From: Candidatus Brennerbacteria bacterium RIFOXYC1_FULL_41_11
Lineage (GTDB): Bacteria; Patescibacteriota; Minisyncoccia; UBA6257; Brennerbacteraceae
Length of the DNA: 64,000 bases
Assembly: GCA_001817215.1 (NCBI GenBank)
Contig: MHHX01000019.1
Span: forward strand, 16,302 to 80,301
Reading direction: 5' to 3'
This document shows, piece by piece, positions 1 through 64,000 of the stretch. The notes below the pieces were generated by a model. It ran no database searches. It saw nothing but the letters and a program-made list of their open reading frames with translations, and was not told the origin of the DNA. Every line of letters begins with the position of its first letter. The first letter of the stretch is position 1. A program made the translations under genes and the position numbers.

Positions 1-171
1 CGACACAGTCGATCTGGTTTTTCGTTTTCAACTGGAAAGCGTTTGGGACGACAGTCTTAATTTTAATTGTATTGGTTCTGGCTCCTTTTGTCCTGAAAAA
101 ATACAATCAGTGGATAATTTCTAAAGCCTTAGGCAAGAGGTAAAAAATAAGAAGGGCGCTATAATATCTTT

Positions 172-1143
172 ATGAAAAAGCTTTTGCCAACATTAGCTTT
201 TGTTTTTCTTTCCTTTTTTTCTATATCGTTCCTTAAGATTGACCAGCTTTTAATTAACTATTTTGTCAATCGCGCTGATGCCGTGGAAGTGACAGCAATA
301 GTCGGCAGTCCTTCGCCATCCATGTCTGTTTCACCAACGCCATCACCGACGCCTTCGCAAGGCGGTGGTGGAGGAGGTGGGGGAGGCGGGATGATTTTGC
401 CACCGACTCAAGCAACAGTAGTTTTTTCTGGCAAGGCTTACCCTGGCAGTAATGTGGTGTTGCTTAAAGACGCGCAGGTCGCGACAACAGTAAAAGCCGG
501 TCAAGATGCGAATTTTTCTGTAACGCTTTCCGGTATCTCCGGAGGAAGCTATATTTTTTCTTTGTACGGTGAGAATAGCAGGGGGAATCGATCTTCGCTC
601 TTAACGTTTCCGGTTTCAATAGTTTCCGGCGCAACAACTCTGGTTAGCGGAATTTTTATCTCTCCGACGATTGCAGTTGATAAATCTGAGGTGAAAAGAG
701 GCGATAACATAGTTGTTTTCGGACAGTCTTTTCCGAAATCAGAGATCACAGTTTCTGTTTCTTCCGAAGAAGAGAATTTTTTTAAAATTATTTCCGATCA
801 GGCGGGTGCTTACCTGTTGAATCTCGATTCTTCAATATTGGAAGTTGGGGATCACTTCACGAAATCAAAATCAGCGATCTCCGGTGAGATCAGTGTTTTT
901 GGTAAATCTGTTAGTTTCAAAGTCGGGACCAAGAATGTTCTGGCCGTTCAGGAAACATTGGCATGCCATAGGCGTTCCGATGTTAATGGTGATTGCCGCG
1001 TGAACTTAACTGATTTTTCAATCGTTGCTTATTGGTATAAAAGAGCATTGACCTCGGCTGTAAAAAATGGGGTTGATTTTAATGCCGATGGAAAGGTAAC
1101 CTTAGTTGATTTTTCAATCATGGCTTATTATTGGACGGGATAG
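172..1143 (+). CDS. Secreted/surface protein with Ig-like domains and a C-terminal dockerin-like (double EF-hand) domain
   Basis: N-terminal signal/TM segment; S/P/T and poly-Gly linker; duplicated Ca-loop DVNGDCRVNLTDF / DFNADGKVTLVDF. Confidence 0.75.
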   Translation: MKKLLPTLAFVFLSFFSISFLKIDQLLINYFVNRADAVEVTAIVGSPSPSMSVSPTPSPTPSQGGGGGGGGGGMILPPTQATVVFSGKAYPGSNVVLLKDAQVATTVKAGQDANFSVTLSGISGGSYIFSLYGENSRGNRSSLLTFPVSIVSGATTLVSGIFISPTIAVDKSEVKRGDNIVVFGQSFPKSEITVSVSSEEENFFKIISDQAGAYLLNLDSSILEVGDHFTKSKSAISGEISVFGKSVSFKVGTKNVLAVQETLACHRRSDVNGDCRVNLTDFSIVAYWYKRALTSAVKNGVDFNADGKVTLVDFSIMAYYWTG

Positions 1144-1196
1144 CAAAAATTCCGCAGGCTGGATTGGAAGCTTCAATTTTCAACAACTAATTTTAA

Positions 1197-2135
1197 ATGA
1201 TTAAACTGAGAAAACCAAAAATATTGATTGTTATTGTTACTTGCTGTTTGTTATTTGCCGATAGCGCTTTCGCCGTTTCGATTTACTGGCAGGCGCCTTC
1301 TGAAGTCGGAGTCGGGCAAGGATTTTCTGCGGCTTTGTTGCTTGATCCCTTGGGAAAAGAAATCAACGCGATTGAGGGCAGGGTTGTTATTCCTCGAGAG
1401 CTGGAAGTCATTTCTGTAAATTCAGGGAATTCCCTCGTTAGTTTGTGGATCGAGAAACCAAATCCGAGCGGTAGTGGAGAGATTGTTTTTTCCGGAGTGA
1501 TGCCGGGTGGGTACCTTGGCGAATTGGGTCCTTTTTGGGAGGGTTATCATCGTGGCGAAATTTTTAAAGTGATGTTTAAGCCGGTTGCCACCGGGCAGGT
1601 TGAGATTTTGACTAAAGATTTTTCCGCTCTTTTAAATGATGGTTTGGGGACAAAAACAAATCTTAATCTGAAAAGCCACTTATTAGTAATTAAATCGGAG
1701 ATTCAGGCACCTTTAGAAAATATTTCTGAAGACAGGGAGGCACCGGAAAAGTTTTCAGTAGAAATTATTAAAAATGAAAATCTTTTTGAGAATCAATGGG
1801 CACTAGTTTTTTCGGCTCAAGACAAAGGTTCGGGCATAAACCATTATGAAGTTCGGGAAACATCTCCTTATCTTTGGCAAAGGTTTTTTCAATCCCGTTG
1901 GCAGGTCACTGAGGATGGGCCGTATTTACTGAAAGATCAGAATCTGAATAGTTTGATCAAGGTTAAGGCTATTGATAACTTGGGAAATGAAAAAGAGTCA
2001 ATAATTCAAGCTCAAAACACGATTTTTTGGTATCAGGATCAGAGCCGCTGGGTTATAATGATATCTGTGATTCTTTCAGTCTTTTTTTTGAGAAAAGCTT
2101 TATTTGGCTGGTTTTTAAAATGCAATAAAGTGTAG
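1197..2135 (+). CDS. Cohesin-domain surface protein with a C-terminal TM anchor
   Basis: Signal peptide; cohesin-like segment INAIEG...SLWIEKP...IVFSG...FKVMF; Ig-like D-x-x-SGI-x-x-YEV motif; C-terminal TM helix. Confidence 0.7.
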   Translation: MIKLRKPKILIVIVTCCLLFADSAFAVSIYWQAPSEVGVGQGFSAALLLDPLGKEINAIEGRVVIPRELEVISVNSGNSLVSLWIEKPNPSGSGEIVFSGVMPGGYLGELGPFWEGYHRGEIFKVMFKPVATGQVEILTKDFSALLNDGLGTKTNLNLKSHLLVIKSEIQAPLENISEDREAPEKFSVEIIKNENLFENQWALVFSAQDKGSGINHYEVRETSPYLWQRFFQSRWQVTEDGPYLLKDQNLNSLIKVKAIDNLGNEKESIIQAQNTIFWYQDQSRWVIMISVILSVFFLRKALFGWFLKCNKV

Positions 2136-2163
2136 AAGAATAGAATCCGGAACAGTAAGAAAT

Positions 2164-3882
2164 ATGAAAACAATCAGGTTATTGAAATTCTTTGTTTTAT
2201 TTTCTTTATTGTATTTTCTCGGTCCCGGCCTTGCCGCCGCGGCCTCTTTATATAGTTCTCCGGCTGTCGGCAATATTTCTTTGGGTCAGACGATCACGAT
2301 TGGCATTTACGTTTCAAGTCCTCATCAGGCAATGAATGCAATCTCGGGATCTTTGAATTTTCCCGCTGATAAGCTGGAGGTTTTAAGTGTTTCAAAGTCG
2401 GGTTCAATTGTTAACCTTTGGGTTCAGGAGCCGAGCTTCTCAAATTCTTCTGGTATGTTGAATTTTGAAGGAATTGTTTTGAATCCGGGGTTTACTGGTT
2501 CTGGCGGTAAGGTGATTTCAATCCAGTTCCGTGCAAAAAATATTGGCACGTCATTGATCTCCTTTTCCAGCGCTTCAATTTTGGCTAATGATGGGAATGG
2601 GACAAATATTTTGTCTGGTTTAACCGGATCGAGTCTTTCCGTGCAGCAACAAGGCAATACAGTGCCCGGTACAGACCCTATTGGCGTTGACCCCTTGACG
2701 CCGCAATCGCCAATAATTATTTCTCAAACTCATCCGGATCAGGAAAAGTGGTACAGTCTTTCTGATGTAAATTTTTCATGGCAGTCGGAACCAGGCGTGA
2801 CTGGCGTCAGGACCCTTTTTGACAAACTGGCCAGATCTCAGCCGACAATCATCAACGATTCTTTAACAAGCGTCAAAAGTGTCAAGGGGATTACGGACGG
2901 GATTTGGTTTTTTCATCTTCAGTTGAAGAATAAATACGGCTGGGGCGGAGCCTCTCATTTTCGCGTTCAAATAGACAAGACTGAGCCGGAGCCATTCTCG
3001 ATTAATTTTCTTGGAGACAAAAATTCGGTCAAGTCTCAACCAAAAATAAAATTTGAGACAGAAGATAAGCTTTCGGGAATTGATTATTATCTTGTTAAGA
3101 TCAATGATCCCGTTGCCGTGAAAGTTTATCCAGAAGAAGTCGGGGGCAGGGAGTATTCTCTGTCTGTTAACGAACCCGGTCGGGGGCTTGTAATTATTGA
3201 AGCCTATGATAAGGCCGGCAACTCGCGGATAGAGACAGAAGATTTTTTCGTTGAATCCCTTGAGCCTCCGGTTTTTGAAGAGTATCCAAAAGAACTGACG
3301 GCGGGAAAGATTTTGGTTGTGAAGGGGAAGTCATATCCTGATTCAGAAGTGATTTTTAAAGTTTTAAAAGACGACAAAGAGATGCCAGTTCGGTCGATTC
3401 ACGCCGGCCCCGACGGCAGTTTCGTTTTTGTTTATGAAGATAAAGTTGCTGCCGGGGTATATAAAGTCAGTGCCAGGACTGTTGCTGATGATAGCGGCCA
3501 GAGTTTTTTCAATGAACCGATTTTGATTCCCGTGAGTCAAGGATTTTTGCAATTATCCGGATTTACATTTCTTAGCGCTATTGGATTTATGGCGCTGGTC
3601 GTCGCCATCTCGTTTTTGGTATTTCATATTTGGCAGCACATCAAGAGGAGATCTTATTTAACCAAGGAGATCAGCGAAGCTAAGACCGTTCTGTTGGAAG
3701 AGTTTAAAAAGCTTAAACGTGAAGCGCAAAAGCAGGTTGATCTGCTTGAAAATTTGAGACAGTGGCGCGAACTGAGTTTTGAAGAAGCGGCGTTGTTGGA
3801 AGATCTCGGCAAAGAGATTGAAACCTTGAGCTCAGCCGAAAATTTGATCAAGAAAGAGATTGAGGATATTAATCAAGTTTGA
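2164..3882 (+). CDS. Cohesin-domain, multi-Ig surface protein with TM anchor and cytoplasmic coiled tail
   Basis: Paralogous N-terminus (MNAISG...NLWVQEP...ILANDGNGT), Ig-like repeats, TM near residues 465-490. Confidence 0.7.
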   Translation: MKTIRLLKFFVLFSLLYFLGPGLAAAASLYSSPAVGNISLGQTITIGIYVSSPHQAMNAISGSLNFPADKLEVLSVSKSGSIVNLWVQEPSFSNSSGMLNFEGIVLNPGFTGSGGKVISIQFRAKNIGTSLISFSSASILANDGNGTNILSGLTGSSLSVQQQGNTVPGTDPIGVDPLTPQSPIIISQTHPDQEKWYSLSDVNFSWQSEPGVTGVRTLFDKLARSQPTIINDSLTSVKSVKGITDGIWFFHLQLKNKYGWGGASHFRVQIDKTEPEPFSINFLGDKNSVKSQPKIKFETEDKLSGIDYYLVKINDPVAVKVYPEEVGGREYSLSVNEPGRGLVIIEAYDKAGNSRIETEDFFVESLEPPVFEEYPKELTAGKILVVKGKSYPDSEVIFKVLKDDKEMPVRSIHAGPDGSFVFVYEDKVAAGVYKVSARTVADDSGQSFFNEPILIPVSQGFLQLSGFTFLSAIGFMALVVAISFLVFHIWQHIKRRSYLTKEISEAKTVLLEEFKKLKREAQKQVDLLENLRQWRELSFEEAALLEDLGKEIETLSSAENLIKKEIEDINQV

Positions 3883-3886
3883 GGCA

Positions 3887-5104
3887 GTGGTTTTTGAAGA
3901 AAAATATTTTTCTAGATTTTTGAGCATTTCCGGGATTTCCAGAGAGGCTTTGGCTCTTTACTCGATGCATTTTTTGCGTAACTTTGCCGTTGGATTGTTT
4001 GGGATTTTCGTTCCGATCTATATCTTTCAGAACGCCACAAAACCGGTCATTGTTTCGGATATTTTTCTGAGTAATCTTTTATGGGTAGTTTTTTATTTTT
4101 TGGCATATTCGTTTTCAATGTTGATTTCCTCGTTGTTTTTAGGCAACTTGATCTTTAATTCCTTAGGATTTAAGAGATCGATTTTTCTGAGCATTCTGCT
4201 TTTGATCTTTGGGATTTTGTTTTTGGTTTTTTCCGAGAAAGTTTTCTTGTGGTCATTTCTCTCTGCTTTCTTACTTGGAGCTTGTGTTAATTTTTACTGG
4301 ATTCCGTTTCATGTTTTTTTTATTCGTAAGGCTAATCAGGGAGGGAACTATGGCAAGGAAACTTCTTTCCAGATTTTTTTAGGTAATCTTGCTGGCATCG
4401 TTGCACCGTTTATCGCTGGTGTCGTTATTTATTTTTCCGGTTTTGAAAAAGTTTTTACGATTTCGATCGCGTTTCTTCTAGTTTCTTTGTTGCCGCTGTT
4501 TTTTTTCGTTTCTGAAGGATTGCACCGCAATCATGATTTGAAAAAGATCGTTTCTGGTTTTTTGAAAGATCGCAGTAGTCGCCGAGCCTTGATTGGTCTT
4601 GCTGGCGCCGGTGTCGAAGATACGTTGTTCGGGGTATTCTGGCCGATTTTGCTGTTTTTGACTCTTATGGATACGATCAAGATCGGGGCGATTACCACGA
4701 TCTCGACATTTTTGTCTATGGTCGTGGTTCTTTGGGCGGGCATGATTTTTGAAGGTGGAAAGAATAAAAAACTTTTTGAGTGGAGTGCAATTTTTAACAG
4801 CCTACTTTATCTGCCGAGGTTTTTTATCAACTTCGCTTCCGGAATCTATGTTTTGGATATTTTGGATAAACTCAACTCAAAAATTTATGGCGTTGGGCTT
4901 TCTTCAAGCACCTATGATCTGGCGAAGCGTTTTGGAGATTCTGATTTTATCTTGATTCGTGAAGTGGTCTTGCATTTGGGAAGGGTGTTGGCGCTTTTGG
5001 CGTCTTTGGTCTTACTGTTATTTTTCCCCTGGAGAACGATTTTTTTTCTGATTGGAGCGATCTCTTTGCTTAATCTTCTGGTGTTGAAGGAGCATAGCGC
5101 CTGA
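3887..5104 (+). CDS. MFS-type membrane transporter
   Basis: About 12 hydrophobic segments in about 400 aa; GTG at 3887 chosen to avoid overlap with the upstream gene. Confidence 0.7.
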   Translation: MVFEEKYFSRFLSISGISREALALYSMHFLRNFAVGLFGIFVPIYIFQNATKPVIVSDIFLSNLLWVVFYFLAYSFSMLISSLFLGNLIFNSLGFKRSIFLSILLLIFGILFLVFSEKVFLWSFLSAFLLGACVNFYWIPFHVFFIRKANQGGNYGKETSFQIFLGNLAGIVAPFIAGVVIYFSGFEKVFTISIAFLLVSLLPLFFFVSEGLHRNHDLKKIVSGFLKDRSSRRALIGLAGAGVEDTLFGVFWPILLFLTLMDTIKIGAITTISTFLSMVVVLWAGMIFEGGKNKKLFEWSAIFNSLLYLPRFFINFASGIYVLDILDKLNSKIYGVGLSSSTYDLAKRFGDSDFILIREVVLHLGRVLALLASLVLLLFFPWRTIFFLIGAISLLNLLVLKEHSA

Positions 5105-5168
5105 ACCCTGTTTTGGCAATTCTGGTATAATTAATTAAATAGTGAGCAATTAATTTTTTTGTTTAAAT

Positions 5169-5408
5169 ATGTTTGATCAATTGCCATCTTTGATGGCGAA
5201 TCGATGGGTGATCTTGTTTTTGCTGTCTTGGTCTTTGGTTTGGAAGGGCCTGGCTTTATGGCGTGCCGCCAGAAGCAGCCAGAGAAATTGGTTTATTGTT
5301 CTCTTGGTTGTGAATACCCTTGGGGTTTTGGAGATTTTTTATCTTTTTTTCTGGGATAGCTTCAAACAAATTTCGAAGAAACTTTTTGGTTCGAATAATT
5401 CATCATGA
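5169..5408 (+). CDS. Small membrane protein (DUF5652-like)
   Basis: WKGLALWRAAR...WF..LL..NTLG.LEI.Y pattern; TGGTATAAT upstream. Confidence 0.7.
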   Translation: MFDQLPSLMANRWVILFLLSWSLVWKGLALWRAARSSQRNWFIVLLVVNTLGVLEIFYLFFWDSFKQISKKLFGSNNSS

Positions 5409-5418
5409 ATTTTCAATT

Positions 5419-5778
5419 ATGAAAAAAGTTATTATTGTTGAAGATGATAACGCCATGGGCAACGTTTTAGCGGCCAGAATTAGGAACGAAGGATTTGAAA
5501 CCATCCACGTCCTGAACGGTGAGAAGGCCTTGTCCCAATTGAAGCAATCGCCGTTTGACTTGATGATTCTTGATTTGATTATGCCAAAGCTTGATGGCGT
5601 GGCTCTTTTGGAGAAGATGTCGCAGGACGGTTTTAAGATTCCGGTCATTATCGTCTCAAATTTGTCCCAGGATACAGACCGCAGTCGTGTGGCAAAATAC
5701 AACGTGATTCAATTCTTTTCGAAGTCCGATATCACCGTCGCCGAGATAGTCGGTTTTGTAAAAAACTTTTTGGCTTAA
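5419..5778 (+). CDS. Single-domain response regulator (receiver)
   Basis: VEDD, DLMILDLIMPKLDG and conserved K; ATG at 5419. Confidence 0.9.
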   Translation: MKKVIIVEDDNAMGNVLAARIRNEGFETIHVLNGEKALSQLKQSPFDLMILDLIMPKLDGVALLEKMSQDGFKIPVIIVSNLSQDTDRSRVAKYNVIQFFSKSDITVAEIVGFVKNFLA

Positions 5779-5781
5779 GAT

Positions 5782-7581
5782 ATGTTCGTCGGCGGAGCCA
5801 GGCAAAAAGTAGCCAGAAGAAGATCTGGTTTTTGGTTATATTTTTCATATATTTTTTCTTTGTTTTTGATTTCAGTTTTGATTCTGGGATCCGGATTTGT
5901 GTTAATCAGATTTGTTTCGGGATTGGAAAATAATTCCAGGTTGGTTAATTTGGCCGGCGGGCAGAGAACGTTGGCCCAGGACATTTTGAATATTAGTCTG
6001 CAGCTGGCTAGCAACAAAGACAGTGACACTCAGGTTTTAAAAAAACATCTTAATCTGAGTTTTAATACTTTCGTTGATAATCAAAAAGCCCTGGAAGAAA
6101 GAAACCCCGATCTTGAGCTTGGCGGTAAGAACAGTGATATTATTGATGCTTTTCTTTCCGAGATTAAGCCTGATTACCAAGGGATAGTTTCCAGCGCCTT
6201 GATTGTCAAATCTCGAGCCCCCGGCGATCCGGTCGTTTTTTCAGCTGTTCGGGAGATGATACGTTTTGAAAATGATTTTTCGATCAAGATGGACAGAGTG
6301 GTTTCTCAGTACGAATTAGAGTCTAAGGAAAAAGTTCTTTATGCTGAAAGCCTTGCCATTGTTATTGCCGGGGTGATATTGGGAGTGATTTTTTCTGAAG
6401 CTTTATTTATTTTTTGGCCTTTGTCCCAGAGGATAAATCGGACAATTTTTGAGACGGAAAGATTTCGTCTTGCGGTGGAAAATACTTCGGATGCGGTTAT
6501 TATATTTAACAAAAACGGTAGCGCCATATATTCGAACGAAACTTTGGAGCATTTTACCGGGTTCTCGGAATACGAGCTTTTGGGAGAAAGGTTTGAAAGC
6601 CAGCGTTTTTGGGGCGATTTGATCGAACCTGATTTTTTTGACCGTATTTGGGATCAGGTTTTCGAAAAAAAAGAAAAATTTTCCGGAGAATTGATTCAAA
6701 AAAATAAGGTTGGTATGGAACGTGATCTGAAAGTATCTTTTTTCCCGGTTTTAAACAAGAGATCGCGGGTCGAGTTTTTGGTTGGCATTTTAAGAGATAT
6801 TACTAGCGAAAAAGAAATTGATCGTGCAAAATCAGAGTTTGTCTCTCTCGCTTCGCATCAAATGAAGTCGCCTCTTTCAAAGACCAAGTGGTTGACGGAG
6901 TCTCTGCTGGCCGGAGATTCCGGAAAGTTTAATGAAGAACAGGATTGTCAACTTAAAGAGATTTATGAAAGTAACCAGAGGATGATAGATTTGGTTAACG
7001 GTTTGCTTGATGTTTCTCGAATCGAGCTTGGAGTTTTCAAATTTGAGCCTCAATTGGTCAATGTTTCAGAGGTTGTTAGAACGGTTCTCTCAGAGGTTGA
7101 AGTTCAGGCAAAGAAGAAAAATTTGAGGATTGTTCAGTTCATTCAAGAAGGATTGCCGCAGATTGAATCAGATCAAAAATTGATAAGGATTATTTTTCAG
7201 AACTTAATTTCAAACGCCGTAAAATATACCGGCAATAACGGTTTTGTGGAAATAACGGTCAAGATAGCAAAAAAAGATCAGGTCTTTGATCAAAAACCGT
7301 TGAAGGAAGATTCTTTGTTCATTTCCGTTAAAGATAACGGTGTCGGCATTCCCGAGAATCAAAAAGACAAGATTTTCTCAAAACTTTTTCGTGCTGACAA
7401 TGTGAGAATGATGGATGTTGAGGGCACTGGACTGGGGCTATATGTTGTAAAATCGATCATAAACAAGATCGGCGGCGAGATCTGGTTTGAATCTTCTGTT
7501 TCTACCGAGACCGTTTCCGGAACAGGAAATATTTCCGGGACGGCTTTCTATGTTTTGATGCCGCTTCATCAGAAGCAGTAG
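5782..7581 (+). CDS. PAS sensor histidine kinase with NarX/PilJ-like extracellular domain
   Basis: Two TM helices; P-box-like VNLAGGQRTLAQ; PAS; H-box ASHQMKSPL; NLISNAVKY, DNGVGIP, GTGLGL. Confidence 0.9.
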   Translation: MFVGGARQKVARRRSGFWLYFSYIFSLFLISVLILGSGFVLIRFVSGLENNSRLVNLAGGQRTLAQDILNISLQLASNKDSDTQVLKKHLNLSFNTFVDNQKALEERNPDLELGGKNSDIIDAFLSEIKPDYQGIVSSALIVKSRAPGDPVVFSAVREMIRFENDFSIKMDRVVSQYELESKEKVLYAESLAIVIAGVILGVIFSEALFIFWPLSQRINRTIFETERFRLAVENTSDAVIIFNKNGSAIYSNETLEHFTGFSEYELLGERFESQRFWGDLIEPDFFDRIWDQVFEKKEKFSGELIQKNKVGMERDLKVSFFPVLNKRSRVEFLVGILRDITSEKEIDRAKSEFVSLASHQMKSPLSKTKWLTESLLAGDSGKFNEEQDCQLKEIYESNQRMIDLVNGLLDVSRIELGVFKFEPQLVNVSEVVRTVLSEVEVQAKKKNLRIVQFIQEGLPQIESDQKLIRIIFQNLISNAVKYTGNNGFVEITVKIAKKDQVFDQKPLKEDSLFISVKDNGVGIPENQKDKIFSKLFRADNVRMMDVEGTGLGLYVVKSIINKIGGEIWFESSVSTETVSGTGNISGTAFYVLMPLHQKQ

Positions 7582-7643
7582 TTGAATCGTTAAGAGAACA
7601 GATGGCTCTGAACGAAAATAAAAGTCGCCCCAAAAGACGGCTT

Positions 7644-8363
7644 TTATTTTTTAATGTTTATGATTGAAAAGTATTGCGACTCAGCATAGCCCCATTCGAG
7701 GTATCCTTCAAGAGAGATTTCTCTGCCGATATTGTTTTCCAAGAAAATCCACTGGTCGTTTATTGTCGGTATGATGTCAATCATTCCGGTTTTATCAGGG
7801 AAGTTTTCCACGTTGGGGCTGAGTTTTTCAAAAGATTCAGACAGTTTTAATAAATAATCATAGCCAATATCCGGAGCCGGTCTGGCGCCACGTACAACAA
7901 TGCCTTGCAAAATTAGTTTTGCGAGGTTATTGCCTTGCTGTGGCCATTGTCTCAAAGAATCCGGATAGGGATTGCAGTTTGAGTAGTCGATTGTCTTTAT
8001 GCTTTTTACGCTTAAGACTGAACGACCATAAGCTTCGCGGATCTTATCTTTGTTTTTCCATTCTTCCGGGACAGAGCCAGTGATGCGAGTGCATTTCCCC
8101 ATAAGATCGTCTTTCATGTTATCAGAGACCAGATAATAACCCATGATTTGTTCTTCTTGATAGGCTCTATCGTAATCTCCAAAACCAGTGACTTGGTAAT
8201 TGGCGAAAGTCAACTCACGCGTTTGCTTTTCTTCGTCAAGCAACCCGCTGGTTCGGATAACACCGGTAATTATTACCTGGTTTTTTCTCATGCTCCAGAT
8301 AAACCAACTGCTAGCTCCCAGGATAGAGCAAGCAGCTATAATTAAAATGATTATTTTTTTCAT
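7644..8363 (-). CDS. Secreted/membrane-anchored hypothetical protein
   Basis: 239-aa ORF with N-terminal signal/TM; starts about 25 bp after tRNA-Pro. Confidence 0.65.
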   Translation of the reverse strand: MKKIIILIIAACSILGASSWFIWSMRKNQVIITGVIRTSGLLDEEKQTRELTFANYQVTGFGDYDRAYQEEQIMGYYLVSDNMKDDLMGKCTRITGSVPEEWKNKDKIREAYGRSVLSVKSIKTIDYSNCNPYPDSLRQWPQQGNNLAKLILQGIVVRGARPAPDIGYDYLLKLSESFEKLSPNVENFPDKTGMIDIIPTINDQWIFLENNIGREISLEGYLEWGYAESQYFSIINIKK

Positions 8364-8388
8364 CGACGACGTCAGCTTTAATTAATTG

Positions 8389-8459
8389 TCGGACCGGGCA
8401 GAATCGAACTGCCGTCACGAGTACCCCATACTCGCATTCTACCACTGAACCACGGCCCG
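8389..8459 (-). tRNA. tRNA-Pro(GGG)
   Basis: Cloverleaf: CGGGCCG/CGGTCCG acceptor, CGAGT-ATGGGGT-ACTCG anticodon arm, GGCAG-TTCGATT-CTGCC T arm. Confidence 0.93.
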
Positions 8460-8535
8460 CATTGTTTATGGCTAATTATATTTAATTATAACAAAAACAC
8501 TTCCGGCTTTAGGGCGGAAGGTGTTTTTTAGAGAA

Positions 8536-8730
8536 TTATTTTCTTGCTGTCTTGGATCTTGTTTTCAGACACTGAACACAGGATTTTACTCTTTTGCCAG
8601 ATGGTAAAGTAAGCCACTGCAAGTTTGGATATTTCCTTGTGCTCTTGACTGGATTGTAGTTGCCGCGTAAAAGATTTCTCTTGCCAACAAGAATTGAGCC
8701 TTTGCCGCAGACTGAGCAGATTCGTGACAT
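8536..8730 (-). CDS. rpmB: 50S ribosomal protein L28
   Basis: MSRICSVCGK...RKYPNLQW...CVQCLK; ATG at 8730. Confidence 0.92.
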   Translation of the reverse strand: MSRICSVCGKGSILVGKRNLLRGNYNPVKSTRKYPNLQWLTLPSGKRVKSCVQCLKTRSKTARK

Positions 8731-8816
8731 AGATTTATATTTAGAAGCTAGAAAGTAAAATAAATACAGATTGAGTATACTTGAAAATACTGAAAATATC
8801 AAATCAGAATAAAAAT

Positions 8817-8847
8817 GTCTCTGGTTGCGGGCGCGGCAACCAGAGAC
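8817..8847 (-). terminator. Intrinsic terminator-like hairpin
   Basis: 12-bp stem GTCTCTGGTTGC/GCAACCAGAGAC followed by ATTTTT on the minus strand. Confidence 0.6.
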
Positions 8848-9347
8848 TGGGCAAACAGATTTTGTGCTATGGCATTTTCCTGGAGAGTTTTAGGTCGCGA
8901 ACCCGACAAAACCAGTTTTGCCGGAATATCTTGAAAACACGTCTGTTTCAAAAAATCTCCTTTGGATAATCTGTTCGGCTTGGCGGTACAACCAATTTCT
9001 CTGGGTTTACAGAGATGTTTGTTAATTTGCTCACTCCGCCAGTAGTCTCGAGCACGTTTTTCTCCTTGAGCGCCTCGGAAAATTAGTGCAGCCGGAGCTA
9101 GCTATCAATTTATACAACAAATTTACGATGATGTAAATCTTTAAGATACATCTTCGGTTTGATATAGTTAACTGGATGGATCCCGTAGTGAATTTTTGAT
9201 AGCCCTGCCTACCGGTAGGCAGGTTCTCAAGTATTTTTTGCTACCGTTTATTTGTGTGATAAAGATGATTTAATAGAGTTTGCACTATAAGACATGTTTA
9301 ACGTATTAACATTTGAGGCTAAAAATTAGTCAAAAACCTACTACGGG

Positions 9348-9968
9348 ATGGAAACAGTATTTTATTTTTTAGTTTTTATCTTTTCTGCCGTTATTCATGA
9401 AGTGTCTCACGGTTTTGTCGCTAAGGCTCTTGGCGATGATACGGCGGAGAAGGAAGGCAGGTTGACTTTGAATCCAATTAAGCACCTTGATCCAATCGGT
9501 TCGATTCTTCTGCCTTTTGTTTTTTACCTAACGTCAAAACTCGCCAGTGGTCAGGGTATGATTTTCGGTTGGGCAAAACCAGTGCCTTTTAATCCTTATA
9601 ATCTGAAAAATCCCAAACAAGGAAGTCTTTTGATCGCTCTGGCCGGTCCGTTGTCTAATTTTTTTGTAGCGTTTTGTTTGAGTTTGGTTTTGCGACTAGG
9701 CATGGTCAATGGAGTTCTGGCGGAATTATTTGGCATTATTGTTTTAATCAATCTGGCACTTGCTGTTTTTAACTTGATGCCGATTCCACCGCTTGACGGT
9801 TCAAAAGTCTTGTTTGGATTGTTGCCTGATAGCTTGGCGCATGTTGAGGATTTTTTAGAAAGAAATAGTATGATTTTTTTCCTGATGTTTTTTTTGTGGG
9901 GCGGTGATTTAGTTTATTCAATTGTTTTCGGGCTTTTTTCGATTTTCACCGGCGTTGGCGGTTACTGA
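9348..9968 (+). CDS. Site-2 protease family (M50) membrane metallopeptidase
   Basis: HEVSH, AGPLSN and NLMPIPPLDG motifs. Confidence 0.92.
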   Translation: METVFYFLVFIFSAVIHEVSHGFVAKALGDDTAEKEGRLTLNPIKHLDPIGSILLPFVFYLTSKLASGQGMIFGWAKPVPFNPYNLKNPKQGSLLIALAGPLSNFFVAFCLSLVLRLGMVNGVLAELFGIIVLINLALAVFNLMPIPPLDGSKVLFGLLPDSLAHVEDFLERNSMIFFLMFFLWGGDLVYSIVFGLFSIFTGVGGY

Positions 9969-10188
9969 GTTGATTTTTAACCACATTTTTGATAAAGTCT
10001 TTATGCTTAGATGTTTTGACATTTGAGCTCTAACATTTGAGCTTTTTTATTTTAGCTTATCCCGTACTGAATCTTGGCCTTTTGGTTGTTGTCGAGAAGA
10101 TGGGTCGAGTAGAATAAATCGGCTTTAATAATTATTTTTTTGCTTCGCTTAATTTAAGTTTCGCGATTCTTAAAATTTTAGTAACAGG

Positions 10189-10620
10189 ATGCCGACAATC
10201 AATCAATTGATAAGAAAGGGTCGAAAGGTCTTGAAAAAGAAAACCAAGGCTGTTGCCCTGAGGCGTTATTTTAATCCCATAAAAAATAAAGCCAAAATTT
10301 CACCATCTCCTTTCAAGCGTGGTGTTTGTATTAAGGTTTTTACAACGACGCCGAAAAAGCCTAACTCTGCTTTGCGAAAGGTTGCTAGGGTTAGATTGAC
10401 TAATGGCATGGAAGTTACGGCTTACATTCCCGGTGAGGGACATAATCTTCAGGAGCATTCTGCGGTGGTTATTCGTGGCGGCAGAGTAAAGGATCTTCCG
10501 GGCGTGAGGTATCATATTGTTCGCGGCGTTCTTGATACGCAAGGGGTGAATAAAAGGAAGCAACAGCGGTCAAAATACGGCGCGAAAAAGCAAAAACCGA
10601 ATGATCAAAAGGATCTTTAA
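10189..10620 (+). CDS. rpsL: 30S ribosomal protein S12
   Basis: [22 protein letters not shown]. Confidence 0.99.
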
Positions 10621-10638
10621 AAAAGAAACAAAAAATCA

Positions 10639-11106
10639 ATGAGACGGAAAGTTAATTACAAAAGAGAATACAAACCTGACCCAAAGTTCGAAAATCAATT
10701 GGTTGGCAGATTTATCAATCAAGTCATGAAAGACGGTAAGAAATCAACTGCCCAAAGGATTGTTTTTCGCGCTTTTGAAGAGATTGAAAAAACAAAAAAG
10801 CAAAATCCAGTGACGGTTTTTGAGTCGGCGATAAGAAATTGTTCGCCTTTAGTGGAAACCCGTTCAAAAAGGGTTGGTGGTGCGAATTATCAAGTGCCGA
10901 TGGAAGTCAGGGGTGAAAGGAAAATTGCCTTGGCCATCCGTTGGATTCTATCTGCTTCAAGAGGGAAAAAGGGGAAGCCGATGCACGAAAAGCTGGCTGA
11001 AGAGTTGATGATGGCTTCACAAAATGAAGGAGGCGCCGTTAAAAAGAAGACCGATGTTCAGAAAATGGCAGAGGCAAACAGGGCCTTTGCGCACTTTGCC
11101 AGATAA
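10639..11106 (+). CDS. rpsG: 30S ribosomal protein S7
   Basis: [21 protein letters not shown]. Confidence 0.99.
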
Positions 11107-11111
11107 AATTT

Positions 11112-13232
11112 ATGGCTCGAGAATATTCCCTTGAAAAGACTAGAGACTTTGGCATTATTGCTCACATTGACGCCGGGAAAACTACTGTTTCCGAAAGAGT
11201 GCTTTTTTATACCGGTATTACTCACAAGATCGGTGAAGTTCACGAGGGCGCAGCCGTAATGGACTGGATGGTCCAAGAGCGCGAACGCGGCATTACGATC
11301 ACTTCTGCGGCAACAACTTGTTTTTGGACCCAAACTTATAAACCAAATTTTGGTCAGGGCAAAGGAGATTATCGGTTTAATCTGATCGACACTCCTGGCC
11401 ACATAGATTTCACCGTTGAGGTGAAGCGTTCTTTGCGTGTTCTTGACGGCGCGGTTGTTGTTTTTGACGGTGTTTCCGGAGTTGAGCCTCAATCGGAAAC
11501 CAACTGGCGTTATGCAGACGAATATAAAGTACCGCGTCTTTGTTTTATTAATAAACTTGATCGTCTCGGTGCGAGTTTTGAAAATTCTTTGGCTTCAATT
11601 CACGAAAGGCTGACTGTTAATGCTGTTCCAATTCAGCTGAATATCGGTTTGGAAAGTCAGTTCGTTGGTGTTATTGATTTGATAAGAATGAAAGCTGCTT
11701 ATTTCGACGGGGATCGGGGCGAGACTGTCAGGCTTGAGGAAATACCACAAGATCTTTTGAACCGAGCCAAGGAGGCGAGAGCGGCAATGATTGAGAAGGC
11801 TGCAGAGCAAGACGATGTCTTAATGGAAAAATATCTTGCTGGTCAAGAGCTGACCGAAGACGAGATTCGTTCTGGAATCCGCAAGGGTACTTTGGCTTAT
11901 AACTTTGTACCGGTTCTCTGCGGATCAGCTTTGCATAATAAAGGCGTTCAACTTATGCTTGATGCGGTGGTGGATTTTTTGCCATCACCAGAAGACATTT
12001 CTGAGACGAAACCAATCAAGGGCATTAATCCGAAAAATGGCGAAGAGTTGATCAGACAGCCAAGCGATTCCGAATCTTTCGCGGCCTTGGCGTTTAAAGT
12101 GGCGGCTGATCCCTTTGTCGGCAGTTTAGTTTATTTTCGTGTTTATGCTGGTTCGTTAAAGCGTGGCAGCTATGTGTTTAATGTAACCAAGGAAGAACAG
12201 GAGCGGGTTGGCAGAATCTTGAGGATGCACGCTAATCAAAGAGAAGAGGTTGAGGAGGTCTATACCGGGGACATTGCCGCGTTGGTTGGTATGAAAAATA
12301 CCTCTACCGGAGATACGCTTTGTGAACAAGCAAATCAGATCTTGCTTGAAAGAATTATCGTGCCAGAACCAGTGATTTCAATGAAGATTGAACCGAAGAC
12401 GAAGATTGATCAAGAGAAAATGGGACTGGTTTTGAAAAAACTTCAAGAAGAAGATCCGACTTTCAGAGTTAAGACTGATCAGGAAACTCTGGAGACAATT
12501 ATCTCCGGTATGGGAGAGTTGCATCTGGATGTTTTAGTAGATCGGATGAAAAGAGAGTTCGGTGTTGAGGTTAATGTCGGTCGACCGCAAGTAGCTTATC
12601 GTGAAACTATTAGGCGCGAAGCCAAAGAAGAAGGAAAATACATCAGGCAGTCTGGAGGTCGCGGTCAGTATGGTCATGTTTGGCTTGAGATCAAGCCGAG
12701 AGAACGTGGTCTGGGCTTTAAGTTCAATAATTTGATTAAAGGAGGCGTGATTCCTTCAGAGTATATCCCGGCAGTCGAGAAGGGTGTTAAGGAAGCTATG
12801 GACCGTGGTATTATCGCCGGTTTTCCGTTATCTGATATTGAGGTTAGTCTTTATGACGGTTCTTATCATGATGTCGATTCTTCAGAATCTGCTTTCAAGA
12901 TTGCGGGGTCCATGGCTTTTCAAGGGGCGGTCAAAAAAGCTGACCCGGTTCTTTTGGAACCGATCATGAAGGTTGAGGTAATTGTTCCGGAAAAATTCCT
13001 TGGAGATATCACCGGAGATCTTTCCTCCAAGAGAGCAAGAATTGAAAGAATGGGCGATCGGGCCGGGGCGAAGATCATTGATTCCATGGTGCCGCTGGCC
13101 GAGATGTTCGGTTACGCGACAAAATTAAGGTCAATGACTGAGGGTCGCGGGACATTTACGATGGAGTTTGACCATTACGAAGAAGTTCCAAGGAATATTG
13201 CCGAGCAGGTAGCTTCAGGCGCAAAGAAGTAG
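11112..13232 (+). CDS. fusA: Elongation factor G
   Basis: [26 protein letters not shown]. Confidence 0.99.
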
Positions 13233-13268
13233 GTTTTTTTATGGGCTACGGTGAGTTCGTCGAATCCG

Positions 13269-13297
13269 TTGACTTTTAGCCTGACCTGAGCTAAAAT
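13269..13297 (+). promoter_or_regulatory. Putative sigma70 promoter for tuf
   Basis: TTGACT-17 nt-TAAAAT. Confidence 0.55.
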
Positions 13298-13343
13298 CTT
13301 AAACACGTTATCAGTAAATTAAAGTTTTAAAAAATAATATCAT

Positions 13344-14537
13344 ATGGCTACAGGAACATTTGAAAGAACAAAGCCGCATGTTAATGTCGGTACAATTGGT
13401 CACGTTGACCACGGTAAAACGACTTTAACCTCTGCTATCACCAAGGTTTTGTCGATGAAAGGTCTTGCCAAGGGTCTTGATTACGCAGAGATCGACAAGG
13501 CTCCTGAAGAAAAAGCTCGTGGCGTGACGATTAATCTTCATCACACTGAATACGAATCAGAGAAAAGGCACTACGCTCATATTGACGCTCCTGGTCATGC
13601 TGATTACATCAAGAACATGATCACTGGCGCCGCCCAGATGGACGGTGCGATCTTGGTTGTTTCGGCTCCAGATGGTCCGATGCCTCAAACCAGAGAACAC
13701 ATTCTTTTGGCGAGACAGGTGGCAGTACCGAAAATTGTTGTTTTTATGAATAAAGTGGACATGGTTGATGACCCTGAACTTTTGGATCTTGTTGAGGCCG
13801 ACATTCGCGAACTTTTGAAAAAATATGAGTTTCCTGGTGACGAGACTCCGATTATTCGTGGCTCAGCTTTGAAAGCCATGGAGGCCAAGACGCTTGATGA
13901 TCCGGCTGTTAAACCAATTCTCGATCTTGTAGCTAAGATTGACGAGTACATTCCAGAACCGACACGTGATATTGATAAACCATTCTTAATGCCTATTGAG
14001 GATATTTTCTCAATTGAAGGTCGCGGTACGGTGGTAACGGGCAGAATCACTCGTGGCATTGTTAAGATTAACGAGGAAGTTGAAATTGTCGGTATCAAAC
14101 CGACAGTAAAAACCGTGGTGACTGGTATCGAGATGTTTAATAAGTCTTTGAACGAAGGAAGGGCTGGTGATAATGCCGGAATTTTGCTTCGTGGCACAAA
14201 AAAGGAAGATGTTCAAAGGGGCCAGGTCTTGGCCAAGTCAGGTTCGATTACTCCACACACTGATTTTGAGTGCGAAGTCGTTGTTTTGAAAAAAGAAGAG
14301 GGTGGCCGACACACTGCGTTCATGAATGGTTACAAACCGCAGTTTTACATTGGCACAACTGATGTGACGGGTGATATCACCTTGCCAGAGGGACGGGAAC
14401 TGGTAATGCCCGGAGACGCCGCTTCTTTCTCGGTTAAACTGATTCACCCCGTGGCACTTGAAGAAAGACAGAGATTCGCTTTCAGGGAGGGCGGCAAGAC
14501 CGTTGGTGCTGGCGTAGTGACAAAGATTGTCAAGTAA
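13344..14537 (+). CDS. tuf: Elongation factor Tu
   Basis: [24 protein letters not shown]. Confidence 0.99.
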
Positions 14538-14582
14538 GGGTTATTAATTGCCACAAATCAGTAATAGCGAAAAGAGAAATAA

Positions 14583-14912
14583 ATGGCTGTTGCCTCAGAA
14601 CCTAAACAAAAGATGAGAATCAAGATTAAGTCTTATGATCATAAGGTTATCGACTCATCTTGCAAATTGATTATTGAAACGGCGCAAAGATACGGAGCCG
14701 AGATCGTTGGTCCGATTCCTCTGCCGACGGAGATCAAGAAATACACCGTGAATCGTTCGACTTTTATCCATAAAAGTTCTCGGGAACAGTTCGAAATGAG
14801 AATCCATAAGCGCTTGATCGATATTTTAAATCCGCAGGTGAAAACCATTGAAGCTTTGACGAATCTTGTTCTGCCTGCGGGTACAGAGATTGAGGTAAAG
14901 ATGAACGCTTAG
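14583..14912 (+). CDS. rpsJ: 30S ribosomal protein S10
   Basis: [23 protein letters not shown]. Confidence 0.98.
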
Positions 14913-15115
14913 AATTGAGATTGTTGGTTTAGGGGTACGCCCCCACACCCGTCCTTGTAAAGCTGCCGTGAGAGAAAAAGTTTTCTGAAGAATTAAATCT
15001 CTTTTAGAGTTATTTATCAGAATAGGTGTGGGGGTGGTTTTAGAAAAGCGTCCCAACCAGACGCTTTTCTCAATGCTTATTGAGTAAAAAATTATAGAAA
15101 ATTAATTTTAACGCG

Positions 15116-15721
15116 ATGCGTTTATTAATCGGAAAAAAATTAGGCATGATGCAGGTTTTTGATGAGGCATCTGGTAAGGCTACGCCAGTGAGTCTGGTTT
15201 TGGCTGAACCAGTGACAGTTACGGGAATCAAAGACTCTGAGAAACATGGCTACTCAGCCGTTCAAGTTGGATATGGCAGAAAAAAGTTTGTCAAGAGGCC
15301 ACAGGTGAAGATCGGATCTTTCGCATTATTGAAAGAGTTTCGCGTTGATAATGGTAAGGAAAATAATTTTCATCTTGGCGATCAGATTGGACTTGATATT
15401 TTTTCAAAAGGAGAGAAGCTTGATGTTTTTGGTATTTCTAAGGGACGTGGTTTTGCCGGTGTAGTAAAGAGGCATGGTTTTGCCGGTGGACCGAAATCTC
15501 ACGGGCAGAAGCACAGAGTGAGAGCTCCGGGATCAATCGGTTCGACAACTCCACAGCGAGTTGTTAAGGGTAAAAAAATGGCTGGTCACATGGGATCAAA
15601 AAGAGTGAGTGTGAAGAACCTAGAGGTGGTTAACATTGATTCGGAAAAGAAAATAATCTTTTTGAAGGGTGCAATTCCTGGTTACGCCGGATCGTTACTA
15701 GAGTTGCGATCAAGGTTATAG
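15116..15721 (+). CDS. rplC: 50S ribosomal protein L3
   Basis: GKKLGM, SKGRGFAGVVKRH, RAPGSIG. Confidence 0.98.
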   Translation: MRLLIGKKLGMMQVFDEASGKATPVSLVLAEPVTVTGIKDSEKHGYSAVQVGYGRKKFVKRPQVKIGSFALLKEFRVDNGKENNFHLGDQIGLDIFSKGEKLDVFGISKGRGFAGVVKRHGFAGGPKSHGQKHRVRAPGSIGSTTPQRVVKGKKMAGHMGSKRVSVKNLEVVNIDSEKKIIFLKGAIPGYAGSLLELRSRL

Positions 15722-15724
15722 AAT

Positions 15725-16399
15725 ATGAAACGCGAAACAGAAAAAATTATTGTCCCGGTTGTTGATTTTAAGGGAGAAAAGGTGAAAGAACTGGAATTAC
15801 CCGACAATATTTTTGGTTTAAAAATGAATCACGATTTGGTTTTTCAGGTAGTTAGAATTCTTCAGCTGAAAAACAAAAAACCGATTGCTCATGCTAAGGG
15901 TCGCGGAGAAGTTTCTGGAGGCGGCATAAAGCCTAGACCACAAAAAGGTACTGGCAGGTCTCGCCAAGGGTCAATTCGTTCTCCTTTGTGGAAGGGCGGT
16001 GGCGTCACTCATGGTCCGTTAAATGAAAGGAACTATGATCTGAAATTGAATAAAAGAATGAAAGACCTAGCTTTTTTGCAAATTCTGTCTGATAAAGCCA
16101 AACAGTCTTTGATTGTTGTTGAAGGTAAAATCGCGCTTAAAGAATCGAAAACAAAATTCGCGGATGAGTTGATGAAGAAAATTTTCGCGAATAAAAAGAT
16201 TAAAAGAACCTTGATGGCGCAGGATTTTGATGATAAGTCCATGGCAAGATCTTTTTATAACTTACCTTATCTCAAATTAATTTCGGTGAAAAATCTGAAC
16301 ATTCTTGATTTGATGAATTTTCCTCAGCTTTTGCTTTCTGAGCAGTCTTTGAATGATTTGATTGATTTTTTGTCGCAGAAGACGGTAGCGAAAAAATAA
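15725..16399 (+). CDS. rplD: 50S ribosomal protein L4
   Basis: QKGTGRSRQGSIRSPLWKGGG. Confidence 0.98.
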   Translation: MKRETEKIIVPVVDFKGEKVKELELPDNIFGLKMNHDLVFQVVRILQLKNKKPIAHAKGRGEVSGGGIKPRPQKGTGRSRQGSIRSPLWKGGGVTHGPLNERNYDLKLNKRMKDLAFLQILSDKAKQSLIVVEGKIALKESKTKFADELMKKIFANKKIKRTLMAQDFDDKSMARSFYNLPYLKLISVKNLNILDLMNFPQLLLSEQSLNDLIDFLSQKTVAKK

Positions 16400-16405
16400 A
16401 CCACA

Positions 16406-16681
16406 ATGACAACGTTAATATTGAAAAAACCTCATTTGAGCGAAAAGGCAACCTTCTTGAAAGAGAAGAATAATGCCTATGTTTTCGTCGTTGATAAGAC
16501 AGCCAATAAAAAAACTGTTGCTCAAGAGATCAAGCGGCTTTATAAGGTAGAGGTTTCCGATGTTAGAATTGTAAATCTTCCCAAAAAACCAAAAAATCTT
16601 GGAAAAACACGGGGATTTTCAGCTGGTTTTAAAAAAGCGATCGTTTATATTAAAACTGGTCAGGCGATTAATATAGTTTAA
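16406..16681 (+). CDS. rplW: 50S ribosomal protein L23
   Basis: PHLSEKA, FKKAIV; synteny. Confidence 0.96.
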   Translation: MTTLILKKPHLSEKATFLKEKNNAYVFVVDKTANKKTVAQEIKRLYKVEVSDVRIVNLPKKPKNLGKTRGFSAGFKKAIVYIKTGQAINIV

Positions 16682-16682
16682 A

Positions 16683-17540
16683 ATGGCAATCAAGATATCA
16701 AAACCAACTTCAGCCGGCAGGCGCCATTCTCAGGTGGTAGATTATTCTTCTTTGTCGAAGACAAAACCCTACAAACCATTGTTGGCCGAAATAAGAAAAA
16801 CCGGCGGACGGAATAATACCGGGCGCATCACCATGCGACATCAAGGCGGCGGCGTGAAAAGGATGTATCGGGTGATGGAGTTTGGTCAGGGTTTTTTGGG
16901 TAAAATGGATTCAAGAAAAGCTAAGGTGGAGACAGTCGAGTATGATCCGAATCGAACTGCTTTTATTTCATTGGTTCTTCTTGATAACGGCAGGCGATTA
17001 TATATTTTGACGTCCGCAGGAGTAAAACCCGGAGATGTTATTGAGATTGCGGGGAAAGCGGAACTGAAATTGGGCAATCGGATGAGACTCAAAAATATTC
17101 CGGTTGGAACTCAGGTTCATAATATTGAGTTGAGACCAGATCAAAAAGGAAAACTTGTACGTTCGGCTGGTTCTTTTGCGACGGTAATGGCGCATGAAGG
17201 TAGATATGCGATTTTGAAGATGCCTTCGAGCGAGGTTAGACGCGTTGATGTTGAGTCGTTCGCTTCAATAGGTCAAGTTTCTAATTTTGAGAGACGTTTG
17301 GTTTCATGGGGCAAGGCTGGTAGGTCGCGCCTCAGGGGTATTCGCCCGACCGTTAGAGCCAAGGCAATGAATCCCAGAGATCACCCTTATGGTGGTGGTG
17401 AGGGTAAGACTACGCGTGGCACCAAAAGACCAAAAGATAAATGGGGGAATATTACTGGTGGTCGAAAAACCAGAAATAAGAAGAAATACTCAAAAAAACT
17501 CGTTTTACAAAGAAGAGTTAAGCCCAGAAAACAAAAATAA
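16683..17540 (+). CDS. rplB: 50S ribosomal protein L2
   Basis: [22 protein letters not shown]. Confidence 0.99.
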
Positions 17541-17542
17541 AC

Positions 17543-17839
17543 ATGTCAAGAAGTCTTAAAAAAGGTCCTTACGTTGATCAAAGATTGCTCTCTAAAGTTC
17601 TGAAACTTGAAAAGAGCAACAAGACAGCGATAAAAACATGGGCCAGAGATTGCACAATTATTCCCGAGATGGTCGGTTTCGGTTTCAGTGTTCACAATGG
17701 CAAGCATTTTATCGACGTTTTTGCGACTGAAGACATGGTCGGACATCGTTTAGGGGAGTTTTCGCCGACGAGAAAATTTATTAAACATGGCGGGAAGAAG
17801 CAGAAAGAAATGGAAACTAAGAAAAAGACTCAAGCTTGA
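17543..17839 (+). CDS. rpsS: 30S ribosomal protein S19
   Basis: [23 protein letters not shown]. Confidence 0.99.
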
Positions 17840-17853
17840 TAATATAGAAAGAT

Positions 17854-18372
17854 ATGGACTCTGTTTTTGCAAAATTGAGAAATTTAAGAGTATCGCCTAA
17901 AAAGGTGAGACAAGTGACCAGGCTTTTAAAGGGCATGAGTTATTTTGAGGCTGAGTCGCAACTTCTGCACTTACCTCAGAAAAGCGTTCCCGGCGTTTTG
18001 AAGCTTTTGCGATCAGCCGGAGCTAACGCGGAGAACAATTTTAATCTTTCCAAACAAGACATTTTTGTTTCAAAAATTCTGGTTGATGCCGGACCGACGT
18101 TAAAGAGAATGATGGAGCGAGCTCGCGGCCGTGGAATGTTGATCAATAAGAGAACATCTCAGATAACTTTATTTTTATCTTCAAAATCAGGCAAGAAAAT
18201 TGACTTAGCGTCGTCTGCCAAGCATCACAGTTCGGTTAATCAAGGGAAAACGAAGATTTCAACTCAGGGCAGATCTGCCAAGGCTCACATTAGAAATAAG
18301 TCAGTAGCGGGAGAAAAAGGCCGAAAATCCTCAGGTGTCAAGCGGAAAATTTTTAGTCGTAAAGCAATTTAA
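17854..18372 (+). CDS. rplV: 50S ribosomal protein L22 with a basic C-terminal extension
   Basis: SPKKVR, SAGANAENN, RARGRG; about 60 extra C-terminal residues. Confidence 0.97.
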   Translation: MDSVFAKLRNLRVSPKKVRQVTRLLKGMSYFEAESQLLHLPQKSVPGVLKLLRSAGANAENNFNLSKQDIFVSKILVDAGPTLKRMMERARGRGMLINKRTSQITLFLSSKSGKKIDLASSAKHHSSVNQGKTKISTQGRSAKAHIRNKSVAGEKGRKSSGVKRKIFSRKAI

Positions 18373-18404
18373 TCGATCGTCAATTATCAATATCATTTAA
18401 ACAC

Positions 18405-19058
18405 ATGACACATAAGACAAATCCGATCAGTCATCGTCTCGGCATTTTTGAAAATTGGCGCTCGCGTTATTTCAAACCGAAAGAGTTTGGTTTTCTTTTG
18501 GAGGAAGATCTGAAGATGAGAGAGGTTATCGATCATAAATTCAAGCGCTCTGGGATTGAGAAGATTGAAATTGAAAGATCTGGAAATCAGGTAAAAATCT
18601 TTATTTTTTCCGGAAGACCGGGATTGATTATCGGTCGTGGCGGCACCGGTATTAGTGATCTTCGGCAACTATTAGAAAAAGAGGTAAAAAAGTTAAGGGC
18701 GAAGAAGAAAAAATCCCAAGATTTTCTGATTCAGCTGAACGTTGAAGAAGTCAAAAAACCAGATATTTCGGCTCAACTTGTGGCTGAAAATGTTGCTTTG
18801 AATCTTGAAAAAAGAATGCCTTTCAGAAGAACAATCAAAATGGCAGTGCTAAAGGTAATGAGTTATAAAGAGGTTAGCGGCGTGAAGATTCAGGTTTCCG
18901 GAAGGCTTGATGGTGCTGATATCGCTAGAAGAGAATGGGTTTCTGATGGCAAGATTCCTTTAATTACGTTGAGATCAAAAATTGATTACGGCACGATCAG
19001 GGCCTCAATCCCCCAAGGAGATATAGGAATTAAGGTTTGGGTTTATAAAGGAGAATAA
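18405..19058 (+). CDS. rpsC: 30S ribosomal protein S3
   Basis: RPGLIIGRGG, SGRLDGADIAR. Confidence 0.99.
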   Translation: MTHKTNPISHRLGIFENWRSRYFKPKEFGFLLEEDLKMREVIDHKFKRSGIEKIEIERSGNQVKIFIFSGRPGLIIGRGGTGISDLRQLLEKEVKKLRAKKKKSQDFLIQLNVEEVKKPDISAQLVAENVALNLEKRMPFRRTIKMAVLKVMSYKEVSGVKIQVSGRLDGADIARREWVSDGKIPLITLRSKIDYGTIRASIPQGDIGIKVWVYKGE

Positions 19059-19061
19059 AAC

Positions 19062-19472
19062 ATGTTGGCGCCTAAGAAAATGAAACATAAAAAGTGGAAT
19101 CGTGGCCGTTCACGATCAAGGCTTGTGGAAACACGAGGCAAGGACCTTGCTTTTGGCGAATTTGGACTGCAAGCTCTCGAAGCGGTCTGGATGACCGCTA
19201 ATCAGATCGAATCTGCTCGAAAAGTTATCTCGAAATATGTGAAAAAAGGTGGTAAGATGTGGATTCGTATTTTTCCAGATAAACCCGTGACACAGAAGCC
19301 GCCGGAGGTAACCATGGGGTCCGGCAAGGGTGCTGTCGATCACTATGTTTTCCCGGTTAAGCCCGGAAGGGTTATTTTTGAGGTTTCCGGAGTATCAAAG
19401 GATCTGGCCGAGAAGGCTTTAAATCAAGCAGGTTATAAGCTACCATTTAAAACCAAGATTATTTCTGAGTAG
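19062..19472 (+). CDS. rplP: 50S ribosomal protein L16
   Basis: WIRIFPDKPVT, MGSGKG. Confidence 0.99.
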   Translation: MLAPKKMKHKKWNRGRSRSRLVETRGKDLAFGEFGLQALEAVWMTANQIESARKVISKYVKKGGKMWIRIFPDKPVTQKPPEVTMGSGKGAVDHYVFPVKPGRVIFEVSGVSKDLAEKALNQAGYKLPFKTKIISE

Positions 19473-19478
19473 AATTTC

Positions 19479-19685
19479 ATGAAAACCAAAACTTTAAAAG
19501 ATTTTAAGAGCAAGACAGAGTCAGAGTTGGTTTCTTTGTTGCCGGAACTAAAGAAGAAACTCCAGGAGTTCAGTTTTGGTCTGAAACTGGGCAAACTTCA
19601 GAATGTTAGCCAGATTTCTAAGACAAGAAGGGATATTGCCAGAATTAAAATGATTTTGAGTTCTGAATATGGAAAAAAGTCATAA
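19479..19685 (+). CDS. rpmC: 50S ribosomal protein L29
   Basis: RRDIARIK; synteny. Confidence 0.95.
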   Translation: MKTKTLKDFKSKTESELVSLLPELKKKLQEFSFGLKLGKLQNVSQISKTRRDIARIKMILSSEYGKKS

Positions 19686-19926
19686 AAAAAGAAGGTTATC
19701 TGGAGAAGTGCTTTCGACCAAGATGCAGAAAACAGCTGTGGTTGAGGTGAAGAGGATAAAGATCAACTCTCGTTATCAAAAGAGAATTACTTTGAGCTCC
19801 CGGTTTAAAGCCGAAAACCCGGATAATCTTTTTAAAGAAGGGGACTTTGTCACTATTGAAGAAACTAGACCTTTATCGAAAGATAAGAGGTGGTTGATTA
19901 TTGGCAAGACGAAAAAAATTACTTAG
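19669..19926 (+). CDS. rpsQ: 30S ribosomal protein S17
   Basis: [19 protein letters not shown]. Confidence 0.98.
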
Positions 19927-19943
19927 TTTTTTATTTTTTTGTT

Positions 19944-20312
19944 ATGATTCAGTTGAGATCAATGTTGAAAGTGGCTGATAATTCTGGCGCCAAGATCGTA
20001 CAGTGTTTTCGTGTTTATGGAGGATCGAATAAAAAGTACGGTCAGATTGGCGACGTTATTATGGTGGCCGTGAAAAAAGCAGAGCCAAGAAAAGCGGTAA
20101 AGAAACACGATAAAGTTAAAGCTGTCATTGTCAGGCAGAGAAAGCCGCTTCGCAGGAAAGATGGTTCATATATCAGATTTGACGATAATGCGGTGGTTAT
20201 CCTTGAAAAAGGCAAGGAGATGAAAGGGGGTCGCGTTTTCGGCCCGATTGCCAGGGAGTTGAAAGAGAAAGGTTATGACAAGATTGCTTCATTAGCGGAA
20301 GAAGTTATTTAG
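19944..20312 (+). CDS. rplN: 50S ribosomal protein L14
   Basis: MIQ...[17 protein letters not shown]; ATG at 19944. Confidence 0.99.
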
Positions 20313-20332
20313 CTTAGGTAATAATAAGATCA

Positions 20333-20653
20333 ATGGCACGGATGAAGTTAAAACTGAAGAAAGGTGATTTCGTGAAGGTTGTTTCCGGAAAGGATAAAGG
20401 GAAGCAGGCAAAGATTTTGAGAACGATTCCAGATTCCGGCAAGGTTGTTTTGGAGGGTCTTTTTTTGGTTAAAAAAATCAAGCGGCCCAAAAAGGCCGGA
20501 GAAAAAGCAGAAATCATGAATGTGTCAATGCCTGTTTTTGCTTCAAAGTTAATGCTGATTTGTAGTTCTTGCGGCAAGGCATCTAGATCGGGTTATTCTT
20601 TGACAGATAAAGAAAAAACTAGAGTTTGCCGCCGTTGTGGCAATAAAATTTAA
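20333..20653 (+). CDS. rplX: 50S ribosomal protein L24
   Basis: KKGDFVKVVSGKDKGK KOW motif; CxxC...CxxC tail. Confidence 0.97.
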   Translation: MARMKLKLKKGDFVKVVSGKDKGKQAKILRTIPDSGKVVLEGLFLVKKIKRPKKAGEKAEIMNVSMPVFASKLMLICSSCGKASRSGYSLTDKEKTRVCRRCGNKI

Positions 20654-20667
20654 TCTTTGAATATTTC

Positions 20668-21228
20668 ATGTCAACTTTGAAACAAAAATTCGAATCCAAG
20701 ATTATCTCGCAGGTGAAGAAGGAGCTTGGTCTGTCTAATGATTTTGAAGTTCCGGCCCTGAAAAAGGTGGTTATTAATTGTGGTATTGGGCGATTTGTGG
20801 CCGGAGACGATAAGAAAGATCAGAAACAGTCCGTTGTTGACGAAGTTTCAAAGATTCTTGCTTCAATTTCCGGTCAGAAACCGAGAGAGAATCGAGCGCA
20901 GAAATCAATTGCCGGGTTTAAACTAAGAGAAGGTGATTTAATTGGTTTATCAGTCACATTAAGGGGTGAAAGAATGTATTCTTTTTTGGAGAGATTCATT
21001 AATACGGTTTTGCCGAGGGTGAGAGATTTTCGTGGTATTCCTGACAAATCTGTTTCGCCCGACGGGATCTTGAATATTGGTTTGAAAGAACATATAGTTT
21101 TTCCAGAACTAACTGGCGAAGATTTCAGAAGAATTTACGGGATGCAAATAACCGTGGTTACTAAAGTGGTCGACCGCAATCAGGCGATGAGTTTATTCAA
21201 AGTCTTGAAAGTTCCGTTTCAAAAATAG
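20668..21228 (+). CDS. rplE: 50S ribosomal protein L5
   Basis: SIAGFKLREG, LPRVRDFRG. Confidence 0.99.
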   Translation: MSTLKQKFESKIISQVKKELGLSNDFEVPALKKVVINCGIGRFVAGDDKKDQKQSVVDEVSKILASISGQKPRENRAQKSIAGFKLREGDLIGLSVTLRGERMYSFLERFINTVLPRVRDFRGIPDKSVSPDGILNIGLKEHIVFPELTGEDFRRIYGMQITVVTKVVDRNQAMSLFKVLKVPFQK

Positions 21229-21261
21229 TTTTGATTTGTTAACCTGAAAAAAGTTTAAAAT

Positions 21262-21447
21262 ATGGCAAAAAAATCAGTCATCGCAAGAGCTTTAAAAAAA
21301 CCGAAATTCGAATCGCGGATTGTCAGGCGTTGTTTTAAATGCGGCAGAAAGAGGGGGTACATTAGGGACTTTAATCTTTGTCGTATTTGTTTTCGTGAGA
21401 TGGCCTCGATCGGTTTAATTCCGGGCGTAAAAAAATCAAGCTGGTAG
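21262..21447 (+). CDS. rpsN: 30S ribosomal protein S14 (zinc-binding type)
   Basis: RCFKCGR...LCRICFRE...PGVKKSSW. Confidence 0.98.
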
Positions 21448-21467
21448 AATTTATTTCAGAAAATATC

Positions 21468-21848
21468 ATGGATCCAATCGCAAATATGCTAACAATAATT
21501 AGAAACGGCCAAATGGTTGGCAAGGAATCTGTCAAAATTCCGTACTCCAATTTTAAATTTGAGTTGGCCAAGCTCCTGTTAGAACTCGGGTTTTTAGGCA
21601 AGGTTGAAAAATCCGGTAAAAAAGAAAAGCGTTATCTTGACATTGATCTTACTTATGAAGGCAAGAGTCCGACAATCTCTGAAATCAAGAGGCTATCTAA
21701 GCCGAGCCGAAAAGTCTATAATCAGTGCCCTGAACTGAAATGGCCAAAAGGATCCGTATTAATTGTTTCAACATCCAAGGGGCTGATGACGGGTCAGAAA
21801 GCAAAGAGAAACAGAATCGGCGGTGAATTAATTTGTTTAGTGTCTTAA
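21468..21848 (+). CDS. rpsH: 30S ribosomal protein S8
   Basis: MDPIANMLT, STSKGLMT, GGELI. Confidence 0.98.
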   Translation: MDPIANMLTIIRNGQMVGKESVKIPYSNFKFELAKLLLELGFLGKVEKSGKKEKRYLDIDLTYEGKSPTISEIKRLSKPSRKVYNQCPELKWPKGSVLIVSTSKGLMTGQKAKRNRIGGELICLVS

Positions 21849-21863
21849 GCGTAACTGTAAGCT

Positions 21864-22406
21864 ATGTCAAAAGTCGGAAAAAAAATAATTGTTGTTCCAA
21901 GCGGCACTACTGTTCATTGGGATAATCAATCAGTATCTGTCAAGGGTCCGAACGGAGAGATGATTCAAAAACTTAATCTTTACGGTTTTACTATTATTGA
22001 AAAAGATGGTTCGTTGACAATTTCTCCTCCCGAAGTTTTGAATAAACGATCAAGGTCTCTATGGGGTACGTTTAATGCTGTTATCGCTAATATGATTTCC
22101 GGTGTCAACAAACATTTTGATAAAATCCTTGAGTTTGAAGGCGTCGGTTATCGTGCTGAGGTTTCAGGGAATGACTTGGTTTTAAATCTCGGTTTTTCCC
22201 ATCCGGTTAAGCTGTTAATTCCAGAGGGCCTTAAAATTTCAACCACGAAGAACTCAATTTCTGTTTCCGGATGCAGTAAAGAACTTGTTGGTCTTTTTGC
22301 GGCGAAAATAAGAAAGATCAGAAAGATTGAGCCGTTTAAACTTTCTGGTATTAAATATAAAGGCGAGATAGTCAAAAAGAAAGCAGGTAAGAAACTCGCC
22401 GGTTGA
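21864..22406 (+). CDS. rplF: 50S ribosomal protein L6
   Basis: GVGYRA, LGFSHPV. Confidence 0.98.
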   Translation: MSKVGKKIIVVPSGTTVHWDNQSVSVKGPNGEMIQKLNLYGFTIIEKDGSLTISPPEVLNKRSRSLWGTFNAVIANMISGVNKHFDKILEFEGVGYRAEVSGNDLVLNLGFSHPVKLLIPEGLKISTTKNSISVSGCSKELVGLFAAKIRKIRKIEPFKLSGIKYKGEIVKKKAGKKLAG

Positions 22407-22431
22407 GCTTGAGTCAGATATAATAATCAAT

Positions 22432-22788
22432 ATGCAGGATAAAAAAGAAAAAAGATTGAGAAGACATCATCGGGTCAGAGTCAAAATTGTCGGCACGAAA
22501 GATAGACTAAGACTTTCCGTGTTTCGTTCAGATAAGCACATTTTTGCCCAGCTCATTAATGATGAAGATGGAACGACGATACTGGCCGTTTCCGATAAAA
22601 ATTTGGTGTCAAAAGAGACAAAAGGTCAGACGAAGAGTGATAAATCGTTTGCTGTTGGGAAGTTACTTGCGGAAAAAGCTAGAGAGAAGGACGTTAAAAA
22701 AATCGTTTTTGATCGTGGCAGCTATGTCTATGCCGGTCGAGTGAAAAAAATAGCTGAAGGCGCTCGTGACGGCGGTTTGGAGTTTTAA
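22432..22788 (+). CDS. rplR: 50S ribosomal protein L18
   Basis: RLSVFRS, FDRGSYVYAGRV, GGLEF. Confidence 0.98.
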   Translation: MQDKKEKRLRRHHRVRVKIVGTKDRLRLSVFRSDKHIFAQLINDEDGTTILAVSDKNLVSKETKGQTKSDKSFAVGKLLAEKAREKDVKKIVFDRGSYVYAGRVKKIAEGARDGGLEF

Positions 22789-22814
22789 GGTTGTTATTAG
22801 CATCGGTAAATAAA

Positions 22815-23300
22815 ATGGCGAGAGTTACAGTATCAAAATCAAGAGATAATGAGTGGCAACAGAAATTGCTTGAGCTTCGAAGGGTTACAAGGGTTGTCGC
22901 CGGCGGTAAGCGTATGAGCTTTCGTGTGGTGATGGTTATTGGAGACCAAAAAGGCCGTGTCGGCGTCGGTGTTGCTAAGGGCAAAGATGTTGCTCGGGCG
23001 ACTGAAAAGTCGGTTTTTCAAGCGAAGAAAAATATTTTTCAGGTTCCGGTTGTTGACGGCACCATTCCTCATCAGGTTGAAGCTAAACACTCAAGCGCGC
23101 GAATTATTATCAAACCGGCTGCTAAAGGAAGGGGTCTGATTGCTGGTGGGGCCGCCAGAGTTGTTTTGTCTTTCGCCGGCATTAAAGACGCGACTACTAA
23201 AAATCTTGGACGAACAACTAATCGTTTAACCAACGCTGAGGCGACCATCAGGGCCCTGAAGAAACTTAAGATTTCATCAAAAATCATCAAGCAACAATAA
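22815..23300 (+). CDS. rpsE: 30S ribosomal protein S5
   Basis: RRVTRVVAGGKR, GLIAGG; ATG at 22815. Confidence 0.98.
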   Translation: MARVTVSKSRDNEWQQKLLELRRVTRVVAGGKRMSFRVVMVIGDQKGRVGVGVAKGKDVARATEKSVFQAKKNIFQVPVVDGTIPHQVEAKHSSARIIIKPAAKGRGLIAGGAARVVLSFAGIKDATTKNLGRTTNRLTNAEATIRALKKLKISSKIIKQQ

Positions 23301-23307
23301 AAATTTT

Positions 23308-23757
23308 ATGCAGATTCATCAAATGAAACCCGTTCATTCTTTGAAAGATAAGAGGAGAATTGGTCGCGGTGGAAAACGCGGAACTTATTCTGGAAAAGGT
23401 CAGAAGGGTCAGAAATCAAGAGCTGGGGCGAAGATTCGTTCAGAACTACGCGAGGCGATTCTGAAGATTCCGAAGAAACGGGGTATAAAATTTAAAAATA
23501 GTCCTAAAAAAATTAAACCGGCCATTGTGGTTGTCAGTCTTCAAGTTCTTGAAAGAACTTTTAAGAATGGCGATGCCGTTAACCTGAAAATTTTGTTATC
23601 TCGTGGGCTGATAAAAGCCGCTTCTGGTCGGGTTCCGGCTGTGAAAATTCTGGCTGGTAGCGGAAGTTTCTCCAAAAAAATTTATCTTTCAACTCTTGAG
23701 GTTTCTCAGAGAGCGAAAGAGCTAATTGAAAAAGCCGGCGGTAAAGTTAGAGTATGA
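23308..23757 (+). CDS. rplO: 50S ribosomal protein L15
   Basis: RIGRGGKRGTYSGKGQKGQKSR; directly follows S5 with no L30. Confidence 0.97.
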   Translation: MQIHQMKPVHSLKDKRRIGRGGKRGTYSGKGQKGQKSRAGAKIRSELREAILKIPKKRGIKFKNSPKKIKPAIVVVSLQVLERTFKNGDAVNLKILLSRGLIKAASGRVPAVKILAGSGSFSKKIYLSTLEVSQRAKELIEKAGGKVRV

Positions 23758-25031
23758 GTTTTATCCAGACAATTTCACAAATTTCCAGAGATAAAGATCT
23801 GCGAAAAAAGATTTTGATTATCTTGGGGATTCTGGTTATCTCAAGATTTTTTGCTGCTTTGCCTATTCCCGGGACTGATCCGGAGACTTTGAAATCATTT
23901 TTTGCCCAGAATCAGTATCTCGGTTTGGTCAACATTTTTTCCGGAGGAGCCATGGCTAATTTTTCTATTGCCATGCTCGGTATTGGTCCCTACATTACTG
24001 CTTCGATTATCCTTCAGCTTCTGACTATGATTTTTCCGGCCATGAAAGAAATGTACTACGAGCAAGGAGAGCTTGGCCGAGCAAAGTTCGTCAGGTATAC
24101 CAGAATCATGACCGTGTTCTTGGCTTTCTTTCAGGGTTTTGCCTTTTTGAATCTTTTGAAAAAACAAGGTGTGGTCGGGACCCTTGATCCATTTGAACTT
24201 TTTCGAAATATTATTCTTGTTACTGCCGGGTCAATTATTTTTATGTGGCTCGGTGAATTGATCTCCGAACAAAAAATCGGTTCTGGGAGTTCTTTGATAA
24301 TTTTTGCCGGTATTATTACCGGTTTGCCCACATCTTTACGAAACAATATCTTGACCTTTGACTATTCAAGAGTTCCTTCTTACTTAATCTTCATCGCTTT
24401 AGGTTTGATCACGATTCTTGGCGTGATTTATATTAACGAGTCAGAACGTCGTGTGCCAATTAATTACGCAAAAAGGGTAAGGGGGATGAAGGTTTTCGGA
24501 GGACAAAACACTTACTTGCCGCTAAAGGTCAATCAGGCTGGTGTGATACCGATTATCTTTGCGATCTCTCTTTTGCTTTTTCCTGGGTTAATCGGGCAGA
24601 TATTATCTTTGAGCAAAAACGCTTTTTTGGCGAATGTCGGTGCTGGCCTTAGCGGTTTTCTCAATAATCAGTTGGCGTATGGTATCAGTTATTTTATTTT
24701 TGTGTTTGCTTTTACTTATTTTTATACATTGATCACTTTTGATCCCAAGGAGATTTCGAAAAACCTCCAACGTCAGGGTGGATTTGTTCCTGGCATCAGA
24801 CCGGGGCAGAATACAGCTGATCATTTGTCAAAGATTCTTTTTCGGATCACGTTTCTTGGAGCTATGTTTTTGGGTGTTATCGCGGTTCTGCCTTTGGGGG
24901 TTCAGGCGATTACCGGTATTTCTTCTCTGACTTTAGGCGGCACTTCTTTACTGATTGTTGTTTCTGTGGCTTTAGAAACAATGCGGCAGTTCAGGGCCCA
25001 GATGGTGATGAGGGACTACGAGACGTTTTAG
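23754..25031 (+). CDS. secY: Preprotein translocase subunit SecY
   Basis: LGIGPYITASII, AGVIPIIFA, PGIRPG, GGTSLLIVV. Confidence 0.99.
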   Translation: MSFIQTISQISRDKDLRKKILIILGILVISRFFAALPIPGTDPETLKSFFAQNQYLGLVNIFSGGAMANFSIAMLGIGPYITASIILQLLTMIFPAMKEMYYEQGELGRAKFVRYTRIMTVFLAFFQGFAFLNLLKKQGVVGTLDPFELFRNIILVTAGSIIFMWLGELISEQKIGSGSSLIIFAGIITGLPTSLRNNILTFDYSRVPSYLIFIALGLITILGVIYINESERRVPINYAKRVRGMKVFGGQNTYLPLKVNQAGVIPIIFAISLLLFPGLIGQILSLSKNAFLANVGAGLSGFLNNQLAYGISYFIFVFAFTYFYTLITFDPKEISKNLQRQGGFVPGIRPGQNTADHLSKILFRITFLGAMFLGVIAVLPLGVQAITGISSLTLGGTSLLIVVSVALETMRQFRAQMVMRDYETF

Positions 25032-25068
25032 TGAATACAAACGTCTTATTTCTTCGCAAAAAATACAC

Positions 25069-25101
25069 CAAAACACGTCCCGCTAAGCGGGACGTGTTTT
25101 G
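25069..25101. terminator. Bidirectional terminator-like palindrome (TCCCGC..GCGGGA family)
   Basis: CAAAACACGTCCCGC-TAA-GCGGGACGTGTTTTG. Confidence 0.75.
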
Positions 25102-25126
25102 ACACAGCAAGGATATTTTTCGTAAT

Positions 25127-25528
25127 TTATTTTTCGTCGATAAGATCATCAATTTTCTCTGTCATGAAATCAAGAGCTTTTTTCATTTTCTCTAAATCCG
25201 TCCCCTTTGTTTTTATTTCTTCCTCTAATTGTCTGGTTTCCTGAATAAGTTCAACTGCTGTTCTGAAACTTAATCTCCCCGGGTCTGGCGAGACAGTGCT
25301 TATCAATTCCGGAATTAATTTATCATCTAGATCATCCAATGCCTCAGAACCAATATTTTCCCTTTCTTTTTCTAACCCGAGCCTCCACTCAGTCAGTTCC
25401 TCAATAAGGTTCTGATTACTTTCTTTTAATATTGCACCAAGACCTATCTGGGCCCATTCGATAGATGCAACCCTCGATCTTATTTCTTCAGCTATTGCGT
25501 GAAACTGTCTTAGTTTTGGTTCGGTCAT
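25127..25528 (-). CDS. Hypothetical acidic helical protein inserted between secY and adk
   Basis: 133-aa ORF converging on a terminator. Confidence 0.6.
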   Translation of the reverse strand: MTEPKLRQFHAIAEEIRSRVASIEWAQIGLGAILKESNQNLIEELTEWRLGLEKERENIGSEALDDLDDKLIPELISTVSPDPGRLSFRTAVELIQETRQLEEEIKTKGTDLEKMKKALDFMTEKIDDLIDEK

Positions 25529-25625
25529 ATTTGTGTTTAATTTTCTGTATTCTCCCTCTCTTTTAAGTGATTGTCAAATTTGATTCCGCGATTTAAACGT
25601 GCTTTAATTATAAACGGAGGCTAGA

Positions 25626-25805
25626 ATGGAATTACAAAAGTTCTTAAGAGGCACAGTGATGATCTTCGCAAGTTTGTTTCTTGCCGGGTTCGTAATTTTT
25701 TTTCTGATGTTTGCACGCGAATCGGAATTAGTGTGGCTCGCCCCGGCGTTCATGACTTTCGTGTTGGGTGGTATATTAACCTATGTTTATCTGCCCTCTT
25801 CGTGA
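25626..25805 (+). CDS. Small 2-TM membrane protein (59 aa, not in ORF track)
   Basis: GGAGG SD at 25616-25620; MELQKFLRGTVMIFASLFLAGFVIFFLMFARESELVWLAPAFMTFVLGGILTYVYLPSS. Confidence 0.55.
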   Translation: MELQKFLRGTVMIFASLFLAGFVIFFLMFARESELVWLAPAFMTFVLGGILTYVYLPSS

Positions 25806-25931
25806 AGTTCGTGAACTAAGCGAATTTCCATCACGCGTACAAGTCGGCACAATGTGTCGACTTTCGTTTTTATCAAACAAAGATTTTTGATATAATTTGA
25901 TAGCTATTCTTAATTTGAAAATTTGATTATT

Positions 25932-26606
25932 ATGTCTAAATTTCACGTTTTTTGTATTATTGGCAAGTCGGGGTCGGGCAAGGGGACCCAAGTTGAGCTT
26001 TTAAAGAAAAAACTTGGAAAAACCAAGCATATTATTAACGGAGATCTTTTTCGTGCTTTTATTAAATTGGACAATCTTTTATCGAAAAAGACAAAAAAAG
26101 TGGTTAATAGCGGTGGGTTGCCACCGGCATGGCTTTCAGCATATCTTTGGCAAACCGAGTTCTTGAAACCAATTTCTGCTGGCACAAAGGCAGCTATTTT
26201 TGAGGGCACGCCAAGAAGAATTTGGGAGGCCGATATTCTAGATGATGTTTCTGACTATCTTTTTGATCAGAGATCTGTGGCAATTTATATTGATATTTCC
26301 GATAAAGAAGCCAAGCAAAGGTTGCTGATAAGGCTGGTTTGCAAGAAGTGCAAACAACCCGTTCCGTATAAATTAATAAAACTGAATCCGAAAAAATGCA
26401 GTTTTTGCGGAGGGGGAATAGAGAAGAGAAAAGATGACGATGAACAAGCAATTTTAAAGCGATTAACCTGGTTCAAAACTGATGTTCTGCCGACGGTTGA
26501 GTATTATAAGAAAAAAGGTCGTTTAGTTCATGTCAACGGCGAGCAAGATGTGCCCTTGGTGTTTAAAGAACTGTGGTCTAAATTATCGAAAAGATTAAAA
26601 TCCTAA
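25932..26606 (+). CDS. adk: Adenylate kinase (zinc-lid type)
   Basis: GKSGSGKGTQ, EGTPR, CKKC..CSFC lid, RKDD; synteny. Confidence 0.9.
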   Translation: MSKFHVFCIIGKSGSGKGTQVELLKKKLGKTKHIINGDLFRAFIKLDNLLSKKTKKVVNSGGLPPAWLSAYLWQTEFLKPISAGTKAAIFEGTPRRIWEADILDDVSDYLFDQRSVAIYIDISDKEAKQRLLIRLVCKKCKQPVPYKLIKLNPKKCSFCGGGIEKRKDDDEQAILKRLTWFKTDVLPTVEYYKKKGRLVHVNGEQDVPLVFKELWSKLSKRLKS

Positions 26607-26647
26607 ACTAGCACATTCGTATTGATTTGTGATTTGCAGGATGAGTC

Positions 26648-27418
26648 ATGGCTATCACGATTAAAACTGAAAAAGAGATCGAGCTGCTTAAGGCCGGGGG
26701 GAAACGCCTGGCTTTAATTCTTGATGAGCTGGCCAAGATGTGTATCACCGGGGTTTCTGGTGACGAGCTTGATAAGCGCGCGGGATATCTAATGGAAAAA
26801 TACAGTTCGCGTTCTGCGTTTTTCAGATATCGGCCGGCTCCGGATTCAAAACCATTTCCGGCGAACATTTGTTTATCCGTTAATCATGTGGCTGTGCACG
26901 GTATTCCTTCAAAGAAAATTATTTTACGCGAAGGTGATGTGGTTAAGGTTGATGCTGGTTTAATTTATGGCGGCATGATTGTTGATTCTGCCGTGACGGT
27001 TGTTGTCGGTAATACCACCGCGAAAGTCAGAAGATTAATTAAAACAACTAAAAAAGCATTGGATCAGGCGATTAAACAGTGTTTGCCCGGGAAAACAATC
27101 GGCGATATTGGTTTTGTGGTTGAAGCGACCGCCAAAAAAAACGGGGTTTTTGTTGTCAAGGATTTGGCTGGACATGGTGTCGGTTACGATGTTCATGAAG
27201 ATCCTTTTGTCATGAATTTTGGCAGAAAAAATTCAGGCGAAAAATTGCGCTCGGGTATGGTTTTGGCATTGGAACCGATTTTGTCTTTGGGGTCAAGCGA
27301 GTCGGTTGAACTTGAAGACGGGAGCATTGCCACTATTGACGGTTCAATCTCGGCGCAGTTTGAGCATACCGTGGTGATTACAGAAAATAAACCGCTCGTG
27401 GTGACGAGATTGGATTAG
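26648..27418 (+). CDS. map: Methionine aminopeptidase type I
   Basis: VHGIP, GHGVG..HEDP, LEP, SAQFEHT. Confidence 0.97.
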   Translation: MAITIKTEKEIELLKAGGKRLALILDELAKMCITGVSGDELDKRAGYLMEKYSSRSAFFRYRPAPDSKPFPANICLSVNHVAVHGIPSKKIILREGDVVKVDAGLIYGGMIVDSAVTVVVGNTTAKVRRLIKTTKKALDQAIKQCLPGKTIGDIGFVVEATAKKNGVFVVKDLAGHGVGYDVHEDPFVMNFGRKNSGEKLRSGMVLALEPILSLGSSESVELEDGSIATIDGSISAQFEHTVVITENKPLVVTRLD

Positions 27419-27776
27419 AATAATTTATTTTTCTATATAGCTTCAAGATTGGAGAATAATAGTCGCTTTGCTTCATTAAAATACACGCGGTGCCTGTCAC
27501 AAAATCTCCTACCGCTATTTTAGTTCGCAAAGCTTTTTTATTTTCACAATCTTTCCGCGAATATTTCAAAACAGATTGTTCTAATCTCGAGTAATTGCTT
27601 GGTGCTGGACCAGGACAGATTCTTGATTTTTATGATAAAGTGTGTTATAATATAGGTATCAGAAGCTAGGCTTCTAGCTTCGAAACCAGCTTTACGGGTT
27701 CAAGCAAACCCGTTGCAGCGCGAGACTTACATCTCAATCTCGCGTCAAGTCCTCAAAAAAAAGAAAGGAGGATGAG

Positions 27777-27977
27777 ATGAAAACATTACCAGACGCCATG
27801 TTCATCATCGGCCAGCTCTGGCTGGTAGATGATGACAAAATTGCTTTTGTCATCCGGCTCATTTCTGCCGGGAATGATTTAAAAGCAATTGAGGGGATTA
27901 TCCGTGAAGCCAGGAAGCTTTCGCGGATCCAGGCTAGTAACCTGGATGCTGTTGAGAATTTTAAGGTGGGTAGATAG
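27777..27977 (+). CDS. Small hypothetical protein (66 aa)
   Basis: Strong AAAGGAGG SD; TGTTATAAT promoter about 130 bp upstream; structured leader. Confidence 0.55.
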   Translation: MKTLPDAMFIIGQLWLVDDDKIAFVIRLISAGNDLKAIEGIIREARKLSRIQASNLDAVENFKVGR

Positions 27978-28325
27978 ATTCTGTAGTCGTGTAGCTCAGC
28001 GACTTTAAAAAATTACGAGTGGAGGGTAATAAGGGTGTGCCTTTATCCAGAGTCTCGGGCTGTTATTTCGCCCCGAGCTTAGCACACTTACCCAAGTTAT
28101 ATGGATATCATATTTTCATTTGTTCGTAGCCGGATGGTTGCGAACAAACAGCGGTCTCGTGTCAAATGGTGCGAGATTTTGCGTTTTAATGCGATTTTCA
28201 TCTGATTTTTATTGATCTTATCGTCAACTATCTTTGCGATCGCGAAGATAGTTGACGCTTAGGTTTTTGTTATAATTAATCTGTATCCTGATCTGTATTT
28301 AGTTTTTGACTTTTAATTTTTGGTT

Positions 28326-28724
28326 ATGAATTTATTGGCTGTTGATTTTGGCGAAAAAAACATCGGTTTGGCTTTTTGTGATACAGAAATAAAATTGCCA
28401 TTAAGTCTTGAATCATTGCGAGTTGAGACAGAAGAGCAGGCTTTGCAAGAAATCAGTGAGACGATAAAATCAAGAAATATTGAATTGGCGGTTTTTGGTT
28501 TGCCGTTGAACTTTGAGTTTAAAGAAACAAAGCAGTCTCAAAAAACCAGGGATTTTGCGGCAAAACTTGAAGAAAAACTCGGTGTGAAAATATATTTTAT
28601 TAATGAAGTCTTGAGTTCACTTTTGGCTTCGCGCTTGAAAGAATCAAGTAAAAATACACATTCATCGAGCGCGCTGCTTCTTTTGGAAGATTACTTGGAT
28701 AAGTTAGAAGAACAGGCTAAATAA
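28326..28724 (+). CDS. ruvX: YqgF/RuvX family nuclease (pre-16S rRNA maturation)
   Basis: LAVDFGEKNIGLA, VFGLP, INEVLSS. Confidence 0.88.
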   Translation: MNLLAVDFGEKNIGLAFCDTEIKLPLSLESLRVETEEQALQEISETIKSRNIELAVFGLPLNFEFKETKQSQKTRDFAAKLEEKLGVKIYFINEVLSSLLASRLKESSKNTHSSSALLLLEDYLDKLEEQAK

Positions 28725-28800
28725 TTGTTTTTAAGTTTCTCATCTCGGTTTTTTTACTTTTAACTCTTTTCTTTAAATTATAATCTTTGAGCCTTAGCTT

Positions 28801-29562
28801 ATGAACCATCCTTTCCTCTCTGTCATTATTCCCGCTTATAATGAAGAAAAATCTTTGCCTGGCACATTGAGATCGGTTTTTAGTTATTTAGGTAAACAAT
28901 CGTATTCTTGGGAGGTGCTTGTTGTTAATGATGGCTCAGAAGATCGCACCAAAGACTTGGCTTTGGAATTTCAAAAATCGTTTCCAGAACTTAGGTTGAT
29001 AGAGAACTTCAAAAATCGCGGCAAGGGCTTTGCCGTAAAAAATGGCGTTTTGCATTCTAAAGGAGATTTGGTTTTGTTCATGGATGCTGATAATTCAACG
29101 AAGATCAATGAGATTGAAAAAGCCTTACCCCTGCTTCGGGGTGATATTACTTCGGTTTTGCCGGGTCAAAACCCGTTGCTGCATTCAGAACAGTTTGATG
29201 TAATCATGGGTTCGCGCAGACTTAAAGATTCTTTGATTGTTGAAAGTCAACCTCGGCACCGTCGGTTTTTAGGTGAGTTCTTTAGGGTTTTTACAAAAAT
29301 TCTTCTTGATTTACCCTATGACGACACCCAGGCTGGATTCAAGATTTTCAATCAAAGAGCGAGAAGGATTTTTGATTTGCAAACTCTCTCGGGATTTAGC
29401 TTTGATGCCGAGCTCTTATTTTTGGCAAAAAAAATCGGCCTTAGAGTTAAAGAGATTCCCATTCAATGGGAAAATAATGCGAGTTCTCATGTTAGTTTCA
29501 AGAAGATGGCCCATGCCCTAGCTGAGTTGTTGAAGATTAGGTTTAAAAGGTATCCGATGTAG
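28801..29562 (+). CDS. GT2 glycosyltransferase (dolichyl-phosphate glucosyltransferase-like)
   Basis: SVIIPAYNEE, VNDGSEDRT, NRGKG, FMDAD, DTQAGFK. Confidence 0.92.
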   Translation: MNHPFLSVIIPAYNEEKSLPGTLRSVFSYLGKQSYSWEVLVVNDGSEDRTKDLALEFQKSFPELRLIENFKNRGKGFAVKNGVLHSKGDLVLFMDADNSTKINEIEKALPLLRGDITSVLPGQNPLLHSEQFDVIMGSRRLKDSLIVESQPRHRRFLGEFFRVFTKILLDLPYDDTQAGFKIFNQRARRIFDLQTLSGFSFDAELLFLAKKIGLRVKEIPIQWENNASSHVSFKKMAHALAELLKIRFKRYPM

Positions 29563-29588
29563 TCTGGCTGAACTTGGTATAATATACT

Positions 29589-30377
29589 ATGGCAAAAATC
29601 TTAGCTTTTAACTGGAAGCTTAACCCGCAAGATAAAAAATTAGCAGATCAGCTTTTTTCTGTTTACGAAAAACAAGCTAAAAATCGGAAAAATTCACGAG
29701 TTATTGTTTGCCCTCCCCTTGAGTTTTTGTTTGGGTTAAGTCAATACCAGTCGCTTGCGAAAAGCCACCACCTTGATTTTGGGGCTCAAGATTGTTTTTG
29801 GGAGAATCTCGGTCCTTTCACCGGTGAGATTTCGGCCTTGAATTTAAAGCAAACCGGTGTCGATTATGTCATCCTTGGGCATTCAGAGCGTCGTATTCAC
29901 CTTGGCGAGACAGATGAGATGATCAATAAAAAAATCATCAACGCGATTGGTTCAGGATTAAAACCAATTTTGTGTATTGGTGAAGGTTTCAAAATTCACG
30001 AAAAAGGCGAAGAAACAGCTAAAAAGTTCTTGAAAAAGCAGCTTGAAGTAAGCCTGAAAAACGTCTCCTCACTTTCAGTTTCCCAGAAAAATCAGTTGAC
30101 TATTACTTATGAACCAATCTGGACTATTAGTAATAACTCCGGAAATGTTGCGGACAATCCTTCCGATGCCGCAGCCATGATTAAGTATTTGAAAGAAATT
30201 CTCGCCATTCGATACTCATTATTGAATATTAAAGTTTTATACGGTGGATCTGTAAACAGTAAGAATGTTGCCGGATTTTTGTCATATAATATTATTGACG
30301 GTTTTTTGATTGGTCGAGCGTCTCTGGATAAAGAAGAAATTAAGAAGATTATTGATGAGACGGAAAAGAGAGGATAG
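29589..30377 (+). CDS. tpiA: Triosephosphate isomerase
   Basis: NWK, GHSERR, YEPIW, LYGGSV. Confidence 0.96.
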   Translation: MAKILAFNWKLNPQDKKLADQLFSVYEKQAKNRKNSRVIVCPPLEFLFGLSQYQSLAKSHHLDFGAQDCFWENLGPFTGEISALNLKQTGVDYVILGHSERRIHLGETDEMINKKIINAIGSGLKPILCIGEGFKIHEKGEETAKKFLKKQLEVSLKNVSSLSVSQKNQLTITYEPIWTISNNSGNVADNPSDAAAMIKYLKEILAIRYSLLNIKVLYGGSVNSKNVAGFLSYNIIDGFLIGRASLDKEEIKKIIDETEKRG

Positions 30378-30458
30378 AATATTAAATATAAATTAATTAA
30401 CCTCAAACCAGCTTTTGTAAGTTTTGATTTTATTGAGCCAGGTGAGGATAAAAATAAA

Positions 30459-31238
30459 ATGAATACAGAAAAAATCAAAGGTATTTTACTTGCGGCCTTG
30501 GCCACGTCTCTAGTCGTGGCGACAGTTCTCGGTTCGGCAGTTGTGTTAAAACAGCTTGGTGTTTTGAAGCAGCCGACAGTGATTACAATTTCCGGATCGG
30601 GCAAGGAGTCTTATACGCCCGATAAGGCAGAGATTACTTTGTCAGTGATCACCAAGGATAAGGATTCTGGCGTGGCTCAGTCGAAGAATGACGAGAAGAT
30701 GGCAAAGATTGTTAACTATCTTAAAGATTCTGGAGTAAAAGAAGAGGATATACAAACAACTTCTTATAATCTTTACCCGGAATATGAGCAAGGCAAGGGT
30801 TTGGAGCCGTCTTCTCCCGAATACTATTATCCGAATACTTTTAAGATTATTGGCTACACTCTTGATCAGGGTCTGAGCTTTAAAATTAAGGATCTTTCAA
30901 AAGTCGGGACGATCATAGGCGGTTTGTCTGACAAGGGTATTAGCCAGATCGGCGGAGTCTACTTTTCTCTTTCCGATGAAAAGATGGAAGAGTTGAAAAC
31001 AAAGGCTAAAGAAAAAGCCGTAGCCAAGGCTCAGATCGAGCTGGAGAAAACCAAAAATCTTTATGGTTTTAAAAAATCAAAGTTAATAAGTATCAATGAT
31101 TATCCGGTTTATCCCATGCCGATCTATCGTGGCGTTGATGACTTGAAAGTTAGTAGCACGCCTGCCAATGAAGCTTCGATTCAGGTTGGCGAAGGAGAGC
31201 TCGAGGTTCAAGTGAGCTTGGTATATGAGCTTCGATAA
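30459..31238 (+). CDS. SIMPL (DUF541) domain protein
   Basis: N-terminal TM; ISGSG...PDKAEI, DIQTTSYNLYPEY, GEGELEVQVSLVYEL. Confidence 0.88.
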   Translation: MNTEKIKGILLAALATSLVVATVLGSAVVLKQLGVLKQPTVITISGSGKESYTPDKAEITLSVITKDKDSGVAQSKNDEKMAKIVNYLKDSGVKEEDIQTTSYNLYPEYEQGKGLEPSSPEYYYPNTFKIIGYTLDQGLSFKIKDLSKVGTIIGGLSDKGISQIGGVYFSLSDEKMEELKTKAKEKAVAKAQIELEKTKNLYGFKKSKLISINDYPVYPMPIYRGVDDLKVSSTPANEASIQVGEGELEVQVSLVYELR

Positions 31239-31344
31239 AATTATCGAAGCGGAATCCTGAGCCTGTTGAAGGGCAAGTTAAAGTAATTTATTTAAATTAC
31301 TTTAATGAAGCCATGTTTAGTCCGGTGAATGTCTATTAAAATGC

Positions 31345-31383
31345 ATAGCAAAACATCTCTTCCAAGAGATGTTTTGCTATAAT
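31345..31383 (+). promoter_or_regulatory. Perfect 17-bp hairpin whose right arm runs into an extended -10 (TGCTATAAT) upstream of pgk
   Basis: ATAGCAAAACATCTCTT-CC-AAGAGATGTTTTGCTAT-AAT. Confidence 0.6.
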
Positions 31384-31391
31384 AAAGTCAA

Positions 31392-32579
31392 ATGCGTAAT
31401 CTACCCAAGCAATCGTTTTTCAAAAATAAACGCGTTTTGGTCCGCGTTGATTTTAATATTGAATTAAAGAACAGAAAGGTTATTGATGATTTTGACATTT
31501 TGCGGGCGTTGAAAACAATCAAATATGTTTCGGGTCGCGCAAAATACACTTTATTGATTAGCCATCTGGGCAATCCTGGCGAAGGAGAAGGATTGAGGTC
31601 TTTGAGGCCAGTCGGTGTTCATCTGTCAGGGCTTTTGAGGAAAAAGGTTTATTTTGTCTTTGACAAGATAAAAGATTTAAAAAACAGCTTGGCGGTTTTG
31701 CCTGAAAATTCCATTGTTCTGCTTGAGAACATCAGGTTTTATTCTGGGGAATACGCTAACGGCCGTTACGTCGATTCTATGTTTTTTGCAAAAGAGCTGG
31801 CAAGTTTGGGCGATTGTTATATTAACGAGGCTTTCGGCGAGTCGCATCGTAGAGTTTCAACAGTTTCTGCGATCACAAATTTTTTGCCGAGCTTTGCCGG
31901 TTTTAACTTTCAAGATGAAATTAAACATCTGGACAAACTGAAAAGCAAACCGCTAAAGCCGCTTGCCCTGATTCTTGGCGGTGCGAAAATGAAAACAAAA
32001 TTGCCCTTGATAAAGAGTTTTATAAAAAAAGCTGATTACATTCTGCTTGGTGGCGCCATTGCCAATACATTTTTGAAAGCTAGGGGTTTTGAGATCGGTA
32101 AGTCTTTGTATGAAAAAAAGTTTGTTAATGAAGCCAAAAAGCTTTTAAAACACAAAAACATTATTTTGCCGACTGATTATATTGTTGCGATGTCATTAAA
32201 AAGTAAGGTTAGCCATGTTTTTAAAACCACTGATCGTCAGTCATCGACCGCTGGTCGTATTCTGGACATTGGCCCTGAGTCATTAAAGCAGTTCAGGGAA
32301 ATTATCAAGTCTGCGCGAACAATTATCTGGAATGGTCCAATGGGATATTATGAAAATCAGGTTTTTGCCAAAAGCACCAAGGCCGTGGCCAAAGAGATTT
32401 TTGTCAATAAAAGAGCTTTCAAAGTCATTGGTGGAGGAGATTCTACCGCGTTTTTGAAAAACTCAAAACTCAAAAATCAAAAATCAAAAATCCCCAATTT
32501 ATTCATTTCCACTGGCGGAGGATCGATGCTGGAGTATTTGGCGGGGAAGAATTTACCCGGGGTTAAAGTGTTGAGCTAA
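31392..32579 (+). CDS. pgk: Phosphoglycerate kinase (divergent substrate site)
   Basis: RVDFN, LLENIRF, GGAK, WNGPMG, GGGDS, STGGGSMLE. Confidence 0.95.
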   Translation: MRNLPKQSFFKNKRVLVRVDFNIELKNRKVIDDFDILRALKTIKYVSGRAKYTLLISHLGNPGEGEGLRSLRPVGVHLSGLLRKKVYFVFDKIKDLKNSLAVLPENSIVLLENIRFYSGEYANGRYVDSMFFAKELASLGDCYINEAFGESHRRVSTVSAITNFLPSFAGFNFQDEIKHLDKLKSKPLKPLALILGGAKMKTKLPLIKSFIKKADYILLGGAIANTFLKARGFEIGKSLYEKKFVNEAKKLLKHKNIILPTDYIVAMSLKSKVSHVFKTTDRQSSTAGRILDIGPESLKQFREIIKSARTIIWNGPMGYYENQVFAKSTKAVAKEIFVNKRAFKVIGGGDSTAFLKNSKLKNQKSKIPNLFISTGGGSMLEYLAGKNLPGVKVLS

Positions 32580-32590
32580 TTATTTTTCTC

Positions 32591-33016
32591 ATGGATAAAG
32601 TTATTATTTTTACTGATGGTGCGTCGAAGGGCAATCCCGGCGAGGCTTCAATCGGTGTCGTGATTGAGCTAGATAAAAATAATCTGAAAGAATATTCGCA
32701 GTATCTTAGCAAGGCCACGAACAATGAAGCAGAGTATCAAGCCATGATTTTCGCTTTTAAAAAGCTCAAAGCCTTACTCGGTAAAGAAAAAGCCAAAAAA
32801 ACGCAGGTTTTGCTTAAAAGCGACAGTCAGTTAATTACCAGTCAGTTGAGAGGCGAGTTTGAGGTTAAAGAACCTGAGTTTTTCCCGTTGTTTATTAAGA
32901 TCTGGAATTTAAGACAGAGTTTTGCCAAAGTTGAGTTTGAAACAATTCCGAGAGAAAAAAACAAACTGGCAGACGAGCTGGCAAACTCGGTTTTCCGTCA
33001 AAATAAACTGTTTTAA
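32591..33016 (+). CDS. rnhA: Ribonuclease HI family protein
   Basis: FTDGASKGNPG, TNNEAEY, SDSQL, IPREKNKLADELAN. Confidence 0.9.
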   Translation: MDKVIIFTDGASKGNPGEASIGVVIELDKNNLKEYSQYLSKATNNEAEYQAMIFAFKKLKALLGKEKAKKTQVLLKSDSQLITSQLRGEFEVKEPEFFPLFIKIWNLRQSFAKVEFETIPREKNKLADELANSVFRQNKLF

Positions 33017-33110
33017 CCTTGCTTTTTGAGCGTATTTGTTCTATACTTGGGTGCTGCGTAGGCAGTATTTTTTAAGCGAGAATAGAAAAAAATTCATAAT
33101 CTTTAGAAGA

Positions 33111-33836
33111 ATGGATCAAGATAACCAATTAATCGCGCAGTTTTTAGACAAGGGTCTCCACTGGGGTGTGCGTCGATCTTTTATTCATCCAAAAATGAAG
33201 CCTTTTGTTTTTACTTACAAGGGCGATCTGGCAGTCATAAATCTTCAGAAAAGCGCCGATCTCTGGGATAAGACTTTTAAGTCTTTATCGGATTTAATTT
33301 CTCAGGGCAAAAGCATTTTGTTTGTTGCTACCCAGCCGGCAGCCGAAGCGATTGTAAAAAAATACGGTCAGGAATTTGGTTTTCCGTATATTACAACCCG
33401 ATGGCTTGGGGGCACGATCACCAATTTCGAAACTTTCAAAAAGAGGTTAGAGCACCTCAAAGGACTTGATGCCAAGGTTGCTTCTTCCGATATTGAAAAA
33501 TATACCAAGAAAGAAAAAGGGTTGATGCAGAAGGAAGCAGATGAAATCAGAAAAAAGTTCGACGGGTTGGTGAAGATGACAACCTTTCCGGATGCAATCT
33601 TTGTTTTTTGCGGAAAGAAGCATAGTACAGCTTTGAAAGAGGCTCAGAGAAAAAATATGAAAGTTTTTGGTATCTTTGGACTTGAGGATAATCCAGAAGA
33701 GGCGACCGAGTTTGTGCCTTTGAATGATAACGTGAGAATTGGTATTGAGTTTGTGATGGAAACCGTCGCGGAGCTTTATCGGAAACTTCAATCCAAAGAA
33801 GTCGATAGTGGCAAGGCTTTAGTTGCCGAATCTTAG
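33111..33836 (+). CDS. rpsB: 30S ribosomal protein S2
   Basis: GLHWG, HPKMKPF, RWLGGTITNF; ATG at 33111. Confidence 0.97.
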   Translation: MDQDNQLIAQFLDKGLHWGVRRSFIHPKMKPFVFTYKGDLAVINLQKSADLWDKTFKSLSDLISQGKSILFVATQPAAEAIVKKYGQEFGFPYITTRWLGGTITNFETFKKRLEHLKGLDAKVASSDIEKYTKKEKGLMQKEADEIRKKFDGLVKMTTFPDAIFVFCGKKHSTALKEAQRKNMKVFGIFGLEDNPEEATEFVPLNDNVRIGIEFVMETVAELYRKLQSKEVDSGKALVAES

Positions 33837-33945
33837 CCAAATTTTTTCGTTCCTTTTTTCGGTTTATTTTTTGACACTTGAAATTGGAAATTTCTTTTCT
33901 GATCCAGTCTTTGGCTTTTGAATTTTAAATTTTTAACTTAATATT

Positions 33946-34542
33946 ATGTATAAACCCACGACTGACGAAATCAAGAAACTTCGCGAAACAACATTCGCGC
34001 CGATGATTCAGTGCAAAGAGGCTTTGGTTACAACCGAAGGGGATTTTAAGAAAGCGATTACTTGGCTTAATGAAAAAGGGTTGATTAAAGCAGCTTCAAA
34101 GTCAGAGAGAATAACTGGTGCCGGCGTTATAGACGCCTATATTCACAATGGCGCTCAGGTTGGTGTACTTTTGGATCTGCGTTGTGAAACAGATTTTGTC
34201 GCCAAGAATGAAGAGTTCAAAAAATTGAGTCACGATCTTTGTTTACAGATCGCATCAATGAATCCTTTGTGGGTGTCGCAAGAAGATGTGCCAAGCGAGG
34301 TCGTGTCTGAAAAAAAAGTGATATGGGAAAAAGAGCTTCGTGAGCAAGAAAAATCTGAGAATATGTTTGAAAAGATTATTCAGGGCAAGCTTGATGGATT
34401 TTACAAAGAAAATTGTCTGTTGAGCCAGATTTATTTCCGAGATGAAGAAGGTAAGCTGACAATCAAGAATCTTATTGGTCAGACGATCGCCAAAACCGGA
34501 GAAAACGTTAAAGTGGCTAATTTCACAAGGTTTTCTATATGA
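33946..34542 (+). CDS. tsf: Elongation factor Ts (short form)
   Basis: IKKLRETT, LRCETDFVAKN, GENVKV..F.RF. Confidence 0.97.
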   Translation: MYKPTTDEIKKLRETTFAPMIQCKEALVTTEGDFKKAITWLNEKGLIKAASKSERITGAGVIDAYIHNGAQVGVLLDLRCETDFVAKNEEFKKLSHDLCLQIASMNPLWVSQEDVPSEVVSEKKVIWEKELREQEKSENMFEKIIQGKLDGFYKENCLLSQIYFRDEEGKLTIKNLIGQTIAKTGENVKVANFTRFSI

Positions 34543-35171
34543 TTTGGGAAGTGCTTCCCCTGATTTTAATATTTTTAGGGTTTGGCAGCGCCCTGATTTT
34601 TTTGGTGAAAAAATCAGAGTCAATTTCTGATGAAGAAGTAAACAAGACCCTCGATAATATCAAGTTGGTTAAGCTGATAAAGATTTTTTATCATCAAAAA
34701 ATCAAGCCGAAACTTCAATCACGCGTGATTGAAGAAAAAACCCTTCTCTTTGTTGAGAAAGAGTTGCGTTGGTTAAGGATTTTAGCCTTGAAGCTGGAAA
34801 ATTGGCTGACTAAACAAATCGACGGCGTTAAAAACTTGCGGGTTAAACCGGAAGCAGATCCGTTATACTGGCTTTCGGTCAGGCGAGATGCTTTAGAGAA
34901 GAAAATCAACGAGGTATTTCAGTTCAGTTTTAATGCCAAATACGATCCTTTTAAAGAAGAAGAGAAGTTGGTAAAGAAGGGTATCGAAGATATTAATGAA
35001 TGGTTGAAAATCGTCAAGTTTCATCTTGAAAGAGACGATATTTCAGAGGCCCGCAGGCTGATTATCCGTTGCTGGAAGATTAATCCTGACGATGAAAAAC
35101 TCAAGCTTTTGCTTGAAAGGTTTCACCTGAGTCTTGAAGAAGACCAGTTGAAAGAGGAAAAACAGAGCTAG
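34539..35171 (+). CDS. Membrane-anchored hypothetical protein with a TPR-like C-terminus
   Basis: N-terminal TM; helical C-terminus; overlaps the tsf stop. Confidence 0.65.
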   Translation: MIWEVLPLILIFLGFGSALIFLVKKSESISDEEVNKTLDNIKLVKLIKIFYHQKIKPKLQSRVIEEKTLLFVEKELRWLRILALKLENWLTKQIDGVKNLRVKPEADPLYWLSVRRDALEKKINEVFQFSFNAKYDPFKEEEKLVKKGIEDINEWLKIVKFHLERDDISEARRLIIRCWKINPDDEKLKLLLERFHLSLEEDQLKEEKQS

Positions 35172-35211
35172 TTTGTTATAATTCAACTCGGCTTGATATA
35201 ATAAAATGCAT

Positions 35212-35295
35212 GCTGGGATGGTAGAGCGGTCAATTACAAGAGACTGTAAATCTCTCGCCCTTAGGGCTACGCAGGTTCGAATCCTGCTCCCAGCA
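35212..35295 (+). tRNA. tRNA-Tyr(GTA)
   Basis: GCTGGGA/TCCCAGC acceptor, AGAGA-CTGTAAA-TCTCT, long variable arm, TTCGAAT T loop. Confidence 0.95.
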
Positions 35296-35338
35296 CTCTG
35301 ACTCGCAGGGGCCTTACTCGCTCGGTGCGAGTACTAGA

Positions 35339-35587
35339 GGCCCTATCGTCTAGCCCGGTCTAGTCATGCCAGCGGCAGATCCGCCTTTGGCGGAGACATC
35401 GCCCCTTTCACCTGTCAAAATTTTAATTAAAATTGAGTTATCTCATGGCGCTATCGTCTAGCCCGGTCCAGGACGCTGCCCTCTCACGGCAGAAACACGA
35501 GTTCAAATCTCGTTAGCGCTACATGGTTAAAAATTAGGTGGGCGAGCGGCGAATCCGCCAGCTGGCGCACAAGTCCCGTTAGGGCTA
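35339..35587 (+). pseudogene. Interrupted tRNA-Glu(TTC)-like gene with insertions in the D arm, anticodon arm and T arm
   Basis: 5' part GGCCCTATCGTCTAGCCCGGTCTAG..GACATCGCCCCTTTCAC and 3' part GGCGA..CAAGTCCCGTTAGGGCTA; acceptor halves GGCCCTA/TAGGGCT pair. Confidence 0.7.
35447..35521 (+). tRNA. tRNA-Glu(CTC)
   Basis: GGCGCTA/TAGCGCT acceptor, CTGCC-CTCTCAC-GGCAG, ACGAG-TTCAAAT-CTCGT. Confidence 0.95.
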
Positions 35588-35588
35588 C

Positions 35589-35616
35589 TTGACAAAGAAT
35601 CAGTATTTGCTATAAT
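35589..35616 (+). promoter_or_regulatory. Consensus sigma70 promoter
   Basis: TTGACA-16 nt-TATAAT with extended TG. Confidence 0.8.
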
Positions 35617-35629
35617 ATAAATACAATTT

Positions 35630-35923
35630 ATATAAAACATCCCACGGAACCTTAGGCGAAGTGGGGAAGTGGAGTCACGATCCATGATGTTGCCTCGCAA
35701 AATCGGGGACGGAAGCTGAACCGTAATTAATCCAGCAAGCGGTGTCACTGTAGATTACAACTGGCGTTTACGCTGAGCGTAGTCGAAGCGCGGAGCCGAC
35801 CAAAGAGCCATGACTTTTAATGGAGTTATGGAATGAGGATGGGACCGCGGGAGGTCTCTTTTTTTATAGTCTCTCGTTCCTTGCTTACTACTTTTGTAGT
35901 AATTGAGGAACGAGAGGTTTTTT
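35630..35923 (+). promoter_or_regulatory. T-box riboswitch (transcriptional; probably His-specific)
   Basis: GCTGAA apical loop near 35715; AAAGAG then stem III at 35808-35831; GAGGA-TGGGACC-GCGGGAG pairs with CTCTCGT-TCCTT; competing terminator 35871-35916 plus T6. Confidence 0.78.
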
Positions 35924-36020
35924 GATTCTTCGCGGAGTGAAGAATCAACCCTGAGCGTAGGTAGCCACGCTTGGCGTGGCGTAGTCGAAGGGTGTTTACC
36001 TTTCGTAGAAGGAGGCGTTG

Positions 36021-36104
36021 ATGAGTAAAATACATCGCGCATTTGGAGGGTCTGGCCCTCACGGTTTTCGTCGGGAAAGATTTGATCAGTCTTTCCCGAT
36101 GTGA
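36021..36104 (+). CDS. Possible 27-aa peptide MSKIHRAFGGSGPHGFRRERFDQSFPM
   Basis: AAGGAGG SD at 36009-36015; stop 1 nt before tRNA-His. Confidence 0.3.
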   Translation: MSKIHRAFGGSGPHGFRRERFDQSFPM

Positions 36105-36105
36105 T

Positions 36106-36178
36106 GGTCTCTGTAGCTCAATAGTAGAGCGTTGCTCTGTGAAAGCAATGGCTGGGGGTGCAAATCCCCTCAGAGACC
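36106..36178 (+). tRNA. tRNA-His(GTG)
   Basis: Encoded G-1 opposite C73, GTCTCTG/CAGAGAC, TTGCT-CTGTGAA-AGCAA; atypical T loop TGCAAAT. Confidence 0.9.
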
Positions 36179-36323
36179 CAAAATGCAAACTGCTTTGCAT
36201 TTTATGGGATTTGCAAGCCGGAGTGATATTTAACTTGCGTATGGCAAGTTAAATCACGAGGCGGGATCGCGGCAAAATTTTCGGAAGAAAATTTTAGCTG
36301 TGACCAAATCCCCTCAGAGACCC
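36161..36323 (+). repeat. 19-bp duplication of the tRNA-His 3' end flanking a 125-bp hairpin element
   Basis: CAAATCCCCTCAGAGACCC at 36161-36179 and 36305-36323. Confidence 0.85.
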
Positions 36324-36328
36324 TGGGC

Positions 36329-36492
36329 TGTGGATGTTTTATTTTTCTGCCGGCTTCGCCCCGTTTTACGGGGCTCGTCAACTTACTCCAGCGGTAAGTT
36401 GTGGCCTGTTCTCTCGCCTCGACGGCCCTTCGACTGCGCTCAGGGACCAAGCCCGTCGGGGTTCCGAGAACCAGAAAAACAAAACATCCACA
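36329..36492. mobile_element. MITE-like element with 21-bp terminal inverted repeats
   Basis: TGTGGATGTTTTATTTTTCTG / CAGAAAAACAAAACATCCACA (1 mismatch) enclosing hairpins and a REP copy; no target-site duplication seen. Confidence 0.5.
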
Positions 36493-36519
36493 AATCCTAT
36501 TAAACAAAAAATAAAAGAA

Positions 36520-37440
36520 ATGAGCTACAAAAACAAAAAATTGAAGAAGGTCAGATTTAATCAACTCAAAAGGTCGATCGGGTTGATTAAAATTGCTCTT
36601 TGGAAAAAAATCAAAGTTCTTTTGCCGAAAAGAAAGGAGACAGCCGTGTTGAAACAAACAGTTTTTCTGATGCAGGATTTGAGACTGTTGGCTGAACGAG
36701 TCAGGGAGAATAACAAGAAAATTCAAACCTGGGTTGATAAGTATATTGAGGAATGTATTTTGGTTGGTAAACCGGTACAGATCTTGACTCAGTGGTGTTT
36801 TTCGCTTGACTTTGAGGTAAGGTTGCAAAAACAAGGTGGGAAGTTTGCGCCGACAAAAACAGAGCGAGAACTGGTTTTCAAATGGTTCCCGACTGTTCTG
36901 GAGGTTTTCGAAAAGAGGAATGTGCCAATCAATTGGATTGTTACTTTCAATCGATCCTATCTCGACAGCGGCAGGCTGGAACCAGAGACAGAAAGGGCTT
37001 ATCAGGAGATGGTTCAGGGATTGTTTGATGAGGCTGGTTTATCCAGCAAGATTCTTCTTTGTAATTGGGAAGACGATGTTCTTCTGAAAAAACCGGAGCC
37101 AGATAAAAATGTTCTTGAGAATCTGGGAGAATTTTTGGTTCCAGCCGCACTCCAAATTGTTTTTAATCAACACAAGAGCTGGGCCCTGGGAGAAGCCGGG
37201 CTCAAGCAAGCAGATGAAGAACTGTGGCAGGACGTGAAGTTCCAGATTGCTTGTGAAGCTGAAGAAGGCAGGTTCCTTTGCGATTCGGAAGAATCGCCGT
37301 TGAGTGAAGGCAAGTTCATCCTGGTTCCCTTGGAAGTCGCCGAGAGGTATAATCCAACGTTCTTAATTCTTAATCCTGAATTTGAGGAAAGGATTGCTTC
37401 GTTGTTGCCGCCATATCCTTGGCGTATGACTGAAGAATAA
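36520..37440 (+). CDS. Uncharacterised alpha/beta protein (306 aa) downstream of T-box and tRNA-His
   Basis: ATG at 36520 after an A-rich leader; globular composition; terminator follows. Confidence 0.8.
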   Translation: MSYKNKKLKKVRFNQLKRSIGLIKIALWKKIKVLLPKRKETAVLKQTVFLMQDLRLLAERVRENNKKIQTWVDKYIEECILVGKPVQILTQWCFSLDFEVRLQKQGGKFAPTKTERELVFKWFPTVLEVFEKRNVPINWIVTFNRSYLDSGRLEPETERAYQEMVQGLFDEAGLSSKILLCNWEDDVLLKKPEPDKNVLENLGEFLVPAALQIVFNQHKSWALGEAGLKQADEELWQDVKFQIACEAEEGRFLCDSEESPLSEGKFILVPLEVAERYNPTFLILNPEFEERIASLLPPYPWRMTEE

Positions 37441-37442
37441 TA

Positions 37443-37472
37443 TAAAAAACCGCCCAAAAGGGCGGTTTTTTA
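37443..37472 (+). terminator. Intrinsic terminator
   Basis: TAAAAAACCGCCC-AAAA-GGGCGGTTTTTTA. Confidence 0.85.
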
Positions 37473-37607
37473 CTGCCTTGAAAAAACAACGCCGGTTATT
37501 TTCTCAAGGCACGGGGGTAAGGAGGAAATCCCCCGTGCGCATGTAAAGAGCTGTTTTCAATTATAGCATACTTTTAGCCCTTTTCTTGGTGATATAATAC
37601 ATGAAAT

Positions 37608-37925
37608 ATGAAATACTTAATTGTCCTGGCATTTTTAATGAATTTTGTTTCCTGGGGAATGATTTTTTACTTTGTGCCCGAAGTGAACTTTCCTTTTATT
37701 GTGAAGTACAATATTTCTGCCGGTAAAGATATTTTCGGAACAAAGCTTTCGCTGTTCAGCTTGCCGGCAATGGGATTGCTAATTTTGGTGATCAATGCTA
37801 TATTGGCCCTATCATTGATTAAGATTAACAAAGAGTTGTCGACGCTCATTCTTGGAATGACGTGTTTTTTTGAAATTTTGATCGGTCTTTACGCGTGGAT
37901 AACGATATTTATCAACACTTATTAA
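37608..37925 (+). CDS. Small 3-TM membrane protein
   Basis: Three hydrophobic segments; TGATATAAT upstream. Confidence 0.7.
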   Translation: MKYLIVLAFLMNFVSWGMIFYFVPEVNFPFIVKYNISAGKDIFGTKLSLFSLPAMGLLILVINAILALSLIKINKELSTLILGMTCFFEILIGLYAWITIFINTY

Positions 37926-38019
37926 GCGGGGTCAAGGGTTGGAAAATAAAATTCTCCGCCAGGGGCGGATCCACCTCTTGAGGAAAAGTTCAAAACCAGA
38001 AAAAAGAAAAACAAAACAT

Positions 38020-38361
38020 ATGCAAAAAGCAGTTGTGAAAATTAAAGGTCATCAGTACCTAGTCTTTGAAGGACAGAAGATTAAAGTTCAGAAAATGAAA
38101 GCCGAGCCAGGCGACAAGCTGGAGTTAAAAGATATTTTCTTAGTATTTTCAGATTCCGCCGAAGGCGGATCCGTCTCTGGCGCAAAAGAGTTCAAACTGG
38201 GCAAACCAGTTGCTGAGAAATCTTCTGTCGAAGCTAAAGTTTTGCGTCAAGCGAGGAGCCGGAAGCTGACGGTTTTCAAATACGGTCCGAAAACCAGGAG
38301 AAGGGTCAAGCGGGGATTTAGAGCAGAATATACGGAAATTGAAATCACGAGCATAAAATAA
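38020..38361 (+). CDS. rplU: 50S ribosomal protein L21 with a 10-aa palindrome-derived insertion
   Basis: AVVKIKGHQYLV.EGQ, GKP, GFRAEYTEIEI; ATG at 38020. Confidence 0.95.
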   Translation: MQKAVVKIKGHQYLVFEGQKIKVQKMKAEPGDKLELKDIFLVFSDSAEGGSVSGAKEFKLGKPVAEKSSVEAKVLRQARSRKLTVFKYGPKTRRRVKRGFRAEYTEIEITSIK

Positions 38362-38433
38362 GCTCGTGACTTCAATTTATGATTTAGTTGTTTGAGTCCT
38401 GTTCGAAATTTGTTATTTGGAGTCGGCAAAGCT

Positions 38434-39042
38434 CTATCTTCTCGAAGATAAAGCATTGCCAAGCGTGTCTTCATCAGCAAACTCGACTTCGGCGCCTCTT
38501 GGCAGACCTAAGCCGAGGCGGGTGAGTTTTAGGCTTTTAAATTGGTTAAAGATTTTTTCCAGCTCCATAACAGTCAGGTCGCCTTCAGCGGTGTGGCTCA
38601 AGGCGAGGATAATTTCTTTGAGATTTTTGTCATTTTTAATTCTTTCCAAGAGTTCTTTTAATCTGATTTCGTGGCCGTTTCTGATGGTGGGTGAAAAAAG
38701 ACCGCCCAAAACAAAATAAAGACCGTTGAATCTCTTTGTTTTTTCCAGGGTGATTAAATCGGTTTCTTTTTCCACGATAGCCAAGATTAATCGGTCTCTT
38801 TTTTCGTCGCGGCAAATTGGGCAGGTCGAGAAAATATCCTTGCCCGAGTTTGTCGAGGGATCAAAGACAAAAAAACATTTCTGACAGACCCTTACTTTTT
38901 CAGCCAAATCTTTTAATGCTTGTGAATAAGCTAAACTGTTTTTTTTTAAAAACCAAAAAGCTATTCGGTGCGCTTGACGCAAACCGATGCCCGGTACTTT
39001 TGAAAATAACTCAATAAAATTTTCTAGTGACTTTGGCAACAT
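38434..39042 (-). CDS. recR: Recombination protein RecR
   Basis: KVPGIG HhH, CQKC..CPIC zinc finger, Toprim TAEGD.T, VEFADE.TL. Confidence 0.96.
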   Translation of the reverse strand: MLPKSLENFIELFSKVPGIGLRQAHRIAFWFLKKNSLAYSQALKDLAEKVRVCQKCFFVFDPSTNSGKDIFSTCPICRDEKRDRLILAIVEKETDLITLEKTKRFNGLYFVLGGLFSPTIRNGHEIRLKELLERIKNDKNLKEIILALSHTAEGDLTVMELEKIFNQFKSLKLTRLGLGLPRGAEVEFADEDTLGNALSSRR

Positions 39043-39073
39043 TCGGCCCTTTTATTTATTTTAATTTCTTTTT

Positions 39074-40483
39074 TTAAAATTCTTCACTGTCGCTAGTGCC
39101 CATTTCCAGTCCTTCTTCTTTGGTTAGCTCACGGAAACTAGCGAACTGTTCGGAAAAATGGAAAGTGACCTTACCGACCGGACCATTTCTGTGTTTGGCG
39201 ATAATTAAATCGGCAATATTATGCTTGTTTGTTTCTTCTTTGACTTTATCTTCTCGGTAAATAAACATCACAACATCTGCATCCTGTTCAATTGAACCAG
39301 AGTCTCTGAGGTCTGACAAGCGAGGGATTTGATGCGGTCGTTGTTCAACGGCTCGCGAAAGCTGGGAGATGGCTAAAATCGGAATGTTTAACTCTCTGGC
39401 CAAAGCTTTTAAGCCTCTTGAGATCTCTGTCATTTGTTGAACAAGGTTGTCTGATTTACCGGTTGAGTTGATTAACTGGAGGTAGTCAACAATCAACAGT
39501 CCCAGATTAACCTCAGCCTGCAGTCTTCTGGCCATGGCGCGGATTTGAATAACTGTCGGTGTGGCGACATCAACAATATAAATTGGCGCTTCGTCAAGTT
39601 TTGCCATGGCTTCTTGCAAAAGTTCAAAATCATTGGGTTCGCCTTTTTCCGAGAGATTGCCGGTTCTGATTTTCCAAAGGTCAACATTGGCTTCTGCGGC
39701 AACCAATCTGTCGATAATCTGATCACGTGACATCTCGATCGAGAAGATGCCGACTGGCACTTTCTCGGATAGAGCAGCATTTCTGGCAATATCCAGGGCG
39801 AAAGAGCTTTTTCCGATTGAAGGCCTGGCCGCCAGGATTACGAGATCTGATCTCTGCAGGCCCGAAAGAACATTGTCTAAAGATTTGAAGCCGGTAGTGA
39901 TGCCGCGAAGTTTGCCGCGGTGATGGTGGAGCTCTTCGATTCTTTCAAAAGCCTTCTTAAGGTCTTCGGTGATATGCTGGAAGCCTTTGCCAGAAGTTCT
40001 CTGTGAGATTTTGAATATTTCTTGTTCGGCGCTGTCGAGAATATCTTCAACATCTCTTTTTTCCTCTTGCGCCAATTCAGAAATATTATAAGAAGCGCCA
40101 ATCAAGTCTCGCAGAACTCTTTTTTTGTTGACAATCTTTGAGTAGTGGTCAATATGGCTTGATGTCGGAACGAGATTGACAAGTTCGGAAAGGTAGCTCA
40201 CGCCGCCGATTTCTTCAAGTTCCTTTTTTTCTTTGAGCCGGCTTGAAACAGTCAGGATATCAATCGGTTCGCTTCTTGAAAAAAGTTCGATCATCACGGA
40301 ATAGATTTTTTGATGGTTGGGTCGGTAAAAATCTTCCGGCAGCAGAACATCAGCCACTTTTGCCAATGAGTTTCTGTCAATCATGATCGCGCCAAGCACT
40401 GATTGTTCGGCTTCGATATCTTGTGGCGGTAGTTTGCCCGCCAGATCGTTAAGGTTTTTTATTTCGTTTTTTCTTTTTGGCAT
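39074..40483 (-). CDS. dnaB: Replicative DNA helicase
   Basis: AEQSVLGA, AARPSIGKS, VDYLQL, SQLSRAVEQR, SGSIEQDAD. Confidence 0.99.
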   Translation of the reverse strand: MPKRKNEIKNLNDLAGKLPPQDIEAEQSVLGAIMIDRNSLAKVADVLLPEDFYRPNHQKIYSVMIELFSRSEPIDILTVSSRLKEKKELEEIGGVSYLSELVNLVPTSSHIDHYSKIVNKKRVLRDLIGASYNISELAQEEKRDVEDILDSAEQEIFKISQRTSGKGFQHITEDLKKAFERIEELHHHRGKLRGITTGFKSLDNVLSGLQRSDLVILAARPSIGKSSFALDIARNAALSEKVPVGIFSIEMSRDQIIDRLVAAEANVDLWKIRTGNLSEKGEPNDFELLQEAMAKLDEAPIYIVDVATPTVIQIRAMARRLQAEVNLGLLIVDYLQLINSTGKSDNLVQQMTEISRGLKALARELNIPILAISQLSRAVEQRPHQIPRLSDLRDSGSIEQDADVVMFIYREDKVKEETNKHNIADLIIAKHRNGPVGKVTFHFSEQFASFRELTKEEGLEMGTSDSEEF

Positions 40484-40607
40484 TGTTTTAACTCGGGCGT
40501 TTGTGATCTTGACCCCGACTATTAATGTCGGGCATGATTACTTTATTTTCAATCAAAAGCAGGGGTTTCGCAATCGAAACTGGGGGTTAGTTGTGAATAA
40601 TTCAGAA

Positions 40608-42056
40608 CTATTTCTTGTATATCCTGATACCGTCGGGTGTATCTTGAAGCTCAAATCCAAGGTTTTCAACCTGTTTTCTGAGATCATCTGATTTTTTGAA
40701 GTCTTTGTTCTTTCTGGCTTGTTCTCTTTTTGCAATCAAAGATTTTATATTCTCAGGGGTGTCAGACAATGTTTGCCTGGCATTTGTTTCATTAAGTTTT
40801 AGTCCGAGAACCTTATCGAATTCAAACAAAAGCTGAAGTTTTTCTTGAGGCATGGCTTCTGATTTTAAAGTTTCCCAAGCTGTAGCCAGCGCTTGCGGAA
40901 TACTGAAGTCATCAGCCAAAGCGTTTTCAAATTTTTGTTTTAATGCCAAAGCCGCTTCGGATCTTTCTGCTTGCTGCTCTTTAGTAAAAAGCATTAAAGT
41001 GGCTATTTTGTTTTTCATTTCTTCAAGGCTCGCTTGAGCATTTTTCAAGGCCTCCCAAGTGAAGTTTTGTTTTGAACGATAATGTGCGGTCAAGAAGAAG
41101 TAACGTAAGGTTAGCGGATCAAAACCGTGCTCCATGATTTCTTGCAAAGAATAACCAGTGCCTTCTGATTTCGCCATTTTTTTGTCATTGACCAAAAGAT
41201 GCTCGTTGTGCAGCCAGTAGTTGACGAACTTTTTATTATTTGCAGATTCTGATTGAGCAATTTCATTGGTGTGGTGAATTGGAATATGTTCAACTCCGCC
41301 CATGTGGGCGTCGAGTGCGTCGCCAAGTAATGTTTTTGACATGACTGAACATTCAATGTGCCAACCCGGGAAGCCCCGACCTTTTTTAACTAGTTTTGAT
41401 TTGAAAGGCGAAGGCCAAGATTGCAGGGAGTTTTTGTGAACGCCAGCCTTGAAAAACCATAAAGCAAAATCAAGAGGTGATTTTTTTTGGGCATCTGAAA
41501 CATCGCCTTTGCCTGCGTCTTTTTGCATTTTTTCGAGGTTCTGGCCAGAGAGTTTTGTGTAATCTGGGAATTTTTTAACGTCAAAATAAACAGCCAGGTC
41601 AGTTTCATAGGCGAATCCTTTTTCAATCAAGGTCTGTGTCATCTCAACCATCTGTGGAATATATTCAGTCGCCCTTGGTTTGTGAGTGGGTTCAAGAAGA
41701 TTAATCGCTTTTGTATCCTCTTCAAATTGATCAATGTATTTTTGAGCAATGATATCCGGAGATAATTTTTGCGCTCTGGCACTTTTTTCCATTCTGTCTT
41801 CTCCGGAATCAGCATCGCCGATATTATCACCGGTGAGGTGTCCGACATCTGTGTAGTTCCTTACGTGTAGAGTCTCGTAATTAAGATATTTGAAAGTTCG
41901 TACAACTAAGTCTCCCATAGTCATGCCACGCAGATTGCCAATGTGCTGAGCCCAGTAAACTGTCGGTCCGCAGTGGTAAAAACGCAGCTTATTCGCCTCA
42001 ATTGGTATAAACTCTTCAAGTTTTCTTGAAAGAGTGTTGTAGATCTTTAATTTCAT
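40608..42056 (-). CDS. cysS: Cysteine--tRNA ligase
   Basis: CGPTVY..HIGN, PGWHIECS, HH.NEIAQ, KMAKS. Confidence 0.98.
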   Translation of the reverse strand: MKLKIYNTLSRKLEEFIPIEANKLRFYHCGPTVYWAQHIGNLRGMTMGDLVVRTFKYLNYETLHVRNYTDVGHLTGDNIGDADSGEDRMEKSARAQKLSPDIIAQKYIDQFEEDTKAINLLEPTHKPRATEYIPQMVEMTQTLIEKGFAYETDLAVYFDVKKFPDYTKLSGQNLEKMQKDAGKGDVSDAQKKSPLDFALWFFKAGVHKNSLQSWPSPFKSKLVKKGRGFPGWHIECSVMSKTLLGDALDAHMGGVEHIPIHHTNEIAQSESANNKKFVNYWLHNEHLLVNDKKMAKSEGTGYSLQEIMEHGFDPLTLRYFFLTAHYRSKQNFTWEALKNAQASLEEMKNKIATLMLFTKEQQAERSEAALALKQKFENALADDFSIPQALATAWETLKSEAMPQEKLQLLFEFDKVLGLKLNETNARQTLSDTPENIKSLIAKREQARKNKDFKKSDDLRKQVENLGFELQDTPDGIRIYKK

Positions 42057-42154
42057 TGCGTCATTTTATTTATGTTGGATGTTTTCCAACCTATGAGTTA
42101 TTGGAAAACACGATTCGCATACGGCAAAGCAAGAAAATATTTTGATGCGATTGC

Positions 42155-43066
42155 TTAAAGCAGTTTTTTTCGTTTCAAAAACCAGTAGAGTAAAACGCAA
42201 CAGACGAGCGTGATGGATAAAATGATCCACCAATCGCCGGGTTTGCCAATGATCGGCGTGAACTGGGTGTTAATCTGGAAAAGGGTGCCGACAACCGTGA
42301 AAGGAGCCAAGAAAAAGGCTAGCCAAGAGATGATTTTTGTTACCTCATCAAACTTGGACGAGAGGATAGAACTATTGGTCGATTCTAAACTATCAAGGGT
42401 GTCTTTTTGGTTTTGAGAGAGATCAACCGTGTCATCGTGGGCTTCGAGAATATGTTTGAAATGATTGGTTTTGTCGTTTTTAAAAATCTTTTTTTGTTCT
42501 TCGAGCATTTCTCTTAAAACTCCATGGAGAGGCTGAATGATTCTTCGGAAATCAAGAACATCTCTTTTGGTTTGGGAGATTTGTTTGATCATCTCTTTTT
42601 CTCTGCCCTTAAAAATATTTTCAGTAATCTGAGTTATTTTTTTATCAATATGGGTTAGCTCTCTTTGGGCGTAGGTGAAGATGTTTTCAAAAAGAAGATC
42701 CAGAAACTCGGCCGCGGTCTTGCCAAAGAATTTCGATCGATACCCTTCGAGAGTATCTGCCTGTTTGAATATTTCCTCGATCGGTTCGTTGGCAGCATAT
42801 CTGATGGTCGCGACAACATCTTCTTTGATCAATAAATCTATTTCTTGTGGAGTTGATGTTTTTTTATGCTGGCTGTAAGCTGGGAAGCGAGTGACCGCAA
42901 AGAGAAAGTCATCGTATTGATCAAGTTTTTGTCTGGGTATTTGTTTTTTGAGCTCGTCTTGCAGATCTTGCGGTAAATTGAAGTATTCGTTAAGGGTCTG
43001 AATATCTTCATCTTTTGGCTGGAAAATATCTAGCCACGTGATTTTGTCTTTGATTGTGCGTATCAT
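42155..43066 (-). CDS. CorA-family divalent cation transporter
   Basis: CorA-like cytoplasmic domain plus two C-terminal TM helices; signature reads QIN instead of GMN. Confidence 0.85.
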   Translation of the reverse strand: MIRTIKDKITWLDIFQPKDEDIQTLNEYFNLPQDLQDELKKQIPRQKLDQYDDFLFAVTRFPAYSQHKKTSTPQEIDLLIKEDVVATIRYAANEPIEEIFKQADTLEGYRSKFFGKTAAEFLDLLFENIFTYAQRELTHIDKKITQITENIFKGREKEMIKQISQTKRDVLDFRRIIQPLHGVLREMLEEQKKIFKNDKTNHFKHILEAHDDTVDLSQNQKDTLDSLESTNSSILSSKFDEVTKIISWLAFFLAPFTVVGTLFQINTQFTPIIGKPGDWWIILSITLVCCVLLYWFLKRKKLL

Positions 43067-43129
43067 CTGTTTTTAAGGTTAATATATTATTTTAGCACAA
43101 CCTCGTTGCGCTGGGTCCGGACCAAGTCG

Positions 43130-43166
43130 TTAGCAGTCTTGACATCAGATTGCTAATTTGTATAAT
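43130..43166 (+). promoter_or_regulatory. CIRCE operator overlapping the hrcA-grpE-dnaK promoter
   Basis: TTAGCAGTC-N9-GATTGCTAA; TTGACA inside the spacer; TATAAT at 43161. Confidence 0.9.
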
Positions 43167-43271
43167 AGATGTTATGAACTCTTCGATTGCGTTCAGAGCG
43201 GGATGGTTAATTTACCATATTTAATGGTAAGAATGAAATTAAACTAATGCTTATATTGAGCTTGCCGAAAT

Positions 43272-43928
43272 ATGAATGACCGCCAGAGACAGATTCTTTC
43301 AATTTTGATTGATGATTATGTTGAGGAAAATAAGCCGATCTCTTCTGGATTTTTGGTTTCACGGCATCATCTTGAGTTTAGTCCGGCCACGGTCAGAAAT
43401 GAACTGGCGGAGTTGCTGGAAAACGGTTATCTGAAAAAGATCTATTTTTCTTCCGGTAATGTCCCGACTAATAAGGCTTACCGTTTGAAAGTTGAGGAAG
43501 TATTAGTTTCGGAACCTCAGGATTCTCGTCAATCTCAATCGGAGAATTTTTCTTCTCTTGAGGGTGCCGTTAGCTTTTTGGCGAAAAGATTTGGTGCTTT
43601 GACTTGTGGAGTGGATGAGGATCTTAATCTTTTCATTGATGGTATTGACGAGCTTTTCGGTCAGCCTGATTTCAATACCCGGGATCAGTATCTAATTCTG
43701 GGCAGACTGGTTGAATGTTTGCAGGAAATGAAAAAACAGATTTCGCATCAAAGTGAAAACAGTATCTTTGTCGGTCGGGAAAATCCTTTTTGGGACGAGT
43801 CAGATGACTTGTCTTGGTTAGTTGGTTCTTCGAAGAATAACTACGTGAATATTGTTTCGATCGGTCCGACAAGGATGCCGTATAAGAAAAATTGGCAGAT
43901 TTTTAAAGAAGTATTAGAAAATTTTTAA
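43272..43928 (+). CDS. hrcA: Heat-inducible transcription repressor HrcA (short)
   Basis: RQRQIL, SPATVRNEL..L, PT.KAYR, IGPTRM.Y. Confidence 0.92.
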   Translation: MNDRQRQILSILIDDYVEENKPISSGFLVSRHHLEFSPATVRNELAELLENGYLKKIYFSSGNVPTNKAYRLKVEEVLVSEPQDSRQSQSENFSSLEGAVSFLAKRFGALTCGVDEDLNLFIDGIDELFGQPDFNTRDQYLILGRLVECLQEMKKQISHQSENSIFVGRENPFWDESDDLSWLVGSSKNNYVNIVSIGPTRMPYKKNWQIFKEVLENF

Positions 43929-43937
43929 TTAGATTTT

Positions 43938-44432
43938 ATGAGCGATAAAGACGAAAATAAAAAAGAAGAAACAAAGGAAATAGAATTAGAGAAGCTTGTC
44001 GAAGAGCGAAATGATTATCTTGCCGGCTGGCAAAGATCACGAGCCGATTTTCTCAACTATAAAAAAGAAGAAACCGAAAGGCTGGCGCGAACAATTCAGT
44101 TTGCTAACGAAGACATGATTAAAGACTTGATCTTTGTTATGGATAGTTTTAGTTTGGTTGAGAATGGCTTGAATCTGTCGACCGAGGGGAAAGATCAACT
44201 AAAGCCGTTTTTGATGGTTAAAGCCCAGTTGGAAAATACTTTGAAGACCAGGGGTTTGGAAAAAGTTAAAATCTCTGTCGGAGACGAGTTTAGTCCCGAA
44301 GTTCATGAGGCGATCGAGATGATTGATGATTCTCGTGCGAGCGACAGCCATAAAGTTATTGAAGTCATCGCTGACGGCTATTATTTGAACGGGAAATTGA
44401 TCAGGCCGGCAAAGGTAAGGGTTAGCAAATGA
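43938..44432 (+). CDS. grpE: Nucleotide exchange factor GrpE
   Basis: RADFLNYKK, F.PEVHEAI, GY.LNGKLIRPAKVRV. Confidence 0.96.
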   Translation: MSDKDENKKEETKEIELEKLVEERNDYLAGWQRSRADFLNYKKEETERLARTIQFANEDMIKDLIFVMDSFSLVENGLNLSTEGKDQLKPFLMVKAQLENTLKTRGLEKVKISVGDEFSPEVHEAIEMIDDSRASDSHKVIEVIADGYYLNGKLIRPAKVRVSK

Positions 44433-44485
44433 CCTCGACGAATAAATTAAAATGCGAAATTAACAAATATTTATTATAAAAAATC

Positions 44486-46333
44486 ATGAAAATACTTGGA
44501 ATAGATCTTGGAACAACAAATTCAGCTATGGCGATCATTGACGGTGGTCAGCCAAGGGTTTTGGAAAATAAGGAGGGAGCAAGGACAACTCCTTCAGTCG
44601 TGGCGGTTTCTAAGACCGGAGAGAGATTAACCGGCATTACGGCCAAGCGCCAGGCCGTGGTTAATCCGCACAATACTATTTTTTCCGTCAAAAGATTGAT
44701 TGGCAGACGTTTTTCAGATCCGGTGATTGAACATGATAGAAAATTGTTATCTTATGAGATGGTTCAGTCTGGTAATGGCGGTGTCGAAGTAAAAATGGGA
44801 GATAAAACTCATAAGCCCGAAGAGATTTCGGCTATGATTTTGATGAAATTAAAGCAAGATGCTGAAGACTCTATCGGCGAGAAGATCGAGGAAGCCATTA
44901 TCACCTGTCCGGCTTATTTTGATGATTCTCAAAGAGCGGCGACGAAAGCTGCCGGTGAGATTGCCGGATTCAAAGTCAAGCGTGTTTTGCCTGAGCCGAC
45001 TGCGGCCGCTTTAGCTTATGGGTTTAATAAGAGAAAGGGCGGCAAGATTTTGGTTTATGATTTTGGCGGTGGTACTTTTGACATTTCTGTTCTCGAGATG
45101 GGCGATGACGTAATTGAGGTTAAGGGTATTGGCGGCGACACGCATCTTGGCGGCGACGATCTTGATCAGAAAATTATTCACTTCATTATCGACGAATACA
45201 AGAAGAACGAGGGCATTGATCTTTCAAAAGACAATCTGGCGTTGCAGAGATTAAAAGAGGTGGCCGAACGAGCCAAACACGAACTTTCAACTATGTTTGA
45301 GACCGAGATCAACCTTCCTTTCGTGACTTCTGACGCTAACGGTCCAAAACATTTGTTGATGAAGTTCTCACGGGTGCAGCTCGAGAAATTAGTTGGAGAT
45401 TACATTGAGCGTTCGATTGAACTTGTCGACGAAACTTTGAAAAATGCCAAGATTAAAAAAGAAGAGATTGATGAGATCGTTATGGTTGGCGGTCAGACAA
45501 GAATGCCGGCAATTCAGGAGGCAGTAAAAAAGTATTTCGGCAAGGAGCCGCATCGTGATATTAATCCCGATGAGGTTGTGGCGATCGGCGCCGCAGTCGA
45601 AGCCGGAATCTTACAGGGTGAGGTGAGGGATGTTTTGTTGCTTGACGCCACGCCATTGAGTTTTGGTATTGAAACCCTTGGTGGCGTGATGACTGTTATG
45701 ATTGCTAAAAATACGACTATTCCGACTGCTAGAACCGAGGTTTTTTCGACCGCCTCTGATAATCAGACCTCTGTCGAAGTTCATGTTATGCAGGGCGAGC
45801 GTTCGATGGCTCAAGACAACAAGAGTCTTGGCAGATTTATTTTGGATGGCATTCCGCCGGCTCCGAGGGGTATTCCTCAGGTTGAAGTTAGCTTTGATAT
45901 TGATGCCAACGGTATTTTGTCAGTCACGGCCATGGATAAAGCGACCAACAAAAAGCAATCCATCAGAATTGAGGGATCAACTAATCTTTCCAAAGAAGAC
46001 ATTGAAAGGATGAAAAAAGAAGCCGAGTTGCACCAAGCAGAAGATCAGAAGCAAAAAGCTTTATCAGAAACAAAAAATTTGGCCGAGAATTTGATTTATC
46101 AGGTTGAAAAATCAATCAAGGATTGGGGGGAAAAGATCGCGCCGGACCTGAAAACAAAGCTTGATCAAAAAGTTTCTTCCCTGAAGTCCGCAAAAGACTC
46201 TCAAGACGTTGAGAAGATAAAAACTGAAACCCAAGAGCTTTCGGCTTTATTGCAGGAAATCGGGAAAAATATGTATAGCCAGAGCGCTCAGTCGGGCGAA
46301 GAACCAAAGCCCGAAGAACCCAAACAGAGCTGA
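44486..46333 (+). CDS. dnaK: Chaperone DnaK
   Basis: GIDLGTTNS, DFGGGTFDIS, VGGQTRMP. Confidence 0.99.
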   Translation: MKILGIDLGTTNSAMAIIDGGQPRVLENKEGARTTPSVVAVSKTGERLTGITAKRQAVVNPHNTIFSVKRLIGRRFSDPVIEHDRKLLSYEMVQSGNGGVEVKMGDKTHKPEEISAMILMKLKQDAEDSIGEKIEEAIITCPAYFDDSQRAATKAAGEIAGFKVKRVLPEPTAAALAYGFNKRKGGKILVYDFGGGTFDISVLEMGDDVIEVKGIGGDTHLGGDDLDQKIIHFIIDEYKKNEGIDLSKDNLALQRLKEVAERAKHELSTMFETEINLPFVTSDANGPKHLLMKFSRVQLEKLVGDYIERSIELVDETLKNAKIKKEEIDEIVMVGGQTRMPAIQEAVKKYFGKEPHRDINPDEVVAIGAAVEAGILQGEVRDVLLLDATPLSFGIETLGGVMTVMIAKNTTIPTARTEVFSTASDNQTSVEVHVMQGERSMAQDNKSLGRFILDGIPPAPRGIPQVEVSFDIDANGILSVTAMDKATNKKQSIRIEGSTNLSKEDIERMKKEAELHQAEDQKQKALSETKNLAENLIYQVEKSIKDWGEKIAPDLKTKLDQKVSSLKSAKDSQDVEKIKTETQELSALLQEIGKNMYSQSAQSGEEPKPEEPKQS

Positions 46334-46352
46334 GTTAATTGGTCGGATATGT

Positions 46353-46394
46353 TTTTAGCACAAAACTCCTTTGTCAGGAGTTTTGTGCTAAAAT
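46353..46394. terminator. Perfect 18-bp hairpin after dnaK ending in TGCTAAAAT (-10-like)
   Basis: TTTTAGCACAAAACTCCT-TTGTC-AGGAGTTTTGTGCTAAAA. Confidence 0.7.
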
Positions 46395-46424
46395 GTTTCA
46401 GGCTTAATCTTAATTTTTTGAATT

Positions 46425-47432
46425 ATGTTTAATTTTTCCTCAAAATCGAAAACCTCAGTAGTGAAAACCGTTGATCCCGTCGAAGATACTGGGACGTTTA
46501 GGAAAATTATTATACTTACCCTTAACTTGGTTTTGTTTCTGGGGCTTTCTTTCTTTCTTTATAAATTGGTTTATACTGACGGTGTCGATTCAAAAAGCGA
46601 TCAGATCTTGGCTCTTTTATTCGCTGTGTCTTGGATTTGCGTGCTTTTGATCTCTAGCTTAGTTTTGAAGTTCCCAGCATTTTTAATTCTGGTTGTTTTC
46701 GGTCTCCCAGCTGTTTTTTTCCCTTTTTTGAAAGATCTTGATTTCGGTTTAGTCAGCATTTTTATTTCTGTTGTTTTGTTTTCGATTATTTTGATGCGGC
46801 AGGTAAGCAGGACAGCGGCAGATAATTCCTTGAAGTTTAAACCGTCTTTGATTTTGAGCCCAAGCTTGCCGAAGATGCTTTTTATCCTTTCTTTGTTGGC
46901 GGCTTTAGTTTTTTGGTCTGGTAAGTTTAGCTCGGGACTCAATCTCGGAGTTTCTGATTTTAACTCTATTTTGTCGCCGGGGATGAACATCATTTATCCT
47001 GAATATAGTGAGAAAACAACTTTTGGCGAGTTGGCTGACAAAATTCTTGAAAAACAAACGTCGGGAATTTTGGGCGGGTTGATTCCGGGTGGAGTGCCAA
47101 GTAATTTGACTAAAACAATTAAACTGCAAGCTCGGGAAAGTTTTCTTTCCCAAATTTCTCAGGCGCTCGGTAAAAAAATCTTTGCCAAAGACACCATCTC
47201 CGGCGTTTTTCACTCAATTATCACTAATTATTACAAGGCTTTACCGGAAACCCTGAAGAAGGCCATTGATTTCTCAATTCTTTTTGTTCTGTTTATTTTT
47301 TGGTTTGGCGTTTTTCAGCTTTTCAGTTTTGTTTTTCATGTTATTTTTTGGCTGGTCTTGCAGGTGTTTTTGGCTTTAAAGATAGTAAGGGTTGATTTCG
47401 TGACGGTTGAGAAAGAAATCTTAACCACTTGA
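46425..47432 (+). CDS. Polytopic membrane protein of unknown function
   Basis: About 6 TM segments with an internal soluble loop. Confidence 0.75.
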   Translation: MFNFSSKSKTSVVKTVDPVEDTGTFRKIIILTLNLVLFLGLSFFLYKLVYTDGVDSKSDQILALLFAVSWICVLLISSLVLKFPAFLILVVFGLPAVFFPFLKDLDFGLVSIFISVVLFSIILMRQVSRTAADNSLKFKPSLILSPSLPKMLFILSLLAALVFWSGKFSSGLNLGVSDFNSILSPGMNIIYPEYSEKTTFGELADKILEKQTSGILGGLIPGGVPSNLTKTIKLQARESFLSQISQALGKKIFAKDTISGVFHSIITNYYKALPETLKKAIDFSILFVLFIFWFGVFQLFSFVFHVIFWLVLQVFLALKIVRVDFVTVEKEILTT

Positions 47433-47443
47433 GTTATGAATTC

Positions 47444-47551
47444 CGTTAGAAATTCAGTCATAGATAAGTGCATAATTTTTGTTATGAAGGGGAATCCGAC
47501 GGTCGTCTTTGTGATTGCGAGTAAAGAATTAACTTTATCAAATTTCTAACG
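47444..47551. repeat. CGTTAGAAATT...AATTTCTAACG inverted-repeat element
   Basis: Perfect 11-bp terminal inverted repeat; related short copy at 54244-54273. Confidence 0.55.
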
Positions 47552-47553
47552 AG

Positions 47554-48063
47554 ATGAAAGATTTTTACAAAATTCTTGGAGTTTCGGAAAATTCATCTTC
47601 GGAGGAGATAAAGAAAGCTTATCGCAATTTGGCCCATAAGCATCATCCCGACAAATCTTCCGGAGACGAAGCAAAGTTTAAAGAAATAAATGAAGCCTAT
47701 CAAACGCTTTCTGATGCCGGCAAGAAACAACAGTATGATGCTATGCGAAAGTATGGTGGGGGATTCAGCAGTAGTGATTCCCGTGGCTTTGGCTACGACC
47801 CGTTCGGTTTTTCTTCGGGTGGGTTTTCTTGGCAGGGCGGATTAGATGATCTTTTGTCAGAGTTCTTCGGTGGCATGTCTGGTTTTTCCCGTTCGACCGG
47901 ACAAAGGACCAGGACTCAGCCGAAACAAGTGGTTACGATGTCGGTTCAGGGTCCAAAAGGTATGAACATGACAATCCAGCTTTCAGGGGTTAAGGGCGTT
48001 AATGATAAAGCCAAAAAGATTATTGAAGAGTTTGCCGGAAAGTTGTTTAGAGAACTGGAGTAA
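47554..48063 (+). CDS. Short J-domain protein (J plus G/F region only)
   Basis: [20 protein letters not shown]; no zinc finger or C-terminal domain. Confidence 0.9.
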
Positions 48064-48074
48064 AACATTCATTA

Positions 48075-48118
48075 AAAATAAAACAGCCTAGGTTCGTTGA
48101 CCTTGGCTGTTTTATTTT
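48075..48118. terminator. Bidirectional terminator
   Basis: AAAATAAAACAGCC...GGCTGTTTTATTTT between convergent ORFs. Confidence 0.7.
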
Positions 48119-48121
48119 GTC

Positions 48122-48382
48122 TCAGGAATCATCATAGATCCTTTTTTTGTAACCTATGTTGGGGTGGTCGAATGTGAAGTAGATATTTTCGTTATCGTCT
48201 TTCTTGACTCTTCCTTCATATTCTTTACCACTGTTTTTATAGGTCACAATCACTCCGTAGTCATTGTAAAGATGGCTCCAGAATCTTCCGGTAATCACCA
48301 AGCCTTCTCGCGAAAGCGTGGTATTGTGTTCCGGGTAGCGGTTGTGCAGATATTTAACTTTCTGCACACAGAATTTTTCCAC
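48122..48382 (-). CDS. Small hypothetical protein
   Basis: 86-aa ORF with GTG start converging on the terminator; start uncertain. Confidence 0.4.
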   Translation of the reverse strand: MEKFCVQKVKYLHNRYPEHNTTLSREGLVITGRFWSHLYNDYGVIVTYKNSGKEYEGRVKKDDNENIYFTFDHPNIGYKKRIYDDS

Positions 48383-48663
48383 GGGTTCCTGCTCCCGATT
48401 ACTGGGGGTTGAGTTTGTGCTTGTGAAAGCAATCTCCTTTCTTGATATGTTTGTATTGTATCCATTTTTTTTATTAGATTCAAGTGTTCGGGATTGTGGT
48501 ATATGTAATTAACAAAGAGCGAGAAAATCTCGCTCTTTGTTGAGTCGCTTGTGCGTTTGTCAACTTTCAAGTTCATATTTGAATCAGTTTTTATTTATTG
48601 TTAAAATAAATCTATTGTTTGCTGTGTTATGAGCTTCAAGCTATTAGTTATAAGTTGATTTTT

Positions 48664-49731
48664 GTGGATATTCTCATTGTTATTACAGTTGTTGGTTTTA
48701 TTCTCTTGACCATGATTTTTGGGGCAGTGGTTTATTTTTTGTTGAAAAAACAACAGGATGAAACGCTTCAAAATCAATCCATCAAGGGTTTGCAAGAAAC
48801 TATTTCCAAGATGCAGGTTCAGATGATGGAGCATATGGCCAGCCAGATTAATGCCATGCGTTCGAGTCTGGATAATTCTTCGCAAGCCGTGACTAAAGAG
48901 GCGAGAATTTTTAACGAAGGCATTGTCCAGATGCGCGAAGCTTTGAAACAGGTCCACGAAAAAGTCGGCACCATTTCCAGTTTCCAAGAGATTTTCAAGT
49001 CGCCAAAACTCCGCGGCACCTGGGGAGAGGCCAGTTTGGAACATTTATTGTCGCAGTATTATCCGAAAGAGCTTTATGAACTGCAAAAAATGTTTTCGTC
49101 AGGTGAGCGCGCAGACGCTTGCGTAAAATTGCCCGACGGCAAGCTGATTGCGATTGACTCAAAATTTCCGTTTGAAAACTTTTCCAAGCTTGAGGTTGTG
49201 GAAACCGATCTGGAAAAAGAAGCGATCCAAAAACTTTTCGCCACTGACGTGAAAAAGCACATTGATACGATCGCGCAAAAATACATTTTACCTTCTGAAA
49301 ACACCTTGGATTACGCCATCATGTATATTCCGGCTGAGGCTGTTTATTATGCGATTGCCAACCCAGCTTCAAAATCAGTCAAAGAAGACTTGATTTCTTA
49401 CGCTTGGACAAAAAAAATCATTGTCACTTCGCCGAATTTGTTTTATTTAAGTTTGAAAACTATTGAACATTGGTTCAGGGATGTTCAGGTTTCAAAACAA
49501 ACTCAGGAGATCTTGAAAAGTTTTGAAAAAATCAGAAAAGACGGCGAGAAGCTGGCTGATGATTTTCGTGTTTTGGGCAAGCATATTGCCAATTCCCAAT
49601 CGGCTTATTCAGGTACGGAAAAACGTTTGGGTTTGATGGTGGATAAGGTTTCGCGGCTAACAAAAGGGAATTTGGAAGAAGACAATCCTTTGATTCCGGA
49701 AGAAATTCAAGAAAATAAAACTTCCCAGTAG
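48664..49731 (+). CDS. rmuC: DNA recombination protein RmuC
   Basis: N-terminal TM and coiled coil; RGTWGE..LE, IDSKFP, AIMYIPAEAVY. Confidence 0.92.
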   Translation: MDILIVITVVGFILLTMIFGAVVYFLLKKQQDETLQNQSIKGLQETISKMQVQMMEHMASQINAMRSSLDNSSQAVTKEARIFNEGIVQMREALKQVHEKVGTISSFQEIFKSPKLRGTWGEASLEHLLSQYYPKELYELQKMFSSGERADACVKLPDGKLIAIDSKFPFENFSKLEVVETDLEKEAIQKLFATDVKKHIDTIAQKYILPSENTLDYAIMYIPAEAVYYAIANPASKSVKEDLISYAWTKKIIVTSPNLFYLSLKTIEHWFRDVQVSKQTQEILKSFEKIRKDGEKLADDFRVLGKHIANSQSAYSGTEKRLGLMVDKVSRLTKGNLEEDNPLIPEEIQENKTSQ

Positions 49732-49748
49732 TAATACTGGGAAGTTTT
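49717..49748. terminator. Bidirectional terminator
   Basis: AAAACTTCCCAGTA-GTAA-TACTGGGAAGTTTT. Confidence 0.7.
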
Positions 49749-49760
49749 TGGCTCAAAGTT

Positions 49761-50126
49761 TCAGAGCCATAGATCTTTGGTGGATCCCAGGCATTCGAAT
49801 CTGACGAAGAGATGCGAGGTGCGGACTGAGATTTTCAACTCACCAGTGAAGATTGTTTGTCGCTGGCCGATTCTGAGATCAACCACCCATTGGCCGTCTT
49901 TGCGAAGATACGCGCCAAGGACCTGGATGTTGAGCTCTTTGACGTCCGGATCGTTCATGCCCGAGATGGTGTCAGACGGGTATTCGACTGGGATTCGAAA
50001 ATCGCGGTTTTGATCAATCCATAAAATGGATTTGTATTTCTTGTGGCCGATGATCCAGGTTGTGATTGCGATCAACATCAGGATTCCCGTGATCAGCGGG
50101 AAAATTAACTTGGGATCAATTTCCAT
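49761..50126 (-). CDS. Small protein with an N-terminal TM and beta-rich domain
   Basis: AAAGGAGG SD before ATG at 50126. Confidence 0.6.
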   Translation of the reverse strand: MEIDPKLIFPLITGILMLIAITTWIIGHKKYKSILWIDQNRDFRIPVEYPSDTISGMNDPDVKELNIQVLGAYLRKDGQWVVDLRIGQRQTIFTGELKISVRTSHLFVRFECLGSTKDLWL

Positions 50127-50237
50127 ATCTGCCTCCTTTGGCAAAGTCTTTGGTCTGCGTTATCTTGACACTGTTTTTTAGTTTTTTCAAATTTGTAAAA
50201 TAAATCAGCCCCGATGTTTTTTCGGGGCTGACAGCTA

Positions 50238-50576
50238 TTAGAGAACAGTGATAATTGTATCCCACCAAACCATGACTGGGTGGTCGTTCTCGCCTTCTTC
50301 AACCAGGAATCCGACACCTCCATCGTTCGCTGTCATGCCTGGTCTTTCAACCGCGAAGACCCTCATGATGTAATCAAATCCACCTGTTCTAGCGGAGTAT
50401 AGTTCCTGATGGATTTTGACCCTTTTCCCGACCAGGCTGAGCAAATCATTATAGCTCGGACCATTGATGATTTGCTTTGGGTGGCAGTGTTCGTATAACC
50501 AGAGAGCAAGGACTGCAATGAATCCCGTTACGAACGGAAGCCACAACATTAACATGGACCAATCGAAAATGTTCAT
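50238..50576 (-). CDS. Small protein with an N-terminal TM and beta-rich domain
   Basis: AAAGGAG SD before ATG at 50576; hairpin at 50205-50231 downstream. Confidence 0.6.
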   Translation of the reverse strand: MNIFDWSMLMLWLPFVTGFIAVLALWLYEHCHPKQIINGPSYNDLLSLVGKRVKIHQELYSARTGGFDYIMRVFAVERPGMTANDGGVGFLVEEGENDHPVMVWWDTIITVL

Positions 50577-50782
50577 ATCAACTCTCCTTTCAGGAACGTA
50601 GGTTTTCATAATTAAAGCACCTTGATCATTACAAGTCAAACTCGTCTTTGTGTGATGTTTTATCTGAAGATAATTTTACGTTATTGAGCCAAGAGAGATT
50701 TATTGATAAACTGAAAGATTCTCACCTTCGTCTACTGATTGGCGGACTACGGAAGGGAAGGATAATTTTAAGAGTTTATTAT

Positions 50783-53623
50783 ATGCAAGATTTTATAAAA
50801 TTACGCGGCGTGCGGGTGCACAATCTGAAGAATGTTGATCTGGATATTCCCAAGAATAAGCTGGTGGTAATTACTGGTGTTTCCGGGTCCGGCAAGTCGT
50901 CTTTGGCTTTTGATACGATTTATGCAGAGTCAGAGCGGCGATACCTTGAATCATTGTCTGGCTACGCCAGACAGTTTTTGGGGGTAAAAGACAAGCCCGA
51001 TTACGACAAAATTGAGGGTTTATCTCCGGCGATCGCGATTAACCAGAGGAACATTGCCAAAAATCCGCGTTCAACCGTAGCGACAATTACAGAGATATAT
51101 GATTACTTAAGAATTCTTTTTGCCAGAACCGGCGATCCGTTCTGTCCGAATTGCCAGATTCGAGTTTCCAAACAAACTCATCAAAGCATTATTGAATCAA
51201 TTCTTAAAATTAAAAAAACATCTGACCTGGCAAAAGAAACGCTAGTCTTAATTTTGGCGCCGATAATAGAAAACAAAAAAGGCGAACACAAGGGCGTTTT
51301 AACGGAACTTTCTCAGGCCGGATTTTCTTTTGTCAGGTTTGATAAAATTTTGTGGCGTCTTGAAGAGCTATTGCAAAAAGAAATTTCAAAAGTTAAAAAG
51401 CACACGATTGAATTGGTTTTGGACAGATTGGTACTTGGAGAGGAGTGGGAAAAGACGCGTTTATCAGAAGCTGTCGAAAGGGCTTTAAAAACCGGCAAAG
51501 GATTTTTGAAAATTGGGTTTTTATCAAAAATAGGCAGACAAATATCTGATGATGTTCTGTTTTCAGAAAAGTTTGCTTGTCCAAAATGCGGTATGTCTTT
51601 TCCTGAGATCGAGCCACGAATCTTTTCTTTTAATAATCCCTATGGCGCTTGTTCACAATGCACTGGTTTGGGCTATCTGATTAAAGTCGATCCGGAGCTT
51701 CTTTTGCCGAATAAAAACCTGACCTTAGCAGAAGGTGCGATTGCGCCATCCTTAGCTGTTGGCCAAAGGAATTGGCAATGGTATGAACTAGTTCAGCTGT
51801 CAGAGAAACTTGGTTTTTCTTTGAAAGTGCCGGTCAAAGATCTCTCAAAGAGGGTTTTTGAAATTATCATGAATGGAACCGGCCGAACAGGTCCGGGCGA
51901 TGAGGGCATTGATTTTGAGGGCGTGATCCCGAATCTTGAAAGAAAGTGGAAAGATTCAAGCTCTGATTACGTGAAAGCTGAGATTGAAAAATACATGTCT
52001 CGCGTTTCTTGTTCTCTGTGTCATGGTCAGAGATTGAACTCCATTGCCTTGGCCGTAAGGGTCAAGGGTAAAAATATTAACGATATCGTTTCCCTGTCGA
52101 TTTCTGAGGCTTTTGAATTTTTCAATAAATTGAAATTTTCTGAAAAAGAAAAGATCGTTACTCTCCCTCTGATAAAAGAGATCCAGAAGCGTTTGGAGTT
52201 TATGATTGAGATTGGTTTGGATTATTTGACTTTGGACAGGGAGTCGACAACTCTGGCCGGTGGTGAATCGCAGAGAATAAGGCTGGCAACCCAGATTGGC
52301 TCTGGCCTTTCGGGTGTAATCTATGTTTTAGATGAACCGTCAATTGGTATGCATCCGCGCGACATTGGTCGCTTGATTAAAAATCTCAGATCCTTGCGCG
52401 ATCTGGGCAATACAGTTATCGTTGTTGAGCATGATGAACAGACTATCCGAGCCGCCGATTGGGTGGTTGATGTTGGACCTGGTGCGGGCGAGCGGGGCGG
52501 GAAGATTGTTTTTGAAGGTGAAGTCAAAAAGCTTGAATCTTCTAACTCACGAAGTAAAACTTTAACAGGAGAGTACTTGTCGGGAAAAAGAAAAGTTCAG
52601 AGAAAAATAAATCAGCATAAATCCGCGTTGAATCAGCACAAATCAGCGTTTTTGGAAATTATTGGTGCGTCACAACATAACCTGAAGGATGTTTCAGTAA
52701 AAATTCCTACAGGGAGATTAGTTAGTGTAACGGGAGTTTCTGGTTCGGGAAAGTCATCCTTGATTATTGATACTTTGGCGCCGGCATTGTTGAGGCATTT
52801 TTATCATTCTCGTGAGCCGATCGGAAAACACAAGGAAATAAAAGGAATAGAGAATCTGGATAAAGTTTCCGTGGTTGATCAGTCGCCGATTGGCCGGACG
52901 CCAAGATCAAATCCGGCCACTTATACCGGCATGTTTGATTTTATTCGCGACATTTTTTCGCAGACTAAAATTTCCAGAATGCGCGGTTATGACAAGGGCA
53001 GGTTCTCTTTTAATCTTAAGGGCGGTCGATGCGACGCTTGCGAAGGCCAGGGGTATCAAAAGATCGAGATGTATTTTTTGCCGGATGTTTACGTTGAGTG
53101 TGACGAGTGTCGTGGCACGCGTTACCGAAACGAGATTCTGGAAATTGAACACAACGGTAAGAACATTGCCGAGGTTTTAAAAATGAGCGTGCTTGAGGCC
53201 AGGATGTTTTTCAAACATTTTCCTCAACTTGAGATAAAACTCAGACTCCTTGAAGACGTTGGTCTGGGATATTTAAAATTGGGTCAGTCGGCAACAACTT
53301 TGTCTGGGGGTGAAGCACAGAGAATTAAGCTTTCTAGCGAGCTGTCAAAACGGCAAACAGGTAAAAGCCTTTATATTTTGGACGAGCCAACCACAGGGCT
53401 TCATTTTGATGATTGTGCCAAGCTTTTAGGTGTTTTGGACAAACTGGTAGAAAAAGGTAACACAGTTTTGGTTGTTGAACATGAGCTTGATATTATTAGG
53501 AATTCTGATTGGATTATTGACCTTGGACCAGAAGGCGGAGATGGTGGCGGGCAGGTAATTGCCGCTGGCACTCCTAATGAGATAAAGAAAAACAAGAAAA
53601 GCTATACAGGAAAATACTTGTGA
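50783..53623 (+). CDS. uvrA: Excinuclease ABC subunit A
   Basis: Two [10 protein letters not shown] Walker A motifs, zinc fingers, [11 protein letters not shown]; ATG at 50783. Confidence 0.99.
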
Positions 53624-53705
53624 AGTTAAAAGTCAAAATTGAAATTAGAAATTAAAAAGTTCTTAAAACTTTTGAATTTTGACCTTTGAATTTTGAATTA
53701 TCTTT

Positions 53706-54233
53706 ATGCTTGAAACCACCCATGTTTTAACCGCTTTGGCGATAGCCAAGAATATATCGAATCCTTTTTTGGCTTTTGGCGCCGGGCTGGTTTCCCATTT
53801 TGTTTTGGATGCGATTCCGCATTATGATTTTCAGGGTAAGATTCTAAAACAGGAATATTACAATGAAGAGAAGGGCGGAGATTTTGGTAAAAAAGAATTT
53901 TCAAGAACTGGCAAAATCGTTATTTTTTCGGACTTGACTGTGAGTCTTGTAATATTTCTGTACCTATCTCTTTCCGGGAGAATCTGGCCTAACTTTCCCG
54001 ATTTGATTTCTTTTGCTTTTTTTTTATTTGATAACTTGCACTTGGCGGCTGGTGTCCTCGGCGGCGTGTTGCCAGATCTAGCAAACTTGGTTTGCATCAA
54101 AACCGGATTTTGTCAGCCGAAATGGTTTTTTAAGTTTCACAAAAAGATCCAGATAGTAAAGATCGGGATTGTTCCCGGACTGATTTTCCAGATTGCTTTA
54201 GCTATTTTTTCGTTGTACTATTTTATGAGATAA
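53706..54233 (+). CDS. Membrane-bound putative metal-dependent hydrolase
   Basis: TH, SHFVLDAIPH.D, LPD and FH motifs among TM helices. Confidence 0.6.
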   Translation: MLETTHVLTALAIAKNISNPFLAFGAGLVSHFVLDAIPHYDFQGKILKQEYYNEEKGGDFGKKEFSRTGKIVIFSDLTVSLVIFLYLSLSGRIWPNFPDLISFAFFLFDNLHLAAGVLGGVLPDLANLVCIKTGFCQPKWFFKFHKKIQIVKIGIVPGLIFQIALAIFSLYYFMR

Positions 54234-54310
54234 ATATATAAAGCCCGTTAGAAATGACTCAATTTTTAACAGGACGAATAAGAAATTAATTGTTTTTAAA
54301 TTAAAACAAG

Positions 54311-55078
54311 ATGAAAAAGCTTTTTTTAAAATTTGCGTTTCTTGAACTATTGTTGTTGACCGTGGCTTATAGCGTCAGGACATATTTTGGTAAAGAGATA
54401 TTCTTGGCTGATTCAGCGAATTTCGGCTGGGTTTTTGGAATTATCGGCACGGCATACACATTGATTGCTGCGTTTGTCTTGTTCGGAGTCTGGAATCAAT
54501 ATAGTGCTTTGTCTTCTTTGATCGCGCGTGAATCTTGGCTTTTGGGTTCGATCTGGAATTTCACCGATTATTTCAATGACAAGAAATTAACTCAGAATAT
54601 GAAAAGTGTATTATTGTCTTATATCAATCAAACCGTTGATAAGGAAGTGGATTTATTAGCACGAGAGCAAGAAGTGGAAACCTATTCAAAAGAATACATT
54701 GCGATAGGGAAAGTTATAGACGGCATCGAGTTTAATGATGGCAGAGATGCCGTGATTTATCCGGTAATGATTCAGGGATATCGGGATTTGTTGGATGTCC
54801 GTCAGCAACGTAACGAGGCGGGAACCACTCGTTTGTCTTTTTCAATGAGAATTTTGTTTATGATCTTTTCCTTGTTATTAGCAACCTCGTCTTTGATTGC
54901 TGGGTTTGTGTATACGATCATGTACATGTTCGGCGCTGGATTTATCGGCGCGGTTGTCATCCTGACATATATTGTTGTTGCGGACATGGACAATCCTTTT
55001 GGCGGTCTGTTTGAGTTGAAGCCGGTTTCTTTTTTCCAGACAAAAAAATACATTGAGGGCAGTTCACATCAAGAGTAG
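54311..55078 (+). CDS. DUF4239 / bestrophin-like membrane protein
   Basis: GTAY.LI.AFVL..VW and DMDNPFGG; 4 TM. Confidence 0.7.
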   Translation: MKKLFLKFAFLELLLLTVAYSVRTYFGKEIFLADSANFGWVFGIIGTAYTLIAAFVLFGVWNQYSALSSLIARESWLLGSIWNFTDYFNDKKLTQNMKSVLLSYINQTVDKEVDLLAREQEVETYSKEYIAIGKVIDGIEFNDGRDAVIYPVMIQGYRDLLDVRQQRNEAGTTRLSFSMRILFMIFSLLLATSSLIAGFVYTIMYMFGAGFIGAVVILTYIVVADMDNPFGGLFELKPVSFFQTKKYIEGSSHQE

Positions 55079-55150
55079 CTAAATTGTTGTGATAAAAAAA
55101 TCTGTCCTCGGCATTGCGTTCGGACAGATTTTTGTCGGTTCCCCTGAATC

Positions 55151-55306
55151 TTAATCCCAAGTGTATCCTTGTTCTGTTTTTGTCTTTGTTTTGCGTGGTT
55201 TTCTTTTCGGAGAGTTGGCCAATGTTCGTAAACTAACCATGAAAAGAAATCCTGCCCCAAAGAAAAATATCCAGACCCAGTCAGCGTAGGAAATTCCGAA
55301 GATCAT
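55151..55306 (-). CDS. Small single-TM protein with a basic tail (51 aa, not in ORF track)
   Basis: AAAGGAGG SD; MIFGISYADWVWIFFFGAGFLFMVSLRTLANSPKRKPRKTKTKTEQGYTWD. Confidence 0.55.
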   Translation of the reverse strand: MIFGISYADWVWIFFFGAGFLFMVSLRTLANSPKRKPRKTKTKTEQGYTWD

Positions 55307-55340
55307 TCGTGCCTCCTTTCGCTTTTTTAGCGAATCACTA

Positions 55341-55401
55341 TTGACAAGAGCTCTCTGGTGATTATAATGAATACTTAGCAGACTAGGCTTTAGTTTGCTA
55401 A
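55341..55401 (+). promoter_or_regulatory. groESL promoter plus CIRCE operator
   Basis: TTGACA(55341)-16 nt-TATAAT(55363); TTAGCAGAC-N9-GTTTGCTAA at 55375-55401. Confidence 0.88.
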
Positions 55402-55427
55402 TGAATGAATTAACGATTCAAAAAGTT

Positions 55428-55733
55428 ATGAAAATACAACCGCTTTCGGATTTTATTTTAATTGAACCATCGAAAGAAGAAAAAACCACATCATCAGGGA
55501 TTATTATCCCCGACACGGCTCATGAGAATCGGCCGCAAAAAGGTAAGGTGATCTCAGTCGGTCCGGGGAAGAAGAATGATAAAGGTGAGCACGTGGCCTT
55601 GGGAGTTGGGATCAACAACATTGTTTTGTTCAAAAAATACGGTCCGGACGAGATTAAGGTCAAGGATGATTCGGGGAAAGAAGTTGAGTATTTGATTGCA
55701 AGAGAAGAAGACATTCTCGCGATTATCGAATGA
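55428..55733 (+). CDS. groES: Co-chaperonin GroES
   Basis: MKIQPLSD, SSGIIIPDTA, VGPG, EEDILAII. Confidence 0.97.
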   Translation: MKIQPLSDFILIEPSKEEKTTSSGIIIPDTAHENRPQKGKVISVGPGKKNDKGEHVALGVGINNIVLFKKYGPDEIKVKDDSGKEVEYLIAREEDILAIIE

Positions 55734-55854
55734 ATAATGATCGTGAAGGTTCAAATGTCAAAGCTGAAATTTCAAAACTTTTGTTTTTAAGCATTTGATA
55801 TTGATTTGTCATCTGGATTTTGTGATTTGAAGTTTAGTTTTTAAATTAATTTAA

Positions 55855-57516
<1,662 letters not shown>

Positions 57517-57543
57517 AACAGAATCTAGAAAGTAGAAAGAAGC

Positions 57544-57577
57544 AACAGAAATATCCCGCGAGCGGGATATTTCTGTT
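57544..57577. terminator. Terminator palindrome (TCCCGC..GCGGGA family)
   Basis: AACAGAAATATCCCGC-GA-GCGGGATATTTCTGTT. Confidence 0.75.
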
Positions 57578-57626
57578 TGACATTATTATAACAATGTGGT
57601 AATTAACTATTAGAAAGGAGATTCTC

Positions 57627-57875
57627 ATGAAAAAAGCAGCTTTAATTGCGCTTGCTGTATTCATCGCAATTTCATTGATTACAGCGCCGTTCCAAGTGGT
57701 ATCGGAGCAGATCGCGGCGGATCACGAGAGTGATTCGTCTGTCTGGATGCTGGGGGTTTTATTCTGTGATTTGCCGATTCTTTTTTTGCTTTTTCTGGTT
57801 TTGGTTATTCTCGGGGTTGTTGTCTATTCGAGAGGCAAACAGATTCAGGGAGGAGATGAGATTGGTGAGAATTAG
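57627..57875 (+). CDS. Small membrane protein (82 aa)
   Basis: AAAGGAG SD; signal/TM plus a second TM. Confidence 0.55.
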   Translation: MKKAALIALAVFIAISLITAPFQVVSEQIAADHESDSSVWMLGVLFCDLPILFLLFLVLVILGVVVYSRGKQIQGGDEIGEN

Positions 57876-57958
57876 GATTCGGAAGATCGCGTCAAGAAAT
57901 GGCGCGATTTTCTATTTTAGCTTGTCAAGCTGGTAAAAAAATAATAGAATGTGGTGTT

Positions 57959-58030
57959 GCCGAAGTAGTTCAGTGGCAGAACGCTTTCTTGGTAAGAAAG
58001 AGGTCGTGAGTCCGATTCTCACCTTCGGCT
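57959..58030 (+). tRNA. tRNA-Thr(GGT)
   Basis: GCCGAAG/CTTCGGC, CTTTC-TTGGTAA-GAAAG; T loop TCCGATT. Confidence 0.92.
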
Positions 58031-58207
58031 CTAGACTGAGATAACATGACCAACCGGCCATGTTATCTCAATAAGTATGCGAATTAAGAATCGGACGGCT
58101 TTCAGCATCCCAGCATTAATACCCGTGAGGGTATTAATGCTTCTTTCGGCTCGGATTGAAAAAAAACTGTTTTTGAGTTAAAATAGCAACACTATTTCTG
58201 GATAAAA

Positions 58208-58387
58208 ATGGCAAAGTCAAAATCAAAATTTTCAGAGAATTTAATCAGGTTTCAATGCACTGTTTGCAAGCAGTTTAATTATTTTTCTCGAAAAAACAAA
58301 AAACTTGTTGAAAGGAAGCTGGAATACAGCAAGTATTGCCGTCATTGTCGGAAACACACTAAGCATAAAGAAGCAAAGAAGAAGTAA
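58208..58387 (+). CDS. rpmG: 50S ribosomal protein L33 (zinc type; not in ORF track)
   Basis: 59 aa: ...CTVCKQFNYFSRKNKK...KLEYSKYCRHCRKHTKHKE. Confidence 0.95.
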   Translation: MAKSKSKFSENLIRFQCTVCKQFNYFSRKNKKLVERKLEYSKYCRHCRKHTKHKEAKKK

Positions 58388-58390
58388 AAA

Positions 58391-58427
58391 ACAAAATCGT
58401 CCTTCGACAAACTCAGGGCGATTTTGT
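58391..58427. repeat. REP-like hairpin (CCTTCGAC...CTCAGGG family) placed as a terminator
   Basis: ACAAAATCGTCCT-TCGACAAACTC-AGGGCGATTTTGT. Confidence 0.65.
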
Positions 58428-58446
58428 GATAAAATGTGCGCATAGT

Positions 58447-58517
58447 GGGGATTTGGTGTAGTGGTAACACAGCGGTCTCCAAAACCGCTAACGGGGGTCC
58501 GATTCCTCCAATCCCCG
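58447..58517 (+). tRNA. tRNA-Trp(CCA)
   Basis: GGGGATT/AATCCCC, GCGGT-CTCCAAA-ACCGC; T loop TCCGATT. Confidence 0.92.
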
Positions 58518-58561
58518 CCGCGTTAAGCGCGGTGGATAAACTTTATTAACCGCAAACCCCT

Positions 58562-59665
58562 ATGGATTTTTCTGAACTTAAAATTAAACTTCAATCTTTG
58601 CGGGAACGGCTTCTGAAATGGCAGGTTTGGCTTGATTTGGATAATAAAAAATCTAGGATCATTGAGATGGAAACAGAGATTCTTGAACCGAATTTCTGGA
58701 AAGATCGTCAAAAAGCCGAAACAGTTTCTAAAGAGCTTGGAAGGTTGAAAAGCGAGCTTGAAGATTTCGAGAAGAAACAGCAAGAGCTTGATGAGCTGGA
58801 AACAATGTTTTTTATCGCCGATAAGGAAAATCAAGAAGAAGCCGGGATGAAAGAGATTCTGCCGCGGTTTGAAAAGCTTGAAAAGCAGGTTGATAAAGAA
58901 GAGACAAAAACTTTTTTATCCGGGAAGTATGATAAAGGCTCTGCGACCTTGGCGGTTTATGCCGGTGCTGGTGGCGACGATGCCGAGGATTGGGCAAGAA
59001 TGCTTTGGGAGATGTATCAGGCTTTTTTTCTTTCAAAGACTTGGAAGTTTTCTATTCTTGATGAGAGCAGAAGTGAGGCCGGTGGTTTAAAGAGCGCCGT
59101 GGCCGAGATTTCTGGAGATTATGTTTTTGGATATTTAAAGGGGGAAAACGGGGTTCATCGCCTGGTCAGGGTTTCTCCTTTTGACGCGGATAAACAAAGA
59201 CACACTTCTTTCGCTATGGTTGAGATTTTGCCAGAGATTGAGGAAAAAGAATTCGAGATTCGTTCTGAAGATTTGGAGCTTGATTTGTTCCGTTCTTCCG
59301 GTCCGGGCGGACAAAATGTCAACAAAGTGGAAACTGCAGTCAGGATAAAACATAAGCCGACAGGAATGACGGTTGCTTGTCAAAGCGAAAGGTCGCAGGA
59401 TAGAAATCGTCAAAAGGCAATGAGTTTATTAAGGGCAAAGCTTTTTGAGATAGCCAGGGGCAAGGCACAATCAGAAAAAGCTGAGATTAAGGGAGAAAAA
59501 AAACAAATTGCTTGGTCAAATCAGATAAGATCTTACGTTTTACATCCTTATCAGATGGTTAAAGATCACAGGACTGACGTTGAAACAAGTCAGGTGGATA
59601 AAGTTTTAGCCGGAGATCTGGATAGATTCATAGAAGCAGAATTGAAAATAGGTTATAATAAGTAG
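58562..59665 (+). CDS. prfB: Peptide chain release factor 2 (no frameshift needed)
   Basis: SPF tripeptide (RVSPFDA) and GGQ motif; single open frame. Confidence 0.97.
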
Positions 59666-60358
59666 ATGCCTAAGATTATTTCTTTTGAGAACGTTTCCAA
59701 GATTTATCCAAATCGTTCGATTGCTCTTGATAGCGTCAGTTTTGATATTGAAAAAGGCGAGTTTATCTCTTTGGCGGGGAAGTCTGGCGCGGGCAAGTCA
59801 ACAATCTTAAAACTTCTTATTGCAGAAGAAAAACCGACAAAAGGCAGGGTAGTTTTTAGTGGTATTGAGCTGAATAAAATTTCGACCCGGGAAATGCCAA
59901 TCTTACGTAGGCGAATCGGCATGGTTTTTCAAGATTATAAGCTTTTAACCGGTAAAACCGCTCATGAAAATGTCGCCTATGCCATGGAGGTTGCCGGCAT
60001 GCCTGATAGTGATATTAAGAGAGATGTGGCCCAGGTACTGGAGCTGGTGGGGTTGTCCGATAGGAGAAATAACTTCCCAACGGCCTTGTCTGGTGGAGAA
60101 AAACAAAGAGTGGCAATCGCCAGGGCTTTGGTACAAAGACCGGAAGTGATGGTGGCAGACGAGCCGACCGGCAACCTTGATCCGATTAATACCTGGGAGA
60201 TTATTAAGCTCTTAATGAAGATAAATGAGCTTGGGACGACAGTGATTCTGGCAACACATGATAAAGAAATTGTTGATACTCTTGAGCGTCGGGTGATTAT
60301 CTTGGACAAAGGAAGAGTCATTAAGGATGAAGAAAAGGGGAAGTACATCATCACTTAA
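59666..60358 (+). CDS. ftsE: Cell division ATP-binding protein FtsE
   Basis: GKSGAGKST, RRRIGMVFQDYKLL, LSGGEKQR, DEPTGNLD. Confidence 0.93.
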   Translation: MPKIISFENVSKIYPNRSIALDSVSFDIEKGEFISLAGKSGAGKSTILKLLIAEEKPTKGRVVFSGIELNKISTREMPILRRRIGMVFQDYKLLTGKTAHENVAYAMEVAGMPDSDIKRDVAQVLELVGLSDRRNNFPTALSGGEKQRVAIARALVQRPEVMVADEPTGNLDPINTWEIIKLLMKINELGTTVILATHDKEIVDTLERRVIILDKGRVIKDEEKGKYIIT

Positions 60359-60503
60359 GTCAAAACTCAAAATGCAAAAGCTTGATCAATTTCATAAACT
60401 CGACACTTTTTAATCAAAATTTTGTCCGTTCGACTTTGCTCAGGGCATCTTGAGTAGAACCGAAAGATGAAATTTTACATTTGAATTTAAAATTAAAATA
60501 GAT

Positions 60504-61421
60504 ATGATTTTAGTCGCTTTCAGAAGAATTTTTAAAGCCGGGTGGCAGAACTTTTCGAGAAATTTATGGCTTTCGGTCGCCACGGTTGGTATTATGATGG
60601 TGGCGTTGTTTGTTTTTTCCAGTTTGGTTTTGTTTAATTTCTTCACTAGTGAGATAATCGAGATTATCAGAAACAAGATTGATCTTTCGGTTTATTTTGA
60701 TGCCAACATTGATGAATCCGAAATTTTTAGGGTAAAAGATATTCTTGCGCAGTTGCCTGACGTGGAACGCGTTGAGTATCTTTCACGTGAAGAAGCTTTG
60801 AAAACTTTCAATGAAAGACATTCCAATAATGATGTTGTGAGGCGGGCGTTAGAGGAGCTTGGCATCAATCCATTACAGGCATCTTTGAATATTAAGGTTG
60901 ATCAGGGTGGATCATATGAAACCGTGGTTGCTTTTATTGAAGGCGCGCCTTTCAAGGCTTTGATTAGCAAGGTTAATTTCACGGAAAATAAACTGATCAT
61001 TGAACGTTTGAATAATATTGTCTCGGCGATACAGAGATTTGGTTGGGGCGTGATTTTCGTATTTGCCGGACTGGCTGTTTTGGTGGCTTTCAATTCCGTG
61101 AGGATGGCAATTTATTCTTTTAAGGAAGAGATTAATGTCATGCGTTTGGTCGGAGCTTCGCGCTGGTTTATCCGTGGTCCGTTCATGGTCATGGGGTTGG
61201 TGGTGAGTTTGATTGCTTCAGCAATCGTGTTTTTGATCATTTGGTTGGCCGTGCTCGGGTTTGGACCGAGAATTAACGCTTTTGTACCCGAGATAAGCTT
61301 TAACGAGTTTTTCTCGGAGAATTTTTTCAGAATTTTGTTTTTACAAACTTTAGCCGGTATCGGTATTATGTTTTTTTCTGTTTATCTGGCGTTTAATAAA
61401 TACCTGAAAGAGGAGAATTGA
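60504..61421 (+). CDS. ftsX: Cell division permease FtsX
   Basis: 4 TM with a large extracellular loop; EI.VMRLVGASRWFIRGPF. Confidence 0.93.
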   Translation: MILVAFRRIFKAGWQNFSRNLWLSVATVGIMMVALFVFSSLVLFNFFTSEIIEIIRNKIDLSVYFDANIDESEIFRVKDILAQLPDVERVEYLSREEALKTFNERHSNNDVVRRALEELGINPLQASLNIKVDQGGSYETVVAFIEGAPFKALISKVNFTENKLIIERLNNIVSAIQRFGWGVIFVFAGLAVLVAFNSVRMAIYSFKEEINVMRLVGASRWFIRGPFMVMGLVVSLIASAIVFLIIWLAVLGFGPRINAFVPEISFNEFFSENFFRILFLQTLAGIGIMFFSVYLAFNKYLKEEN

Positions 61422-61427
61422 TGGCCA

Positions 61428-61461
61428 ATCAAAAGCATCCCGCGAGCGGGATGCTTTTGAT
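61428..61461. terminator. Bidirectional terminator palindrome (TCCCGC..GCGGGA family)
   Basis: ATCAAAAGCATCCCGC-GA-GCGGGATGCTTTTGAT. Confidence 0.75.
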
Positions 61462-61483
61462 ACACTAAGGGCATTATAGAGAT

Positions 61484-61855
61484 CTATTGCTCCGCGTCAA
61501 TTGCCTGAGATTTTGTTTGATGAACCGTGCCTCGTGCGTGTTCCGGAGGAGAGTAAACCGAAACAAGCTTCATTTTTTCCGATGAGGTGTTGACAACATT
61601 GTGTTTCGAACCCCTTCTGATAAATAAAACATCATTTTCTTGTATCTGAATCTCCGAACCGTCAATAATCGCTTTGCCTGACCCTTCGACAAAAAATAAA
61701 ATTTGATCGATGCCAGAATGAATTTCTTCACCGATATCTTCGTGTGGATTTAGTGACATTAAAACCAGTTGCGACTCGGATCCTGTGAAAAGTTCCCTTC
61801 TGAAATAAGAGTTTTCCTTGGCGCGGGAGATGATATTTTCTTTAAAATACGACAT
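61484..61855 (-). CDS. Cupin domain protein
   Basis: IGEEIH..DQ..F..EG.G, G.KHNV.N, YSPPEH. Confidence 0.9.
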   Translation of the reverse strand: MSYFKENIISRAKENSYFRRELFTGSESQLVLMSLNPHEDIGEEIHSGIDQILFFVEGSGKAIIDGSEIQIQENDVLFIRRGSKHNVVNTSSEKMKLVSVYSPPEHARGTVHQTKSQAIDAEQ

Positions 61856-61990
61856 TGTTTTAATTTAATTAAGCTGGCCGTTTCGAGCTAGAACCGTAGA
61901 TGGTCAAGCCCAGACAAGCTTTTTTAATTACTTTTATTCTACCATTTTGACGCTCCTCGGAATTAGATTACAAACGATAAAAGTCTGTAC

Positions 61991-62833
61991 TTATTTTAGA
62001 GACTCTTCTGAATAAATTTTCCTAATCTGATTTGTGATCACAGCATATTTCGGATCACTCCTAAGCCTAGCAAGTTGTTCTTCGATTTTAGAGATATACT
62101 CTTGCTCTAAAATATGACCCTCAACTTCTCCTTTTAACTTTTCCAGACTGTTTAAGATACTCCACCTATTCTCATCGATATCTTCTTTCAGTAATTCAAT
62201 TGAGTAGATAATTGCACCCATTTTGTTTTCCTTACTGAATTTATATACTTTTAACTCTTTTATATCTCGTTGAGCATCTTTTACGTTAGATTTCATACCA
62301 GAGATTACTTGCTCTTGTTGAAGAATTTTTTTATCAGATTCTATTTTTGAATTACCAATGATTAAGTTTAGGTTTTTTTCAAGAACTGAAAGGCGATTTG
62401 TGACTTCAGATAGTATAATTTCTTTAAGTTTAGTGTCCTTATCTTCTGACACTAAGTCAATTTTCTCCAATAAAGAATTTTCTACCCCTTGAATCTTATT
62501 TGTCACCCCTAAGTCGACGATCTCTTTCTGTTGCCTTAGAGTTAAAGTCAAAGAAGAAGATTGATTAGTTTTAAATTCCTCTAGTGTTTTTTGAGTTTGT
62601 GCATCTGACTCAGACAACAAATCATGAGCTTCTTTTTTTAGGTCACTGATTGTATTTTCTTGTTTATCAAGAGCATCCTTTAGAGGCTTAATATTAAAGT
62701 AAACGAAAACACCTCCAAGGACTCCGAGAATTGCAACTGAAATACCCAGATAACCCATGTTTAACTGGGCAATGTCTTTAGAGAAATTTATTAAATCAAT
62801 AGCGTTGATTGTGCTAGTAGATACTATTTCCAT
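61991..62833 (-). CDS. Hypothetical protein with an N-terminal TM and long coiled coil
   Basis: 280-aa AT-rich ORF just downstream of tRNA-Gln. Confidence 0.65.
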   Translation of the reverse strand: MEIVSTSTINAIDLINFSKDIAQLNMGYLGISVAILGVLGGVFVYFNIKPLKDALDKQENTISDLKKEAHDLLSESDAQTQKTLEEFKTNQSSSLTLTLRQQKEIVDLGVTNKIQGVENSLLEKIDLVSEDKDTKLKEIILSEVTNRLSVLEKNLNLIIGNSKIESDKKILQQEQVISGMKSNVKDAQRDIKELKVYKFSKENKMGAIIYSIELLKEDIDENRWSILNSLEKLKGEVEGHILEQEYISKIEEQLARLRSDPKYAVITNQIRKIYSEESLK

Positions 62834-62887
62834 ATCGTTCTTCGTTTAAAATTTCGAAATCTCTCGGACTCCGAACCCATCTCAAAC

Positions 62888-62961
62888 TGGCTGGGAGGCA
62901 GGGAGTCGAACCCCAATTTTCAGGGCCAGAACCTGACGTCCTACCATTAGACGACCTCCCA
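62888..62961 (-). tRNA. tRNA-Gln(CTG)
   Basis: TGGGAGG/CCTCCCA, TCAGG-TTCTGGC-CCTGA, TTCGACT T loop, encoded CCA. Confidence 0.94.
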
Positions 62962-63059
62962 ATGAACAAAGTCATTCTAACTGATTTTAAATGAAAATTG
63001 AAGCTTTGCAGTTAATTTAATGAAGGAATATAATAAATGCAGAAATTAATTTTTTTTGA

Positions 63060-63578
63060 ATGGGAATTATGAAAGATATCTTTTTAAAGTTTTCAAACTC
63101 AGAAAATATTTCTACGATGTTTTTTCGTTATGTTTTAGTTTTAATCGGGTTTTACATCCCTCTCTTTCCGTTTACTTCCTTATTGGCAATGATTTTTAAG
63201 CCAGATGCCGGAGATTTTTTATCTCTTATTATATACGGTGCGATATATTCGATTTTATTGATTGTTCCATTTTATCTTGTTTGCAAGAACTTTATTTTTT
63301 TGAACAGACAGAAACCAGACTTCTCTCTCTTCTCAAGATTCTTAGTGGTTTCGGCAATATCGTCGCCATTATCTAGCCTCTTCTTCTTCCTCTCTAATTG
63401 GACTTGCTATGTATTTGGCGGCAATGATTTGAATAAAGTTGTTGATTGTCAGAACGTGGTGTCGCCACTAATCAATATTTTTATTTATAGCGTTATTGTT
63501 TTTTTGATTTTATGGCGATTTGTGTTTCGTGGGAAAAGTAAACATGAAATTTCAACGGGATCTTCTACTTTAAATTAG
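63060..63578 (+). CDS. Hypothetical 4-TM membrane protein
   Basis: Four hydrophobic segments. Confidence 0.6.
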   Translation: MGIMKDIFLKFSNSENISTMFFRYVLVLIGFYIPLFPFTSLLAMIFKPDAGDFLSLIIYGAIYSILLIVPFYLVCKNFIFLNRQKPDFSLFSRFLVVSAISSPLSSLFFFLSNWTCYVFGGNDLNKVVDCQNVVSPLINIFIYSVIVFLILWRFVFRGKSKHEISTGSSTLN

Positions 63579-63590
63579 AAGGTGATAATC

Positions 63591-64000
63591 ATGAGACAGT
63601 ACGTTGGTGTTGTTTTGGTAAAATCTGACGCTTCTGTGTTGGTTCAACATCGGGATGATAACCCCGAGATTTTAGGTAGTAATACTTGGTGCGTTGTCGG
63701 CGGGAAACGAGAAGAAGGCGAAAGTCTGGAAAAAGCTGCGGCGCGAGAATTAAAAGAAGAAACCGGGTATATTGTTGATGACGAGAACCTTAATTTTTTA
63801 ATTCAGGATGAATATGTAACAGAAAAGGGCGTCTCGGTCCAAAGGATTATTTTTTGGAATAAATATGACGAGAAACAGGAAATTAAATGTTATGAGGGCC
63901 AAGAAATCAAATTTGTGTTTCCTGAGGAACTGGAAATACTGAATCTTTATACTGGACACAAAGATTTTCTGAAAAAAGCTTCTGAAAAAATGCGTAGATG
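63591..64000 (+). CDS. NUDIX hydrolase (runs to the window edge)
   Basis: Nudix box GGKREEGESLEKAAARELKEETG; not in the ORF track because the stop lies outside the window. Confidence 0.9.
   Translation, partial: MRQYVGVVLVKSDASVLVQHRDDNPEILGSNTWCVVGGKREEGESLEKAAARELKEETGYIVDDENLNFLIQDEYVTEKGVSVQRIIFWNKYDEKQEIKCYEGQEIKFVFPEELEILNLYTGHKDFLKKASEKMRR

Follow-up and report, generated by a model that had tools for sequence, protein, structure and literature searches.

Organization of the locus and its leader

The locus belongs to Candidatus Brennerbacteria bacterium RIFOXYC1_FULL_41_11 (GCA_001817215.1, contig MHHX01000019.1) and lies in the 64,000-nt stretch between positions 16,302 and 80,301, which was analyzed as a whole and is referred to here as the window; coordinates are those of the window, and all features are on the forward strand except for the insertions and the closing hairpin, which are given without strand. 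A sigma-70-type promoter with a TG extension (TTGACA-16-TATAAT, 35589-35616), already recognized in the first-pass annotation, reached a score of 12/12 and recurs with the same hexamers and spacing at L108, a related locus in a genome of the same genus. It is followed by a T-box leader, a mini-ORF, a tRNA-His gene and an enzyme gene. The same promoter scan detected no further promoter-like site between the leader terminator and 36520, that is, none belonging to the tRNA after 35923, which the annotation had named as evidence against its own view, and the single transcript that it proposed, with a histidine-specific T-box, tRNA-His and an unassigned gene, is supported.

The leader begins with a very short stem I (35636-35691), in which comparison with L108 distinguishes a basal helix, a variable inserted hairpin, different in L108, and an apical hairpin (35669-35685) that is the same in both. 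It continues with stem II and the IIA/B region (35693-35745), delimited by compensatory pairs relative to L108 and by the Rfam alignment, a variable linker (35746-35790) containing a small palindromic repeat, stem III (35808-35831, again by comparison with L108) and an antiterminator (35835-35882, GAGGA-TGGGACC-GCGGGAG / CTCTCGT-TCCTT, -10.4 kcal/mol) with a UGGG bulge at 35840-35843. An intrinsic terminator (35871-35923), consisting of a hairpin (35871-35916, -27.9 kcal/mol) and a T tract, overlaps the antiterminator and is mutually exclusive with it, bearing out the earlier description of a UGGN-bulged antiterminator opposed to a terminator. Covariation was compared between two sequences, the window leader and L108, with 5/5 compensatory pairs in stem II and, among the 10 pairs of stem III, two compensatory and three one-sided changes; all 12 antiterminator pairs are identical and stem IIA is likewise unchanged. 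The Rfam T-box model, suggested as a check, gave a divided answer, since RF00230 does match at 35617-35884, but with only 21.8 bits (E 0.017) against a gathering threshold of 93, at which the window has no match. This cut-off is strict, because the canonical-looking relatives tested (9/9 loci) match with 33-77 bits, all under 93, and only 2/14 control genomes pass it.

A canonical long stem I, with AG box and GNUG loop, is absent from the window and from L108 and present in 12 relatives, in all of which (12/12) GAA-CAC is unambiguous. Judging from sequence conservation, the likely specifier of the window leader is the CAC at 35676-35678 in the very short stem I, located in the hairpin GTGGA-GTCACGA-TCCAT and kept in L108; ACG is also readable in the same 7-nt loop. 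The CAC at 35746-35748 inside the linker, initially put forward as specifier, had to be abandoned, as it is not conserved (TGTCACTG in the window versus TGTCGTCC in L108). Likewise, the pairing of UGGG with C73 turned out to be weak evidence for histidine: 7/12 related His T-boxes carry UGGA, and the accessible part of the TBDB description states that the discriminator is not used for His T-boxes (PMC7778990).

Downstream, a Shine-Dalgarno sequence (AGGAGG, 36010-36015) and a conserved mini-ORF (36021-36104) occupy 36010-36104. The first 14 residues end in AFGGSGPH, with the His codon CAC at 36060-36062, and belong to a motif family, (S/A)(F/L)GGxGP-His, which is found in 62 loci and whose codons vary synonymously; the amino acids are conserved through His and unconstrained beyond, and in 6/62 loci a stop follows immediately after His. 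This mini-ORF was absent from the first-pass list. Closely 3' of its His codon and directly 5' of the tRNA lies a hairpin (36070-36100), and in most loci a hairpin or the tRNA itself begins about 7-17 nt past the CAC. A function of this hairpin as terminator was rejected, the T tract being missing in most.

The tRNA-His (36107-36178, with G-1 at 36106) was confirmed as described, with a GUG anticodon, a cloverleaf and G-1:C73, and it has A37 and a D-loop AG with a T-loop UGCAA; CCA is not encoded. It is not the sole tRNA-His of the genome, a point that had been marked for checking: a second, housekeeping copy lies on contig C18, and a tRNA-His separate from that of the cassette was present in 13/17 genomes examined, a loosened tRNA-His pattern having been used for the housekeeping copies of other genomes. 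The enzyme ATG is distant from the tRNA because secondary insertions (36161-36492), comprising a duplicated tRNA 3' end (36161-36179 and 36305-36323) and a 21-nt inverted-repeat element (36329-36492), push them apart; in most relatives this ATG is within a few bases of the tRNA end. A 368-aa reading from 36334 was rejected, as it lacks conservation and crosses the insertion element. The 306-aa ORF (36520-37440) and the hairpin ending the cassette (37442-37473), with a similar one 3' of the gene in most relatives, were both confirmed. This ORF comprises an in-frame basic N-terminal segment (36520-36645), with a predicted helix at residues 3-34, and a core of 264 aa (36646-37440) starting at an internal GTG preceded by a Shine-Dalgarno sequence (AAGGAG, 36634-36639; both within 36634-36648). 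The internal start had been overlooked at first reading.

Conservation of the cassette and predicted fold of its enzyme

The expected linkage of sensor or tRNA with the enzyme gene is indeed conserved among homologs. The cassette was found repeatedly across Patescibacteria, and a histidine sensor was present at 51 of the 52 loci with enough upstream DNA, these being 12 T-boxes, 25 His-pair leaders and 14 HisR genes with His tails; the remaining locus could not be assigned to a sensor type. A His-pair ORF occurs in 39/40 non-T-box loci versus 12.5% of 698 random positions, and the HisR operator consensus, cacTTTA-n6-TAAAgtg (PMC9413887), lies upstream in 13/16 HisR-type loci checked. On a 46-row enzyme tree the sensor type switches at least 10 times, with histidine specificity constant throughout. 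What stays constant across the sequences compared is the combination of a histidine sensor with the GGxGP-His mini-gene and the enzyme; the tRNA is present in 46/58 mini-gene loci, the other 12/58 retaining these three parts, and in a related HisR-controlled operon of two genes the peptide is missing. In agreement with the presumed histidine auxotrophy, hisG was found in 0/5 genomes searched, and HisRS is encoded elsewhere in the genome of the window. Downstream of the cassette, each gene family was limited to five loci at most, and no neighboring transporter, peptidase, tailoring or export gene is conserved. The enzymes fall into two families, and a frequent position of family A next to hisS was rejected, with a clear hisS in 2/80 loci plus one weak 31% match, many flanks being short. 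A description of the cassette was not found in the literature, in which subscription journals were thinly covered and the TBDB database or supplements could hold such T-boxes; the newness lies in the cassette as a system, not in the switch alone.

Among the cassette tRNAs, 44/48 carry G-1:C73, and with this normal His identity HisRS could therefore charge them without the enzyme. Another three (3/48) carry C-1:G73, in genomes that also have a normal tRNA-His; a tRNA of this kind is expected to be poorly charged by HisRS. These three loci are closely related (L016 and L017 are sisters in the enzyme tree, L014 is outside the tree) and therefore probably reflect a single event. The basic N-terminal segment of the enzyme, common to both families, occurs in tRNA-bearing loci: segment and tRNA are both present at 39 loci and both missing at 15; at four loci that seem to have only the tRNA, the enzyme carries a basic extension of another kind, and the one locus with only the extension still contains a remnant of the tRNA 3' end. 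The segment tracks the presence of the tRNA, pointing to an enzyme-tRNA partnership. A link to queuosine was rejected, its sole basis being the GUU anticodon at L092 (1/48), on a body otherwise of the His type; TGT was found in 4/5 genomes, but without positional link to the cassette.

Searches in Pfam, NCBIfam and PDB sequences returned no family for either enzyme, and L108 combines the same leader, peptide and tRNA with a different, homologous enzyme. The best structural match of both families is PvcA, over most of the chain at 10-16% identity, and both are predicted to adopt the PvcA/TyrRS/cyclodipeptide-synthase (CDPS) fold. HIGH and KMSKS are the motifs of class I aminoacyl-tRNA synthetases; a HIGH/KMSK-like string was seen in only one of all collected enzyme proteins (P0170). 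The enzyme is predicted to have a TyrRS-type Rossmann fold without ATP motifs, whose match to TyrRS stops before the ATP loop and anticodon domain of the latter, the chain ending after the catalytic domain. The Pfam models PF05141 and PF16715 do not match the enzymes, PF16715 has 0 matches in the window's own genome, and hhalign alignments of the profiles with those of CPR CDPSs stay below significance (probability 1.6% and 2.8%). The leads from the ESM Atlas were CDPS and DIT1_PvcA (11% of one cluster for family A, 86% of a cluster at score 0.90 for family B). Its label "Uroviricota" was dropped given that BFVD held no match at E<=0.001; relatives were not found in viral contigs, annotated phages or plasmids either.

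A Cys at the end of strand 1 (Cys93 in the window enzyme, codon 36796-36798) is present in 51/51 and 68/69 sequences of the two families, is replaced by Ser in the one exception and in three distant family A members, and is a putative nucleophile. In both families no residue is depleted as strongly as His (0.31x and 0.11x of the genome level), with none in 48/69 family-B proteins and one in the window enzyme, and six CPR CDPSs are not depleted (1.23x). Depletion of the cognate amino acid marks proteins needed during starvation for it. In CDPSs the nucleophilic Ser is located after strand 1, and the S26C variant of a CDPS retains activity (PMC7613923). Cys93 is equated with this Ser by strand position alone, because the profile alignments are not significant, and inspection of the sequences by eye revealed no conserved Tyr at the expected fourth CDPS catalytic place. 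Family A has invariant E246/E249, spaced as E171/E174, the His-selecting residues of ParcuCDPS (PMC7613923), and family B has Y/Q there.

Possible functions of the cassette

Sequence evidence supports well, and we regard as very probable, that the cassette is controlled by histidine starvation. In the window, uncharged tRNA-His would, with similarly high probability, pair with the CAC at 35676-35678 and with the UGGG bulge and thereby block the terminator; in relatives, His-codon attenuators or HisR would do the same job. The mini-gene may, with chances that we judge even, act as a second checkpoint, at which a ribosome stalled at the CAC would leave the hairpin and tRNA just past its footprint folded; alternatively, a ribosome reading through the mini-gene would invade both hairpin and tRNA. 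Somewhat probably, the tRNA would be excised and the enzyme made either from the ATG at the tRNA end, as a long form whose basic helix probably binds tRNA, or from the internal start. The enzyme, which has no ATP-binding motifs, could then take an amino acid from another charged tRNA, in a CDPS-like manner, and hand it to the uncharged tRNA(GUG), a chain of events that as a whole we put forward tentatively. The activity favored for the enzyme, short of being probable, would be to transfer a substitute amino acid to tRNA(GUG) without the use of ATP. We hypothesize, with due reserve, that the cassette is self-contained and turned on at histidine shortage, and that a Cys-thioester aminoacyl transfer to its own tRNA(GUG) would allow His codons to be passed with a substitute. 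It might possibly represent a mobile kit for recoding under histidine starvation, in which a class Ic-derived, ATP-independent tRNA-to-tRNA aminoacyl transferase would serve a deliberate mistranslation of His codons; this still tentative picture would include a tRNA(GUG) that is orthogonal in some cases, two or more enzyme families able to replace each other, and a checkpoint at the nascent peptide.

Against a bypass of His codons stands that PvcA, the top fold match, acts on a free amino acid and not on tRNA, its substrates being a free amino acid and ribulose-5-phosphate (PMC7949033). Likewise, 12/58 mini-gene loci do without the tRNA, 44/48 tRNAs could be charged by HisRS, and E246/E249 of family A would suit histidine itself as substrate. 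The enzyme might handle histidine itself, which we consider rather unlikely, either by salvaging it where it is activated or blocked (as histidyl ester, N-acyl derivative or cyclic dipeptide, or on a carrier derived from the host) or as a second His-charging enzyme, of class I fold, and in this way true histidine would be placed on the cassette tRNA. Control by HisR, T-box and attenuator is typical of histidine supply genes (PMC9413887), the His depletion of the enzyme fits equally well, G-1:C73 is kept in most cassette tRNAs, and the acidic pair resembles that of ParcuCDPS (PMC7613923), but family B is devoid of this pair, the surroundings of the gene show no conserved transporter or peptidase, HIGH/KMSKS are absent and the TyrRS match ends before the ATP loop and anticodon domain. 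Moreover, by established chemistry, the step from a peptide bond to tRNA runs energetically uphill when no ATP is used. Spending His-tRNA during histidine starvation would in turn be self-defeating for a biosynthetic enzyme working in the manner of CDPSs or isonitrile synthases, an unlikely solution in which a small molecule would be made or the GGxGP-His peptide modified, possibly in the form of peptidyl-tRNA-His that has paused at the hairpin, to serve signalling or metal binding under starvation. The PvcA fold match of both families, the DIT1_PvcA and CDPS leads and a peptide conserved up to its His, free after it and in six loci stopped right behind it all agree with such an enzyme; the loci, however, have no tailoring or export genes, neither PF05141 nor PF16715 matches, and the related HisR two-gene operon lacks the peptide.

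The first-pass annotation saw the purpose in making more tRNA-His when this is uncharged, a view under which the enzyme would be a passenger or would act in the maturation or repair of tRNA. A T-box with CAC upstream of tRNA-His would suit this proposal, which nevertheless appears improbable for an enzyme that is strongly His-depleted and retains a putative nucleophile. The loop in which uncharged tRNA-His induces tRNA-His and a partner stands insofar as a His T-box heads both; tRNA supply is not the core of the system, because 13 of the 17 genomes have another tRNA-His besides that of the cassette, in 12 loci peptide and enzyme stand without the tRNA, and most loci have His-codon attenuators or HisR in place of a T-box. 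It is likewise improbable, and compatible with the other readings, that the T-box of the window has degenerated or senses a different tRNA (that for Thr through ACG in the same loop, or that for Gly through GGT). Its 21.8 bits against a cut-off of 93 and its non-canonical stem I would agree with this, as would the proS T-box of the genome, whose Pro codon, by eye, occupies loop positions 4-6, those of ACG here. In contrast, the compensatory changes relative to L108, the aspS T-boxes of the family, which by eye show cognate codons at loop positions 3-5, matching UGGN, the mismatch of UGGG with the ends of the genome's tRNA-Thr and tRNA-Gly, and the His specificity of all other sensor types on the cassette argue against it. 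Resistance to HisRS inhibitors as main role was rejected, because HisR operators imply the sensing of free histidine.

Most amino acids are not made by Patescibacteria, and the cassette offers a compact, testable handle on how these organisms ride out amino-acid shortage. If the favored bypass of His codons is true, it would constitute a regulated sense-codon bypass by a new kind of aminoacyl transferase and a natural enzyme-tRNA pair, possibly useful in genetic-code engineering; if histidine is salvaged instead, His-tRNA would be reached by a new route that uses a class I fold. Either way, the cassette shows a tRNA gene placed under a T-box, T-boxes in Patescibacteria that combine transcriptional output with a very short stem I, a new leader peptide terminated by His and, between PvcA, CDPS and TyrRS, a new branch.

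Comparison with known systems

The leader resembles T-box riboswitches (RF00230), such as the His T-boxes of Firmicutes, in stem II, IIA/B, stem III, the UGGN antiterminator and the overlapping terminator, and twelve cassette relatives are like canonical T-boxes also in stem I and GAA-CAC. The T-box of the cassette differs in its hosts, which are Patescibacteria, and in its output, a tRNA gene together with a peptide and an enzyme in place of a synthetase, pathway or transporter. An ultrashort stem I is known from the actinobacterial ileS class II T-boxes (PMC11297988). As in these, the likely specifier is in a small apical loop, but the window leader is transcriptional, uses a His codon and has an extra hairpin inserted in stem I; its very short stem I with a transcription terminator also departs from the accessible part of the TBDB description, which ties short stem I to translational T-boxes (PMC7778990). 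Similarly to the HisR (YerC) regulon and His leader attenuators, the operator and His-rich leaders head many cassette copies, whereas the HisR targets described in the accessible part of PMC9413887 are confined to biosynthesis and transport, and Patescibacteria are named nowhere in that paper.

With CDPSs (PF16715), especially the His-using ParcuCDPS (PMC7613923), the enzyme is predicted to share a catalytic domain of the Rossmann type that has neither ATP motifs nor an anticodon domain, a Ser/Cys following strand 1 and, in family A, acidic residues on the long helix. It differs from them by the lack of a sequence or profile match and of a recognizable catalytic Tyr (Y202-type), by an extra C-terminal segment ending in YPW and by a dedicated tRNA under starvation control; six CPR CDPS loci, unlike the cassette, have no tRNA nearby. 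The isonitrile synthases PvcA/IsnA (PF05141) are the best structural match of both families, but the low identity, the lack of a Pfam match and of partner oxidase genes, and the linkage to a tRNA set the cassette apart. Its catalytic-domain fold is like that of the class Ic synthetases TyrRS and TrpRS, in contrast to the known HisRS, which is class II. In pylTS-type synthetase-plus-tRNA cassettes an enzyme is likewise encoded with its own tRNA; unlike these and TyrRS/TrpRS, the present enzyme has no HIGH/KMSKS or anticodon domain, and its tRNA reads ordinary sense codons.

The T-box leader and its specifier

The promoter proposed upstream of the cassette (35589-35616) scored 12/12, and the antiterminator (35835-35882) and the terminator (35871-35916, followed by a T tract) are mutually exclusive, both as claimed by the first-pass annotation. 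The leader matches the Rfam T-box model with its elements in order but weakly (21.8 bits, E 0.017). A genome of the same genus (L108) has the leader in the corresponding position, downstream of tRNA-Tyr and tRNA-Glu, and in this two-sequence comparison 5/5 pairs of stem II are compensatory, while stem III displays two compensatory and three one-sided changes. The CAC at 35746, originally put forward as the specifier, is lost in L108. The CAC at 35676-35678, located in a very short stem I, is the likely specifier on this sequence evidence, since its hairpin, GTGGA-GTCACGA-TCCAT, is identical in both genomes; ACG, in the same small loop, is a formal alternative. The T-box of the genome's own proS and those of aspS and proS in relatives have, by eye, the same build, their small loops holding the cognate codons.

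Such very-short-stem-I T-boxes, with a terminator, were observed upstream of proS and aspS in Patescibacteria (C22:4727-4889 of the same genome, L001, and L109-L114); the aspS leaders carry AAC or GAC in the loop, which suggests a non-discriminating AspRS. Small palindromic repeats, CTGAGC...GTCGAAG, present in five copies in the genome, and a duplicate of the tRNA-Glu 5' end are inserted in and around the leader of the window (35339-35363, 35770-35790, 35949-35992 and 36426-36445).

The mini-gene and the histidine sensors

A Shine-Dalgarno sequence and a 27-codon ORF (36021-36104), missed at first, lie between the terminator and the tRNA, and residues 1-14 of the peptide end in AFGGSGPH. Two scans yielded 35 + 62 = 97 enzyme loci, 73 of them distinct after deduplication and 74 including the window; the mini-gene motif is found in 58/74, and most of the other 16 loci are truncated at contig ends. 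In L023 (4541-4975) and L075 a 145-aa ORF with the variant SLILEGPH takes the place of the mini-gene, between the attenuator of HisR (YerC, the histidine regulator) and the enzyme gene, and L080 has a divergent form of the motif. In L098, upstream of 1336, only foreign genes and what is left of a tRNA 3' end precede the enzyme gene, and the mini-gene locus looks disrupted, a pattern resembling the integration of an element into the cassette tRNA. When four loci from later searches were added to the 58, the His codon was CAC in 58/62, the Gly codons varied synonymously, and the residues preceding His were S/A at -7 in 59, L/F at -6 in all 62 and P at -1 in 52, none of which the search pattern dictated for the 58 loci; for the later four it did dictate L/F and P. 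No conservation was detected downstream of the His in these 62 loci. At most loci either a hairpin or the tRNA starts about 7-17 nt past the His codon, close to where the leading edge of a ribosome would lie. Additional DNA or ORFs separate the sensor terminator from the mini-gene in L029, L037, L050, L066, L082 and L090.

The anticipated linkage is conserved among homologues, with variation in its parts: the tRNA is absent from 12/58 mini-gene loci and, in the 52 loci that remain when six with short upstream DNA are set aside, the sensor is a T-box in 12, a leader ORF with a His pair in 25 and a YerC/HisR gene with a His-rich tail in 14 (one representative tested, TIGR02531, E 1e-20), with one unassigned (L090, where HisR lies further upstream). 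His pairs occur in 39 of the 40 non-T-box loci versus 12.5% of 698 random positions, the related T-boxes carry GAA-CAC in 12/12, and the HisR operator (consensus of PMC9413887) was detected at 13 of 16 loci checked. In a phylogeny of 46 enzymes of family A (the window enzyme and its kin), which omits short sequences and loci whose sensor is unknown, the sensor switches type 10 times (minimum 2; shuffled mean 19.9): the types are clustered yet repeatedly swapped. One genome harbors two complete T-box cassettes (L012 and L018).

The cassette tRNA and the enzyme families

Regarding the earlier point of whether the cassette tRNA-His is the only copy, it is a second one, the housekeeping tRNA-His being encoded on contig C18. 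A separate tRNA-His was found in 13/17 genomes examined; of the four misses, three had been scanned with the narrower pattern only, and two of the 13 finds come from the pattern alone. Among 48 distinct cassette tRNAs, 44 have G-1:C73, one G-1:U73 and three C-1:G73, the latter at loci with the mini-gene motif GGQGDH; the anticodon is GUG in 47. The remaining one, GUU (L092:1255-1327), sits in a His-type body with G-1:C73 and may reflect a mutation, misassembly or recoding. The enzyme's basic N-terminal segment, about 40 residues long, tracks the occurrence of the tRNA. [quoted passage not shown]

The genome comprises 22 contigs (608 kb) and has hisS, at a contig edge; hisG was found in 0/5 cassette-bearing genomes searched, this one included. 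Its assembly also carries a tRNA-Ile with anticodon UAU (C21:11833-11906), no tRNA-Cys or tRNA-Asn in the ARAGORN listing, and a tRNA-guanine transglycosylase match with one internal TAA (C3:25642-26745), possibly broken or frameshifted, likewise in genome G005.

The window enzyme (gene starting at 36520) has 84 close homologues and 59 clusters at 50% identity, and the named homologues belong to Patescibacteria/Parcubacteria, which points to that lineage for the window's genome; family-profile searches gave no family name. The cassette is rare (1/400 phylum and 4/300 order genomes, and 2/400 class genomes with the second profile), and its contexts vary between loci. The predicted model (pLDDT 92) matches the isonitrile synthase PvcA first, then the catalytic domains of cyclodipeptide synthases (CDPS) and TyrRS. 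L108, L103 and L115 share the peptide, the tRNA and the N-terminal segment but have another enzyme behind them, family B (84 homologues), which is homologous to family A (hhalign 99.4%, aided by the shared N-terminus) and has the same fold in predicted models. In L117 (1224-3279) a HisR gene with a His tail and attenuator precedes two tandem distant paralogues, with neither peptide nor tRNA at the locus. Both families and the distant paralogues keep a Cys, in rare cases a Ser, at the end of strand 1, and ATP motifs are absent from all three. Histidine is avoided in both families: relative to 347 long ORFs of the genome, its content is 0.31x in family A and 0.11x in family B, levels as low being found in 12% and 4% of these ORFs, with kin not independent; in six CPR CDPSs it is 1.23x. 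Six true CDPS genes (PF16715; L121-L126) were found in 300 class genomes, with no neighboring tRNAs.

A possible role for the enzyme

Comparison of the loci shows, in sequence terms, a unit of a histidine-sensor head, a peptide, an optional extra tRNA-His, an enzyme and a terminator end. We hypothesize that the cassette is induced by histidine shortage, that a second check takes place at the His codon of the peptide, and that the enzyme, in the absence of ATP chemistry, would use a CDPS-like acyl-enzyme step. The reading that we favour, as possible rather than probable, is that the enzyme transfers a substitute amino acid to tRNA(GUG), because ATP would not be needed and because a dedicated, sometimes HisRS-orthogonal tRNA, the tRNA-linked basic helix and a benefit under starvation would all be explained. 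That most cassette tRNAs have a normal identity counts against substitute transfer, and loading of true histidine by the enzyme is a close rival, in itself rather unlikely. Also counting against substitute transfer are PvcA as the top match of the predicted fold, the invariant family-A pair E246/E249 and the non-significant profile alignments to CDPS; a biosynthetic enzyme is a further close rival, which we consider unlikely. In the literature searched, which leaves out most subscription journals, neither this cassette nor a T-box upstream of a tRNA gene is described, and within that literature the cassette has no known counterpart.
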